From: Lytechinus pictus | Taxonomy: Eukaryota | NCBI RefSeq assembly: GCF_037042905.1 | Contig: NC_087251.1 | Span: forward strand, 5,706,001-5,770,000 | DNA: 64,000 bases | Reading direction: 5' to 3' | Shown: positions 1-64,000 of the stretch, one piece after another | Numbering within the stretch: the first letter of the stretch is position 1 | Layout of the letters: each line of letters begins with the position of its first letter | Program-made: the position numbers and the translations under genes | Notes under the pieces: generated by a model | What the model saw: the letters and a program-made list of their open reading frames with translations, nothing else | What the model was told of the DNA's origin: nothing | Database searches by the model: none

Positions 1-1605
1 TTCTTTTAACATTGTTCTGTTTGGGGTTCTATTCTGAAATTCTTCCCATTATTTTGTGAATGTTACAGCAGATTTCCTCAGAATTTGTTGCTCAGTATTG
101 TTCATAAGACAGTTAATTTATGGAAATCTGCATCTTTATCATGGAATACATCTGAACTTGACAAATACCTAATCCTTCTTTAAAGAAAATGCATGGAAGT
201 GGAGTAGACATCAGTGCAATTTGAAATTCATGAATTCAAAAGTTATTCAGAGTTTTTTACACTTATTCCAGTGCACCTTCATTCATTTTGCCTATTCAGT
301 TTTTCTTAGTCAAAAGTCAGTCACAAAATTAAAATGGCTAAGACAAGACAGCTTTCTTTGGAAACACGTCAGTCAATCGTAGTTTTGAGGAAAGAAGGTT
401 ACTCCATGCGAGAAATAGCCGGGAAACTCAAGATCAGTATCCATGCTGTTCACTACAGCCTGAAACGCAAAGAGGCCACTGGGTCTAATGGGGACAGGAG
501 ACGAAGTGGTAGGCCAAAAACAACATCTCCTGCTGAAGATAAATACATTCGGGTGAGCAGTCTGCGCAACCGTTGTCTGACTTGCCCACAGATTACAGCT
601 GACCTCAACAACACCCGTGAGATGCCTGTATGTTCTTCAACTGTTAGAAACATCTCTGTGGAGCAGGGCTGATGGGCCGTGTGGCTTCAAGGAAACCTCT
701 CCTCAAAGAAAAGAACCGGAAGAAAAGGCTTGCTTGGGCTAGGAAGCATAAAGACTGGTCTTTGGAGCAGTGGCAGAAGGTTCTTTGGTCTGACGAATCA
801 AAGTTCGATGTGTTTGGCAGCAAGCGACGTACCTATGTGGGACGGCGAAAGGGAGAAAAGATGCTGGGCCCAGTGCATCAAGCCAACTGTGAAACATGGT
901 GGTGGTAATGTCATGGTATGGGGTTGCTTTGGTGCAGGAAAGGTAGGCAGCTTGCACAGTGTAGAGGGTATCCTCAACCAGAACGGCTATCATTCAATCC
1001 TACAGCGGAAGGCCATCCCTTCAGGGAAACGCCTGATCGGAGGATTCGTTTTCCAGCAGGACAATGACCCAAAACACACGTCAAGACTATGCAAAGAATA
1101 CTTGAAGAAAAAGGAAGAGAAACAAGTCCTGGAAATCATGGATTGGCCGCCCCAGTCCCCAGATTTCAATCCCATCGAGCTGCTTTGGGAAGAACTAGAC
1201 AGGAAGGTTCGAGAAACTTGCCCAACAAGTGAGACTCATCTGTGTTTTCCATATCAGTGAAACACTGAGTATTGTTTAATTTTATTTTTGTGTCTGACTT
1301 CTGACTAGGAAAAGGAAAAATGAATGAAGTTGCACATGTATTAGTGTAAAAGCTCTGAATAACTGCAATAACTGCATGTAATAAAAGAAGTTAGCATTTT
1401 GAGAGAATGCCATCTTGACTGGTAGCCAGCCATTTAAGAGAGTATAAATTTGTTTGAATCAATATCAAAATTTACACTGCTGTATATAATCTTCACTTTA
1501 AAACAAAAATTCAACTGTGCTATGAGCCTGAATATCAATAAAGTCTACCAAGTATAGAAAAGCACACACTGAATGCAGGTGTTCCCAAACTTTTGGAGGG
1601 GAGTG
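1..1605 (+). mobile_element. Tc1/mariner DNA transposon (DD38E type); left end lies outside the window
   Basis: Transposase remnant at 334-1260. The right end reads ...GTGTTCCCAAACTTTTGGAGGGGAGTG (to 1605) followed by TA; its reverse complement CACTCCCCTCCAAAAGTTTGGGAACAC is Tc1-like. Confidence 0.9.
334..1260 (+). pseudogene. Tc1-like transposase pseudogene with two frameshifts and a C-terminal truncation
   Basis: Three ORF pieces join into a paired-like HTH N-terminus with GRPK, then WSDESKF, TVKHGGGNVMVWGCF, FQQDNDPKH and WPPQSPDFNPIELLW. Frameshifts lie near 649 and 867. Homology is lost after PTSETHL. Confidence 0.95.
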
Positions 1606-2132
1606 TAAATCGGGGCCGGACAAGAATAAACGGCGCCATCTGGTAATAAATCGGCGCCTGTAAAGAAAAATCGGCGCTGCCTGAGTTCGTAACCGGCGCC
1701 GATCAAGGATAATCAGCGCCACCTATATCTAAATCGGGGCTGATCAAGAATAATCAGCGCCATCTGGTTATAAATCGGCGCTGCCTGAGTCTTAACCGGC
1801 GCCGATCAAGTATAATCAGCTCCACCTAAATCTAAATCGGCGCCGGACAAGAATAATCAGCACCACCTGGTTAAGAATCGGCGCCAGTCAAGAATAATCG
1901 ACGCCTCCTGGTCCTAAATCGGGACCAGTCAATTATGAATTGCCGCTGCCTGAATCTTACGTGACGTCGGTAAAAATAATCAGCACTACTTGTTCTAAAT
2001 CGGCGCCGGTCAAGAATAATCAGCGTCCCCTGGTTCCAATAAATAGGCGCCGGTAGAATAATGAAGAAGGGCCTATTGCCAACCAAATCTAGATTCGGCG
2101 CCGGTCAAGAATGATCAGCGGCACCTGGTTAT
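1606..2132. repeat. Degenerate ~39-40 bp tandem repeat (consensus like TAAATCGGCGCCGGTCAAGAATAATCAGCGCCACCTGGT)
   Basis: About a dozen imperfect units begin directly at the TA flanking the Tc1 right end. Confidence 0.85.
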
Positions 2133-2479
2133 ACATTTTATTGTTGAATGGTCATAACAAAGGTTATCGCATGCCCTTAAAGAGTGGACTGGGGCGGGGC
2201 AGTTGCCCACAGAAGACAGATGTCATGAAATCTTTAATTTATTTAAAAAATCCCAGAATCATACAAAAGCGTAGAGCAAATCCTTTAATTTTGATCTTAT
2301 TTTCCAATGCTTTAATAAAAAGAAGGTCAGTCACTTTTCTTCTTTACACATTCCACATTGTGCCACCTCTATGGCCTTTAGTTTAAGACAGCTGCTATAG
2401 TGTTTTATGAAGATGATTCGATATTTTAGCCCAAAACTTTGCTAAAACCCGTTGCTAGTACCGGGAGTGTATAATTGCG

Positions 2480-3216
2480 CAACCAGTCGTATATTGAGAT
2501 TGAGCTACACAACTCGTTCTTTATTTAAAATCGTGCTTAAATTATCCGCTTCTCAGATTGGAATATAACAATTTTCAGCTCGCGCTTCGCGCTCGCATTA
2601 TTTCTGTAGCAAAACCCCATACTTTTTATGATTAAATAGGTGAATAGAATGTCCCTTTTTCAGGACTAAACGTCAAAAGAACTCCCGCTTCGATTTGCAA
2701 TAATCTTTTGCTGGATATAATCTTGTTCTTTATTACAAACGTCCATTAAACTGTCTTTTTTTTTTCAGATCGAAATATCAAAATTTTAAGCTCGCGCTTC
2801 GCGCTCGCATCTATTGTTTTTTTAGATACCCATCTTAATCATTGGTACCAAAAATGCATAGAATATCAAGCTTTCTGGTCAGAATATAAAGAAATTTCAG
2901 CTCGCCCTCGGCACTTGCATTATCTGTGTAGTGAGATATGTATCCTCCTCATGAGTTACTACAAACAGTCCTAAACAGGCACCTTTTTCCTGTCTTCAGG
3001 TCAGTATACTAAAAAATTTCAGCTCGCGCTTCGCGCTCGCATTAATTTGTTGGTGAGATATGTGTTTCTATCTCATGAGTCATATAAATATATATATATG
3101 CATATGTGTGTGTGTGTTTGTGTGAGTTTATTTGTTTTGTGTGATATCGAGCGCCTTTGGAAAGTTGATTCATGATTTTGCCCCCCAAATCTTAAAAAAA
3201 AGGATCGACGCCCCTG
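2480..3216 (+). mobile_element. Left-truncated non-autonomous hAT-like element, same family as 35655-36428
   Basis: Colinear similarity to 35780-36428; ends in the same right TIR GGATCGACGCCCCTG. Confidence 0.75.
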
Positions 3217-4444
3217 TGTATATATATATATATATACATATAGTAAAAAAAACTTGTATCTCCATTAATATACAAAAGTATTGGCCTCATCGCAATAAAA
3301 GGGTTAATACACGAGAGTTTGAAATCGCACATAACATGCATAATTTGTGTTACTTTTTGCTTGTTTCTTTCTTTAATATGTTTTAGAAAGATTATATGTT
3401 TAAATTGATGTATATTTCTGTTATAATGAGATATGTTTAAGTGGACTTCAGGGAATGGTCGTACGCAGCAAGGGGGAAGGGGGGGGCACATTCGCGATCT
3501 GCTGTTGTGAAAAACAATTTTTTTTTTCCTTAACATTTCATGAAAACTATGAAAAATGTGCAAATGTGAGATGTGCACCAAATTTTCGAGTCTTGCCCCC
3601 CCCCCCCGGAAATATTATCTGCGTGTGGTCATGCAAAATGGCATGACTGGAAATCCTACATTTTGAAAAGAGCATTTGACAGGGTCAGACTTTACCCCTT
3701 TTTCAACATTTTCTTTTATGGCGCCGGTGAAGTGCAAAAATATGTGCGCCGCTCGGCAGTGCGCCCCCCCTTTCGCCAAAAGCTGGATCCGCCTATGCGT
3801 CTCTTGCATACATGAAAATGGGAAACGATGTTTTTTCCCGAAATGAATTATGACGAAATCAATATTAAAGAGAAGTACATGGTCGAAATAACCTGCTTAA
3901 ACACGGGCACAGCTACAAGATAGAAGTAAGAAGCAGCAGTAGCATTCAGGGGCGTCGCTAGGCCTTTTCCAGATTACCGACAAATATCAGTACCGATTAC
4001 TGACGTCCCGCGACCATGAATCTTGTACGTGTTCTCTTTAGTCACATTTTCTTTCGTCACGCCAAGGAGCAGCTCCAGCTTTCATAATGGGGGGGGGGAT
4101 ATTTTCATCCGCGTTTCCACGTCGCGGCCGCCAAAATCTGTGGGTTTTTTTAAGAATTAGTCCTTACTAAATTTTCATTCTTAGAAGCAAGATAAGGTAT
4201 TTTATGTGACCTGGATATAAGTTACTATGCGAGCGCAAAGCGCGGGCTAAATTTTTTGTATATTTTATATACTTAGACCTTAAAATTGAATATTGTGACC
4301 ACTTTTGTTTTCATAAACTAGAGGGGTATCTAACTAAACGATCCATGTGAGCGCAAATTGCGAGCAAAGATTAGTTGAAGACTGTTTGCAGTGAACCGTG
4401 AAATAATAAAATTTTCACCCATCCAAAAATGCGAGCGCGAAGCG

Positions 4445-4622
4445 TTGTGGGCGTTATGGCGTGCGCCTGTAATCCAAGCTATGTGGGGAAGTTACAAATT
4501 GATGCAGAGGTTCGAGCCCTGGTCACGTCTTTCGAATGGTGACGTTAAAGGTCGGTCCCAGACGTAAATAATCATATCTGATTGAAACACGTCTGACAAA
4601 ACTAAAATACACACACACACAC
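4445..4622 (+). mobile_element. SINE with 7SL/Alu-like head, B-box, Deu/Nin-like core and (CA)n tail
   Basis: Head GGGCGTTATGGCGTGCGCCTGTAATCCAAGCTA; B-box GGTTCGAGCCC at 4509-4519; core GTCTTTCGAATGGTGACGTTAAAGGTCGGTCCC; tail (AC)n. It splits a host GCGAGCGCGAAGCG/CG(C)TAGCTGAAAAT motif. Confidence 0.75.
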
Positions 4623-6165
4623 GCTAGCTGAAAATGTCATATTTTTACCTGAAAACTCGATTGTAACCATGAAGAGGATAGATACATTAACCAAACAATC
4701 GTTGCGAGCGCGAAGCGTGAGTTGAAAATTTTGATTCCGACCAGAAAACTTGACATTCTAAGGACTTTTTGTAAGAACAATGTGTGTATAACTAGACATT
4801 TCATGCTAGCGCGAGCTAAAAAAATTTAATTAAGTGTTCTGGAAAGGACATGTTGATTAATTGTTTGCAGTGACTCATTAATAGAATACATTTCTTACTA
4901 ATCAAATAGAGCGAGCGCAAAGCACGAGCTGTAAAAAAATATATTTCGACCAGAAAATTTGACTGTAATCATGAAGAGGATGGATATAATAACCAAACAA
5001 TTGATGCGAGCACAAAGCGCGAGCTGAAAATCTTGATTTCCGACCAGAAAACTGGACATTCTAAGCACTTTTGCACGAACAATATGCGTATAACAATTCA
5101 TGCAAGCGCTAGCTGATATTTTCAACTAACTGTTTTGAAAAGTACATGTTTTTTAACTGTTTACAGTCATGATACATTTTCACTAATTATATAGAGCGAG
5201 CGCGAAGCGCGAGCTGAAATTTTTTGATATTTTAACTTGAAAACTAAAAATATTACACGTTTTTACTTTTCAACAAACTTAGTTTCTGCATCTGTAATTG
5301 AACAAGCTGTGTACCTTAAAAAAAATAATGCGAGCGTGAAGCGCGAGTTGAAATTATCGGTTTATTACTGACCCGAAAGTTAAATTTTATGCACTGTCCA
5401 ACATGAACGAAACTTGTGGAGAGAATATTGATCTCACTGAATATATGATAAGAGCGCGAAGCGCAAGCTGAAAATTTGGAGACCTAGACTTTAAACCGGG
5501 CCATTTTTATCACTGTCGGTTAAGCGCGAGCTGACATCTTTTGATATTTTTATTTTTTTAAAATTAACATTTTGACTTAAAACTTAATAGTTTTACACCT
5601 TTTTTTATAAAAAGAACAAACTCTAGTGCGGCATTTGCAATTTAACAACCTGTGTATCTTAATGCGAGCGCGAGCGGAAATTTTCGATATTCTGGGGGAG
5701 AATTTAAGCACTGTCCAACATGAAGGGAAAATGTGGAGAGGATATATGGATCTCACTATGCGAGCGCGAAGCGCCAGCTTAGCTTTTAATGTGGATTTAG
5801 GCCGAAAAAACAGACATTTGAAGCGATATGACCTTAAACAGGATGGATATTTTAACAAAAAATATATTACTATATGATGCTAACGCGAACCGTGAGCTGA
5901 TTTTTTTCGATATGAAAAATGGATTACTAAGCCAAATTAAAGACATTGGATATCCAATGAAACAATGCGAGCTGAAATTTTTTTTATTAAGACCTGAAAA
6001 TTTGACATTTTGAGAAGGATGTTTTTCATGAAGATCAAGATATAACTATGTAGACCTATCTCAATAAACAGTTATTACGAGCGCAAAGTGGAAGCTGATT
6101 TTTTTTTATCTAGACTTTAAAAAGGTAACACGCTTTTTGCACTTCTTGTAATAATGGAAACGAAG

Positions 6166-8164
6166 CATAGGCGGATCAAGGGGGGCCCGAGGGGCCCGGT
6201 CCCCCCCCCCCCCTTATTGGCGGAGAAAACAAAAGGAAAGAAAAAAAAGGGAAAAGAGAGGAGAAAAAAAAGAAGAGGAGTAAGACGAGTGAACAAAAAC
6301 AGAGATTAAAATGAGGAGAAGACTTGGAAAATAAAAATAATCTTTCATGTCACTATATAAAATTTTCGATCGCGCTTCGCGCTCGCATTGCCTGTTAGGT
6401 GATTAACATAACTTGTTCAATATGGAGCTTAAATATCAAGTTTGGAAGTCAATAATTATACAAAACATATTTCACCTCGGAAATCGAACTTTCATTATTT
6501 TTGGTGATTTACAAATTGATTTTTATAAAGTGCTCTGTAAAAATGTCAGTTTTATGGTCTGAATATTAAAATCTTCTGCTCGCGCTGCGCGCTTGCAAAT
6601 TTTGATTTATCAGGTACTTATTATTTTCATGTATTCCATAAAGTTTTCAAAATATCCCTTTTCATGTCTGATTGTCAAAACGTATCAGCTAGCGCTGCAC
6701 GCTCGCATTTTGATTGGCGAGTTATGTCAATATTGATTACACAACAAACTACTTAAAATCCCCTTTTCATGACAGTTTATCAAAAATTTCGGCTCACGAT
6801 TTGCACTCGCATTAATTCCACGCCCTCATTATGCATTAATAAATAAGATATAAATATAAATTGTCCCTTTTGTTTCATCTCGCGCTTAGCAAGAGGAATA
6901 GAAAGATAGTCATCATTTTCATATGATGACATGTCATAAGAATGTCCCGGTTCTATGTCGAAAGTAATAATAATGAAAAATATCAGCTCTTTATTAATTT
7001 TCCTACAAAGTGCTTGAAATATAGAGCTGAAATTGACCCTTTGTTAGATCGGAATATCACATATCTTATGCTCGCGCTTCGAGCTCGATTTGATTTTCAT
7101 GATTAAAGATGTATTTAGAATGCCTAGATTCTAGGATTAAATCTGAAACACGCGCGTACATCTGCTCGCGCTTTGTGCTCGCATTATTAATGTTGGAAGA
7201 TCCCCTATTACTCATCATTTTCATGATTTACTAACAATGAATAGAGTGTCCCGTTTTTACTACATGTAGGTCTAAATCTCGAATTTTTCCGCTCGCGCTT
7301 TGCGCTCGCATCAATTGTTTAGTTATATAGCTATCTTGTTCACGATTACAAATATTGATTAAAATTTTCAATTCTTTTTCTAGAAATGTCAAAAATTTTC
7401 AGCTCGCGCTACGCGTTCGCATTATTTGATTGTTGATATATTTAACGTCTTCATGGCCAAGTGCAAGCAGTCCTTAACAGGTATAGGCTTACATTTTCCT
7501 TTAGTTCAAAACGTATATACAAATTTTCTGCTCGCGCTCGCATTATAATGTAAGGAAGAACCCCAATCATTCATCTTTTCATTATTTACAAAACATGAAT
7601 AGAGTGTTTCGTTTTTAGGTCTAGATCTCGAAATTTTCGTCGCATCAATAATATTGTTAAGTTATATACCTATTCTGTTTAATTTACAAAAAGTGCATAG
7701 AATTTCGATTCTTTAGGTAAAAGTGTCAAAATATTTCAGCTCGCGCCTGGCGCTCGCATTATTTGATTATTGAAATATGTAACGTCTTCATGGCTAACTG
7801 CAAGAAGTGGGTATAGGCCTATACATTTCAATCAGTTCAAAACGTGTATCAACAATTTCTGCTCGCGCTTTGCAATCGTAGTATAGTTGCATACACATCT
7901 TTTCCAGGATAACAAACATTGCCTAGAATTTCCAAATTTTAGGAAAAAATACATAAAATAAAAATTTGCTCGCGCTTCGCGCTCGCATTGCTTGTATATT
8001 AATAAGGATTATGATATATGTTGATTTATAAGAATAAAACTAAGAAGTAACTATTAGGACTATCCCTTCAAAGAAAAAAAATCATGTTCGAGCGGCCGAT
8101 CGGGGAAAATATGGCTGAAAAAAGTTCCGGGCCCCCCTATTGGCGAAGGCTGGATCCGCCCCTG
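6166..8164. mobile_element. Non-autonomous hAT-like element with 5-bp flanking duplication, nested in 3947-9737
   Basis: Ends CATAGGCGGATC and GATCCGCCCCTG, both flanked by CGAAG. Its internal GCTCGCGCTTCGCGCTCGCA array is in the opposite orientation to the host. Confidence 0.75.
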
Positions 8165-8726
8165 CGAAGGGTATCATGCTCAACAATTTTTGATATTCAG
8201 ACTCGATCAAAACTGGACGTTGTGAAACGTTTTTCAATAGGTCTAAAGAAAAAACTTTGTATCTCAATAGATGATGTGAGCGCATAGCGCGAGCTGATGT
8301 TCTTACTGACCCTCTGTGGAACCTTTTAAGCGCTGTCCAAGACGTACGAATATTGTGAAGATGATATGGATCTCACTAAATGAATGATGCGAAGTGCGAG
8401 TCAATTTTTTTTGCGATTTGAAACTACAACCGGGCCATTTTAACTACTGTCGGTAAAAGCGCGCGTGACTTTTTAGGCGATGTATACTATAAAATCGGGA
8501 CATCTAATCACTGTCGGTAGATGAAGCCCTTGGGAACAGCCCTGGATGACCCGACATTTACATTCTATTTACTGTCGGTACATGAGGCAGTTGGAAAATT
8601 CCAGCGTGACCAGACAGTTTATAATTTTTTTGACAGGTGTCGACCTCACTAAATGAATAATGCGAGCGCGAAGCGCGAGCTGAAAAATAATTGGCGATTT
8701 AGACCTACAACCGGGCCATTCTAATC

Positions 8727-9299
8727 CGCATACATTCGTAATTCCGAAGCTTCGTTATTCCGAAGGTTCGGATATTCCGAAGGTTCGTTATTCCGAAGGT
8801 TCGTATTTCCGAAGGTTCGTAATTCCGAAGGTTCGTTAGTCCGAAAACGAAATGAGGTTCGTCATTCCGAAGGTTCGTTAGTCCGAAAACGAAGTGAGGT
8901 TCGTAATTCCGAAGGTTCGTTAATCCGAAAACGAAATGAGGTTCGTAATTCCGAAGGTTCGTTAGTCCGAAAACTAATGATTAACGAACCTTATTTCGTT
9001 TTCGGACTAACGAACCTTCGGAACAACGAACCTTATTTCGTTTTCGGATTAACGAACCTTCGGAACAACGAACCTTATTTCGTTTTCGGAATGACGAACC
9101 TTCGGAACATCGAACCTTATTTCGTTTTCGGATTATCGAACCTTCGGAATAACGCCACAAATGTTCGGATTAACGAACCCTTTTATGTTTTCGGATTAAC
9201 GAACATCGAGGTATAGGCAATTTACGTGTTTCGGAATTACGAACCGTCGGAATAAAGAACCTTCGGAATTACGAACCTTAGGAATTACGAAGTGTAACC
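8727..9299. mobile_element. Foldback-type palindromic element built of short tandem subrepeats
   Basis: Left arm (TTCCGAAGGTTCG..)n and right arm (CGAACCTTCGGAA..)n, with the switch near 8975. Flanks TTCTAATC and TTTTAATC match 7/8. It interrupts a host unit seen intact near 8430. Confidence 0.8.
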
Positions 9300-12060
9300 T
9301 TTTAATCACTGTCGGTACAAAGCGCGCGTCCCCTTTTTAGGCGATTAAGACTGAAAATCGGTAAATTCTAATCACTGTCGGTAGATGAAGCCGTTGGAAC
9401 AGCCATAGGTGACCCGACAGTTTATCATTTTCCGACAGGCGTCGGTCCAACAGCCCTTGCTTTCCCTTTTGTCTTTCCTTCTCTCTCTCTCTCCCTCTCT
9501 CTCTCTCTCTTTCTCTTTCCTTTTTTTTATTTCTCTTTTTTCTCTCCTTTTTTTTTCTTCCTTCTTTTTTCCTTCCTTCTTTTTCCCTCCATCTTTTCCC
9601 TTCCTTCTGTTTTCCCTCTCTTCTCCTTTCTTTCATTTTTTTCCCGACGGGAGCGCAGATTTACCGACGATATCCAGAGTAGTGGGGGGTGGGGTTGTTG
9701 CACCCCCACCCCCCCCCCCCCTTTAGCGACGGCCCTGATAGCATCAATGAAAAAAGATGACACTTTATTTAATTAGAATATCAGGACAGGGTGGCTGATG
9801 TCTGCTCCAGTTCCCGCGCTAAAATCTAGGCCAACCAGGCAGACAATCAACAAAAAACTAGGTCATCATTATAATGACCATATTGCAAGAGCACATCTTA
9901 TAGATTATCTCCAAGAAGATGGTTCGTTCGGGATCACATTGTACTTTGGTTAAAAGACCTCACTTGCAAAAAGTTTAACACCGACTCTAAAACATATAAA
10001 GTAAAGTTAGTTACTTAAAATCAATTCATAGTCCATTCATGGACGATGATAATGTGGATTATTTTTTTTTTCATATTACTTCATGTACTGTGGCAGGTAT
10101 ACATTCTCCTCATTTTAAAAGCTTGGAGATCTCTTTTCTACCTCCATGGTAAAAGGGGCAACTGTGTGACATTCGACTCGATTTATAAACTGTGGAATTC
10201 GTAATTTTCAAATAGCAAACCCATGCAAATTGTCATGTCAAATGGTATACAGAAAATCATATAATGTTACCCCAGATAATAGTATCCTTTGATTCAAGAT
10301 ACGATGCCCCCCGCCCTCTTCTCCTCCCCTCTCTCCTCTTCTTTTTTTTCTCTTCTCATCAGTCTTTTTCATTTTCTGATATTGGTCATGAAGATCATTT
10401 GCAGATAATTTTAGAAATTTAAGTGTGGTACACAATCACTGTTGTTGATCCCCCCATGACACCCACTGCGAATATGACCTAGTTATTAACGCGAAAAATA
10501 GAAGTAAGATGTTACATCGTCATACTCCAATTAACTTTTATAATTTGCTGTAATCGTTCAATGATGCAATCATGAGGCAAGCATGTTAACTCTGTAATAT
10601 TGGTCATGTCCGAGCTATTGTTTTTTTTTACAAGTTAGAAGTTACCTCTGTCAATAATTTTATAACTTCTCGATAACACAATCTGTCCAAATAAACCCAG
10701 TTTAACAAGTGTTGCCATTATTTTGATAGAAATTTTGGGAACTAATCATTTCATGACAAAGCATCGTTATTTTCATTTTTTATTTTTTGGGGCATTTTCG
10801 GCAACTGCGGATTGAGGAGTCGAGAAGCCACACCCCCAAACATCCTTTTTGACAAAATTTCTTGTGAACAATGATCTCCATAAGTTAATCTTAACCACCC
10901 CCCGCGCGTTCGCTCCCAAATGACTGGGTGTCGAAGACGGGGGTGTCTAGCAATGTTTCTGATGGGGGGGCAAAAATGAAAAATGTCCTCAAATTAAATT
11001 AAGATACAGACCTTCGCACGCAAAGTGAGCCAAAAAAAGAATTGTGTAAGTTTAGTCGTATTTACTTAAAACAAGTTTTGTGTTTTTACAGTGCTTTGCG
11101 ATTCTTTCCGTAAAAATTATTTGCATTGTATTTTTTTTTTATTTGTCAAAATTATGGGGGGGGGGCAATTTGATATGTTTACCCCCCCCCCCCCCAGTAT
11201 TTGAAGCTCCAAAAAGAGCTAAATCCACTTTTAGTGTTTTTCTGTAAATCAAGGTTTTTCAATTCACCACTTTCCCTTATCCACGGCTGTTTTATTTTGA
11301 TATATATGATGTGCTATTATCTTAGATTAATCAAATCTTGTTTTTTTAAATCTAGCTAAATCTCCAAAAATTCGACTAAAATAGTAAAATTATGTTGTTT
11401 TCATAAAATTTGGAATAAAACTCAAATTTGCAATCAATATTTACCAATCTTTCCAATTTTTTTTCAAAGGCGATATGGTGCATTTGATTCCCAGGTCTAA
11501 GTACATATACCTATTTATATTTAAAAAAACAAATTTCGGTCAAAACTGGATTTAGATCCTTTGGAATCAAGCTATTCATTTTCAATGTACTTTTAAAATA
11601 TCACATTTAACAAGGAAATCATTATGATTCACAAATACACTAATATAGATTGAATGAATGATATTTGATATGAAAAACGTGCAGTTGAAAGTAGAGGTAA
11701 AAATAAATAAAAAGATAAATAACAAAGTATTGTACACTGTAAAACGGTTTTTGAATTTAGATTTGCATATAATCGTACCCTGTAAAAAATTATTGGGTAA
11801 AATTTTAACCAGCACGAGGGTAATTATGTGACCAACCAATTTTGGGCAGTATTTTACCCAATGCGGGAAGCATATTGTCGAGTAAGGTTGAGAAATAAGC
11901 TGCAATTACTTTAGAATGGGTGAAAATTTCATCACACTGCATGGATAAATAAAAACGCCCAAAAGAAATACCCAATGTTGGTTGGACACATAATAACCAT
12001 CATGGAGCATAAGACTTAGTAGGGCGGTATTCTAATTGGGTTTTACGAGTAATTTCCTAG

Positions 12061-12574
12061 GGTATTGTCACACTAGAGGCGGAATGAGCCGGAATGCAGT
12101 CGGAATGAAAATTCTTGGCACATTCCTGGATATTCTAAGTGCATGCTAAAAATTCTGACTGCATTCTGAGTGCATTCCAAATATTCGGGTCCATTCTTGT
12201 GTCCAGCCCGAATGTTTTGTTCATTCTCAAAACTTTCGAGGTGCATTCAAACTGGAAAAATATCGAACGGCATTCAAAGTGCAGTCCAACAGCACTCTGA
12301 CTGCATTCCAAATATTCTGACGACATTTCAACAACATTCGAAACGTTTTGATCGCAATCATGGGAGAATCGAATCGCATAAAAGCACGGCTAGCTGTTGC
12401 TGCAACGTCAGTCAGAACTGAGGAGTCACTGAGGAGCATTGAGGTCATAACAGCATTTTTACAAATTTAGATCAATTCGAAATTCCCTCCCGAATGTGGC
12501 TCGAATTTTGAAAAATTTTCATTCCGGCTAGTTCTGCTTGATTCCTGCTTATTCCGAATAAGTGAGCCGGGGCT
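12061..12574. mobile_element. Probable degenerate MITE (Harbinger-like ends, GGAATG/CATTCC-rich interior)
   Basis: Imperfect inverted ends (..TCACACTAGAGGCGGAAT and ATTCCGAATAAGTGAG..); repeated GCATTC motifs; no clean TSD. Confidence 0.35.
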
Positions 12575-14846
12575 GTAAGGTTTCGTATGTATATAGTCAG
12601 GATTAGCACAATGGATTTGTTTTTTACTTTAAAGCAAATTTTTGGTGACATTCCCCTTCAAGTTTCAAGTGACGTAAAATCAGAATATTCAGAGCCATTG
12701 TGTTGTATGATAGTATATAATCTATGTAATTTACAGATGTCTTGCTTGCTATGTTTGTGTCCTTGGCGTTCTTTTCTTCTATGTTTGTATTCATCCATTT
12801 GTTTTGTTTGCTATTCTGAGAGGATCGACATGGTAGGAAAAATGGTCATTATATATCATCGTTTTAAAGGTTTTTCCTCCATTTATGTTATTTGATAAAA
12901 AAAAAATCGATTTCATTCCCGTTAATGACTTTTTATTTTCGTAAATAAATTTCGCTATGTGCACTTTCGCTCGAATTCATGTATACATCAAACGTATATC
13001 ATAATTCGCTTCAATACCTTAAAAAATGAAAATCATGGTGCCTATTAACTTTCAGAATCTACATACCTGCATTTTCTTAAACACACGATTTACATAAAAG
13101 GATGTGGGCTTGTACAGACTAACCCCATTCGGTAATCATGATTACTAAATGTTTATAGTCTAGGTTTTTAAGAAATTGATCAAGGCTTGCACTTAAACGA
13201 ATTTCAATACATGAATAACTAACGGTTATTATATGCATTCATGTAAAGTTTTAACGCTTGTTACGTCACCTTTCCCCATTTGTATTATGTTTTATCAAGT
13301 ATTCTGTCCTTACTCTTGCAGGTAGACACTTCATTACTATTCAGGAAATACTTAACTCATACTGTTATAAAGATGTGGCATCTATTGGTAATGATTTAGG
13401 ACTATAATTTTACTTTCGAGTATTTTGAAAGTGCAGTGACTCATTTTTTATTTGTTTTTCTTTGTGTAAATTTTAATTTTATATTTGAAAATATCTAGTT
13501 CTCTCTCCTCTTCCCTTTTTCTTGGTATTATTGTTATATTCTTTCAAAAATGTCCCTAAAATACTCAAATCCATGCTTGGAAATGGTTTTATACCAAATG
13601 AGAATCTTCATATAAGATCAAGAGAGGAAATTGAGCAAAGGGAAGAAAAGAGGAAAAAGAACACAAAAATGAGATGTCTTGACTCTCTTACAATTCAATT
13701 AAAATATGACGTAGTTTTTAGTTCGTCTTGCCCCCCACCCTCCATAAACCACAAACAAAAAACCCGGCGTCGCTCCTGATTTTGAATTAAAATAAAATCG
13801 TATCTGGGATGAACCAGTCTTTAAAATAATGTATTCTTAAATTATCCTCAAAATAATTATGCTTCGTCATTGGAATGTGTTCTTATCTCTTTTATAATGG
13901 TTCTGTTTTTTTTATCACATTATTCATCAATAGAAATAGGGAAGAGATATCCATCGAGAAAACTAAGAATATCTGTATTTGAAAACGTAATATTCGCCCG
14001 GATTTATATATATAGATATTTCTTGTTGAAATCCTACACGGACACGTCCAGACTTGTACTATAAAAGTGTAAGCTATAAGTGTTTGATATGGTTTCGATA
14101 ATAATGAAAGATATTAAAAAGAACATATATAATAATGATTCTTGTTTTTCTAATTACTCTTGACATTGGATAGCCGATTCGCCCGAGTAATAACAGGTAC
14201 AATTAGAGAGGAAAGAAGGGGTGGTTGTCTTTGTAATATTCCGGTACACTATTGCTTTTATAATTAAATGTAAATGATACTTGTCAGAGATCGCACTGGG
14301 TATTATGTTGATTTTCTTTTTATCTTGCAACTTCTTACCTTCATAATTGTGCACAATAGTTTTTTTTTTAATTGTTGAAGAATACCATAACGCGGCTCCT
14401 TTAAACCAATGTTCGTTTGTTGTTCTTGTTTTTATGACTTATGAACGTTGGCATGGTACAACATTTACTACTATCAACCATTTCTTTCATTCAACAACGT
14501 TTTGTTTTATTAATACTTTATCTGTTTTGTCTCTTTTTTTCTCTCTCTCTCTTTTTTAATAATCGCTTCTTCCCTCTTTACATTTCCCCCTCCTCGTTCT
14601 TCTTCTCCTTCTTGTTTAAAGGAGCCGCGTTGTGGCACTGGGTGCACGTGCACCCTCCCGCTCAGGCAGAGGAGTTCCAACACTGGCAAGCAAAACAACA
14701 TTTGTACCCCTTCTTCTGCTTTCAACAGCTGATTTTCCAAACTATAGTTCCACCTTTCCAAGATGAGCACCCCATACCACTTCAGTTCCACCTACTCAGG
14801 ATGTGCACCTCATCATGCTCAAACCAGCCTACGCTCTTGAGTCTTC

Positions 14847-14918
14847 CTCTTCTTCTTCTTCTTCTTCTTCTTCTTCTTCTTCTTCTTCTTCTTCTTCTTC
14901 TCTCTCTCTCTCTCTCTC
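14847..14918. repeat. Compound microsatellite (TCT)n(CT)n
   Basis: Directly visible; it explains the poly-L and poly-S ORFs. Confidence 0.95.
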
Positions 14919-15748
14919 CACCCCTCTCTCTATCTATACCTCTGAAAGTAAACAGGCTATGTTAATGATCGTTTGGATACAAATCTCTACCGTCACGTGT
15001 ACATTAATCAATGAAACAGAATCTAAAAGATATGAAACCAAACCAGCTCCCAAGGTTGTCTTGAAAGAATAATAATTAAAAAAAAAACGTTCAGATGTTA
15101 TATCACAATTGCTCTTTGTTCTGTAGCCTCTCTGTCAAACAATCAATGTTATAGAAATCAATCAGTGAGATGTAATGTAAATCAGAAACACCCATTTTGC
15201 TACGGGTTTCGATCAATATCGTTTTGATGGTTTACCATTATCGATCTGAAAAGAATTCCACTTTGAGCGGAAATCAAATATTGAGGTAATCAAGGTGATT
15301 TTCAAAAGCTATACAGTAGATGTGATGTTCATTAAAACACTCCTTTTTCAAGAAATTAAAAAAGAATGGGATTTAAACATTTCCAACTGATTATGAATAT
15401 GTTGAAGCACCCAAAAAAATTCCTTGGGGGTGCTGCGTGTGTTATTTTCCATAGGCAGCACCCCCTGGAAATCTGGTAGGTATGATAAATGACAGAAATG
15501 TAATGAAAATGAACGACGCTTTTTTTAGGCAGCCCCCCCCCCCACTACTTCAGAATTTTCCTTCACAGTGCTGGAAATAGTGTTTGAATTCACCCTTTTT
15601 CAAATCGGAACATCAAATATTTTCAGCTCGCGCTTCGCGCTCGCATTATTGATTTTCATAACAATAAAAATTGTATTTAGAATGCACAGATTTTAGGTCT
15701 AAATCAAAACATGCGCATGCATGATTATTCAGATACGCAGATTGTTTA

Positions 15749-16319
15749 AGTGGTACGCCGGGCGGAAAATATTTAAATCTAAATTAATAGAGTAAAATTT
15801 ACAAAGAAATTGCTGAAAATTTTATAAAAATCTGATAATAGTGAAGTTATCTGATTTCAAAATTTAGCAATATTTAGTGAAAACAGTGATGCACGTCGCC
15901 GGAATATTTAATAGGTAGGTTGATATGTCAAATCCAAACTATCCCTTTTCTTATGTTATTACATGAAATCAAAATTGTTTCATTTTTTTCTTACAAGTGT
16001 GAATGTCTATCTTGTATTGAAATAAGTTGCAGCAATGGACATCTAATGTTCTAAATCCGTTGTCTATAGTTTTGGTTCTTAAAGGGAAAAAATTGATAAA
16101 ACTAATTTCGTAAAAGAAAAAGTAGAGATATGACATCATCATTTTGCTCACTGAGTATTCATGAATACATACCAAGAACTGTTTCACCGAAATAATGCAA
16201 ATCTTTAGAATATAATAACTTTCTTATTCCTTTTCCGATTTTGTTCAAATCTTCATTTGTTGTTTGTCTGATTTTCTTTATCTGTTCAAACCATAATACG
16301 TTCAGCTTGGAGTACCCCT
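15749..16319. mobile_element. Degraded Kolobok-like MITE related to 52148-52715
   Basis: Ends AGTGGTACGCCGGGCGGAA and TTCAGCTTGGAGTACCCCT; interior colinear with 52148-52715. Confidence 0.65.
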
Positions 16320-16916
16320 GTAGTACGTACTCGAATTATAAAGTTTCAGATCAAAATATAAAAAATTTCTGCTCGCGCTTCGCGCTCACATTATCAATGT
16401 AGGAATATACCGATTTACCCATCCTTTCATGATTTTCTAAACATGAATAGAATGTCCATTTTCAGATCTGAAATTTCATTTTTGTTTCCGCTCTCGCTTC
16501 ACGCTCGCATCAATTATATTGTTATATACCTATCCTGTTCATGATTAGAAAAGTGCTTAGAATGTCCTTTATTAGGTCGGAAATCTCAATTTTGTTTCCG
16601 CTCGCGCTTCGTGCTCGCATCAATTGTATAGTTATATAGTTATCCTGTTCATGATTACAGAAAGTGTTTAGAATGTCCAGTTATTAGGTCGAAATGTCAA
16701 AAACTTTTCAGCTCGTGCTTCGCGCTCGCATTATTTGATTGTTGAAATATGTATCGTCTTCATAGGTAACTGGAAACAGTCCTTACATAACAGGTCCCTT
16801 TTCGATCAGGCCAGAACGTATACGGAAAATATCTGATCGCACTCGCAGTAATTATTTGTTACATAGCATCTTGGTCAGGACCACAAACATCACTCAACAT
16901 GTTCAATTTTCAGGAA

Positions 16917-16924
<8 letters not shown>

Positions 16925-16978
<54 letters not shown>
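16925..16978. repeat. (AT)n microsatellite
   Basis: Directly visible. Confidence 0.95.
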
Positions 16979-16984
<6 letters not shown>

Positions 16985-17900
16985 CATGTATATATATGTG
17001 TGGGAGAGGGGAACTCAATTGTGTCCCCCAACTTTGAGGAGAGATTTCAGCACCCCCACTGAAAAAAAAATCGTTCCCAGGGCCCTGGCTGGAATTGCCA
17101 TATAAAGAAAGGCAATAGAGATCGTAAACGAGAGAGAGAGAGAGAGGGGGGGGGGATATTGGGGGGTAGTCTGTGTCGAGAGGGGGGGGATAGGGGTTGG
17201 ATGATGGAAAGTCTTGATTGGATGCTTGTCTGCATAAGATGGGTATGTGAGAAAGATGATAAATATTGAATAAAAACCCAAACGATTAATCGATTACTAT
17301 TGATTTGGTCGAAGAGTCGCGTGCAAATCAACGCTCTACAAACAAGACAAGAACTATTGCGTGACAAATGTAGCCATTCTCCAGGTGTTTTATAAGAACA
17401 GGTTTGTATTCATTGTTGACCATGATGAAAATGCAGTTTTGATAGCGTTTAAATCTGAAATGAAACGTGCGAAAAATAATTCTCACAACAATTAGGGGGA
17501 CTTATAAATCTGAAATGAAATGTGCGCAAAATTATTCTCACATTAATATTTCGGGGACTTGTAATCATTGTATTGATTTTCTTTTAATTTGCACAGAAGC
17601 AATGACGAAAAATAACAATAATATGTTTATTGTTAAGGTTTGTCCAGGCATGAAAATTTTGATTGAAAAGAGTTATCCTCAAAATATTGTGTTCCCTTAT
17701 AGTCACCATGAACAAAATCAGCGAAACTGATTACAGATCGATCAAAATTGTTTTTATTTTCAATAAAATATGATTGGTCGGTTTAGAGTTGGTGCATGAC
17801 CGTAAAACAAGTTTTTAACAAATTATTATTATGTCCCATTCTGTTTTAATGTTTAACACAGTTACGAAAACTCGGTCAGTCTCTATTCATCCACTATCTG

Positions 17901-18045
17901 CAGGAGCCGCGGAAGCGGGGGGGGGGGGGGGGGGGGCTTCAGCCCCCCACTTTTTTCCAAAACCGTGTACAAAAACGTAAAAATGACCACTTTTGGCTCA
18001 GCCCCCCCCCCCCCCCCCACTTTGAAAACCGTTCCGCGGCCCCTG
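17901..18045. mobile_element. 145-bp hAT-like MITE with 5-bp TSD
   Basis: TIRs CAGGAGCCGCGGAA and TTCCGCGGCCCCTG; ATCTG on both flanks. Confidence 0.85.
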
Positions 18046-18712
18046 ATCTGGTGTGTTTTAATGTTCATTTGCTCTCATTAAAAGTACAGGCAGCGGTTTT
18101 GTTTTGATCAGTACTGACCGAATTATATGCCATCTGTTTAGTTCGACCACCAGCAAATTGTTTTTCTTCCAGTATTATCGGCAATGGATCATTCTTAAAC
18201 GAACAATATCTTCTTAAATCTAAACACGATCAAAACAAAATAAATATTAAAGGGGGATGAAACCTTTGGAATAAGTAGGCTTGTGTCGAAACAGAAAAAT
18301 CAAAGAATAAGAACAAAGAAAGTTTGAGAAAAATCGGACAAATAATGAGAAAGTTATGAGCATTTGAATATAGCAATCACTATAATGCTATGGAGATCCT
18401 CTTATATCATGTATATAATGCGACAATGTGTGATGTCACATGTGAACAACTTTCCCTTTGATGGACTATAAAATACCCTCAAAATGTCTCTTTCTGCTTT
18501 TTCTTGTGGTGATACAAACTCTTTATCCATGATGTATTCTTTAAAAATCTGTATTACATGCCCTCCTATAGAAAGAACACATGATCTACTGATAGATGTG
18601 ATAAAAGAGGCTATTTGAGTGAAATATGTACTAAAGTAATGGGGAGAGTTGTTCACAAGTGACATCACACAGTCATCTCCATAGCATTAGTGATCGCAAT
18701 ATTCAAATGCTC

Positions 18713-21700
18713 CACAAAAACCTGAATAATGTTATAGAGTTGGTCTTACCTTGTCTTCTTAAAAACAATAAGAAAAGTGAAAAGGAATACTTAGAATTAA
18801 GATAATGACAAGAGCTTAAACTTTTGTGTTTTTTAAAACTATTTTTCATGAACTGTTTCCAATAGTGAACTTTCGTAGGTGAATATGTGGAAAACAACTC
18901 AAAGGAGAAAAGGAAAGACCACGATGTAGAGCGCCACCTTGATCTCCCTAAGGCATACAGAAGAACTAGCCTTTGGTATGATTTGTTTTTTGTGTTTTTT
19001 GTTTGCTGAACCTGATTGTTTAATATATGTTGAACCTGATCATATGATGGTGGTACTTTTAAGAAATTCATATCTCAATTATGGATTTGAAGCTGATGAC
19101 ACATAATGTGAACGGATTGGGGGACTTTAAAGCAAGGAAACGTTATTTTAATTATATGCTTAAACAGAACAAAGATATTATCCTTTTACAGGAAACTCAT
19201 TCTGTTGAAAAGGAAGAATCATTATGGAGAAATCAAGTTAGAGCTGATATTATTTTCAGTCATGGAACTTCTAAGAGCAGAGGAGTATGCATTATATTAA
19301 GAAAGACACCTGATTTTAAAGTGTTAGACTCCATTAAAGATATAATGGGACGATTTTTATTGGTAAAAGTTGAAATTCAGAAGAAAGTTTATGTGATTTG
19401 TAACATATATGCACCAAATAATGAGACGGATCAGGTTGAGTTTTTTAAGAAGGTAGACTTGACCATACAAGATAATGTTGAAAATGGGGAAATTCTTATA
19501 ATTGGTGGGGACTTTAATTTAATTCAAAACCTTGATCTGGACAGGGCAGGTGGCTCAATGAAAAGTATTTGGAAGCACTCTGTGAATCTTATAGAAAGTA
19601 TGAAAATTTATTTTGGTTTGGCTGATGTATGGAGAATCAGAAACCCTTGCAAAAAAGGATTTACTTGGAGAAGGTATAACCCAATGGTGCAATCTAGATT
19701 GGATTTTTGGTTAATCCATGAATCATTACAGAATACAATTAGTGAAAATGATATTATACCGTGTGTTTTGTCTGATCATGATCATGTTAGTTTACACATG
19801 AAAATTGGGACAAAAAAGTTTGGTCTGTCCTACTGGAAATTTAACAATAGTCTATTGAATGATATGGAGTATGTTAATGCTTTAACTAATAAGTACTCAA
19901 AATGGATTGATGAGTTTACAGATAGTAATGACAAAGGAGGACTATGGGACTGGTTAAAGTTTAAAATTAGAGAATTTACTGTACCATTTTCTAAGAAGAA
20001 GAAATGTGAAAGGGAAGAGAAAAGAAAGGATTTTGAAAAAGAATTGAAGAAAATAGATGACATGATGGCAGCAGAAGATATAGATGAAGAATTAATGAAA
20101 AAGAAAAGGGAGATAGAACAGGAGTTGTTTAAAATATATGACTATTTTGCAGATGGGGCAATCTTGAGGTCAAGGTGTACATGGTACGAGAAAGGGGAAA
20201 AGAGTACTAAATATTTTTTGTCATTGGAAAAAGGTCAAGCAGCAAACTCTAATATTGATGTTTTAATTTCAGATGTGGGACGTATTGATAAACAGTATGA
20301 AATACAGGATTTCATTAAGAATTCATATAAAACTTTGTTTGAGAACAAAGATAAGGTGGAAGATGAGGTGAGTAGAGAGTACATAAGTCAGAGTAACATC
20401 AAGCAACTCACAGATGAAGAAAGAAATTCGTGTGAAGGAAACATCACTTGCTCTGAAGCTAGGGCAGAATTGTTAAAAATGGCTAGAAATAAAACACCTG
20501 GGAACGATGGGTTAACTGTGGAGTTTTATGAGAGGTTTTGGCCTTTGATATCAAAAGAAGTTATTGATTCTTTCAATTTTGCATATGAAAATAGTGCAAT
20601 GTCTGTGTCACAAAGACAAGGTACAATTAAACTCATCCCTAAGCCTGATAAAGATAAACACACACTGAGCAATTGGCGTCCCATAACTCTTTTAAACGTA
20701 GATGTTAAAATACTTTCTAAATGCTTGGCGAAGAGAGTTGCTAAGGTGATAGGAAAGTTAGTAGATAGTCAACAAACTGCCTTTATTAAAGGCAGATACA
20801 TAGGGGAAGGAATAAGGTTAATATCAGACCTTTTACAATATACTGAGGAGGAGAATTTGAGAGGTATTATGCTAGCCCTTGATCTAACAAAAGCATTTGA
20901 TTCAATAAGCCACAGGTTCATGCTAAATTGTTTAGAAGTGTTCAATTTTGGACCATTTTTCATACAATGGGTTAGAACATTGCACACTAATATAAGTAGT
21001 TGTGTTTTGGTGAATGGATTTACCACTGGCTATTTTCCAGTGTCTAGAGGAGTCAGACAAGGTGATCCTCTTGCTCCTTTACTGTTTATACTGAGCTTGG
21101 AAGTTGTTCTTACAAGACTTAATAATAATGATAATATTCAGGTTTTTGAACTTAGTGGAAAACAAATAAAGTATACAGCTTATGCTGACGACATAACTTG
21201 CTTTTGTAGGAATGTTCAATCAATGAAGATGGTTTTCAAAGTTTTTGAAGAATTCTCAATCATATCAGGTCTTTATTTGAATAAAACAAAAACGGAAGGA
21301 ATTTGGATTGGGAAAGATAGGCACAATGGAGAAAAAGCAAATGATATACATTGGGCAGACAAAAGCATCAGAGTTTTAGGCATTTATTTCTCATATGATC
21401 AGGAAATAGTCAGGAAACTGAACTTTGATAAGAGACTGGATGAAATAAAATGTACTTTCTTAAGATGGAAGAATCGGGGATTAACTTTATTAGGGAAAGT
21501 TCAACTATTGAAAACATTTGTTATGTCTAAGATTATGTATATAGTTTCCAATATTGTAATACCCGATGATTTTATTAAGGAGGTTGAAAAGTTGATGTTT
21601 CAGTTTATGTGGAAAGGCCCAGATAAGATATCACGGGCAACAATGATTGCAGATTATACCGAAGGTGGTCTGAAATTCCCGAAACTAAAATGCATGATAG

Positions 21701-23111
21701 AGACACAGCTGGTTAAGTGGATTCAGAGATACTATACATAATCAGATCATCATTGGAAATTGTTCTTTGACCATTATTGTAAACGATTTGGTGGAAAATT
21801 GATTTTTATGAGTAATTATTTTGTGAGCCAGTTGAACTCTCTTGGAATTCCCTTATTTTATCATAACTTGCTGTTAGCATGGTCCAAGACAAAGGAGTAT
21901 AATCAATTTGTTGATGATCAAGGAACCCAAGCAAGTGTACTTAGTCAAATTGTTTGGAATAATCAATATATTCTTATTGATAATAAATCAGTATACTGTA
22001 AGGCCTTTCATGAGGCAGGTCTATGTTATGTATATCAACTTTTTGATCTACATGGAAACATAATGCAATTTAATTTTTGGAAAGCAAGAGGAGTACCACA
22101 TAAATATTACATGATATATTTGGCAATAGTATCACTAGTCAGGAAGAAATGGGGAAGTTCATTTAATCAATTGTTGATACAAATGTTCTTGGAGAAAATA
22201 GATTATGAACATGATCAGTCCGTCCTTTTGACAGGAGAAATTCAAAAACTAAAAACTAGAAATATCTATGTTGATTTAGTGAGTAAATTAACACATAGAC
22301 CTGTCTGTGAGCCCCTATTTTCCACTAAATATGGGATAGAGGAGGAAGAATGGCCACAAATGTATTTACTCCCATTTAAATGCACAATAGAAGTTAAAAT
22401 GAGAGTCTTCCAGTTTAAAATTTTGCATAATATTCTCTACACCAATGAGAGATTATTTAAAATGAAGCAAGTTGAGACAGAACTTTGCACATTGTGCAGG
22501 ACCTCTGTTGAAACTCCTTTACATCTTTTTTTATGAATGTAAGGTTGCTGAAGATTTAAGACATGCTTTTGTTGATAAAATTGGTCTGAAGCTATCTGTC
22601 AGATATGAGGATCTATCTAGGAAAAGAATGATGTTTGGCTTCATAAAGGATTGGAAGGGACCACATAAAATATTACTGAATCACTTAATTATCTTATTGA
22701 AGAGATACATTTATATTCAGAAATGCAGGAATTTAGTAGTAAGTTTTATAGGTTTTGAAGCATTCATTTGCAAAATCAGACATATAGAATTGGTAATTGC
22801 TAAACAAAAGCACAAAGAAAACATGCACTATAGAAAATGGTCCCCTATTGAGAATTTATTTTAATTATCCATAATTATATTTTGATGAAACAATCCAAAC
22901 CACCAGGGACTCATTTTTTAGCTTTTGCATCAGGTCTGTTTGTTTGTTGTTTTTTTTTTTTTTTTTTTGGTAATTGTTACAGTGATTCCTATTTAATTAT
23001 TGTTCTTTTAATGTTATACAATTATGTAATTCATGTATGATTGTTGTTTTTGTAATGTTACGAAAAAATCTTGAAAATCAATAAAATTTGGAAAAAAAAA
23101 AAAAAAAAAAA
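18713..23111 (+). mobile_element. 5'-truncated L1/Tx1-clade non-LTR retrotransposon
   Basis: 15-bp TSD AATATTCAAATGCTC at 18698-18712 and 23112-23126. AATAAA at 23080 and poly(A) at 23092-23111. Contains a full ORF2; no ORF1 is recognisable. Confidence 0.95.
19081..22864 (+). pseudogene. LINE ORF2 (APE endonuclease, reverse transcriptase, C-terminal Zn knuckle), ~1260 codons, with one nonsense codon and one +1 frameshift
   Basis: APE motifs THNVNGL, LQETH, NIYAPN, GGDFN, SRLD, SDH. RT motifs KTPGNDG, NWRPITLLN, DLTKAFD, GVRQGDPL, YADD. In-frame TAA at 21739-21741. Removing an extra T in the run near 22526-22532 restores CTLC..ETPLHLFYEC. Confidence 0.95.
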
Positions 23112-26100
23112 AATATTCAAATGCTCATAACTTTCTCATTATTTGTCCGATTTTCTCAAACTTTCGTTGATCTGTTTCTTTGATTTTTCTGTTTTCACAC
23201 AAGCTATCTTGTTCCAAAGGTTTCATTCTCCTTTCATGTTTGAAAAAGCGAAAATCTGTTATTCGATTCTAGTATTTCCATAAGTATCCGTAATATAAGT
23301 GTCGTCATTTATTTTGCACGTTATAAAGAAATCTCTCCTCTTCAAAATTCGGGATAGTGTGTCTTTTACAGAATTATTTTCACATTTATGAGATAACTTG
23401 AATTCATCTATCCCCTTCCTCTCCATTCTTTCTTTATATCGGGGGCATAACCATGGTAATAGGCACTAATATTTTTGAGAGACACCAAATAGTGTATAGG
23501 ACATATATAAAAAGTCACAAACGAACGAAAATTTGTGATGTTGATATAATATCAAAATATACGTATCTCATTTTACCCTTTATAATTTTGTGTTGTTTTT
23601 CCCTTTCTCTTTTAGGGTGCCTCTACACAGTACAATCACGTTTTGTATATATGTCACTAATTTTCGATTGTCCGGATGTAGTGTATTATCGTTATTTTAT
23701 CAACCATATTTTTTTTCTTTCGAAATGATGTCCACTATAAAACTATTGTAGGTTGACATGAAGTAAAATTCTGCCAAAGTGTCTTTCACGGTTTGTTTCG
23801 AATTAAACTATCAATATGCAATTTCCAAGGTGCAAAATGCTCGAATCTTATAGCAGTGTTCACATAGCGGGCACCTTGGTAGTGTGGGGTTTTATTATCG
23901 CGGAAAAAAATTGAACTTTAACTTCAGATTCTGTTGATAACAATGTAAAGATTGATATTGATTGGTTTTACAAGATGCAACACAGCTCAAAGTAAGTGTT
24001 AAATGCAAGATGTATGATAATGTAAAGCTATCGTTGACCTAATTCACACTGTTAAAATATTCGAATGTAGTAGTGTACTAGCATGGGGCGGGAGGAGGGG
24101 GATCGCAACCGGAAACCCCCCCCCCCCCTGCTCCTCGTGGAATGTAGATGTTTTTTAACGAGAATGGGTCATCTTGCTCCCCTAAAAAAAGTTTAAGAAT
24201 TTGGCACTCATGGTGAATAGATCACAAATGACACACTGTGAGAAACTGTGTTATTTCCATCAGAATACTTGATAATTATGAACCAGTGTTGGTACTGCAA
24301 GCAGCTGAAGATACGTAGGTCCAGATGTGCGTATCACGCGGCGCCACTTGGCGCGTCGCAGTCCATCTCTGGCGGACCTTTGAGTGTAAGCATGCATCAT
24401 CGGGGAAAAGAAAGCAATGGAATGGTGCAAATTTAGACGGCAGGGAAAGTCCCAGTGAGACACTGTCGTTGGATATTGTGTCCGTATTAAAGATGTGCAG
24501 GCGATCAAATGGAAACAATTTGAATTTGATACTCAATAAGTCTAAGAATTGTAGGAGACCGTGTTATCTTGAATCTAGAGCTTTGCAGCAATGTCCCTGA
24601 TTTCTGCAAGTGGTATTAAAATGCTGCATTAAAATTTAATCACTTCTAAAATAGTGATGGATGAAAACTGGTTATAACCCCGTCAAATCTTGACTTAATT
24701 GGACCTGCTTAGATACCTTTTTTTTGTTATTGAACAACATTTAAAATGAATGATTACAGAAGCCCTTAGAGACGATGGCGTTAAATAGGACAGACAACTG
24801 TCTCCATGTCTCTGCAGTTTTATACTTCCAGCTTGCATTATAAGGAGCCAAGATTTGTTTAAGATATTTAATATAGGTGTTAAGGTGACAGATTGATCAT
24901 AATCAAATAATAAATTGGACATGTAAGTATAGCAGCTAAGGGATACGGTTCAGGAGGTAGGGGTATGATAGTCCCCTCATTATGATGCTGATCTTTCAAG
25001 TGATAAAACTTCAAACGATAATTAAAGAGGAAAAGAGTCGTATTACATTTTCTTTTTTTTTTCTAGGTCATTATTCGTCAGTGAGTGAGGGGCCTCTTTT
25101 TCCTGTATTCACTCCTATACCATGCATGCTCTGCTATACCTAACAAAATGTAATGCCGGGGGTTTTGTTTCTTGGTGGCAATAACAACCCTAAATCGAGA
25201 ATTTACTGACATTATTTTTAACGTTTACATTGCAATCGGGTTTACTTGGTGACCCGAATGAACTATTGGTATTTGGGGATCTGGGTTACATTAGCTACAA
25301 AAGTCAACCATTTTCGATAGTTAGAGCTGAAAATTGAAAGTTCAGGATTTCTGCAGCATGTGCAATCAGGCAATTATCTATAAGATTTGAAGATTTCATG
25401 CAAACAAGATTATATTTATAATAAAATCATTCACATTACATATTAAGATGATTGTTATTCATAAAGAATATGGCTTGAGTATTTTGATTCCATTTTTGCC
25501 AAACATATATGTAAAATAAAATAGAGCGAGTTCTTCAGCGAGACCAGTCTAGATGTATTTGTTTATTTCTTTCTTTCAGTTTTTACTTCTGTGTGAATTG
25601 CCTACAAAAATCTTCAAATGGGCAAATGATTTTAACCTTGAAGTGAATCTTAGCATATAAATTTATGTATAGTTTTTATGTGATTTCTACCAAGAAAAAG
25701 AAAGACATCAACAATTCGTAGTTGCAATTAAGTATCTCTTTCAAACAACTGATTGAAAGAGATTTTCTCCAGTTGTTTGTCATTGCATTTAGCGACCGTG
25801 GGATGATGAGCCCGTACTTGGTCTATGAAACATCCAACCATAACCATTTTGACGTAATAAAAAGGTTATTGGTTAGATGTTTGAAACGAAAAATGTTTAA
25901 CTGTATCTGCTCTGAAATGATCTCACGGAAATGAACAAGTGCACTTGCAGATCCTTTGAGAGGCACGATTAAAATTTGTAATCTAAAAATGCCGTTAAAA
26001 CAGAAATGTGCCCCCACCCCCCTTTGCACGTGAAGACTTTTTTTTCTTTGCTTGTCAATTTTTTTCGCGGACGAAATCCCCTATAATTTTTGGTTAAAAC

Positions 26101-27517
26101 CCTTTTTTTCTTTTTAGCTTGTAAAATTTTCCTCGGGAAGATGTGCCCCCCCCCCTTTCGAAAAATCCTGGATCCGCCCCTGAATAAGTGTTCTCCCAAA
26201 CTTCACGTTCATTAAGGAATTAGCAAGAAATATGTAACTAAAATAATGTCAACAACGTTGAGGTGTTAATGGAGAAATATGTGTGTGAGAATCATCTGCG
26301 AAAAATTTGCCAAGGCCGTAATCTTCATTATAATAGCCACCATTCTATCAAGATGTAGAATATGTTAAAGTAAGTAAGTGAAAATCGATAAACGATAGCC
26401 AAAATATATGAAGTTGTATGAGCTTGGAATATTTTTGGCCGCCACGATCACCAGAAAAATAATGTCGTAATCATGCCAACGAAACCGATTCCAAATTGAC
26501 CAATGAATGCTATGTCATTAATAACTTCCAAGGTTTGATCAACCTGAATTGGTTTTGTTGATGTGACATAATAGTGTACAGATATTAATATCAAACGATT
26601 GAAATTCAGAGCAGTGAATTATTTGAATCTAAACTTCTTTTTATTTATTACCTATTTTTCTTGATAAGCAAGTATAGTTTTAGGCAATTCTTTCAATTTG
26701 CACGAAACAGTTCTCATACGATATATACCATGAAATATTTTACACTAATCAAAATATTTTTTTTCCATCAATACTTTACACTCATCAAAATACTAATTTA
26801 CCCAAACCACGATTCGTTGCAGGATAAAAGTTCTGTCTAGCTTCGCTGTTTGTTATCATTATCTGATAATACAACCATACCGACAGCTTTAATTTAACAC
26901 ATGGATAAAGATTAATTTGCTGTCACAAATACTTTATCATCTATCCATACATATAGGCAGGACATGTAATAATCTTAGAGTTAGAAAGGCGTAATATTAT
27001 GTAACGTTAAGCTAATATATTTTATACTTTTTTTATTGGCTTCTATGTATAAAAGAAGTGAATTGAATCATATGTACTTATAAATAGGAATCAGCTATTT
27101 TTAATCCGAATTTACAATTTAATTCCACCAACAGTTTTTTTATTCATAGATTTATAAACACGATATATACACAACAAAAAAAGTAAGTCCCCCCTAAATC
27201 AAATTGCTGTAACTTTTGAACGGAATTATTTTGAGATATGATATTCCGTAGGTGGTTTTCTACACTCATTAAGCAACTCCTGGGGAAAAAAAGGATTGAT
27301 CGGTTGAGTCATGCATGAGTAATTAAAGATTGAATTAAAAATGACCATATTTGAAAGTCACAAGAATCGTTTTTCAGATTGGGCAAATACAAAGTTGGGC
27401 AAATGTTGTCTTTAGGTGAATTTTATGGTGTTATGCTGTTTTACTATCCATCATTTAGCCACTCCACACACAATTTTGATATCATTATGTTCATGGTTGA
27501 ATGAGCACAATGTATTG

Positions 27518-27797
27518 CAGGGGCCGCGGAAGCGGGGGGGGGGGGGGTTGGGCGGGGAGCAGTAGCGTACCGTGAACCGCAGGAGACAAAGCACCTGCAT
27601 TGTCTGTGAACAATGCTTTGCCCCCCCAATGCTTTGTCTCATCCGAGTCACGGTACGCTACTGGCGGGGAGCTTCATTCCCACCCCCACTTTTTCCAAAA
27701 GCATATACAAAAATGTAAAAATGACCATACGACTGTGATTTTTTGCATTGTCAGCACCCCCCCCCCCCCCACTTTGAAAATCCATCCCCGGCCCCTG
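27518..27797. mobile_element. hAT-like MITE with 5-bp TSD, same family as 17901-18045
   Basis: CAGGGGCCGCGGA ... TCCCCGGCCCCTG; TATTG on both flanks. Confidence 0.85.
27560..27663. mobile_element. 104-bp hAT MITE with 8-bp TSD
   Basis: Perfect 16-bp TIR CAGTAGCGTACCGTGA / TCACGGTACGCTACTG; perfect TSD GCGGGGAG. Confidence 0.92.
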
Positions 27798-30014
27798 TAT
27801 TGTGACGTATTATCATAGGGGTTTATGGTAGTAAGTATCCTCTACAACTTGTTAGATCATGTTTAAATTTGAAAATGTTGGTGGCTCCCCCGATTATAGG
27901 CCCCTCCCCCATCCTAAAATTTTGGACCCACCACTGATTTGTCCATGAATTAAACTGATCATGAGAAATTGTTAGGAAAATAATACATTTATGCAGTATA
28001 AAGAGTATTCATTCCTAAGTTTTCGAATGTGCTCGCTCAACCATGAAAATGTTTAAAGTTCGGAAAGTGTGTGGTGATAGAAATGATGGATGATAAAAAC
28101 AATAGCAATTATAGTCTTATTTGAACCGAATTTGCCCCCAATATTGACTTTATTACCCTTTAAAATGAGTCTGTGACATTGAAAATATCAATTTTCCCAC
28201 TTTGATGCGTGCTCACTCATCCATAAATAAACAAAGCGATTTCATTTTTGCACAGAATTCTGCCCATAGGTTGATAAACATTACTGCTTAATGACATTGC
28301 TAAAGACAGCCGTGAAAAAAAGTTCCACCATATTGAGTAAGGGGTTACTTATTCTTAAACATGTGCACCCATAATGTACACAAGTCTATGGGAGACGAAG
28401 TCAAAATTTTAACAAATATGAAATGAGGGTTTGTTTCATGGACGGTTTTTGTTACTTCTGCCAATATTTATTTCACGAAACTTCGTACATGGCTTCAGAG
28501 TAACACTATCCAAAAGGCGCGCACATCAAAATAACCATTCGATACGACACAGAGTGGGGCCAAGGCCTTGAACTTTCATCTCATTCGCATAATATTCGAA
28601 TACTGTATGCTCACTGATGCATTAAACATCGGGATTTTCATAAAAATCAAATCAAATGAACTATGCAAGGCGGTTTGTGACAGATATCCATAGTAACAAA
28701 TTGCATTTGTTTCCAATAACATAAAAAAGAGCTAATCGCATTCCACATGTACATTCAAGCGTGGATATCTAATTAAACGCCTTTGAATCATTGAAGCATG
28801 TTAATTGGTAATGAACATAACGAAAAAGTTGAGAAAATATAATTTTCAGTTCCCAAAATAAACAAATACTTGCCTATGATATTTGAAAATCGTATTTTTT
28901 GTTTTCAATAAATGTTCATTGAACCGTGAAACGATGAATATTGTTGAAGAAACTCTTCCAAAAATAACTGTCTTCATATTCTATCATTTTTATTGATATA
29001 AATGTGTAAAAAATCCAATTATAGCAAATTTGGACTTGTGTTTATTCAACCGTGAAATTTAGCCAAAAAAGTTGTATCGTCTTTTAGAGAGTACCTGTTA
29101 CAAGCCTTCTAACTATTTTTTTATGATGAGAATGTGGAATTAGTTCCAATAAAATGGAATCAAAGTCATGATATTTGGCTTGTGACTTTTGAAAAGTGAC
29201 ATTTTTGCCTTCTGACCGTGCTCACTGAAGCATGAAGTGTAATACGTCCATAACGTTTACTCAGAGGGTAGCTTATAAAATTACCTACACGCTCATGTAA
29301 AAATATATTAAAAACTCGCATTGGTTCGGAAATTATTGATGTTTGTTTAAGGGGGGACTTACTTTTTTTGTTGTGTATAGTTAATCGTATCCATGAGTTT
29401 TACTTGCGATTTCGTCACTTTCAAGATGCATGATTATAACAGGCTGTATTTAATTTTTTTCTCAAGCTCTTAATGTTTTTATGATATCAATTATTTCACT
29501 GCTTATCTGACACGTTTATATCACGATTGGTTTTTTAAAATCGTTATTATCTTCCGACCTCGGAAAAAAGCAACTGATGAATAACTGACGATTGGTAAAC
29601 TAATATCTGTTTATGAGTAGCCTAAATGGAAAACATCTTCACCAGACTATAGCGTCCATTATCATTAATTACCATCCAAATACTCCCTCATGATGGGCCT
29701 AATCCAATTATCCATGGCATATGTCGGCATTGTGGTTTGGCGGGAAAAATACTTGCAGACGATATCTCGAACTTATCATCATCAGTAGATGGACCACAAA
29801 TATTTCCCACGCATTTCAGTGCTGTCAAACGCTCGTCAACAACATCTCATGCAATAATAATACCGAAACACTGTACTTTCTATATGGAGTATACGTTTGC
29901 TCTTTTTTGAACGGTCGGGAGAAGTAAATTGCTATCATATTCATTATTTTTTCGGGGGGAGTTAATTCAAAGTCATGTTAATAAAGGCTAGAAATATTGG
30001 TATCAAATTATGTA

Positions 30015-30295
30015 CACTGTTAGAAAATTTATCCTTAAAATAAAAGAAGTTCCTGCAGCAGAGTCTCGAGAACACCTGTAATTTTACCAGATAGCGTAAT
30101 CTTACAGGAAATTGGTATATTTGGTGTATGGAATCTTACAAATTTCCTTAAATAAAACACCCTTTTCCCTTTTTAAACAGACCTGTTCTGTTAAATTGCA
30201 AAAATAATCCTCTTTTATGAATTTACAGAATGATTATGTTATTGCTTTCTGCAAAATCTTCTTTTTTTCTGTAAACTCAGGGTTTTTTAACAGTG
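30015..30295. mobile_element. Non-autonomous CMC/EnSpm-like MITE (CACTG ends, 2-bp TA flanks)
   Basis: TA|CACTGTTAGAAAA ... TTTTTTAACAGTG|TA. Confidence 0.7.
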
Positions 30296-33200
30296 TAATT
30301 TTAATGAGTTGTTGTAGTTGAATCAACTATTTTATATAATCAACAAATTTAGGATTAACCGTTCACATTATGCGAAGACAACTTTTGATAACATACCCTT
30401 GTAAGTAACGAAACAAGCAAAAGCAAAACAAAAATGTGTATTTTTTTCTTCTTTTGTTTCTTGTAATTGAGAAATTGCGTGCATACATTTCAAGCAATGT
30501 CAAGACGTCTTGAAGACCTACTTCCGTAACTCAAGTTCAGGATCGTATCTTATTACACATTTACTTTGGATGACTTGTACTTGGCTTTAAAAGAGACTGG
30601 TATATTGTGTTCTAGGGAATGGCATGGAAGGGAAAGAAGAAATAGAAACGGGGGAACACGCCCCTTAAATATTGGGGGCACCCCCTAAAAATGATAATAG
30701 GACACAAAATGAGGCTTCGCCACTTCAAGAATTATATTAATTAATAAGGACAATGGCAGTCTTGTGTCTTGTATTACGTGTTACACTTCGCAAAATAGAC
30801 CACAATAATTGACTGCTCTTGAAATTGCTACTTTTTTTAGATTGCTAAACCCGGTCCTAGGTAAAAATAATAATAATAGAAAAAAAAATCAGCTCGTGCT
30901 TCGTGCTCGCATCATTTTTTTAAAGATCCTTGTAAAATCAATATAAATTCAGGGAATTTTTATGTAGTTATCGCTTTCATTTACACACTAAATTATTACG
31001 TTATTTCAAGATGTACATTACATAACTTATTTAGTCTATTTTAATGACGAACCATTCTTCGTTACAAATGACAAAAATATGTTGTATTGGTAATGTGTGC
31101 CAGAGTATCCGGCAGAAATGGTAATTTAAAAAAATACCATTTTACTCGACTTATGGTATTTTTAATAATACGAAAATACAATTTATTTCACAAATTTTCT
31201 TCTCTCGAAGATCTATAAAGGAAAATATTAATACTATGATCAGGTGCAGCCCTATAGGAGGTAGGGGCAACACCCCGTTTGATTATTTTAATAGTGAAAA
31301 CAAGGGGAAAGGAAGAGAAAACAAGAAACAGAGGGACGGGAAAGAAAAAAGAAGAGTATAGGAAAGAGAGATCGGGTACGTGTAATACCTAGGCAATTTA
31401 ATTGAGAAAAATATGGTATTTTGCTCCCCCTCCCTCCATCCAATCTTTATCAAAATATTCTGACACCTCTCCTGAGGAAGCTTCATTAATGATATTCATG
31501 ACAGTTTGATTGTATTTACTCTGAATTCGAAATGAAATTAATGAGTGCCTCCTGCCCCCCCCCCCCCCCCGATCACCGCCCCTACCTTCTACATCTTGAA
31601 TCTTATCACACATTCTTAGATATGATTTTTTTTCAAGATTACACATTCTACTTCTTTTTGTTTCCAAAGTAAAGATTTCAAACAATAATATTTGGAAATT
31701 CATTTTATATTTACAAGTGTAAATATATATTTCACTATTAAAATCAAATAAGTTACAAACTTTTCTGAAGGGCCACCAAATACAAATTAGTTTAAAAAGA
31801 AACAAAATGGATCGTGCTTTAGTTGCAAAAGTGTAATAAAAACTCCCATATCATGCATATTGGTACAAGTTTTTCACAATCACAAAATAATTGCACAGCA
31901 GTAAGGTTTCTTCCTGTTTAAATGGTTTATTTTTTTGTAAGAATCAACGCTATGGCTTTATGAAACAACAGCTGAAAATAATTTGTTTCCATTTTGCACA
32001 GGGACTGTAGTCGCTTTTTCCCAAATTCATATCGCTTATTAAGAAGGTGACGGGTATAATCTGATAGGCATGAGAAGATACTTTTTTAACATTGTCGTTT
32101 AGTAATATGCATCATGTATATCAAAATTTCTGTTGATTTTGAAGCTGAATAATAAGCATAAGTTTGACTATTATAACCTTTTATCGAGAATGACCCATAT
32201 TCAAGAGGTACCGGTCATTGTAAAATAATTAGGTATCGTAATCAAAATCACAACCTGATTTATATACCTGAAATCAAACAAAACTGTAAATTAAACATGA
32301 GGCAATTTGCCAGGAAAATAAACTTGAATTTGTAATATCTTTGTTATGAAGACAGGTACCCTGGAAACCAAACCAAGGTCACTGAATATTTTTATAATCA
32401 TACAGAAAATTAAACAAAATATTTTATCGATGGTTTAGTAGTGTATGACATCCAAGTGATACAGGTTGCAAAACCTTTCTCTTAAAAAAACGAGAATGAA
32501 GAAACGGTTCATTTCTGGTGGTGCAATAATTTAGTCGTTTGATGATTCGTGTTTTGGATTCTTTTGTCTATATTTGTTTTGTTTTTGTTTGTTTCTTTGC
32601 TTGTCGAATTTCTTTTTTTTTCAAGAGATGTTATTTGTCAATGGACGTTAAACCACTTTATATCCAGATGACGCATTTCACAGTATGCACACTCTCCAAA
32701 TATGACAGTATACTTCATAGAATACTATAAACTATTTGAAGATGGTAAATTATCCCAGTAAATGGTTTTTCGCGTGAGTGCGTGATGCTTTCTTATTGTG
32801 TCTTGAAATCTTAATTATAAACCCGCATGCAAAACTCTTAATTGCTTTCAAATCCATATACAGGGATCTTATTACACATTCATTTTCACACTCTAAAATA
32901 ATAGATATAAATTATAGTTTTCAACGAAAATGCTTGTTAAAGTAATCCGTACACGCATAACATTTCGATGTATAATATAAAAGCTTTATACTTTCATAGC
33001 ATTCAGGTTTCGAAATATTGAATAACATGACCAATCACGCAGCTGACACAAATATGTCTGACTCAATGCAAAGTAATAAATGATCAAATATAAAGGACAC
33101 AATGGACAAAAGTACAACCAACCTTTCAAACGATAAACTGCACACTTAACACATATGATGAACAAGATAAAGTGGTGCGATTCCAGTGTTGACACTTGAT

Positions 33201-34996
33201 ATCAGTTATATTCAAAGATGTCGCCATGGTACAGTTCCAAAATGTAAAAATTTGGTACCTTTTTGGGCACGCAATTTTTTTGTTGAAAAGCCTTGATGTG
33301 CCTGTTCTTGAAAAAATACCCCCCAAAGATGTCCCACCCCTTCTCATGTAGTTTGCATTTTTTCAACTTCCAGGACTTCGTACTGGATATTGTGAAGGAA
33401 AAAAAATCGAAAATAGAATGAATATCGCAAACTTTGAAAAAGGATTGGATAAGACCTATGATGGAACCGATAATGAAGATATGGTGGCCCTTAAGGGACA
33501 TCGCAAATAGACAAAATCGCGAATATTCACGACAAAATTGGCGACAAAATTCACGACGTCGCCAATTTCGTCGTCAATTTGAATATTCACGACGAAATTG
33601 GCGACGAAATTCACGACATCGTGAATTTCGTCGCCAATTATTCACGACGAAATTCACGACGTCGTGAATTTCGTCGCCAATTTCGTCGTGTTTTGCTTGC
33701 CTGGCCGGTATGCGAGTTGAAACCAATTCGTCTGCTGCTAATTCCTCCACTCACAACAGGGTCTACATTCAGTTAGTCTAATGCAATTCTGTCCATTAAC
33801 TTTTCGCCTAACAACCATATGGTCCAATAACCATTTGGTCCAGTCATCACTTCGTCTAATCACCAGTTCGTCTATGACCATTTCGTCTCATAACTAGTTG
33901 GTCTAATATCAATTCTATTTTCCTTAATTTCGCCCAATTAACACTTAGTTCAATTAGACCAAATGGCATATGGAATAAATGGCAATTGGACCAACTTGGT
34001 TATTAGACGAAATGGCAGTTAGACCATGTGGATAGTGGACGAACTGATGGTAGACCAAATGACAGCAGACGAGTTGGCATTAGACCAATTGAAAATAAAC
34101 CATTGAAACGACAGAACGATGTCCACTGCTATCCATATGCTTAGGCGGATCCAGGGGGAGGGGGGCCGAGGGGTCCGCCCCCCCCCTATTGGCGGAGTAA
34201 AAAAAGGAAAAAAGGAAAGAAAGAAAAAAAGGAGGGAAAAGAGAGTAGAAAAAAGGAACAGGAGGAGACGAGTAATAAAGTAAGATGATGGGAAGACATG
34301 GAAATAAAAAGAATCTTTCATGTCACTATATAAAATTTCGTCTGCTAATTCCTCCACTCACAACAGGGTCTACATTCAGTTAGTCTAATGCAATTCTGTC
34401 CATTAACTTTTCGCCTAACAATCATAATGGTCCAATAACCATTTGGTCCAGTCATTACTTCGTCAAATCACCAGTTCGTCTATGACCATTTCGTCTCATA
34501 ACTAGTTGGTCTAATATCAAATTTATTTTCCTTAAAGGTCAAGTCCATCCCCGAAAAATAAAGATTTGAATAAATAGAGAAAAATCAAACTAGCATAACG
34601 CTGAAAATTTCATCAACATTGGATGTTAAATAAGAAAGTTATGACCTTTTAAAGTTTCGTTTATTTTTCACAAAACAGTGATATGCACAACTCAGTGACA
34701 TGCAAATTAGACAGTCGACGATGTCCCTCACTCACTATTTCTTTTGTTTTTTATTGTTTGAATTATACAATATTTCATTTTTTACAGATTTGACAATAAG
34801 GACCAACTTGACTGAACCATATAATATTAAACAATGCTAATTCCACACGTTCAGAGAAAATTAGTCTTTGTTTCACTTGACAATGGGGAGAAAATTAGAA
34901 TATTTCATATTTCACATAATAAAATACAAAAGAAATAGTGAGTGGATGATGTCATCAGTCTCCTCATTTGCATACCGACCAGGATGTGCATATAAC

Positions 34997-36729
34997 CATG
35001 GGTGTCGATCACGGGGGGGATGGGGGGGATATATCCCCCCAATATTTCAAGTGGGGGGGATGGCCTGTATTATCATCCCCCCCAATAATTTAGGGTAGAA
35101 AAATTATAATAATGATGATGAAAAAATGAAAAGTTTGATCATGATGATTATAGTGATGAGTATGCCATCAATCAGTTTGTTTCCTTCGCAATTTGTGTAT
35201 ATTGTTATTAAATAAAAACATTCTTTTTTCAGGACTATTAAACAGATGGGTGGAGGTTCAAGATGAAAAAGAGTGAAATGTTTTTGTATATGATATTTTT
35301 AACACATGACATAAAAGGACCCCAACGAAAAACAACTTTTGTGGATAGGGTGTTCCATCCCACCAGTGGTGAATAAATTGATTTTAATACATCAATGATT
35401 AATTCAAAAGGGTGGACAATAAACGGGAGTAAAAGGGTGGCAAGATAAATCGTCTAAGGAATGACCATACAGCTATTACATACAGTGATAGCTCTATGGA
35501 ATGACGGTAAGCCCGATGGCGCACGAGAAGCCACACAGTTTGTCATTTGTGCTAGTCTTAATAAAATTATTGGTCCGAATCAGCATGTTATCATCATGCA
35601 TTAAGAAAAAAGATATTGCCAGTCGGGTTAGATTTAAGAGAGAAGTTGTATACACAGAGGCGTCGATCCGGGGGGGGGGGCGATCACCCCACCAATGAAA
35701 ATATTTGGGGGGAACATATCGTTTTGCCCCCTCCCAATAATTCCGCATGTGCAACTAAAAAATAAGATTGTAATGCTACACTGGAACCAGCAGCAAGCGA
35801 GATTGAGATTCCAACTCGATTTTGATTTAAAATCGTACTCAAAATGTCTGCTTTTCAGATTGGAATATAAAAATTTTCAGCTCGCGCTTCGCGCTCGCAT
35901 CATTTCTGTACCAAAACCCCATAGAGTGTCCCGTTTTCAGTTCTATACCTCAAAAGAACTCCCGCTTCGATTTGCAATAATTTTTTGTTGGATATATATC
36001 TTGTTCTTTATCAAAAGCGTCCATTAAACTGTCTTTTTTTCCAGATCGAAATATCAAAATTTTCAGCTGGCGCTTTGCGCTCGCATCTATTATACCCATC
36101 TTAATCATTGGTACCAAAAATGCTTAGAATATCAAGCTTTCACGTCAGAATATAAAGAAATTTTAGCTCGCTCTCTAGTGAGATACATGTATTTATGCTC
36201 CTCATGAGTTACTACAAACAAACCTACACAGGTACATTTTTCCTGTTTTCATGTCATACTAAAAAATTTCAGCTCGCGCTTCGCGCTCGCATTGTTGGTG
36301 AGGGTGGGGGGGGGGGGGTGTAGGGGTGTGTGGGTGAGTTTGTTCGTTTTGTATGATCGAGCGCCTTTGGAACGTTGATTCATGATTTTGCCCCCCCCCC
36401 CAATCTGAAAAATGGATCGACGCCCCTGTGTATACATCATGCTCAATAAACAGATCACTATGCACATGGTCCAGACAATTTTTGTCATTTTTTCTTTCGT
36501 ATGAGTTTAGAATAGGCGTACTTGTAACACAAATTGAATTTTCAAAAAAAAATTATATAAGTACAGTACACTACAACAATGAAGGAATTTCCAAGAACAC
36601 CATGCATATCAATTACTCCAAAATGTCCTAACTTGTGATTTTAGTGGGGGTAATGTTGAAAGATCCCCATCCACAAGAACTTTTGTGTCAATCATCCCCC
36701 CCAACCAAGAATACCGATCGACACCCATG
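34997..36729. mobile_element. Non-autonomous hAT element
   Basis: Perfect 14-bp TIR CATGGGTGTCGATC / GATCGACACCCATG; perfect 8-bp TSD CATATAAC. Confidence 0.92.
35655..36428. mobile_element. Non-autonomous hAT element (innermost of the nest)
   Basis: TIR CAGAGGCGTCGATCC / GGATCGACGCCCCTG; perfect 8-bp TSD TGTATACA. Confidence 0.92.
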
Positions 36730-38976
36730 CATATAACTATTTTGTGAAATTAAGCGAAACTTTAAAATCTCATAACTTTTTTGTTTTACATCCGATTTTG
36801 ATGAAATTTTCAGTGTTATGTTTGTCGGATTTTTCTCTTTTTATTCAAATCAACTTTTTATTGGGGTGGACTTGTCCTTTAAAGGTGAGATGAGAATTAA
36901 CACTTAGTTCAATTAGACCAAATGGCATATGGAATAAATGGCAATTGGACCAACTTGGTTATTAGACGAAATGGCAGTTAGACCACGTGGATAGTGGACG
37001 AACTGATGGTAGACCAAATGATAGTAGACGAGTTGGCATTAGACCAATTGAAAATAAACCATTGAAACGACAGAACGATGTCCACTGCTATCCATATGCA
37101 TAGGCGGATCCAGGGGTGTGGGAGGAAGGGGTCGATGGGCCCCCCCCCCCCCCCTATTGGCGAAGCAAAAAAAAGGGGGAAAAGGGAAAAAAGAAATTAA
37201 AAAAGGACGGAAAAGAGAGGAGAAAAAAAAGAGTCAATTTCAGCTCTATATTTCAAGCACTTTGTAAAAAAATTGTAAGGTGGGTAAGGATCGCACGTAC
37301 AGAGCTGATTTTTTTCATTATAATTACTTTGAGTTTTGACATAGGACCGGTACATCCTTAGGACATGTAGGACATGTCATCATATGAAAATGATGACTGT
37401 ATTCCTATTCCTCTTGCTAAGCGCGAGATGAAACTAAAGGGACAATTCAATTATTAAATTAATATCTTATTCATTAATGCCTAATGAGGGAGCGAAGTTT
37501 GATGATATTATGGCCTGAAAACTGGACATTTCAAGCACTTTTGTAACTATAAATAGGATGCATCAGTTAATATATTTTTAACAATTAATGCGAGCGCAAA
37601 TTGCGAGCCTAAATCTTTGTATACATTGTCATGAAAAGGGGATTGTATAATCAATATTGAGACATACAATCAAAATGTGAGCGTGTAGCGCTAGCTGATA
37701 CGTTTTGACAATCAGACCTGAAAAGGGATATTTTTTGAAAACTTCATGGAATACACGAAAATAATAGGTACCTGATAAATCGAAATTTGCGAACGCGCAG
37801 CGCGAGCGGAAAATGTTAATATTCAGACCATAAAACTGTCATATTTACAGAGCACTTTTTAAAAATCAATTTGTAAATCACGCAAAATAATGAAAGTTTG
37901 ATTTTCGAGATGAAATATGTTTTGTATATTGACTTCCAAACTTGATATTTAAACTCCATATTGAACAAGATCTGAAAATCACCTAACAGACAATGTGAGC
38001 GCGAAGCGCGAGCGAAAATTTTATATAGCGACATAAAAGATTAGTTTTATTTCCATGTCTTCCCCTCATCTTACTTTATTCACTCGTCTCCTCTTCTTTT
38101 TTTTTCTACTCTCTTTTCCCTCCTTTTTTTCTTTCTTTCCTTTTTTTTCTCGGCCAATAGGGGGGGGGGCGGGCCCCTCGTTTCAATGGTTTATTTCCAA
38201 TTGGTCTAATGCCAACACGTCTGCTATCATTTGGTCTACCATCAGTTCGTCCACTATCCACATGGTCTAATTGCCATTTCGTCTAATAACCAAGTTGGTC
38301 CAATTGCCATTTATTCCATATGCCATTTGGTCTAATTGAACTAAGTGTTAATTGGGCGAAATTAAGGAAAATAAAATTGATATTAGACCAACTAGTTATG
38401 AGACGAAATGGTCATAGACGAACTGGTGATTAGACGAAGTGATGACTGGACCAAATGATTATTGGACCACAATTCTGTCCATTAACTTTTCGCCTAACAA
38501 CCATATTATGGTTGTTAGGCGAAAAGTTAATGGACAGAATTGCATTAGACTAAATGAATGTAGACCCTGTTGTGAGTGGAGGAATTAGCAGCAGACGAAT
38601 TGGTTTCAACCCGCATACCGCCCAGGCAAGCAAAACAAATTCACGACGAAATTGGCGACGAAATTCCCGACGTCGTGAATTTCGTCGTATATAATTCGCG
38701 ACGAAATTCATGATGTCGTGAATTTCGTCGTCAATATTCAAATTGGCGACGAAATTGGCGACGTCGTGAATTTCGTCGTGAATAATTCGCGACGAAATTG
38801 GCGACGAAATTCACGACGAAATTGGCGACGTCGTGAATTTCGTCGCCAATTTCGTCGTGAATATTCGCGATTTGGTCTATTTGCGATGTCCCTTCAGGGC
38901 CACCATATAAAGAAGGCGTTTACAAAACAACAAGAAGAAGTATACATTGACACATTTCAAAAGTGCATGGAAGGGT

Positions 38977-39362
38977 TTATTTTCATTTGGTCCAATGTCA
39001 TTTTGTCCAATTGCTAACTCGTCGACTATCATTTAGTCTACCATCAGTTCGTCTAATATCCACATGGTCTATATATAATTGCCATTTCGTCCACTCACCA
39101 TTTCGTCTAATAACGAGTTGTTCCAATAGCCATTTGGTCCATATACCATTTGGTCTAATTAGACTAAGTGTTAATTGGGCAAAATGAATGAAAATATACG
39201 AATATTATAGACCAATTGGTTATGAGACGAAACGGTCATAGACGAATTGGTGATAAGACAAAGTGATGATTGGACCAAATGGTTGTTAGACGAAATGTTG
39301 ATTGACGGAATGGCATTAGACTAAATGAAGGTATACCATGTGGTGAGTGGACGAGTTAGCAA
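38977..39362. repeat. Quasi-palindromic TTGGTC/GACCAA subrepeat element, related to 33765-34100
   Basis: Starts GGTTTATTTTCATTTGGTCCAATG, like 38188 and the reverse complement near 34100. CATTTCGTCTAAT and ATTAGACGAAATG units switch orientation centrally. Confidence 0.7.
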
Positions 39363-39380
39363 TTTAATGATGGAAGTGGG

Positions 39381-41446
39381 CACTGGCGCAAATCCGGTCC
39401 GAGTATTGGGAATGAAAGCAATATATTGACCTGAAAATTAAAATTTGGGGGACAACCCTACACTTGTGGGGGTACGGGTTATATAACCCTGTACATAATC
39501 TTTCAGTTAAAGGCCTTTTATTTCATTGGCTATAATTGTGGCTATAATTGTAATGAAATAGTTGCGTTATCTAGGCTGACCTACAGTTGATATCCAAATG
39601 CGAGCGAGCAAATCTTCAGTAATTGGAAGACATGATGATCAACGTATTCCATGAGGTATGATTACTGGATGCGGCGAGTGAGCATAGCGAGAAATTACCG
39701 CATCGCGGGCTATATGTACAAGGGTTTATAACTGCGTGCATCTTTCACTTCAAGGACTCTTACGATGTTTTCGATGGCTATATTGCAATGGATTGTTCTG
39801 ACGCAAACTACTGGATAACAGTTATTGCGAGCGAGCAAAATTTCCATTGTTGGAAGACAAAATCATTACCGAATCGTCTTTCATGGGAGTGTTATTGTGA
39901 ATTGAGACGGTGAGCGTAGTAGCGAGTCTTATAAAGGTTCCTCCAATCGTTTGAAATTATGGATTAATTACAGAGGATAGTAATGGTATGTTATCAATAA
40001 CGTAAACTTTAGAAGACTGTTTACAAGTAGTATATAAAAAGAGCAAATATTGATTAAATAGGAAAATGCTGACTTGATTAAAAAGGAAAATGCTGACTTG
40101 AATAAATAGAGAAAAATCAAACTAGCATAGTGCTGAAAATTTCATTAAAATCGGATATAAAATAAGATAGTTATGACATTTTTAAGTTTCGCTTATTTTT
40201 CACAAAACAGTGATATGCACAACTAGGTGAGTCAGTCGATGATGTCAATCACTCACTATTTCTTTTGTTTTTTATTGTTTGAATTATACAATTTTTCATT
40301 TTTAATAGATTTGACAATAAGGACCAACTTGATTGAACCATATAGTATTAAACAATGCTCATTCCACATGTTCAGAGAGGAATTAATCGTTGTTTCACTT
40401 GACAATGGGGAGAAAATTAGAATATTTCATATTTCATATAATAAAATACACAAGAAATAGTGAGTGGATGACGTCATAGTCTCCTCCTTTGCATACCAGC
40501 CAGGATGTGCATATAATTACTGTTTTGTGAAATTAAGCGGAACTTTAAAATGTCATAACTTTCTTATTTTACATCCGATTTTGATGAAATTTTCAGTGTT
40601 ATGTTTGTTGGATTTTTCTCTTTTTATTCAAATCAACTTTTTGTTGGGGGTGGACTTGTCCATTAAAGGTGAGATGAGAATGAAAACAAAAATCGGATCA
40701 TAATTTATCGGGAATAAGGGTGTGATATAAATTGATTATAGGCCATCGCAGTCCACAATATAGATTTTCAAAAACGTGGTAATAACACAACGATGTATAC
40801 ATATTATGAAAAGGAAAGATTTCGAATAATTCTAAGATTATATTGGGAGATGATGCAACATTCAATTTTTTTAGCAAAATTCATTTTTTAGATATATTTA
40901 TTACATTGTTGTGTTAATTAATGTAATTTAGATGGATAAATAGTATAAAGATGACTGTTTCATTAACGGAATTGATGTCATCAGTAACTACGTTAGGCCA
41001 GATGACCCCCCCCCCCCCCCCATTCCTGAAAGTATATATTTAAAGGATGTTTTGATTCGTTTATGACAAAAGTCATAATCATTGTAAAAGTCATTGCCGG
41101 AATCACATATAAGTAGAATCCCAAGATGCAGTGGATATAACCTTTGCTACTAGCTAAACGTAGGGGTTTGTCATGGCCTAATTCTTGTAGGAATCGATTG
41201 AGTGCGGGAGCGGAGCGACCGCCCGATAAATTTTGCATTTTTAGAATGCAAAATCAGGTAATTTTAAGCACTTTGATAGCATTTAAAGATGAATCCACAC
41301 AGTCATTAACAGTAGTATTAATCATTTGATGAGAAAAAAACAATTTCCATCTTGAAATGTGGGGGATGATTGTACGTGCCATCCCCCCTCTCCGAAAAGT
41401 GGGGGGGGGGGATGTATTCCCCATCCCCCCGGGATTTACGCCCGTG
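39381..41446. mobile_element. Older non-autonomous hAT-like element
   Basis: TIRs CACTGGCGCAAATCC and GGATTTACGCCCGTG match 13/15; flanks GAAGTGGG and GAAGGGGA match 6/8. Confidence 0.65.
40098..40662. mobile_element. Kolobok-like MITE, left end eroded, same family as 34536-36878
   Basis: Colinear with 34567-34996 plus 36738-36878; right end GGGGTGGACTTGTCCA|TTAA. Confidence 0.85.
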
Positions 41447-44073
41447 GAAGGGGATTATATGCCATAGATGTCTTTATGGTATATGCCCACTCATAGTACT
41501 GACGTCTCGCAAATAAAAGCGATTTAGATACCAGCTATAAAGGCAAACCAATTTTTGTACACTGATTTGGTAAAGTGCCAAGTTATGACTGTCATCAGCT
41601 AAAAAAGGAAAACAATCATATTTTAATTGCGGAAGATGGTACCAAGGACACAAGTATCATATTCTTTTATTCTTCATTGTATTTAATGATGCAGGTGTGT
41701 ATCTAGACCGTTTCCTGTACAGCTCATAAATAGTAAAACTCTTTTTTCCTACTGGTATTTTTCTGTGTTTTTTAAATGATGTTTACAAAGTAATAGCTGA
41801 TGAAAATATAAACTTTTCGAAAGGTAAAACACATTCCGAGACTTTTGAGCCATATGAACAGAAGGGAAGATATGGTTTTATAATAAAACTTTTTTTTTAA
41901 TGTTTGTAATTGATTTTTAGGTGGGGTATCTAAAAAAAAGGTTAGATTTTAAAAGGAGATAGCCTATAATGGGCGGACCCAATACCCCCCGGGACCCAAT
42001 AACTTAAGTCGTTCATTCCGTTATTTTGTTATCTGAGTATGGAAAGGGTTAAGTCAACTAGTAAAAGGCATTTAAAAAAAAGGAAAAGAAAAGAAAATCG
42101 TACCAGGGTTACTCTCTTCACAAACGTTGAAATGGATTGTGCCAGCCACGAGACCCACTTGAGCCTGACACGTCCCGCCGACAGATCGGGCGCGTGTACC
42201 GACCTGCCCTGGTAGGTCACGGTGGGGACAAACCTATACACGTCAACTCAAAATCAAAACAAATAACTTCACTTCTCATTTTTCTTAGCCCCCCCCCCCC
42301 TTCCCTCTCTCTCTCCCCCTCTCTCTCTATTTCTCCCTTTTACTTCCCTCTAGATTTTAGACCTCCTTTTTTTGCTTGTGGTGGGCAAGGGCGTAGGAGT
42401 TTCTAGTCGATCAAAGTCCATGGAGCATGGAGTAGGTCCATGCTTGGAGGCAGATATTGGCTTTGGTGTAAAAGAGTAATTTGATTGTTGCTAGTATTCT
42501 GTTTTTCTCATTTTCATCAACTTGCCTCATTTTGTCATAAATAGAAGTGATTTGAAGAGTTAGGACATTGACAGACACGCATATGGTGAAATACGTAACT
42601 TGTTTACAATCATAAAACTTGTTTACCGAGGATCCATCGGCCTTCCTCCATGCATTATTTCTTTTTGGGGGCCTAATTTTATTCAAACATTGTTGACATA
42701 ATGATAAAAGAAACACCGAAAGAGGGAGGAAGAGAGAGGCGGGGGGGGGGGGGGGTCTGTAAGCGACACAGACTGTGATAGACCTAATGATTAAAATGGA
42801 CCTATTATGAATCAATTAATTGATCTTAATACCAAATAGACAAATAAAGTAATAAATGTTTGAAAACCTAACATAATTTTGAATAACACTGAAATCAGAA
42901 ATGATAATAGGCTTATTGAATAGGACCAATAAAAAGTAAGGTTCTAATAAACAAATTAAAAAAATGAATGACTGGTTTTTTTTTAGTATAAAATTCTGAA
43001 GCTTTACATAAAATATCGTAACAAACATCAGTTTCTCGCCCTTATAGCCTTTGACTTTTCAATCTACTTCGATCCTCGCCCCTCCCTCACTATACCATCT
43101 TCACCATGTTTGGCATATCGGCCTTATAGCGCTTCGATCCTGTGTAGACAGCTCGACCCTCTCCCCAGGTCGATTCGATGTGTAAGATTAAAACAAAAAC
43201 GGTAGAAGGGTGTCTTCCTGTTTACCAGCAAGTCGTTGTCGCCGATTTGTGTTTTTAAAATGTCTAATGATTTGATACCTATCTTTACGGGGTCGAAGGA
43301 TGAATGCCCACTAAAACCAAGACACAACAAAACTTCTACCTTGAAAGCCAGACAATGATGTTTTATTTACATTACGCAAATAACTTTCTCGTGTTACTAC
43401 ATTATCCAGTACGTGTTGGTATATACGTGTTTATGTTCACCTAGGCATATACACCTGCCGGGAACACGAACAAATAAACATTATTACGTCACACAAATCG
43501 ACCGGTATCAGTGATCTCAATCACTGACATGAACTGGTGTCGATGTTATATAATTATGTTTTTCCTCCTTATTTTTTTAAATATGAATTATTTTTATGGG
43601 GAGGTAGGGTTCTTTTATTGTGTTCAGTAACAATTGCTCATCATTGGAAAAGGAATTGGGGTAATTTTTGAGCCAGTTTGAATAAGCCCAAGGTATTTTC
43701 TATTGTTTATTTAAAATCTGGTTTCAAAATTTTCTGAGCGCGTCATATTAAAAAACTTAACCTTAAATGGTTATGTAACCCATTCCCCCATCGACCATCA
43801 CTTGTGATATCAAATTGTTTATGAAACTTTAATTGTTAAGATTACGATTATTCAAATAACCTTTGACTCAGCAGTAGGTTTCTTTTTCTTCATTATAAAT
43901 AATGATTAATGGATTTGATCTGCTGATCAACTCTTGTATTGGTATTTTGTTTAATTATTTCTATTTAATTATAGAATCAAAATAAAACCAATTATACACT
44001 AAATACCTGACACCCCTTTCCGAAAATTGAATGACGTATTGAACTATATAGTACTACAGATATATATAACACC

Positions 44074-44294
44074 GATTGATTGATTGGTGGTGATTTTTTA
44101 CCTGATGGCTAAGAAAGTATAAATGATTGTAAGCAAGCAACCAGATGCAGATGACCGACGGCTTAATCCTCTCCGACGGACCTGGTACTGAGGATTAATG
44201 CCTTACCAAATGGCACTAGCGCACCGAGTGGGAATCGAACCCGGGTCGCCGGAATACGAATATCCCGCTCTACCGACTGAGCCATCGCGCCTCC
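44074..44294 (-). mobile_element. tRNA-derived SINE
   Basis: Minus strand reads GGAGGCGCGATGGCTCAGTCGGTAGAGC (A-box) ... GGGTTCGATTCCC (B-box), then a body with GTCCGTCGGAGAGGATTAAGCCGTCGGTC and a (CAAT)n tail. Confidence 0.85.
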
Positions 44295-47009
44295 CATTCT
44301 TTCTTCAAACTAGTAATGAACGTTCCAATTCCGTTCAAATCGTGAATTCGGCAGTAATCCTCCTTAGTGGATCGTGTTTTCCCCGTCCATAAGGTCGCGG
44401 GTTTAAGGTCGAAATTCGGTCCTTTAATGGTGGTAAATATTGTGTAATAGCTCTAGCACAATATCCCTTTACTGCAAATTTTTTTAACTCGCGTCTTGTT
44501 TACTGATTACAAATCAGAAAAGTGATCGAAATTAATGTAACATAGAGGATTAGGTTGTCTCATTATATGTCGTGTCCTTCTACATTTCAAACACAAATGC
44601 ACATTAAACTAGGAAGGCGTGACCCCCGGTGGCAGACTAGGGGAGACAATCATCGTCTGGGGCAATAAGGACGAAGTTGAGACAGGTAATATGGATCATG
44701 ATGATACATATTAAATACAAAGTGACGGACTGGAATGATTTAAATAACTTTCAGACAAATACTCCAGATGTAAGTCTCAAAGAAAGCGATTACAGGCAGC
44801 AATTTTCAAGTCGGAGCAATAGGCCTATATACAGTGGATGATTGTGATGAATTAATTGAGCAGAAGGCATGATGGTATAATGAAATAATGAACAATGTTC
44901 GCTTTTTCTTAAAAAAAAGACCGATGCACTTAAGAAAAACTCACACAAGACAATCTAAACCAGAAACAAAATTGTGATATTGACCCCCCCCATGCAATGC
45001 TATCTTCCACGTGGATGTCAAGACTCCCCTGCCCCCCCCCCCCCCACGCCCACTCAGCAGCATGAAAGTACCAATACCTTTTAATATTATCGATTTTAAA
45101 ACATGCATCTTAATGGCCCCTATAATGATTCCGTAGTGATTACTCATAAATTTATGAAACTATCACTATCAACGTGACGTGATGGCGCTTTAGGTTGAGA
45201 TGTGGATGCGGGGCATATTATTTACAAGCGATCGAAGCGAGCCAACCAGAAAATATTCGCATTTCAAAAGAATGATTGTTTTGTAGACTCGGCATGACAA
45301 CTTGTTCAAATCGGTCAGATACTTTACAATGTACGGTTTGCTTTCTTTCCGAATAAAAAGGGAATAAAATACAACATATATCAGTCTATTGACTCTGATC
45401 ACATCCATGGATGTACCAATATAACTGTTCCCTACCCTAAAACGGTGGACGGATTATGTTCCTAGCGATCAACATGGTGGAGGTGGGAGATGTTATGCAG
45501 GTATTGAGCGCGGACTTTTTGTTCAATAGAATGAAAAAAACCGCATTTATGCCCTATAGAAGAGGCGTTACCGTTGGGATTCCACAGTGACGTAATGAGC
45601 CAAAATTTGTGAAGGGGTGAGGTATGGCGTATCGGGCAAACTTTGGAGATCTTTTATTACCAATATCCAATGTCTTGATAGATTTTGATATAATATTCTG
45701 AAAAGAATATAACATGTCACCCTTCTCTATTTCATTTTTCTTGGTCGTGAAAAATTTGGGGGTGCAAGTGCCCCCAAGCCCACCCCTCCTCCCATTTGTA
45801 CGCCTCTGTGACTCTGTGGTATCACGTCATCAGGGAGAGAAGGGGCGGGTCAAGGGAGGGGGTAGGACAGAATAATAACTTTCTGCATTTAATGTCATTC
45901 CATTTATGTCAAAAATATATCTTCCCCTAAAACCACTGCACTTTTCACAAAAATGAGATAAAATATGTTGTTATTGGTTAATTAATCGTTGTCATTGTTG
46001 TTGCCGGTGTCTTCGTCGTCTTTTCAATCATCGTCCAGCACCCCAAATACAGGCATGCCCTTCAAAAAAAATAAATAAACGAAATCGACCCGTTTTTCAT
46101 TAAAATCCATTCAAGCTATAATTTAGGTCGATTGGATTTTATTGAAATTGTTCGGGTAATCGTGCTATGTCGATGTGAAAGTCATCTTCACCTTCTCATC
46201 CTGTGTTTTATTTCAGATTATATATAGAGAGATAGGCAGACAGAGTCAGTGAAAGAGACGGAGGGAGAGAGAGAGAGAGAGGGGGGGGGGTATATTTTTG
46301 TATTTATTATATTGATAGCAACAGCAGTGTTTATCGACAATCGTAGGACGTAATTCGACTCCTGCACGCGACAAGTCTTGACGTACAGTCCTACCCTGGG
46401 CCAAATTTGGCGATTAGCCAATCCCGAAACTTCAATCAAAACTTTTGTTACGCCTCTTTATCTTCTTTTTTTTTCTGCTTGCATTGTTTATGTATATATA
46501 GGTTGTTTTCAAACTTGGAGTAAGGCCATTGTTCTGACGCCCTGCGCCAGAGATGTTTTTCAGGAGGGCAAAATAATGTTCTGACAGACTTGAGGGTCAA
46601 ATCTGAAAGGGGATTGGATTAACCTTTATAAGATTTAGATAACAATGCACTAAAACGATTTGAATTACTATTATCTGCTCTTTTCCAATTCTGTATGTAT
46701 TCATTATGATAAGTCGATAGGGAGGATGACTGCACTCCCATGGTGAAATAATTTATCATCGTTAGTCCCGTTAGTCCAACCATGGACCTATATGGTCCAA
46801 CATTGCCGAAAATATGCCTAATATCATGATGAAAGACTGTCCACTTAACACGAAAGGTCAGAAGCAACATGTTGTAGCTATCGATAAGTTTCTAGTCGTA
46901 GTTTCTTTATCTCGACAAAATATCCCATCTGATTGGTTTCATAATTAGTTTATTTGATGGAATCTTTGAATCGAAATATATTGACAAAAGCGGTGGTGAT
47001 GAAGCTCTG

Positions 47010-47250
47010 ATGATGATAACGACGGTGATCTCAATGATGATGATGATGATAATGGTGATGATATTGAGAAAGGTGATTATTAAGATAATGGTAATGATGG
47101 TGATACATTAGTGACGATGTTGGTGGTGTTGATGATGATGATGATGATGATCATGATAACTATGATGATTGTGGTATTGAAGATGGTGATTATTGAGATA
47201 ATGGTGATGTTGGTGGTGGTGGTGTTGTTGTTGTTGGTGGTGATGATGGT
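47010..47250. repeat. Degenerate (GAT/GGT/GTT)n trinucleotide repeat
   Basis: Directly visible low-complexity tract. Confidence 0.9.
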
Positions 47251-48889
47251 TATAAAAGAGATAATGTTGTCATACCCTTGAAACCGACTCCATATCGACC
47301 AATGGTTTGACATCCAAAATAGCATTGACCTGATCGCCCGAGGTGTGAGTCGGTTTCCTAGGTGTGATTATGTTGAGGTTTCAACACGTTCATGGTCGCA
47401 TGTGTTCTGATACGTGACATTTTCCATGTTACTAAATAAATCTACATTTACCTATTTAACAAACGATAGAAAAATCCCCCACGCAAAGGTGATTGCAAAT
47501 AACGGGACACCGTTACCCCCTTGTCATTGTTCGCAATAACAATAGAGAACCCAATCTTCAGAACCTGTAGATCAAATCTTCTTTGGATGAGATTGATAAT
47601 CAAATGTTTACAGTACATTGCAACACACGATGAGAACTGATTGATACACCTTTATTTCATCATGGTGGGCCAGGGGGTATAGAAAAGATTCTTGTTATTG
47701 ACAAATACATCTCTTATTAATGATTCCCATAAATCGAACGTGCACCCCTTTCCCCGTTTAGAATACAATTCTCGATTCAGGAGAGCCTTCGATGACATGG
47801 TTAACTGCCCTTGCATGAAGGGCGTTTCCAACTCATGCAATATTATGATAAAAATACTTTATTTATAAGAAAACATGTTTGCCTCCCCTAATATTTCAGA
47901 GGAGAAAAAAGAAATCTATATCCCTTCCTTTAGAAGTGTTTTGATCATGTTTTGACGAACATTGTACATGTTGTATTTTGAGTGCAATATTATATCGTCA
48001 TTTGCCATGTTGACAATGCTGAGATTGTGAATTGCGCAATGGCGAATATTCGTAGGGAAATTGTCATGACCGTTGATACCTCAACGACTTAACCAGGGCC
48101 CTGGAAACGATTTTGAAGTGGGGGTGCTGATGTAAATTTGAAAAGAAAAAAACAAACAAAAAATTGAGGTTAATTTGGTCCCTAGAAATTTAAAAAGGAA
48201 AAAAAAGAAGGGGTTTCACTGCAAAATGAATGTCATTTTGGTTACATTTTTCCATATCTTCCAGAATACCTGGGGTGCTGTTTATGGAGAATACTACACG
48301 CAGCACCCCCATGGAATTTTTGGGAGAAAGAAGTATTAAAAGTTAGGTTTGGTGTCATACAAGTATATCAATTAATTTGGGTAAAATGTCCTCTTGCTCT
48401 GCCCCCCATCGAAATCCCCCAGGCCCTGGCGACTCTCCCGTTGACCTACAGTAGGTCTAAATAAAGAAAATTGTTTATATATAGTTATTACAACAAGCAA
48501 ATCAATATTTAATGATACAATAAGAAATCCAAGGTGACATACTGATACAAGAGTTCAAATTCGGATCATGAACGCCCCCGTGGCAACCTTTATCGTGTTA
48601 ATTGGCAAGTATCCAAACAAATGATGCAATCAGTGGTATAGATTTATATCGCATTAAAGCATTACCATATTCAGATTAATATCGGGACTTTATTACTAAT
48701 ATTCATGAAAATTACATGATTCGTTTCTACTTAGTTGGATATAAATTTTATACAATTACCATATCTCATTTCCCATTTGTACATTGCCCCTCTGTTGATG
48801 CGTCGCTTCTAATTGTTCTGTGGGGTTGCTCTCGTGCTCGTGTGACGCTCGTGCCAAAAAAAAAACGATACCAAGAAACAGCTACACAG

Positions 48890-49105
48890 GAGGTATATGA
48901 TCTGCGCAGGAGATCACTGCGATATCTCCTTTCTGAGATCAAATTCCACATTAAAGATTTAAAAAACAAAACAGTTTTAATCCGATATACCTTTTACAGA
49001 GGTATGATCTGCGCAGGAGATCACTGCGATATCTCTTTTCTGAGATCAAATTTCACATTAAAGATTTCAAAAACAAACAGTTTTAATCCGATATACCTTC
49101 TACAG
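48890..49105. repeat. Two-copy ~108-bp tandem duplication
   Basis: GAGGTA(TA)TGATCTGCGCAGGAGATCACTGCGATATCTC... starts at 48890 and again at 48999. Confidence 0.9.
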
Positions 49106-52100
49106 AAGGGCTACGAAATAATTTCGATTGGCAAATTATTGGTCAGGTTTGTTCTATCAATCCTTGATTCAATAAAATGAATTAAAATGGTGAAATATAA
49201 AGAGACAAAAAAGAAACATGTATACAATCATATAGAAGACGATTTTTGTGTTGCTACAATGAAGGAGAAATGATTCAAGTCAATATACAAGAATTCTGAA
49301 TCGTATAGGGTGGCGAAATAAATGTGTTTGGAATGTGTCCAGGAGAGGAAATTATGAAATAACGAAACGAAATCGATACGGTGACAATGTCAATGCGTGG
49401 GCAATCACATCAACATGAAGCCGTTTAACTTCCAATTGTTCTAGTCAGGTAAAATAGATTACGTTTCAACAAAGTAAAAATAGAAATTCTATCTCTTAAA
49501 CTTTTCGATGACATATAAACACGGATGATATATAAAACAAATAAAAAGAAAACGAGTGTAAACTACCAAAAACATAATGATAATGATTTCACGTCAATGA
49601 ACTTTATCAATATCAACTGCTTGGTTCTGAAAAAATTATTCAGCTAACGTTAATGGCGGAATCACTCAATGACATAAATTAACACATTTATAACATTCTC
49701 GTCATCGATCGTGTCCATAGGAACATAATCATCATCAGACATCGGGACATCGCCACCCCAAGCCATGATAAATGGAACGATCCTCTGAATAAGCTTACTT
49801 AATTCATCATTCAGGCTAAAACTAAAATATATAAAAACATTCAAACTAAAAGTCTTTACCATAAACAAATATATATACAGTATATATAAATCTTTGTAAA
49901 AGGCAGTATCCGGGTCAGAGCCTACTCTAATTTCAACGAAAGTGACAAGATGGGAAACACCCTAGAACCTACCCATCAAACGGAGAGACACGCATCCAGG
50001 TGATTCCTAAATTACTTCTCATTAGTGTGATGGGAAAACGAGCTGTACAGCTTTATATAATAATGGATTTGATTCGCGCAATCAAGTTGAATTATCTAGC
50101 TCTTTGAAGCCCCCCACACTCTGTCACCGAATCATGTCCGCCTTAACAAGTTTTTTTTTCAAAAGGATCGGGTTGATTTTCCGACTAAATCGAATTTAAA
50201 GCCATTTTCTAAAAAAGGCTTTGTGTTTTATTATAATGCTATCAAGTTTTGGTGATCAGATGATAGAAAATGCAGGATTTTTAAAATATTGGTGATGTAT
50301 AAGGCAATAAGTTAAAATTTTGTCGCTGAAAACATAATGGACCAGCAAGCAGTTGCTCACAATGAAATGTAAAGTGTAATAAATATTACTCAAATAATGA
50401 GCCTTGGTTTGAACTCGACCCAATTTAGGTCAAAGTACATTATAATGAATCAGTCTGTTTTCACAACTACAAACAGTCAACAAGAGACGGAAAAAATAAA
50501 ATCTCCCTGCCATTATGAGACGACAGTGACTCGAAATGGATCACCAAATATAGTTAACGATGCTCACAATAGGGGAATTTAAGTTTTGGAAATGTTATAA
50601 TAAATAAAGTGAATATTGAGATCTAATTTTGTCAAATCGCTTGTCAAAAAGCTCAGGGAGTGTAAAAAAAAAATTATGGTTGTTGGAAAAATATGAGACA
50701 TTTATCATTAAGAATTTTTTTATTAGACAATGTTGTTAAAACTCGGTCCCCGGGTATGTAGTTCTAAAAAGAAGGGGAAAGTTTCGGCAACAAATAATAC
50801 AGTTTTCTGTAGGTCCCTCCATGGAAAATCAGGGGCCGCAGAATCGTTTTGAAATTATGGAGGGGGGGGGGGCTGACCATGTAATAAAAAACAACAACAC
50901 AATCAGATGATAATTTGTATATGTTGTAATTGTTTCATTAAAAATATGTTTGTGAGTGTGTGTGTGTGTGGGAGGGGGGGGGGGTAATCTCCCCCCTCAG
51001 TTTCGCGACTCCTTAATAATATAATTATTACAAGAACAATAATAATGTTACGATTGTATGATAAAATATATGTATTCTTTAAAAATTCTTGTTGATATTA
51101 ATGACTGATTTTAACTCCATTTTTTGATATATTCGCAATGCAAACATGCACGTTCAAAGAGAAACATCGTAACAACATAATAGACATGTTCTTAAATCAG
51201 TTATTGTGCTTTTACTATCTATACAATTTACTCTTAAACATGTGTGTTCTTATGTATAGTCAGTTTATTATTCATTAGTGCATAAGGTTTTTGTTGTTGT
51301 TATAACATGTATGTAGGCAGTTCTGTAAACATGTTGTGTTTGTATATTAACTTGTAAATATGTTAATAAATATATAAAGAAAAAAAAAACATAATAGAAT
51401 TGTGATTGTTATTAGGAATTAATGATTTATATGATTATGATTATTTTCCAGTGAATGTACAATATTTGTTTACTTTTGTTTGGATTTCTACCGAAGGAAA
51501 ATCGTGTGGGTTCATACTTATTTAGATTATAAAAACACAGTTTGACACCAATCTTTCATCAGGGGATGAAGTGCAGCTGACCTCTAAAATCTCGATGCAA
51601 ATGACAACCTCCTTTCTCCCTAGGAGCGAAAATAATATAAAATGAATCAATTTTGGAAAGCCTATATAGATGATATTTTCCACACATGTCAGAGGCAGGA
51701 CCATCAGACACAATCAGACGGTCACAGATGTTGTTTTCGTTCCATGATGAACCTTGATGACTGATTTCGCGCGCTTTTTCACTTAGTCATTCCCGCCAAA
51801 ACTAGCCTACTGATCCAGACCTGACGAACTTTTTAATTACACGATCACATTGATTACGAGTATAATCATTTATACCCATAACGTTCTTTCGCGACCATAT
51901 TAAATTTTGATAAAAGAAACGAAAAAATGCAACAGCTTCCCTCTCTCCCCCCCCCCAAATGAAATCAGGGTCCACAAAATTGTTGATGAGAGATTGTAAT
52001 GTGTGTCAATATTTTGAAGTTACAGAAACACCCAGACTATAAATCTCAATTAGTTGGTTGCCATAAAAGGATGCTGCTATCTCTTAACATCTCGCAACTC

Positions 52101-52147
52101 ACAAAATTTGTATAATAAAGAAGGCGCGATAACTATGACAGTTTTAA

Positions 52148-52715
52148 AGGGATGGTCCGGGCTGAAAATATTTATATCTAAATAGATAGAGTAAAATTCA
52201 CGGAGCAAAATGCTGAAAATGAAATCGGATAACAAATAACGAAGTTAATGAATCTTTAAGTTTATGGATATTTTGTGAAAACAGTTATATGCACATCGTC
52301 ATGAATATTCATTAGGTGGGCTGATGATGTCACATCCCCACTTTCCTTTTTCTTATGTTATTTCATGAAATCATGTTTCATTTTTTTTATACATTGTGTA
52401 AATGATGTGTCCCCATTATGATTAAATAAGTTGTGGCAATAGATAACTAATGCACTTAATCAGTTGTCAATCCAATTGTTTTAGTTCTTGGAAGACAATT
52501 TTTGAATAAACCTAATAATGAAATACAAAAGAACAAGTGGGGATATGACATCATCAGCCCACCTAATGAATATTCAAAAGACATGCCTAGAACTGTTTCA
52601 CCGGAATAATGCAAATCTTTAAAATTCAATAACTTTGTTATTTTTTATCCGATTTTGCTGTGTGAAATTTACTCTATTTATTGAAATATAAATATTTTCA
52701 GCCTAGACCATCCCT
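52148..52715. mobile_element. Kolobok-like MITE
   Basis: TTAA|AGGGATGGTCCGGGCTGAAAATA ... TATTTTCAGCCTAGACCATCCCT, with long internal inverted repeats. The right TTAA is lost. Confidence 0.82.
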
Positions 52716-52784
52716 GATTTGTTGTTGTTTTTTAATATAGGAATAGAGTAGAATCGAAGGGGCACCCCAAATAATATCATTTTA

Positions 52785-53301
52785 ATGGAGGAGCCCACCC
52801 CCAAAAGAAATGGGAAAAATGAATAAAGAAACATGTTAAAAATTCATTGAAATCGGATGCAAAATATGCAAGATATTTTTTAATTTTGCTTATTTTTTCA
52901 CGTAACCGGCAGCATATCGATTTATACAAATGGGAGAGTGGATGTCACTTACTTTTTCTCTTATATTCTATAATTTTGATGATACACTATTTCATCTTTT
53001 GCAGATTTTACAATGAAACTTCTCATCAAATCACAATTAATTACAATGGCAGGGAGGAATCAAAGTTTGTTTCGCAGTATGAGAAAAGTAATCAGTTCAT
53101 ACTGAAATAGAAAGTGCTATTGGTCCCCACATTTGCTTATAATAGATCAGAATATGAACATAATTGTTTTGTAAAACTACGCAAAACTGAAAATGCCATA
53201 TTTTTGTTGGTTTTATTCTATATCTGATTTTGATGACATTTTAAGTTATTCTTGTCTTTTTATTCGAATCAACTTTTTGTTGAGGTATACTTCCCCTTTA
53301 A
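52785..53301. mobile_element. Highly degraded Kolobok-like MITE related to 40098-40662
   Basis: Patchy colinear similarity; right end ..TACTTCCCCTTTAA. Confidence 0.5.
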
Positions 53302-56300
53302 TTTTTGTCATGAAATTAAATTCATATAATTTCAGCATGAAATATTCCTTTGAAATATCCTAAAAATCAATCAATCACTCAACACTTCACCCACAATAAC
53401 CCTTCTTTATGTAACATGTCACATGGGAGTATAATTATGTCACAAGCTTATTTTTAAAAAGACAATCTTAAATATCAAATATTTCACCGCTCTCGCAATA
53501 AGGACATAACTACGTTTGAATCTCTTATGGACATATACAATCATCATCACTATAATTTGGTAGAGCTAGTTTGTCATAAAATTTTGTTTTTAATTTTCAA
53601 TATTTGATATTTCATAAGATAAAAGATGTCGTTGAATGTGTGACATCATGGACTCCTCATTTGCATACTACCCGGATGTGAATATAAATGTTTGTTGAAA
53701 ATAAGCGGATTTTCAATGCCATATCTTTAGATCTGTCTTTGCTGAAGTCTTCACTAATAGGTTTATTTGTTTTATTTCAATATCTACTAACTGTTGGGGT
53801 GCACCGGGTCTTTAATGTAAAAAAAGAATGAAAATCAATTCACACATCATCCATTCATATATCATTTCATATCATTCAGTCATTCAATAATGAACTACTA
53901 ACTTACACTTCTTTATAATGATAAAAATAGAACAAACTGAAGACCATTAAATATAGTTTTAAATTTGATGATTTTTATTATTTCGTGTCATTTTCACAAA
54001 AGCTTCATTTTTGTATTTTTTCCTCAAAATTTTTCAGTATTTATTTCATTATTTACAAAGACGTAACACGTAAGCATATTTTAATATCTACAAACATTCT
54101 TCTCCGAGTAATAAATCAAATAGTGAATACCACCAAGTATCCTGTCAGAATAAGATAATCCATTGTTTTTACTAAAGCATATTATAAGGTTTCGTTTCAT
54201 TCAACCTGCGTCACTTTTACGAAGAAAAGAGAAAGTTACACTACGAATGACATTAGGAATTATCTAAAGCAACATACCTTGATAATACACTATGATGATG
54301 TAATACTGGGGCACCTATCTGATCCTGATCCTTACAATCTAGTGGGTGTGACCCCCTAATAAATAACATTGCACTTTAGTCAATTGTGTCTTACACTAAG
54401 GTAAGTCCTTGCACCATTTACGACTCAAAATCATCCACCTGTTAGAGTTTTCGTCTTAAAGTTTAAATACTTTATATCCAAACAAGCACATCTTGCATTT
54501 GAATAAGAAACATAAGAGCTATCCCTGAAAGCCATCTCATACAGGTGTCTGCACATTAATGCCCCCTTTCAGAATTAACATCAGAAGAAAACATTTTATG
54601 CTATATTATTTACAGTGTCAATGTAGTTTCTTAACATGTTCCACTTACATAAATTATTATTATTCCATACTTCTATTATGGGACCAAAAGTATACTTTAT
54701 AAATACTAGTGTAGGACAAATGATTATAGAAATAAACATAACAGACATTTACAACTAAGGGAAGAAATAAAATTGAAAATAACATATATGAAGCAACTCC
54801 ATTCTAAGTTATAGCAAGAAAGACAATGGTGCAAAAATAAAAATAAATGAAAATATCTGAATTTGAAATTGTACTTCATTTGCAGATTTTCAAAATTTAT
54901 AATGATTGTACACATATGACTAACACACATTGCAGCATACAATGGGAAAGTGTTCAGTAATAAAAATGTGTGAATTATTGTACGGTAGCAAAATAACTTC
55001 TGCAGGCTCTGTGCAGATCATAAACAGAATTGGAAATTGATAATATGTGTGTTTGATTTCATCAAGCAAGTATAAAATTATTCAAAAAGTTTTTTTTATG
55101 TGAAGTTGCAAATACTGCAGCATCTGTCACAATGTAAAATGGATGACATTTTCATAATACTCTGAATAAGTGATTTACAGCATTTTCCTCACAACACCAA
55201 AGAGTGACATAGACAGAAGTGGAATTGTCATCTTGTAAAGATAAATATTTGCAGCAAAATATGGTATATCATAGCTTTTACATGTATAATGCATGGATAA
55301 GAAGAGCAATAACAATCCCCAAATATTCTGATCTTTAGGCCTTGTTCCATTAGTCCCACAAATCAAATTTATACATGTATATGGATTTAGAAAATTCGAA
55401 AAAAAACCTACAAAATCATTATGAGAGTAGTGACTGTCCCTGAACACCTGGTTAGCATCAAAAGAATGTTGCAGTTAACGGTACTCCATTACATAGATTG
55501 CTCCTTCCTTCTTCTAAATACCAATGTATTCCACAACCAAGAGGTACAAAGTAAGGAGATAGCTTTGTTGTGATGAATACAATGTTATCTATAATTTTTT
55601 TCACACAGAACCAATCAACCATGGCCTACATTTCAGGTACCTTACAATATGGCAAAAGGTGATGATCTTTCTTTAAGAAGAAAATTCAAGGATAAATCAC
55701 TAGTACTTGCTTAATTTTTTTCTGAATGATTTTGTGTTAAATACACTAGTACTAGCGTTCTGGAAATAAATTAAATTGTAGAAAATAGATAGTACCAAGG
55801 ACTAAAGCTGGAACTATACTCCAGTTTCACAGCCAGAATTCATTTTTTTTATCTTGTAAATTTAAAAGTCTCATACAAGATCTTGTTTCCAATGACCACA
55901 CTGAAAATGAGAGCCACTACTAACAAAATTGAGATTGATAACTCGATTGATGTAACCTGTTCCCTCATTGTAAAAACATTTCCTTAAACATATCCACTGG
56001 TCAGTATATGCATGAAAATAATGATTTTCCTTTCATTCAACTTAATTGAATTTCAACTGAAATAGACTTTTATCTCAAGAAAATAAAAGAAACCCATCCA
56101 TTCATCCGAACCTTTGAGGTTCTGACACAATATAATTTATATACACCTTTCAATTTGTATTATTTTTTCTGTTGCTCAATTTCTTTAAAATAGTTTAATT
56201 ATATTTCAAAATAAAGAAAATTTCTCTGTTAAATATTTTCTTTTCCATTGATATATTAAACAACAAATGCAATTATGTATCAACCATTGAGTTTCCTTTG

Positions 56301-56833
56301 TTTTCATTATGTATGGATACCAAAAGAATACCTATTACATTTTAGCGTAAAGTGTATGAGACAAATCAAGTTAAAAGTATATGACAACATCATCATTTAG
56401 ATACATTCATCTCAAAGTATTGATGAGAAAAATTGAAAAATGATTGTAAACCAAGATTTTTGCAGATTATTTTCCATTTTTCTTTAAAAAAGAGAAAACC
56501 AAGGCAGCATTATTCGGAACATAAAAGAATCCCAAAGGACACTTGAAAAAATAATTAAAAAAAACCTCAAATATGTCTTAAAACTTTGTAGAAAAAAGAA
56601 AGAGAAATCCAAACAAAACACTTTTTGCCTTCAACTGCTATACTTTGGTTCTTCAACAATAATTGAAGGAAAAACAAAACAAAACACTTTGGTTTATCGT
56701 TTAACATGCGCTTTACTTCAGTATGATTCATCTTGCTTCTTGCACCGGACATATATTTTTGGTTGCTCAGAAAGCTTTCTGTGAGGCACGAAAAGTACAC
56801 AACGATATAAATGATCTATGGGTGAAGTATTAA

Positions 56834-57006
56834 GACAGAAAAAAAAGTTAATTACGGGAAGGGGGGGGGCACTTTAGTCTAAAAAATTGACAGAAAAAAA
56901 TGTTAATTACGGGAAGGGGGGGGGGGGCACTTTAGTCTACAAAAATTGACAGAAAAAAATGTTAATTAGGGGAAGGGGGGGGGGGCACTTTAGTCTACAA
57001 AAATTG
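56834..57006. repeat. Three-copy ~56-59 bp tandem repeat with poly-G
   Basis: Unit GACAGAAAAAAA(T)GTTAATTACGGGAAG(G)nCACTTTAGTCTACAAAAATT. Confidence 0.9.
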
Positions 57007-59157
57007 AATCGTCCATCAAGGTAATAGTAGTAAGTACTCCAATCTAGACATAAATCATTATTCTAGTCTTCAATCCATACAAGAAATCATACAGATTTCA
57101 AGTGCAGTAACCATTTAGAAATTAAAAAATGGAATTGCCAGATTAGCTACATAATATCAGGGAACAGCATGCTATAAGGGTATTATGATATAAAAAATCC
57201 TATATTTAATTTCTACATTCCCCCTTGAAGACTCTCATAGTAATGTCTAGGCCTATATGATTAAGTATGTGTAATTAAGCAGCACCATCAGTTTAACTGA
57301 TTTTCAATGGAATGTAATTTATATTTGATGGCAGAAAAAAAGAATACAGGAAATTAACTATGCTGGTCTAAGGGAAACAATCCTTTTCGTATACAGTTAC
57401 TATGGCAACCTTACAAACATTTTATTTCTCCTCGAAACACGAGAACACACACTTTTAGCACCATCTTCTTTCTCCTCAATCAAAATTGCAAGATATCATG
57501 GCATTTGCACAAAATGTTGAGACAAACTCTCTAAAGATTTCAAAAAAATTAGTGAGTATTAGTGAACTGAGGACCATTGCCTCAAAACGGCAACCCAGAT
57601 ATAATGGAAAGATGTACTTATCTGTGCAGTATCTAACATTAACATGTATTTCACACATTCAAGCTTATTTATTGCAAAATTGGAATTAAGTATCCTTTAT
57701 GGCAAGTATCTGTTAAAAATGAAAGTAACCTTCAGTATTATTGTCAAAAAGTCACTGATATCATAATTGAAATAAAACAAAATGCAGAGCAGCATTTACT
57801 TGTAACAAATAAAATAAAGAGATTTGGATTAAAAAAAGTTTTTAAGGAATTTACTGAAACCAAATGGTCATTCATTTCAGAACTACAATCTACCAAAATG
57901 GATGGATTTCATTATGAAGTAGAGTATGCAAACAATTAATCTCAAAATTTAAGAATAAAACATATTATTGACTGTTATTCAGCAAAAATAATAGTCTATT
58001 CTATATCGTCATTTGATATCAATAATTCTGAAGTTGATTTTTTTTAAATATATCAACATTGGAATAGATAAGCTACCTATAATATCCTACTTCAAGTAAA
58101 GTATTGTCATACGTTCTCTGCACAGGAATAGCTAAGAGTTGTGTGATGAATAACATTAAATAAAACTGTTGCAAATATTTAATCAAAACTTTGCTATTAA
58201 GGAGTCAAAGAACTTGTGTCTAAGAAATTCTATGTGAGGTGACTCTTTTCTTCTAATGTATCAAACAATCATCTGATCATGAATGTTAGGTCCCGTCAAA
58301 CCTGATAACACTTGGCAATAATGGTAATAAAATCTGCTTTCAGTTTAACACTCTTCTCTTCATCGGGTTCAATAAATAATGGAAGACTTAAAAACTTCAT
58401 TGGTTCATTTTTCTCTCTTGGTAATACGTCATGCCCTATCTGATTCTTTCTTTCCCTCAAATAAACTGATACATTATTCTAATTCAGTCCATGCATCTAC
58501 ATGTATACTTGCCACTTCAAGTGTGCAAAGTTTTGATGAAAAAGGTACTTAAATGTATACATGTAGTAGCAATTATTCAATGCTTCCTTTGTATTGTTCT
58601 CTTTTTGGAATCCATAAATAATGGCTCTATCCCATAGCAACCACACTGACCAGGCACAGTCTTCTTCTAGCCATGAGATAAATCTCTATCCACATCACAG
58701 TTTAAATGTTTTATCCATCTCAGCTCTGATACATACTTCTCCATGATAGGGTTAGTTCTACAAAAATTTGCGACATTGAGTCAAGAAAAAAACATAAACA
58801 AAAACAAGAGGAACCTCCAACTCTGTTCTTTGTCAAAAGTCCTGATACATCAATTGCAAATATATTTTTCACAGCGTGACTCGGCAGTTGTTTTCGCGAT
58901 AAAAAAAGTTTGACGAAATCAAATGAGCGAGTTCACAATCACACTTCAAGACGGCATTGCCTCGCACACACTGACCCACAGGAATGACGGTTTTCTTGTG
59001 TCGAACAAAAAAAGGAGAAGGGGCAAAGTTGGGGCTTTTCCCTCAAGATCAAAATGGCACAAATGCTGAGTATGTTTTAATCTCCCCTCCTTGATTTTCT
59101 CCTTTTCTTTCCATTTTCTGTCTCTTCAACAAATGAAAAAAAGTCTGGCACTTTGGT

Positions 59158-59289
59158 TTAAACCGAACTTCCATCCCTGATGACTGAGGTACGGGCAGGG
59201 GATGATTCTGAAATGGGCGATTTGGACGACCAGCTTTCAAAAAGACGTCGTATGAATGATCTTCGATGTGGGTCATTTCTTTTGAGACT
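59158..59289 (-). CDS. BAD: BAD-like BH3-only protein, terminal coding exon (SLKRNDPHRRSFIRRLFESWSSKSPISESSPARTSVIRDGSSV*)
   Basis: Strong acceptor (TTTTTTTCCTTTTCTTTTCTCTTTTAG) in phase 0, matching the upstream donor; open to TAA. SFIRRLFESW resembles vertebrate BAD C-terminal SWTRVFQSWW. Confidence 0.75.
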   Translation of the reverse strand, partial: SLKRNDPHRRSFIRRLFESWSSKSPISESSPARTSVIRDGSSV

Positions 59290-60706
59290 CTAAAAGAGAA
59301 AAGAAAAGGAAAAAAATTAAAGTGAATTTCAATGTATCTTTTGACAGAGGTTATCCTTTGGTAACATTACTGTTCATTCCACAGATCTAAATGACACCCT
59401 CAGGCTATATCATGGTAATATATTTCAATAAGTGTGAAACATATAAATTCAAATGATTGATAAGTTTCAATGATTTTAGATTTACCAGAATCAATCAGAT
59501 TTCTCATTGCAGATTAACCTGGTTTTGATCAATACTCCAAAAGAATTACATGATTACCATAGAAACAGACAAAGCCTTGATAATAAACAGAACCCAGGTT
59601 TTCAATTAAACAACCTTGTTACCACCCTTCAACCATCATTTAACACATTATCATTGCAGTCTATTCAAATTGCCTTTTCATTTCATGGGCAAGGGCAGTC
59701 AATCTTACACAATAGAATCAAATACAATATATTCAACGGACCAAAACAAGTTTGAGTAGGAACAAATCTTTTGGTTTCATAACATGATTTGTGCCAGATC
59801 AATTTAAGCGTGAATTCTTTGTTTGCAGTTTTATCTCTTTTTTTTAACAGGTACATATAAGTGCTATACATAGAACATAACTGTCTCTTTCTCCTTGAAA
59901 TGATATTTTTAAAGTTTTTGTTGTGTTTCATTTCACTATAACCCCCTAGAAACTAACTGATAACAAACATAAACTACATGTATAAGATACACTGGAATAT
60001 ATTTTGAAATTTGAATAAATTTGTTTGCTTTATGTACACAATAGAACCCCAGGTGTAATTAAAATAAAACTAACGGTATAAATCAAGTTGAGGATGATTG
60101 ATCCATGAAAAAGTGCTATGAACATAATTACATCCGTTTCTTTCTAGAATCTGACCTTTCTGACATGTACTATGGATTCATATACTGTTTGATTGACAAT
60201 TGATACAGGTTTGGATTTGCATGATACAAAGAATAAACAGTGATTTATCTTTTGTTTGTTCTTCTCTCAATGTAATATGTTTGTATTTACTCAGAAGTGT
60301 TACAAAGACAGGAAAGATATACCGAAAATACATGTAATGTTCAAGTATCATTCACAATAAACTATCAGACAATTATGTGCTTTGTTCTTTTTTATCTTTT
60401 ACAGTGCACATGATAAAATTCAATACATTTCAGTTTCATGAAAAGAACAAGTGGATAAACGATCTGCTTATTAATTGTAAAACCATACAGCATGATGATG
60501 ATCAGTTACAGTTAAGTACATATATATGCTTTTCACACTGCACTTTTTTCCCTTAACCCCGGGAAATTGGTGGGGCTAAGGGGGGGCCTTAGCCCCACCA
60601 ATAGCAAAGTGGGCTAGCACGGTAAATAGTACGGTACTATCTGGCCCTGCAAAAAAGCAGGGTTAGCCGGCCTATTGTGGTGCTAGCACCACAATTACGG
60701 TGCTAA

Positions 60707-61804
60707 TATGCTTTTCACACTGCATTTCCTTAACCCCATACTATCCTTAACTCCGGACTATACTTAACCCCATACTATCTTTTTTTCGATTCACACTGTG
60801 TTTCTTAACCCCATACTATTTGCTTAGCCAGGGTTAATGCCTTAACCTCGGGCAATCACACAGTTCATTAATGTTGATGATTTTACCATACAGAGCGCGA
60901 TTAACGTGCAATTTCGACTTCTGTGATTGGCTAATGCTTAGCCCCACTTTTCCTTAGCCCTGTTTCGTTTCACACTCTTCGCACCGCAATTGTGGTGCTA
61001 GCACCACAATAAGCCGGCTAACCCTGCTTTTTTGCAGGGCCAGATAGTACCGTACTATTTACCGTGCTAGCCCACTTTGCTGAAACGTAGTGTGAAAACG
61101 AAGTGGGCTAAGCTTAAAGGGGAATCCAGCCTTGGCCATAAAATGTTGTGTTGGGAAGGAGAAAAATAAATTAAACAGAATGGTGAAAGTTTGAAAGAAA
61201 TCGGACGAGCAATAAGAAAGTTATAGCTGCTTTAAAATTGAGATCACTAATATTATGTAGATTTCAAATTGGCAACTGAGTAAGTAAATTATGACAAGGG
61301 GCAAGGACAACTTTCCCATAGGCCATGTACTTTATTATCAGGGATTTGTGGTTTTCTCCTAAGTACCCATTCCCCTGGGGCAGTAATCTAAATATAACCC
61401 AGGTAGTATATCGTTTTATGTCCTCATGAAAGAAAAATATAATTTGAAATAAAACTTTTGGGAAAAAATGACATTTTAGCCATAATATGTATTGGAGTAC
61501 ATGGAAGAGAAGTCCTTGCCTTACATCACTATGACATCCCATATGCGGCCGATTTGAAGTCTCCATGGGTATAGTGATTACCAATATTTACAACTTTTTA
61601 AAATTCATAACTTTCTATTTGTTTGTCCAATATTGTTCAAACTTTCACCTATCAACTTGTCTGATTTTTCTTTTCCTTATAAAAACAAGTTTTTATTTGG
61701 GTTGGATTCCCCTTTAACCCCGAGAAATTGGTGGGGCTAAGACCCCCCCTTAGCCCCACCAATTTCCTGGGGTTAAGGGGAAAAAGTGCAGTGTGAAAAG
61801 CATA
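60707..61804. mobile_element. Second copy of the same Harbinger-like MITE, inserted inverted into the first
   Basis: Same TIRs; TAA TSD at 60704-60706 and 61805-61807; interior is the reverse complement of the outer copy. Confidence 0.82.
61118..61713. mobile_element. Kolobok-like MITE nested in the inner Harbinger-like copy
   Basis: TTAA|AGGGGAATCCAGCC ... GGTTGGATTCCCCT|TTAA. Confidence 0.9.
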
Positions 61805-61999
61805 TAAGAGATGCAGTGTGAAACGAAACAGGGCTAAGGAAAAGTGGGGCTAAGCATTAGCCAATCACAGAAGTCAAAATTGCACGTTAATCGCGCTCTG
61901 TATGGTAAAATCATCAATATTCATGAGCTGTGTGATAGTCCGGGGTTAAGGCGTTAACCCTGGCTAAGCAAATAGTATGGGGAAAGAAAGACAGTGTGA

Positions 62000-62135
62000 T
62001 TGATTGATTGATAAAAAAATTAACGACACTATCAACACATGCGTGTCATATAAGTGTCGGACAGTTAATCTGGAAAGGTTACTATAATACAGTACAAATT
62101 ACCCTAATGCAACTTTACAAAGGATCAGGATTATA
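62000..62135 (-). mobile_element. Short retroposon 3' fragment with (CAAT)n tail
   Basis: Interrupts GTGTGA/ATCG of the outer MITE (intact in the inner copy near 60790); begins TTGATTGATTGAT on the plus strand. Confidence 0.5.
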
Positions 62136-62341
62136 ATCGAAAAGAAGATAGTATGGGGTTAAGGATGGTCCGGGGTTAAGGATAGTATGGGGTTAAGGAA
62201 ATACAGTGTGAAAAGCATAATACCTTCCCCCATCTTCATTATCGATTTGTGGTTACCAATACTGCAATTGATGATCATTGTTCAACTATCTGATATTCAT
62301 CTGGGATTTATACCAAATCTATATAATGAAAATAAACTTAC

Positions 62342-62571
62342 TCTTTGGCCTTCAAACAATGCCACAAATTCATCTCCAATCCGTCTCAGTTCTCGTCCAG
62401 TAGCGATCTCGGGGGCAACGGGTCTCGCTGGAGCAGAATTGGCTCTACTCCGACGGATAGTTATGAGGTCTGGTAGGGGTTCGGCAAAAGAATTGTCTCC
62501 TGCTGGCTCATTAGGAGGGACTGACTCTGGCTCAACGCTTCCCTCAGAGAAGAACCGTGTTCTTCTAGATT
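62342..62571 (-). CDS. BAD: BAD-like BH3-only protein, BH3-encoding internal exon (230 bp, phase 1 to phase 0)
   Basis: Acceptor TATCTTTCAG and donor GTAAGT. Encodes SRRTRFFSEG...IRRSRANSAPARPVAPEIATGRELRRIGDEFVALFEGQR, i.e. a BH3 LxxxGDxF preceded by RxRxxSAP at BAD-like spacing. Upstream exons were not securely identified. Confidence 0.85.
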
Positions 62572-64000
62572 CTGAAAGATACAATTCAAATACAAACATA
62601 TGATCAAGGAATATACACAAATTATATGTATCAATCCAGTATTATAGTTCTCTTAAACAGTTGGTCCCTTTACCAGCAATTTTGATGATGTAAAGAGTTG
62701 AGTATGAAACAACCAATTCTCATCTTTTCTCTATTTACACATTACAAATAAATCAATGCACTTCTACTAAAGTGTATGAACATAATGCAAGCGCACACTG
62801 ACCCATCAATACTATATCTCAATGTCAGCAGAAGATACATACTTCCTGGCGATGCCATATCTGATCGACCATCCACTGATATACAGGCACAAATAGGTGG
62901 TCTTAACTTCATAGTGCAGCACATCAAAAGAACTATTACCTTATCCAAGTACTCTTGTATAGTAAACTGACTATTCTATGCTCTAGCCAACAGTTTTTCA
63001 CTGCCCACTCAACTGTTTGCCTATTGTTCACACCCCCACACCCTTTCGACTAACGATGACTAATCACTGGAACAGAAATAGCCCTATTACAAGGAAGCTA
63101 ATAAACTTGGCTTGTGCACCTTGCAACTCTGTGCCCATTGTTTGGTTATGATGACTTGGATCCAGTGGCATCACCACCACTGGGTCCCCCTTCCTTGTCC
63201 AAATTATCTTCAAGCCTTTGAGCCACGATAAAGTTCAACAATCCTGTCTGGTTATGAATCCACATGAAGTCTACTGAAACATCTCATCTGGACTTCATTT
63301 CTCATAAAAGGAAGTTGTGGTCAGGGTTTTATTACAAGTAATCAAAGTCACTGAAGATGTGATCATGTGGGTCGCTATCCGAGAGATCACTGTTCTTTTC
63401 ACAGCCACTGTTCCAAGTCCAACTGAGGTGACTCACCATGTGTAGGTCTTCTAGTATTGTTTTGGTCCTGCAGTCATAACAAAGAAGACCTTGGGTCTTA
63501 TGTCATTACCCAGGGACCAGGGGAATCCCTATGATGCAACTCTATAAATCCCACTAAAACGTATGGTATACCAGGGAGAATTCCCTGGGTATACATATGC
63601 AGTATGCAAATGAAGAATAGAATCTGATGCCTGTCCAAACCTGCCCTGATTTTCTTGCACAAAGGCTATGCAATAATTGTTCAAATATTGTGAACTAAAT
63701 TAGGAGGGACAGAGAGAGAGAGACTGAAAGAAAGAGAGAGAAATAAAAGAAAGAGTTACAATGACCAATATGATTGACGAACAAAAACATTGATCCTAGC
63801 ATTATCATGCTAATCAACCTGAAGACTCTACCATCTATTACACCTTTTGCCTCTAAACAAAGCAAATCAATCTACATGTAATCAACCTTCTATTTTCCTT
63901 CTCACTTGTTGTTTGTTCCTCTCTTCCCATTGGCCAATACTTTCCAGTAGGCTCTGTACATATTCCCTATGTGTTTACATGTGTTGCGTACTCTCCTGTC

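Follow-up and report, generated by a model that had tools for sequence, protein, structure and literature searches.

According to the accessible parts of the literature, specialists hold 7SL-derived short interspersed elements (SINEs) to be extremely rare, with three origins, all of them vertebrate, and a full Alu domain with a particular central deletion is credited for their success. In these sources they are known only from supraprimates, shrew mole and hagfish (Kojima 2020, PMC7245038; Kojima 2024; Kosushkin et al. 2024); a precedent in amphioxus, which an earlier note on the present DNA had mentioned, is absent from them. The window in this study, a stretch of 64,000 nucleotides from the sea urchin Lytechinus pictus, holds what that note, made from the letters alone, described as a retroposed SINE with a 7SL/Alu-like head. 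Two questions arise from the locus: does the head descend from 7SL RNA in an invertebrate, and what may such a head be kept for? The best explanation as a whole, which is considered highly probable, is a SINE family of about 1,300-1,700 copies in this echinoid genome, in which a 7SL head is combined with a foreign B box, a stem-loop and a (CA)n end, and which RNA polymerase III would transcribe and a 'stringent' LINE would mobilise.

The SINE copy and its surroundings

The element is present where it had been proposed, at 4445-4622, except for its left bound: the sequence shared by 35 aligned copies begins at T4448, and 'AC' precedes this base in most other copies. The window copy opens TGGGCGTTATGGCGTGCGCCTGTAATCC... 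and has the following parts and neighbours (coordinates of the window).

4448..4622, + strand: full-length SINE copy of 175 bp, without the first two bases 'AC' of most copies, as delimited by genome matches
4448..4492, + strand: 7SL-derived head, corresponding to 7SL nt 3-46 in the alignment to host 7SL genes
4451..4460, + strand: site corresponding to the A box of 7SL (nt 6-15 of that RNA, as placed in the accessible part of PMC7245038), a putative promoter element
4468..4472, + strand: U-turn TGTAA between helices 3 and 4, with U23 and G24 of the SRP9/14 'triad'
4493..4558, + strand: non-7SL body, with the hairpin GTCAC...GTGAC and a 5'-truncation hot spot
4509..4519, + strand: tRNA-type B box GGTTCGAGCCC, read from the sequence and without 7SL ancestry
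4559..4595, + strand: 3' stem-loop CAGACGT...ACGTCTG, which a partner LINE's reverse transcriptase may recognise
4596..4622, + strand: short unique tail, then a (CA)n microsatellite at 4610-4622
4642..4646, + strand: TTTTT, the first downstream run of at least four T, a possible RNA polymerase III stop
4425..4447, no strand assigned: left half of the interrupted host repeat motif, from alignment to neighbouring units of the dispersed repeat
4623..4700, no strand assigned: right half of the interrupted host repeat, from the same kind of alignment

The B box and the (CA)n tail of the earlier note are both found in this copy. Its claim of a clean interruption of a host repeat is borne out by flank alignment, in which a motif of the form GCGAGCGCRAAGC...GAGCTG is split by the SINE copy, so that the left flank runs to ...GCGAAGCGTTG and the right flank restarts GCTAGCTGAAAAT... 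The host repeat, a dispersed or loosely tandem one, occupies 4190-5010 of the window with units ~215 bp apart that carry this motif, and is absent from the output of Tandem Repeats Finder.

The whole window gave no Rfam match at gathering thresholds and no tRNA by ARAGORN. With relaxed Rfam settings, the only notable match of the window copy was to mir-1268 (24.6 bits, E=0.02), a model that we take to be Alu-derived, and neither a tRNA model nor the SRP model (Metazoa_SRP) matched this copy at E<=10.

Origin of the head

A genome search with Metazoa_SRP identified seven full-length 7SL genes (272-283 bits), three of them in tandem on contig C10, three on C1, and one on C12 (L037). The 7SL genes start ACCGGGCGTTGTGGCGTGCGCCTGTAATCCAGCTAC..., and most SINE copies start ACTGGGCG; in 48 of 64 SINE copies, GGGCG is preceded by 'ACT', which matches the 7SL 5' end. 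Of 38 aligned bases in the window copy, 34 agree with the host 7SL genes, and one base is additional. For a less mutated copy (L038), identity is 38/40 to a C10 7SL gene and 42/46 to the C12 paralogue, with the first 34 bases all identical to the latter, and this near-identity upholds the earlier proposal of a 7SL-derived head. Past nt 46, no likeness to any part of 7SL was detected, the local scores of 12-15 being compared with shuffle means of 15.3-15.5. On sequence comparison, the head, i.e. the first 45-46 nt, is copied from the host 7SL (SRP) RNA.

Covariance and profile searches agree with the pairwise alignments. In cmscan, Metazoa_SRP matches a less mutated copy with 34.6 bits (E=1.8e-7) and its tandem neighbour with 31.9 bits (E=1.1e-6), although the SINE copies, at 32-35 bits, fall below the gathering score of the model, which is 70. 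Another 18 genomic hits of this model lie below the threshold, and the 13 places inspected among these 18 all proved to be the SINE. Conversely, an nhmmer profile of the SINE matches the seven 7SL genes at profile positions 1-41 (1-35 in L037), with E values of about 3e-6 to 6e-6, and nothing beyond the SINE family and the 7SL genes in 252 kb. These scores indicate that the 7SL match of the head is no chance result.

A competing origin is a tRNA-derived head, as in an ordinary SINE2, with a likeness to 7SL/Alu that arose by chance or convergence. Such an origin would be in keeping with the canonical tRNA-type B box, and the sea-urchin SINEs named in the accessible literature are all classed as tRNA-derived. 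Yet ARAGORN finds no tRNA in the window, and Rfam gives neither a tRNA nor a 5S rRNA family at E<=10 for the window copy or, by cmscan, for two other copies. In addition, 42 of 46 bases are those of a host 7SL paralogue, host-specific bases included, and the SINE profile matches all seven of the seven 7SL genes. A tRNA-derived head is thus extremely improbable, and the tRNA and 5S comparison suggested in the earlier note has come out on the side of 7SL.

The 7SL genes themselves differ at one position that is informative about the source of the head. A base pair of helix 2, T3 with A (in GGAAGT), separates the SINE from six of the 7SL genes, and both of these bases occur in L037. Therefore, an L037-like paralogue of contig C12 is the likely donor, and the alignments point to a C12-type paralogue as the most likely source of the head. 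Among the 7SL paralogues, this is a compensated pair, with C3 and G in six genes and T3 and A in L037 (C12, minus strand). L037 looks like a functional variant, since it is identical to a C10 gene (L031) at 286 of 299 positions and has kept the conserved upstream motif.

Size, age and boundaries of the family

The genome searched comprises 812 Mb in 368 contigs and gave at least 1689 SINE candidates at first look. It also contains a bindin gene (Pfam, 236.7 bits), which encodes a sperm protein of echinoids and so points to a sea urchin or near relative as host. Forty scored places yielded 42 matches, the best 41 with 92-100% identity and one a 50-base fragment, and the ends of nearly all scored matches lie at window positions 4448 and 4620-4625. 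The best 40 genome matches with the boundaries of the window copy in common have 92-98% identity. The flanks of 35 SINE copies are mutually unrelated, flanks are unique in most of the copies inspected, and the element is 175-183 bp long.

Copy number was estimated by counting four motifs of 28-33 bases in the whole genome with up to two mismatches, for which the reversed-pattern controls were all 0. The head 28-mer has 1296 matches (the seven 7SL genes among them), the 33-mer across the junction of head and body has 721, the body 32-mer has 1431, and the tail 33-mer has 1294. Exact tail words of 24 and 18 bases have 856 and 988 matches, respectively, again with reversed controls of 0. By a listing of sequencing runs, all 13 sampled words occur in runs of two organisms, and RNA runs with marine or echinoderm labels have part of them. 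Since head, body, and tail are about equally common, they appear to belong to one family, and with motif counts of 721-1431 the element is far from the single copy that had been considered as a possibility.

Inspection of individual places leads to the same picture. Altogether 78 places were inspected, 21 of them reached through the body motif, 19 through the tail, 15 and 3 through the shorter tail words, and 20 through the head; all 78 are the SINE, either full-length, 5'-truncated, or interrupted. In every inspected copy the identical 46 nt 7SL piece is joined to the identical non-7SL body and tail, and none of the 78 places has another head on the SINE body. Two copies that seemed to have an alternative head (L088 and L096) are in fact full copies with an insertion of about 150 bp. 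The median identity to the majority consensus is 98.8% among 60 sampled copies, a sample biased toward well-preserved copies since these were picked as best hits or exact-motif hits. The family is young.

Body, putative promoter and proposed mechanism

The order of parts after the head is a short spacer, the B box, the hairpin GTCAC...GTGAC, the 3' stem-loop, a short unique tail, and (CA)n, the length of which differs among copies. In many copies, the seven bases that begin the B-box motif are duplicated directly upstream (GAGGTTCGAGGTTCGAG). Both predicted folds of one family copy, the minimum-free-energy and the centroid one, contain the 3' stem-loop. The element has no internal run of four T, and the first such run of the window copy is 20 bases downstream.

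A possible mechanism of mobilisation can be described as follows. The 7SL A box is placed at nt 6-15 in the accessible part of PMC7245038, and RNA polymerase III may initiate at the 7SL start site by means of this A box and the downstream foreign B box. The transcript would end at the first T-run of the flank. The 3' stem-loop together with the (CA)n tail would then serve as recognition site for the reverse transcriptase of a 'stringent' LINE, probably of the CR1/L2 type, which would copy the SINE RNA into a nicked target; as an outcome, target-site duplications would vary or be absent, and 5' truncations would be frequent.

Target-site duplications and the putative partner LINE

Target-site duplications of at least 8 bp flank 11 of 63 copies, as against 27 of 496 controls with mismatched flanks, and about 80% of copies are without one of this length. 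Clear duplications were seen in L004 (30 bp), in L038 and L084 (14-16 bp), and in the truncated copy L090 (12 bp). Copies truncated at the 5' end are frequent, and their breakpoints gather at the hairpin bases; a truncation starting CGTCTTTCGG was found in 5 of 19 tail-selected copies. The target-site duplications in some copies and the 5' truncation of others suggest LINE-mediated retroposition. Together with the join of a 7SL head to a non-7SL body, they also support the earlier description of the element as a retroposed chimeric family. Partners of the CR1/L2 type would be expected to leave truncations and duplications that vary or are missing, along with tails made of a hairpin and a microsatellite. 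LINEs of this type are the partners listed for other sea-urchin SINEs in the accessible part of PMC3747384.

Could the copies instead be fragments of 7SL retro-pseudogenes, or segmental or satellite duplicates, with no SINE family of autonomous promoter behind them? Some copies do lie within larger repeats with flanks in common, among them the dimers at four loci and copies that have the same 3' flank, and one copy lies inside a tandemly duplicated 7SL array. Against this, the 78 inspected places combine a constant 46 nt of 7SL with a constant non-7SL body and tail, whereas 7SL retrocopies would hold varied lengths of 7SL; in addition, the flanks are mostly unique, and target-site duplications and 5' truncations occur. 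Duplication or pseudogene formation as the sole origin of the copies is therefore very improbable. A retroposed SINE family accounts for them better, with the qualification that some copies are passengers of larger repeats and, therefore, not every copy represents a separate retroposition event.

Two apparent variants of the family were examined and set aside. The form called 'subfamily C', which is 86% identical and lies upstream of 7SL genes, is a single old insertion that was duplicated locally, with 3 matches, all on C10. The second is an Alu-like dimeric SINE: head-to-tail dimers with a (CA)n-CTA joint and identical outer flanks were observed at L039 329-705, L040, L048, and L067 (on C18, C2, C4, and C1), and the common flanks of the dimers at these four loci identify them as passengers in a larger repeat.

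The partner was looked for in several ways. None of the 78 inspected places runs on into LINE sequence, the tail-only matches inspected on contigs C1 and C2 are all truncated or mutated SINE copies, and no LINE with the SINE tail was found within 252 kb. A parent tRNA-SINE with the same body was likewise not found outside the family by sensitive blastn in 192 kb and nhmmer --max in 252 kb, which is a small and SINE-centred sample.

The window itself contains a LINE at 19063-23110 (+), with an endonuclease plus reverse-transcriptase open reading frame at 19063-22536 (892 + 264 aa, with one stop between) and an end formed by AATAAA and a poly(A) run. As a partner of the SINE it is ruled out by its poly(A) end and the lack of any similarity to the SINE tail.

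The SRP Alu domain and a possible role of SRP9/14

When the structure line of Metazoa_SRP is laid on the first 48 nt of the SINE, helix 2 (ACU/AGU), helix 3, the UGUAA turn, and helix 4 (UCC/GGA) are recovered. By this line, the head is the whole 5' domain of the SRP Alu RNA, in which helices 2-4 are accompanied by the U-turn and complementary loops. Across an alignment of 14 sequences, comprising 7SL genes and SINE heads, no change occurs in the triad G4/U23/G24 or in the loop GGC, and the loop GCU is retained in 13 of the 14. The retained 7SL piece exceeds the A box and ends at the closing strand of helix 2.

Binding of SRP9/14 needs these features, the U-turn triad and the complementary loops, as stated in the accessible part of PMC12265939. 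According to the accessible part of PMC12199147, a 5' Alu domain of 46 nt is enough in HeLa cells both to associate with SRP9/14 and to be retrotransposed by L1, and in human cells this domain alone binds SRP9/14 and supports 73-86% of Alu-level retrotransposition. The motifs kept in the head make a use of SRP9/14 by the SINE plausible. By analogy with what is proposed for Alu, the retained 5' Alu domain may bind SRP9/14 and thereby place the SINE RNA at ribosomes that are making LINE protein; we regard this step as possible, with the balance leaning somewhat against it.

The variation among subfamilies bears on this point. Within the head, differences gather at nt 35-41 of the consensus, in or beside the helix-4 loop; the second main site of variation is nt 71, at the B box, and positions 43-53 vary in about 7% of copies. 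In the commonest SINE subfamilies, the second loop C is replaced by U or deleted. This C presumably pairs in the vertebrate loop-loop contact, and its loss in the commonest subfamilies therefore weakens the SRP9/14 reading. The fold stability of the head shows no excess over shuffled sequence (z between -0.06 and 0.79).

It is also conceivable that the 7SL piece is kept solely as a promoter module for polymerase III, i.e. start site and A box, with no role of SRP9/14 or the ribosome. The element would then be an ordinary stringent-LINE SINE in which the 5' half of a tRNA was swapped for 7SL. The 7SL A box at nt 6-15 (accessible part of PMC7245038) is followed by a canonical B box at the normal distance, and promoter retention alone would explain why the A-box region is conserved. 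A partner would be expected to read the 3' stem-loop and the tail, for which docking at the ribosome is not obviously required. Both the helix-4 loop, which differs between subfamilies, and the fold stability, which is at the level of shuffled sequence, fit a piece kept for its promoter. What does not fit so easily is the extent of the piece: it goes on for 30 nt after the A box and ends with helix 2's 3' strand, where the 5' Alu domain closes. Moreover, all subfamily variants examined have preserved the stems, the U-turn triad, and the loop triplets that are complementary to each other, in contrast to loop bases close by, which vary. Retention for the promoter alone is a strong contender, falling only just short of an even balance.

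The fuller proposal, that an echinoderm arrived independently at an Alu-like strategy, holds that a minimal SRP9/14-binding domain of 46 nt was grafted onto a stringent-LINE SINE, in which docking at the ribosome would help to capture a non-L1 reverse transcriptase. Drawn by analogy with Alu, this proposal is made tentatively and is rather doubtful. If true, 7SL-derived SINEs would have arisen a fourth time, and for the first time beyond the vertebrates, and the family would provide natural evidence for the 5' domain alone as the selected unit, as opposed to the complete Alu domain with its central deletion. The retained length agrees with the minimum of 46 nt that experiments in human cells established in 2025 (accessible part of PMC12199147), and the family offers a natural, independent test of SRP9/14 docking for SINEs, including those that depend on LINEs recognising a 3' structure.

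Comparison with known SINEs and classification

The known 7SL-derived SINEs keep both ends of 7SL around a central deletion, as described in the accessible parts of Kojima 2020 (PMC7245038) and Kosushkin et al. 2024. Like the urchin element, Alu, B1, Tu, and Urop have a head from the 7SL 5' end, with A box, U-turn, and helices 3 and 4. However, as far as the accessible sources describe them, they hold 7SL regions 1-63, 76-83, and 267-299, with the B box of 7SL and the Alu domain's 3' strand among them, and they have A-rich tails and use L1; the urchin element is without the 7SL B box and the 3' Alu strand and without an A-rich tail, and it would not rely on L1.

The closest likeness in nature is with SINE1-1_EBu of hagfish (accessible part of PMC7245038). 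Both arose independently of Alu/B1, join a 7SL-derived head to non-7SL, SINE- or LINE-derived parts, are young with up to a few thousand copies (2363 in hagfish by Kosushkin et al. 2024), and have a simple-repeat tail and an expected non-L1 'stringent' partner. The hagfish element retains the 5' and 3' regions of 7SL, so that its Alu domain is full apart from a central deletion; its RTE-derived parts are bipartite, and it ends in (AAC)n, whereas the urchin element has 7SL nt 1-46 only, a foreign B box, a (CA)n end, and an invertebrate host. The family would add an invertebrate origin with a different build: 5' domain only, foreign B box, and non-poly(A) tail.

With respect to the length of the head, the engineered constructs SA46 and AY46 (Moldovan, Yin and Moran 2025, PMC12199147, accessible part) are the nearest parallel, since the first 46 nt are the laboratory minimum and the urchin family has the first 45-46 nt of 7SL. 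Those are human constructs with a CMV promoter that use L1 through poly(A); the urchin element, in contrast, is natural and has its own putative polymerase III boxes and a non-poly(A) tail.

Among the sea-urchin SINEs, SURF1/SINE2-4c_SP, SINE2-3_SP, and SINE2-8_SP share with the present family the host group, the B box, and partners of the CR1/L2 type (accessible part of PMC3747384; for the present family a putative partner). They differ in being described as tRNA-headed, a comparison made by description only, and one of these names may already cover the 7SL-headed family under a tRNA label. A full-text literature search, with the entries of Repbase, Dfam, and SINEBase outside its scope, returned no 7SL-derived SINE of an echinoderm or other invertebrate. 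As far as the accessible literature shows, then, the family is undescribed as 7SL-headed, which agrees with the novelty suggested in the earlier note, and it may already sit in a database under a tRNA label.

SINEBase defines a SINE as an interspersed element of <1 kb with at least 100 copies (PMC3531059); the family has a length of 175-183 bp and motif counts of 721-1431. The hallmarks of retroposition are present (duplications, 5' truncations, and a variable simple-repeat tail), with the duplications in a minority of copies only. The head comes from 7SL (42/46 against L037), as in SINE1. The 5' and 3' parts of the Alu domain around a central deletion, which are also characteristic of SINE1, are not found, since nothing is 7SL-like after nt 46. 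The overlap with 7SL is 46 nt, and the SINEBase rule for 7SL asks for at least 60% identity over an overlap of at least 60 nt (PMC3531059). The recognisable tRNA head of SINE2 is absent, with the B box only. Because it departs from SINE1 in these two respects, the family is placed in the 7SL-derived kind but not as a plain member. Rules based on a 60-nt overlap with 7SL miss families with a head of the 46-nt type.

The 7SL loci and other observations

On C10, at about 7.91-7.92 Mb, an old SINE copy (86% identical) lies 34 bp upstream of a true 7SL gene in equal orientation (L031 877-1049 and 1290-1466; L035 and L036). It sits between the conserved proximal upstream motif of the 7SL gene and more distal upstream sequence. 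A tandem duplication then took in the SINE with its flank, and three occurrences of the whole unit are present. For a family of about 1,400 copies in 812 Mb, a chance landing so near one of a handful of 7SL loci is unlikely (below 1e-3 by a rough estimate), and the arrangement may point to a preference for polymerase III genes as targets or to recombination with 7SL.

A B-box-like motif, GGTTCGAGTCC or a near variant, lies downstream of six among the seven 7SL genes (L031-L036), no more than about 20-50 bp from the T-run of the terminator; no such motif was seen in the L037 flank that was displayed. The motif of L031, at about 1805-1840, forms a perfect tRNA-like T-arm, CCTGG TTCGAGT CCAGG. 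It could represent a downstream TFIIIC site or the remnant of a tRNA.

The interrupted SINE copies L088 (about 1280-1420) and L096 (reverse strand), and possibly L114, are broken right after the B box, at CCCTGG. The inserts, about 150 bp each, differ from one another and have a short ATTGGCTGAAA motif in common; they might represent a small DNA transposon that prefers a particular target. Elsewhere in the window, at 673-1260 (+), an open frame resembles, by its translation alone, a fragment of a Tc1/mariner-type transposase.

Follow-up and report, generated by a model that had tools for sequence, protein, structure and literature searches.

The window analysed here, a stretch of 64,000 nucleotides of the Lytechinus pictus genome, holds on its minus strand, at 59158..62571, the last two coding exons of a real, spliced gene, LOC129265098, which is already annotated, as "uncharacterized". 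The penultimate coding exon (exon A, 62342..62571, 230 nt) lies between an AG acceptor in phase 1 and a GT donor in phase 0 and carries two RxRxxS motifs, a PLPD motif, and a BH3 helix. It is separated by a GT-AG, phase-0 intron of 3052 nt (59290..62341) from the coding part of the last exon (exon B, 59158..59289), which encodes residues 328-370 and the stop codon. A protein of 370 aa (P0001), named L. pictus LOC129265098 by its source, is 100% identical over exon A, which in a separate translation corresponds to residues 252-327 plus two bases of codon 251; Met1 and Met45 are its candidate start codons. The exact spliced junction (62342->59289), for which the sequence-only reading had proposed a search in RNA data, is present on an assembled contig (record 3 of run X1, whose RNA status is a guess of the tool), where 62342-62573 occupies record positions 1007-1238 and 57877-59289 positions 1239-2651, with no other letters and no gaps between the exons. 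Four of 24 sequencing runs were aligned to the window. In the raw RNA runs X19 and X21, the bins containing both exons have mean depths of 3.7-6.5, the unique intron bins at 59512-60515 have depths of 0-1.1, and first mates map to the plus strand only, as expected for minus-strand RNA. A long 3' UTR probably spans 56978..59157 (the spliced contig reaches at least 57877) and contains two copies of AATAAA (57673 and 57426) as well as two AU-rich elements (58620 and 58378). Nested inverted repeats lie at 60523-62222 in the intron, which also harbours a high-copy element at about 61114-61717. A tblastn search of the window with the protein recovered these two exons only; a possible mini-exon near 63466-63436 was dropped, with no match to P0001. 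By eye, the 59 long ORFs of the window, among which spliced genes could be missed, show nothing but transposon remains, without a neighbouring gene.

The four motifs picked out by the sequence-only reading are all found on the minus strand where it had placed them. They are RTRFFS (62546..62563), the first basophilic-kinase motif, with Ser259; RSRANSAP (62429..62452), a predicted Akt/14-3-3 site with Ser296, 16 residues ahead of the BH3 leucine; the BH3 core GRELRRIGDEF (62366..62398), with Gly316 (codon GGA) where BAD and most relatives have Ser; and SFIRRLFESW (59230..59259) in the last exon. Exons upstream of the window, and hence outside the view of that reading, encode a degron-like SSGYGS at residue 196 and an LC8-type TQT motif, STSTQTPP, at residue 208. 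As motifs only, they follow the order known from BIM, with the degron ahead of TQT and both upstream of BH3. The structure model (mean pLDDT 53.5, pTM 0.25) contains three short helices and is of low confidence, itself only a proxy for disorder, except in the predicted BH3 helix (residues 304-331; pLDDT 83-94 over 301-320). This helix bears LRRIGDEF with the LxxxxD spacing, and L312 and D317 are invariant in an alignment of 33 proteins. Another helix is predicted in the last exon at residues 339-348 (FIRRLFESWS). A Pfam scan of the urchin proteins detected no Bcl-2 domain. The product of LOC129265098 is predicted to be a disordered BH3-only protein, and its single chain unites control motifs of the BAD type with those of the BIM type.

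Relatives of this protein occur in all five echinoderm classes, acorn worm, amphioxus, molluscs (with named members in oyster, scallop, abalone, and limpet), annelid, brachiopod, nemertean, and lamprey. Since orthologs keep the motifs across phyla, these are not chance occurrences; they retain their order and spacing all the way from molluscs to vertebrates. A six-sequence profile gave 97 matches, including 11 BAD-type proteins (seven named BAD by their source and four recognised through Pfam, at 39-65 bits). Among the 30 of these 97 matches that were looked up, no jawed-vertebrate family other than BAD is named, and BIM, BMF, and PUMA do not appear. Full-length vertebrate BIM, BMF, and PUMA were not recovered either, and a lamprey query matched two lamprey proteins among the best 8000 candidates scored, a result of little weight. 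RxRxx[ST] lies within 40 residues of BH3 in 83 of 87 non-BAD proteins, 77 of them with Pro at +2. The more distal RxRxxS[EDAL] is found 28-90 residues before BH3 in 48 of 68 non-BAD matches, with a similar motif in 7 of the 11 BAD-type ones.

The similarity to vertebrate BAD concerns the block formed by the RxRxxSxP site and BH3, which the sequence-only reading had already considered BAD-like. Comparison by hhalign of 33 invertebrate with 12 BAD-type proteins yielded a probability of 97.6 (E 4.3e-12); the 44 aligned columns start at the RxRxxSxP site, which is of the Ser136 type in mouse BAD, and take in BH3. The RxRxxS serine stands 15 residues away from the BH3 leucine in 10 of 11 BAD proteins and in crinoid, acorn worm, amphioxus, and lamprey, and 16 in urchin, starfish, and sea cucumber. 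Read-through gene calls, from which the likeness of intron positions is derived, suggest a phase-0 intron 8-9 codons past the BH3 Phe in urchin, starfish, amphioxus, one mollusc-type match, and two BAD-type matches. Outside the aligned stretch, RTRFFS (in the context RTRFFSEG) is likely the counterpart of the upstream BAD site (e.g. RVRLYSES and RHRFNSEE in fish-type BAD matches), its homology to the Ser112-type site of BAD being inferred. By contrast, SFIRRLFESW, previously proposed as a BAD-like tail, has to be abandoned as a BAD signature: the likeness is weak, the profile alignment ends ahead of it, and its letters are conserved neither in the other echinoderms nor in shark BAD. The urchin protein also departs from vertebrate BAD (Pfam PF10514) in being more than twice as long (370 versus 168 aa), in its additional degron-like and TQT motifs, neither of which occurs in the 11 BAD sequences (TQT being sought upstream), and in its BH3 core, where Ile and Gly replace the Met and Ser of BAD.

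Other features point to BIM (BCL2L11; PF08945 and PF06773), with which the urchin protein shares the PEI..ELRRIGDEF helix and an SSGY degron-like motif followed by TQTP. BIM itself activates BAX/BAK directly and binds every pro-survival member of the BCL-2 family. The best PDB matches of its BH3 are BIM peptides, which share PEI ahead of the core, in agreement with the BIM-type core noted in the sequence-only reading. SSGYGS resembles SRSSSGYFSF, the listed beta-TrCP degron of BCL2L11, and STSTQTPP resembles CDKSTQTPSP of BCL2L11 as well as confirmed LC8 ligands, TTASTQTPPQ among them. LC8 motifs favour a proline at +2; their consensus also has K/R at -3, which the urchin TQT lacks. The degron serine precedes the Thr of TP by 17 residues in urchin and by 23 in mouse BIM, if Thr112 of the latter is, as we assume, the Thr of TP in TQTP. 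Upstream of BH3, [TS]QT is present in all 37 long non-BAD matches (shuffled mean 6.0, maximum 14 in 300), an enrichment that is partly circular as TQT is within the profile. [DS]SG[YC]x[ST] is present in 30 of these 37 (shuffled mean 0.12, maximum 1), in 26 cases far upstream of the profile-matched stretch. Its place varies: in echinoderms it precedes the glutamine of TQT by 16 residues, in molluscs, annelid, and brachiopod it lies close to the N-terminus, and acorn worm, amphioxus, brittle star, and lamprey show no match to it. Unlike BIM, the urchin protein has a BAD-type RxRxxSxP beside BH3 and no Bim_N domain (PF06773; no match in urchin proteins at E 10 and none among profile matches at E 0.01), and most of its orthologs have Ser, not Gly, in BH3. 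Control by 14-3-3 is not unique to BAD, since Ser87 of BIM is likewise an Akt/14-3-3 site. The urchin TQT also recalls the LC8 motif of BMF (PF15185), EDKATQTL; weak Pfam scores for BMF and PUMA (PF15826) in a few relatives (E 0.004-0.03) have no equivalent in the urchin proteins.

Family assignment by Pfam, suggested by the sequence-only reading for BAD, gave calls that flip between BIM and BAD among orthologs. For Bcl-2_BAD (cut-off 28.2 bits), exon A (20.7) and P0001 (19.0) remain below, and crinoid (29.8), acorn worm (29.7), and five unnamed matches rise above. For the BIM-BH3 family Bclx_interact (cut-off 25), the exon alone reaches 27.7 bits, the whole P0001 24.5, and full-length urchin proteins 21.8-24.8, just below, whereas starfish, acorn worm (45.4), amphioxus, and lamprey pass. 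Two lamprey proteins (P0093 and P0121) bridge both sets of characters: they match the invertebrate profile (97.0, E 1.2e-10) and combine CDKCTQT, IPDVIPPRERSLS, and GQELRRIGDEFN, that is, a near-BIM LC8 motif together with a BAD-type site.

In mammalian BAD, the BH3 phosphoserine (mouse S155) is tied to glucokinase activation. The sequence-only reading proposed an invertebrate BAD ortholog lacking this switch, and urchins do have Gly; lack of the switch is, nevertheless, not the invertebrate state. Ser occupies the position in 74 of the 81 non-BAD, non-lamprey matches with a scored BH3 (71 as RRxS) and Gly in seven, a count that leaves out 4 of the 97 matches in which no BH3 was scored by the regular expression (three read-through models missing the exon and one with Asn). 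Sea cucumber, starfish, brittle star, crinoid, acorn worm, amphioxus, and most molluscs all have Ser. The glycine is not a family trait; urchins most likely lost the serine, the change probably taking place after their separation from sea cucumbers. Independent origins of BH3 Gly are likely in lamprey and in a scallop. In a tree of 83 columns, the four echinoids make up a starred group inside the echinoderms with Ser; the tree is uninformative at depth, and its 32 rows, none of them BIM, are named or representative members of about 130 collected proteins over a 79-residue block, leaving out fragments and most unnamed matches. The comparison of urchins (Gly) with starfish or sea cucumbers (Ser) offers a natural experiment on the BH3 phospho-switch.

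We consider it rather probable that LOC129265098 descends from a single bilaterian gene ancestral to both vertebrate BAD and BIM/BMF and encodes a composite BH3-only sensor that is likely a co-ortholog of BAD and BIM/BMF. The claim of BAD orthology made from the sequence alone is borne out in part: the RxRxxSxP-BH3 block is homologous to BAD, but the BIM-type upstream motifs and the alternating Pfam calls speak against a simple equivalence. A one-to-one BAD ortholog, with TQT and degron lost in jawed vertebrates or convergent and with BIM/BMF derived from another gene, seems to us unlikely. It would account for BAD being the sole jawed-vertebrate family named among the matches looked up, for the hhalign match with its conserved site spacing and inferred common exon end, and for the relatives passing the Pfam BAD cut-off. 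It fits less well with the four lineages that pass the BIM-BH3 cut-off, above all the acorn worm with its 45.4 versus 29.7 bits, with the mixed lamprey protein, and with the lack of a BIM-only invertebrate family among the matches looked up, where none was specifically sought.

Still less probable is a BIM ortholog in which RxRxxSxP beside BH3 and the BH3 serine are separate, BAD-like gains. Exon A passes Bclx_interact and fails Bcl-2_BAD, BIM peptides head the PDB ranking, degron and TQT stand in the order of BIM, and clusters of BMF, PUMA, and BIM neighbour the protein in the atlas (with every score below 0.9, leads only), but the full-length urchin proteins stay below the BIM cut-off, the 44-column BAD match extends past BH3, and Ser is common across phyla in a family whose profile recovers BAD and not BIM. 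We regard as very improbable a disordered, kinase-regulated scaffold whose BH3-like helix is non-apoptotic in urchins, or a set of likenesses due entirely to convergent short motifs. The call for experimental proof in PMC8998228 and the Thr that urchins have just before GREL, where most relatives have Val, are in keeping with it, against the invariant BH3 Leu and Asp and a motif order and spacing kept from molluscs to vertebrates. For the favoured descent from an ancestor shared with BAD and BIM/BMF, the BIM side depends on short motifs and BH3, which can arise by convergence, given that none of the 30 matches looked up bears the name BIM, BMF, or PUMA, that Bim_N does not score at E 0.01, and that the lamprey query found lamprey alone among its best 8000 candidates.

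Under such a composite origin, the BH3 helix would occupy the groove of pro-survival BCL-2 proteins and thereby free BAX/BAK, and three brakes would keep the protein off in fed, signalled cells. As in BAD, Ser259 and Ser296 could be phosphorylated by Akt/RSK-type kinases, with capture by 14-3-3 beside BH3; as in BIM, LC8 could bind STSTQTPP, whose TP would be open to proline-directed kinases; and, as in BIM-EL, phosphorylated SSGYGS could recruit beta-TrCP, leading to destruction. Most relatives would possess a fourth brake, the RRxS PKA-type site within BH3, likely lost in urchins. After duplication in vertebrates, BAD would have shed the N-terminal motifs and retained the BH3 serine along with the RxRxxS sites, and BIM would have held on to the degron and TQT, with Gly. 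On a wider scale, we give about even chances to a single bilaterian BH3-only gene as the common ancestor of BAD, BIM, and BMF (perhaps also PUMA), still intact in echinoderms, amphioxus, molluscs, annelids, and brachiopods and half-reshaped in lamprey, whose control by Akt/14-3-3, PKA, LC8, and beta-TrCP was dealt out among paralogs by the vertebrate genome duplications. If so, the core vertebrate BH3-only proteins would be one family and not a product of convergence, the BH3 phosphoserine would predate the protostome-deuterostome split, and the BIM glycine would represent a repeated loss. Work by Aouacheria from 2005 may already discuss the kinship of BIM, BMF, BAD, and PUMA. In vertebrates, BAD, BMF, and BIM may lie next to neighbours that are paralogs of one another (PLCB3/PLCB2, BUB1B/BUB1, TYRO3/MERTK).

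BH3-only proteins have been called polyphyletic (PMC11463336), yet to be identified in molluscs according to a 2022 paper (PMC8917759), and apparently absent from lamprey (PMC8998228). The named mollusc, annelid, brachiopod, amphioxus, and lamprey proteins now fall into one family with ordered control motifs, which provides a concrete model for the origin of BAD and BIM. The surprise is limited, as the locus is annotated and its likely Strongylocentrotus purpuratus ortholog has been flagged as a candidate, so that the remark in the sequence-only reading that such genes are often missed in annotations does not apply here. Suraweera et al. (2022, PMC8998228) reported, with human Bim, Bad, and Bmf as seeds, a 373-aa S. 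purpuratus BH3-only candidate, predicted to be disordered and with BH3 on one exon, which protein P0004 of our set fits by species and length; in the literature searched we found no description of the combined BAD-BIM motif architecture. Death of unfertilized eggs has been proposed to need ERK in starfish and to proceed via Bad in Xenopus (PMC3156807), and the protein described here is a candidate trigger for the kinase-timed death of unfertilized echinoderm eggs.

Exon A spans 62571-62342 and exon B has its coding part at 59289-59158, both on the minus strand; their splice sites are canonical and their phases agree. Together they encode residues 252-370 of the 370-aa Lytechinus pictus protein LOC129265098 (P0001), which corresponds to LOC100888667 (373 aa) in S. 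purpuratus; residues 1-250 fall outside the window, past its right end. The gene is real: the positions of the four motifs placed by the sequence-only reading were confirmed on the minus strand, and the spliced transcript on which that reading depended is supported by one contig of run X1, a sequencing run we take to be RNA, which joins 62342 to 59289 with zero mismatches, and by two stranded RNA runs whose coverage of each exon lies on the strand expected for this gene. The raw-read junction 62342->59289 is not among the junctions listed for the stranded runs. Met45 of P0001 is almost invariant and aligned with residue 1 of both the crinoid protein and the family member P0012, and it may be the true start instead of Met1.

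The observation behind the earlier reading was correct, and its interpretation incomplete. In the part of P0001 that it could not see, residues 194-201 (PLSSGYGS) carry a beta-TrCP degron-type motif and residues 208-215 (STSTQTPP) an LC8-type one. The beta-TrCP degron of BCL2L11 is given as SRSSSGYFSF in a review table (PMC10317156), and in BIM-EL beta-TrCP is recruited after ERK and RSK phosphorylate Ser93/94/98 (PMC4695108). The binders reported by an LC8 screen include the BCL2L11 peptide CDKSTQTPSP and other STQTP peptides like it; in that screen proline was preferred at +2 but selected against ahead of the anchor (PMC6607443). K/R is the preferred choice at -3 in the LC8 consensus (PMC3078936), and the urchin motif has neither; VSRGTQT in the mussel ortholog P0013 equals the phage-selected optimum of the same study across its first seven letters. 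BAD is controlled through Ser112, Ser136 and Ser155, the last being a PKA site within the BH3 (PMC8503815). Given these matches to BCL2L11 and BAD sites, the urchin protein combines BIM-type motifs in front with a BAD-type block behind.

A profile of six C-terminal stretches, searched against 1.84 billion representatives (E up to 0.001), matched 97 proteins. Looking up 30 of them gave names for 25, including Asterias, Amphiura, Ptychodera, Branchiostoma, Haliotis, Mizuhopecten, Lottia, Crassostrea, Babylonia, Batillaria, Dreissena, Mya, Solemya, Owenia, Lingula, Tubulanus and Lampetra, together with vertebrate BAD (sharks, rays, tarpon, frog, axolotl and cow); no protein named BIM, BMF or PUMA appeared among the 30. 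Another search added Diadema, Apostichopus, Patiria, Antedon and Potamilus. Nearly all invertebrate members are labelled 'uncharacterized'. The motif order is constant, TQT, RxRxxS(E/D), PLPD, RxRxxSxP and BH3, and the interest of the finding rests on this family-wide architecture, not on the urchin glycine. [TS]QT precedes the BH3 in 37/37 long non-BAD hits (shuffled mean 6.0), a partly circular count, and 83 of 87 non-BAD proteins have RxRxx[ST] <=40 residues from the BH3. The degron pattern [DS]SG[YC]x[ST] occurs in 30 of the 37 long hits (shuffled mean 0.12), with 26 occurrences near the N-terminus, beyond the stretch matched by the profile. Since this pattern has no match in the proteins of acorn worm, amphioxus, brittle star and lamprey, and its position differs between phyla, the degron may turn over instead of descending in place.

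Several uncharacterized mollusc BH3-only candidates (P0034, P0021, P0025, P0032 and others) carry a DSGYxT motif at the N-terminus. The 720-aa Amphiura protein P0027 has a death-effector-like domain ahead of its BH3-only part (32.3 bits, under the cut-off), which reflects either a genuine fusion or an artefact of merged gene models. In the ESM Atlas, the nearest neighbour of both urchin and lamprey queries is a 119-member, mostly arthropod cluster (0.86-0.87), a lead that the family is kept in some arthropods.

The proposal that the urchin protein is a BAD ortholog held for its C-terminal block: the invertebrate and BAD profiles align (97.6%, E 4.3e-12) along 44 columns that run from the RxRxxSxP site to the end of the BH3, with the same spacing. 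It did not hold for the whole protein, which has BIM-type motifs upstream, and it should not be classed as BAD because it lacks the BH3 serine and falls below the Pfam cut-off. Pfam assignment varies among orthologs: the starfish protein goes to Bclx_interact, the crinoid one to Bcl-2_BAD and the acorn worm one to both families. PDB searches put BIM peptides at the top, followed by those of BAD. Neither the degron nor an upstream TQT was found in any of the 11 BAD-type sequences, several of them partial. The lamprey proteins (P0093 and P0121) carry all together CDKCTQT, one letter different from CDKSTQT of BIM, IPDVIPPRERSLS at BAD's spacing and the BIM-like GQELRRIGDEFN. From these sequences we infer that one ancestral gene, with motifs divided among vertebrate paralogs, would be the simplest account; deep nodes of a tree with the invertebrate family are unresolved. 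The urchin protein itself likely combines the mode of action of BAD with that of BIM.

Among the 93 hits with a scored BH3, serine is present in 11/11 BAD-type hits and glycine in lamprey, and the remaining 81 divide into 74 with serine, 71 of them reading RRxS, and seven with glycine (three urchin, one scallop and three unnamed). In the tree, four echinoids form a starred group within serine-bearing echinoderms, with the sea cucumber adjoining. This serine majority and nested position suggest that the PKA-type BH3 site is likely ancestral and old; the BIM-like core of urchins is likely a secondary loss. The fragments P0076, P0091 and P0095 have glycine in the BH3 and also lack the adjacent RxRxxS; they may come from a lineage in which both BAD-type switches were lost.

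An AlphaFold2 model of the urchin protein from a 33-sequence alignment (mean pLDDT 53.5) has confidence limited to the BH3 helix, lower in a tail helix (339-348), and no sign of a BCL-2 fold, which fits a disordered BH3-only protein. A 373-aa S. purpuratus candidate has already been named from searches with Bim, Bad and Bmf seeds, in a study that considers BH3-only candidates potentially present in lophotrochozoans (PMC8998228). Its text makes no reference to 14-3-3, dynein, LC8, phosphorylation or degrons; its figure and supplements may already include some members found here. Mollusc BH3-only proteins were described as yet to be identified (PMC8917759), whereas our profile hits include mollusc candidates. 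We did not find the composite layout described in full-text searches, partly aimed at invertebrate BH3-only evolution, of a literature collection with few subscription papers.

The intron contains nested inverted repeats (60523-62222), whose arms are at most 168 nt long and 93-97% complementary, surrounding a high-copy element of very high read depth (about 61114-61717), which look like stacked non-autonomous DNA transposons. Elsewhere in the window, on the plus strand, long ORFs of 892, 264 and 132 aa (19063-22864), broken up by one stop and one change of frame, resemble on inspection by eye the endonuclease and reverse transcriptase of a non-LTR retrotransposon, and two in-frame ORFs (310-1260) are presumably, also by eye, a Tc1/mariner-type transposase remnant.
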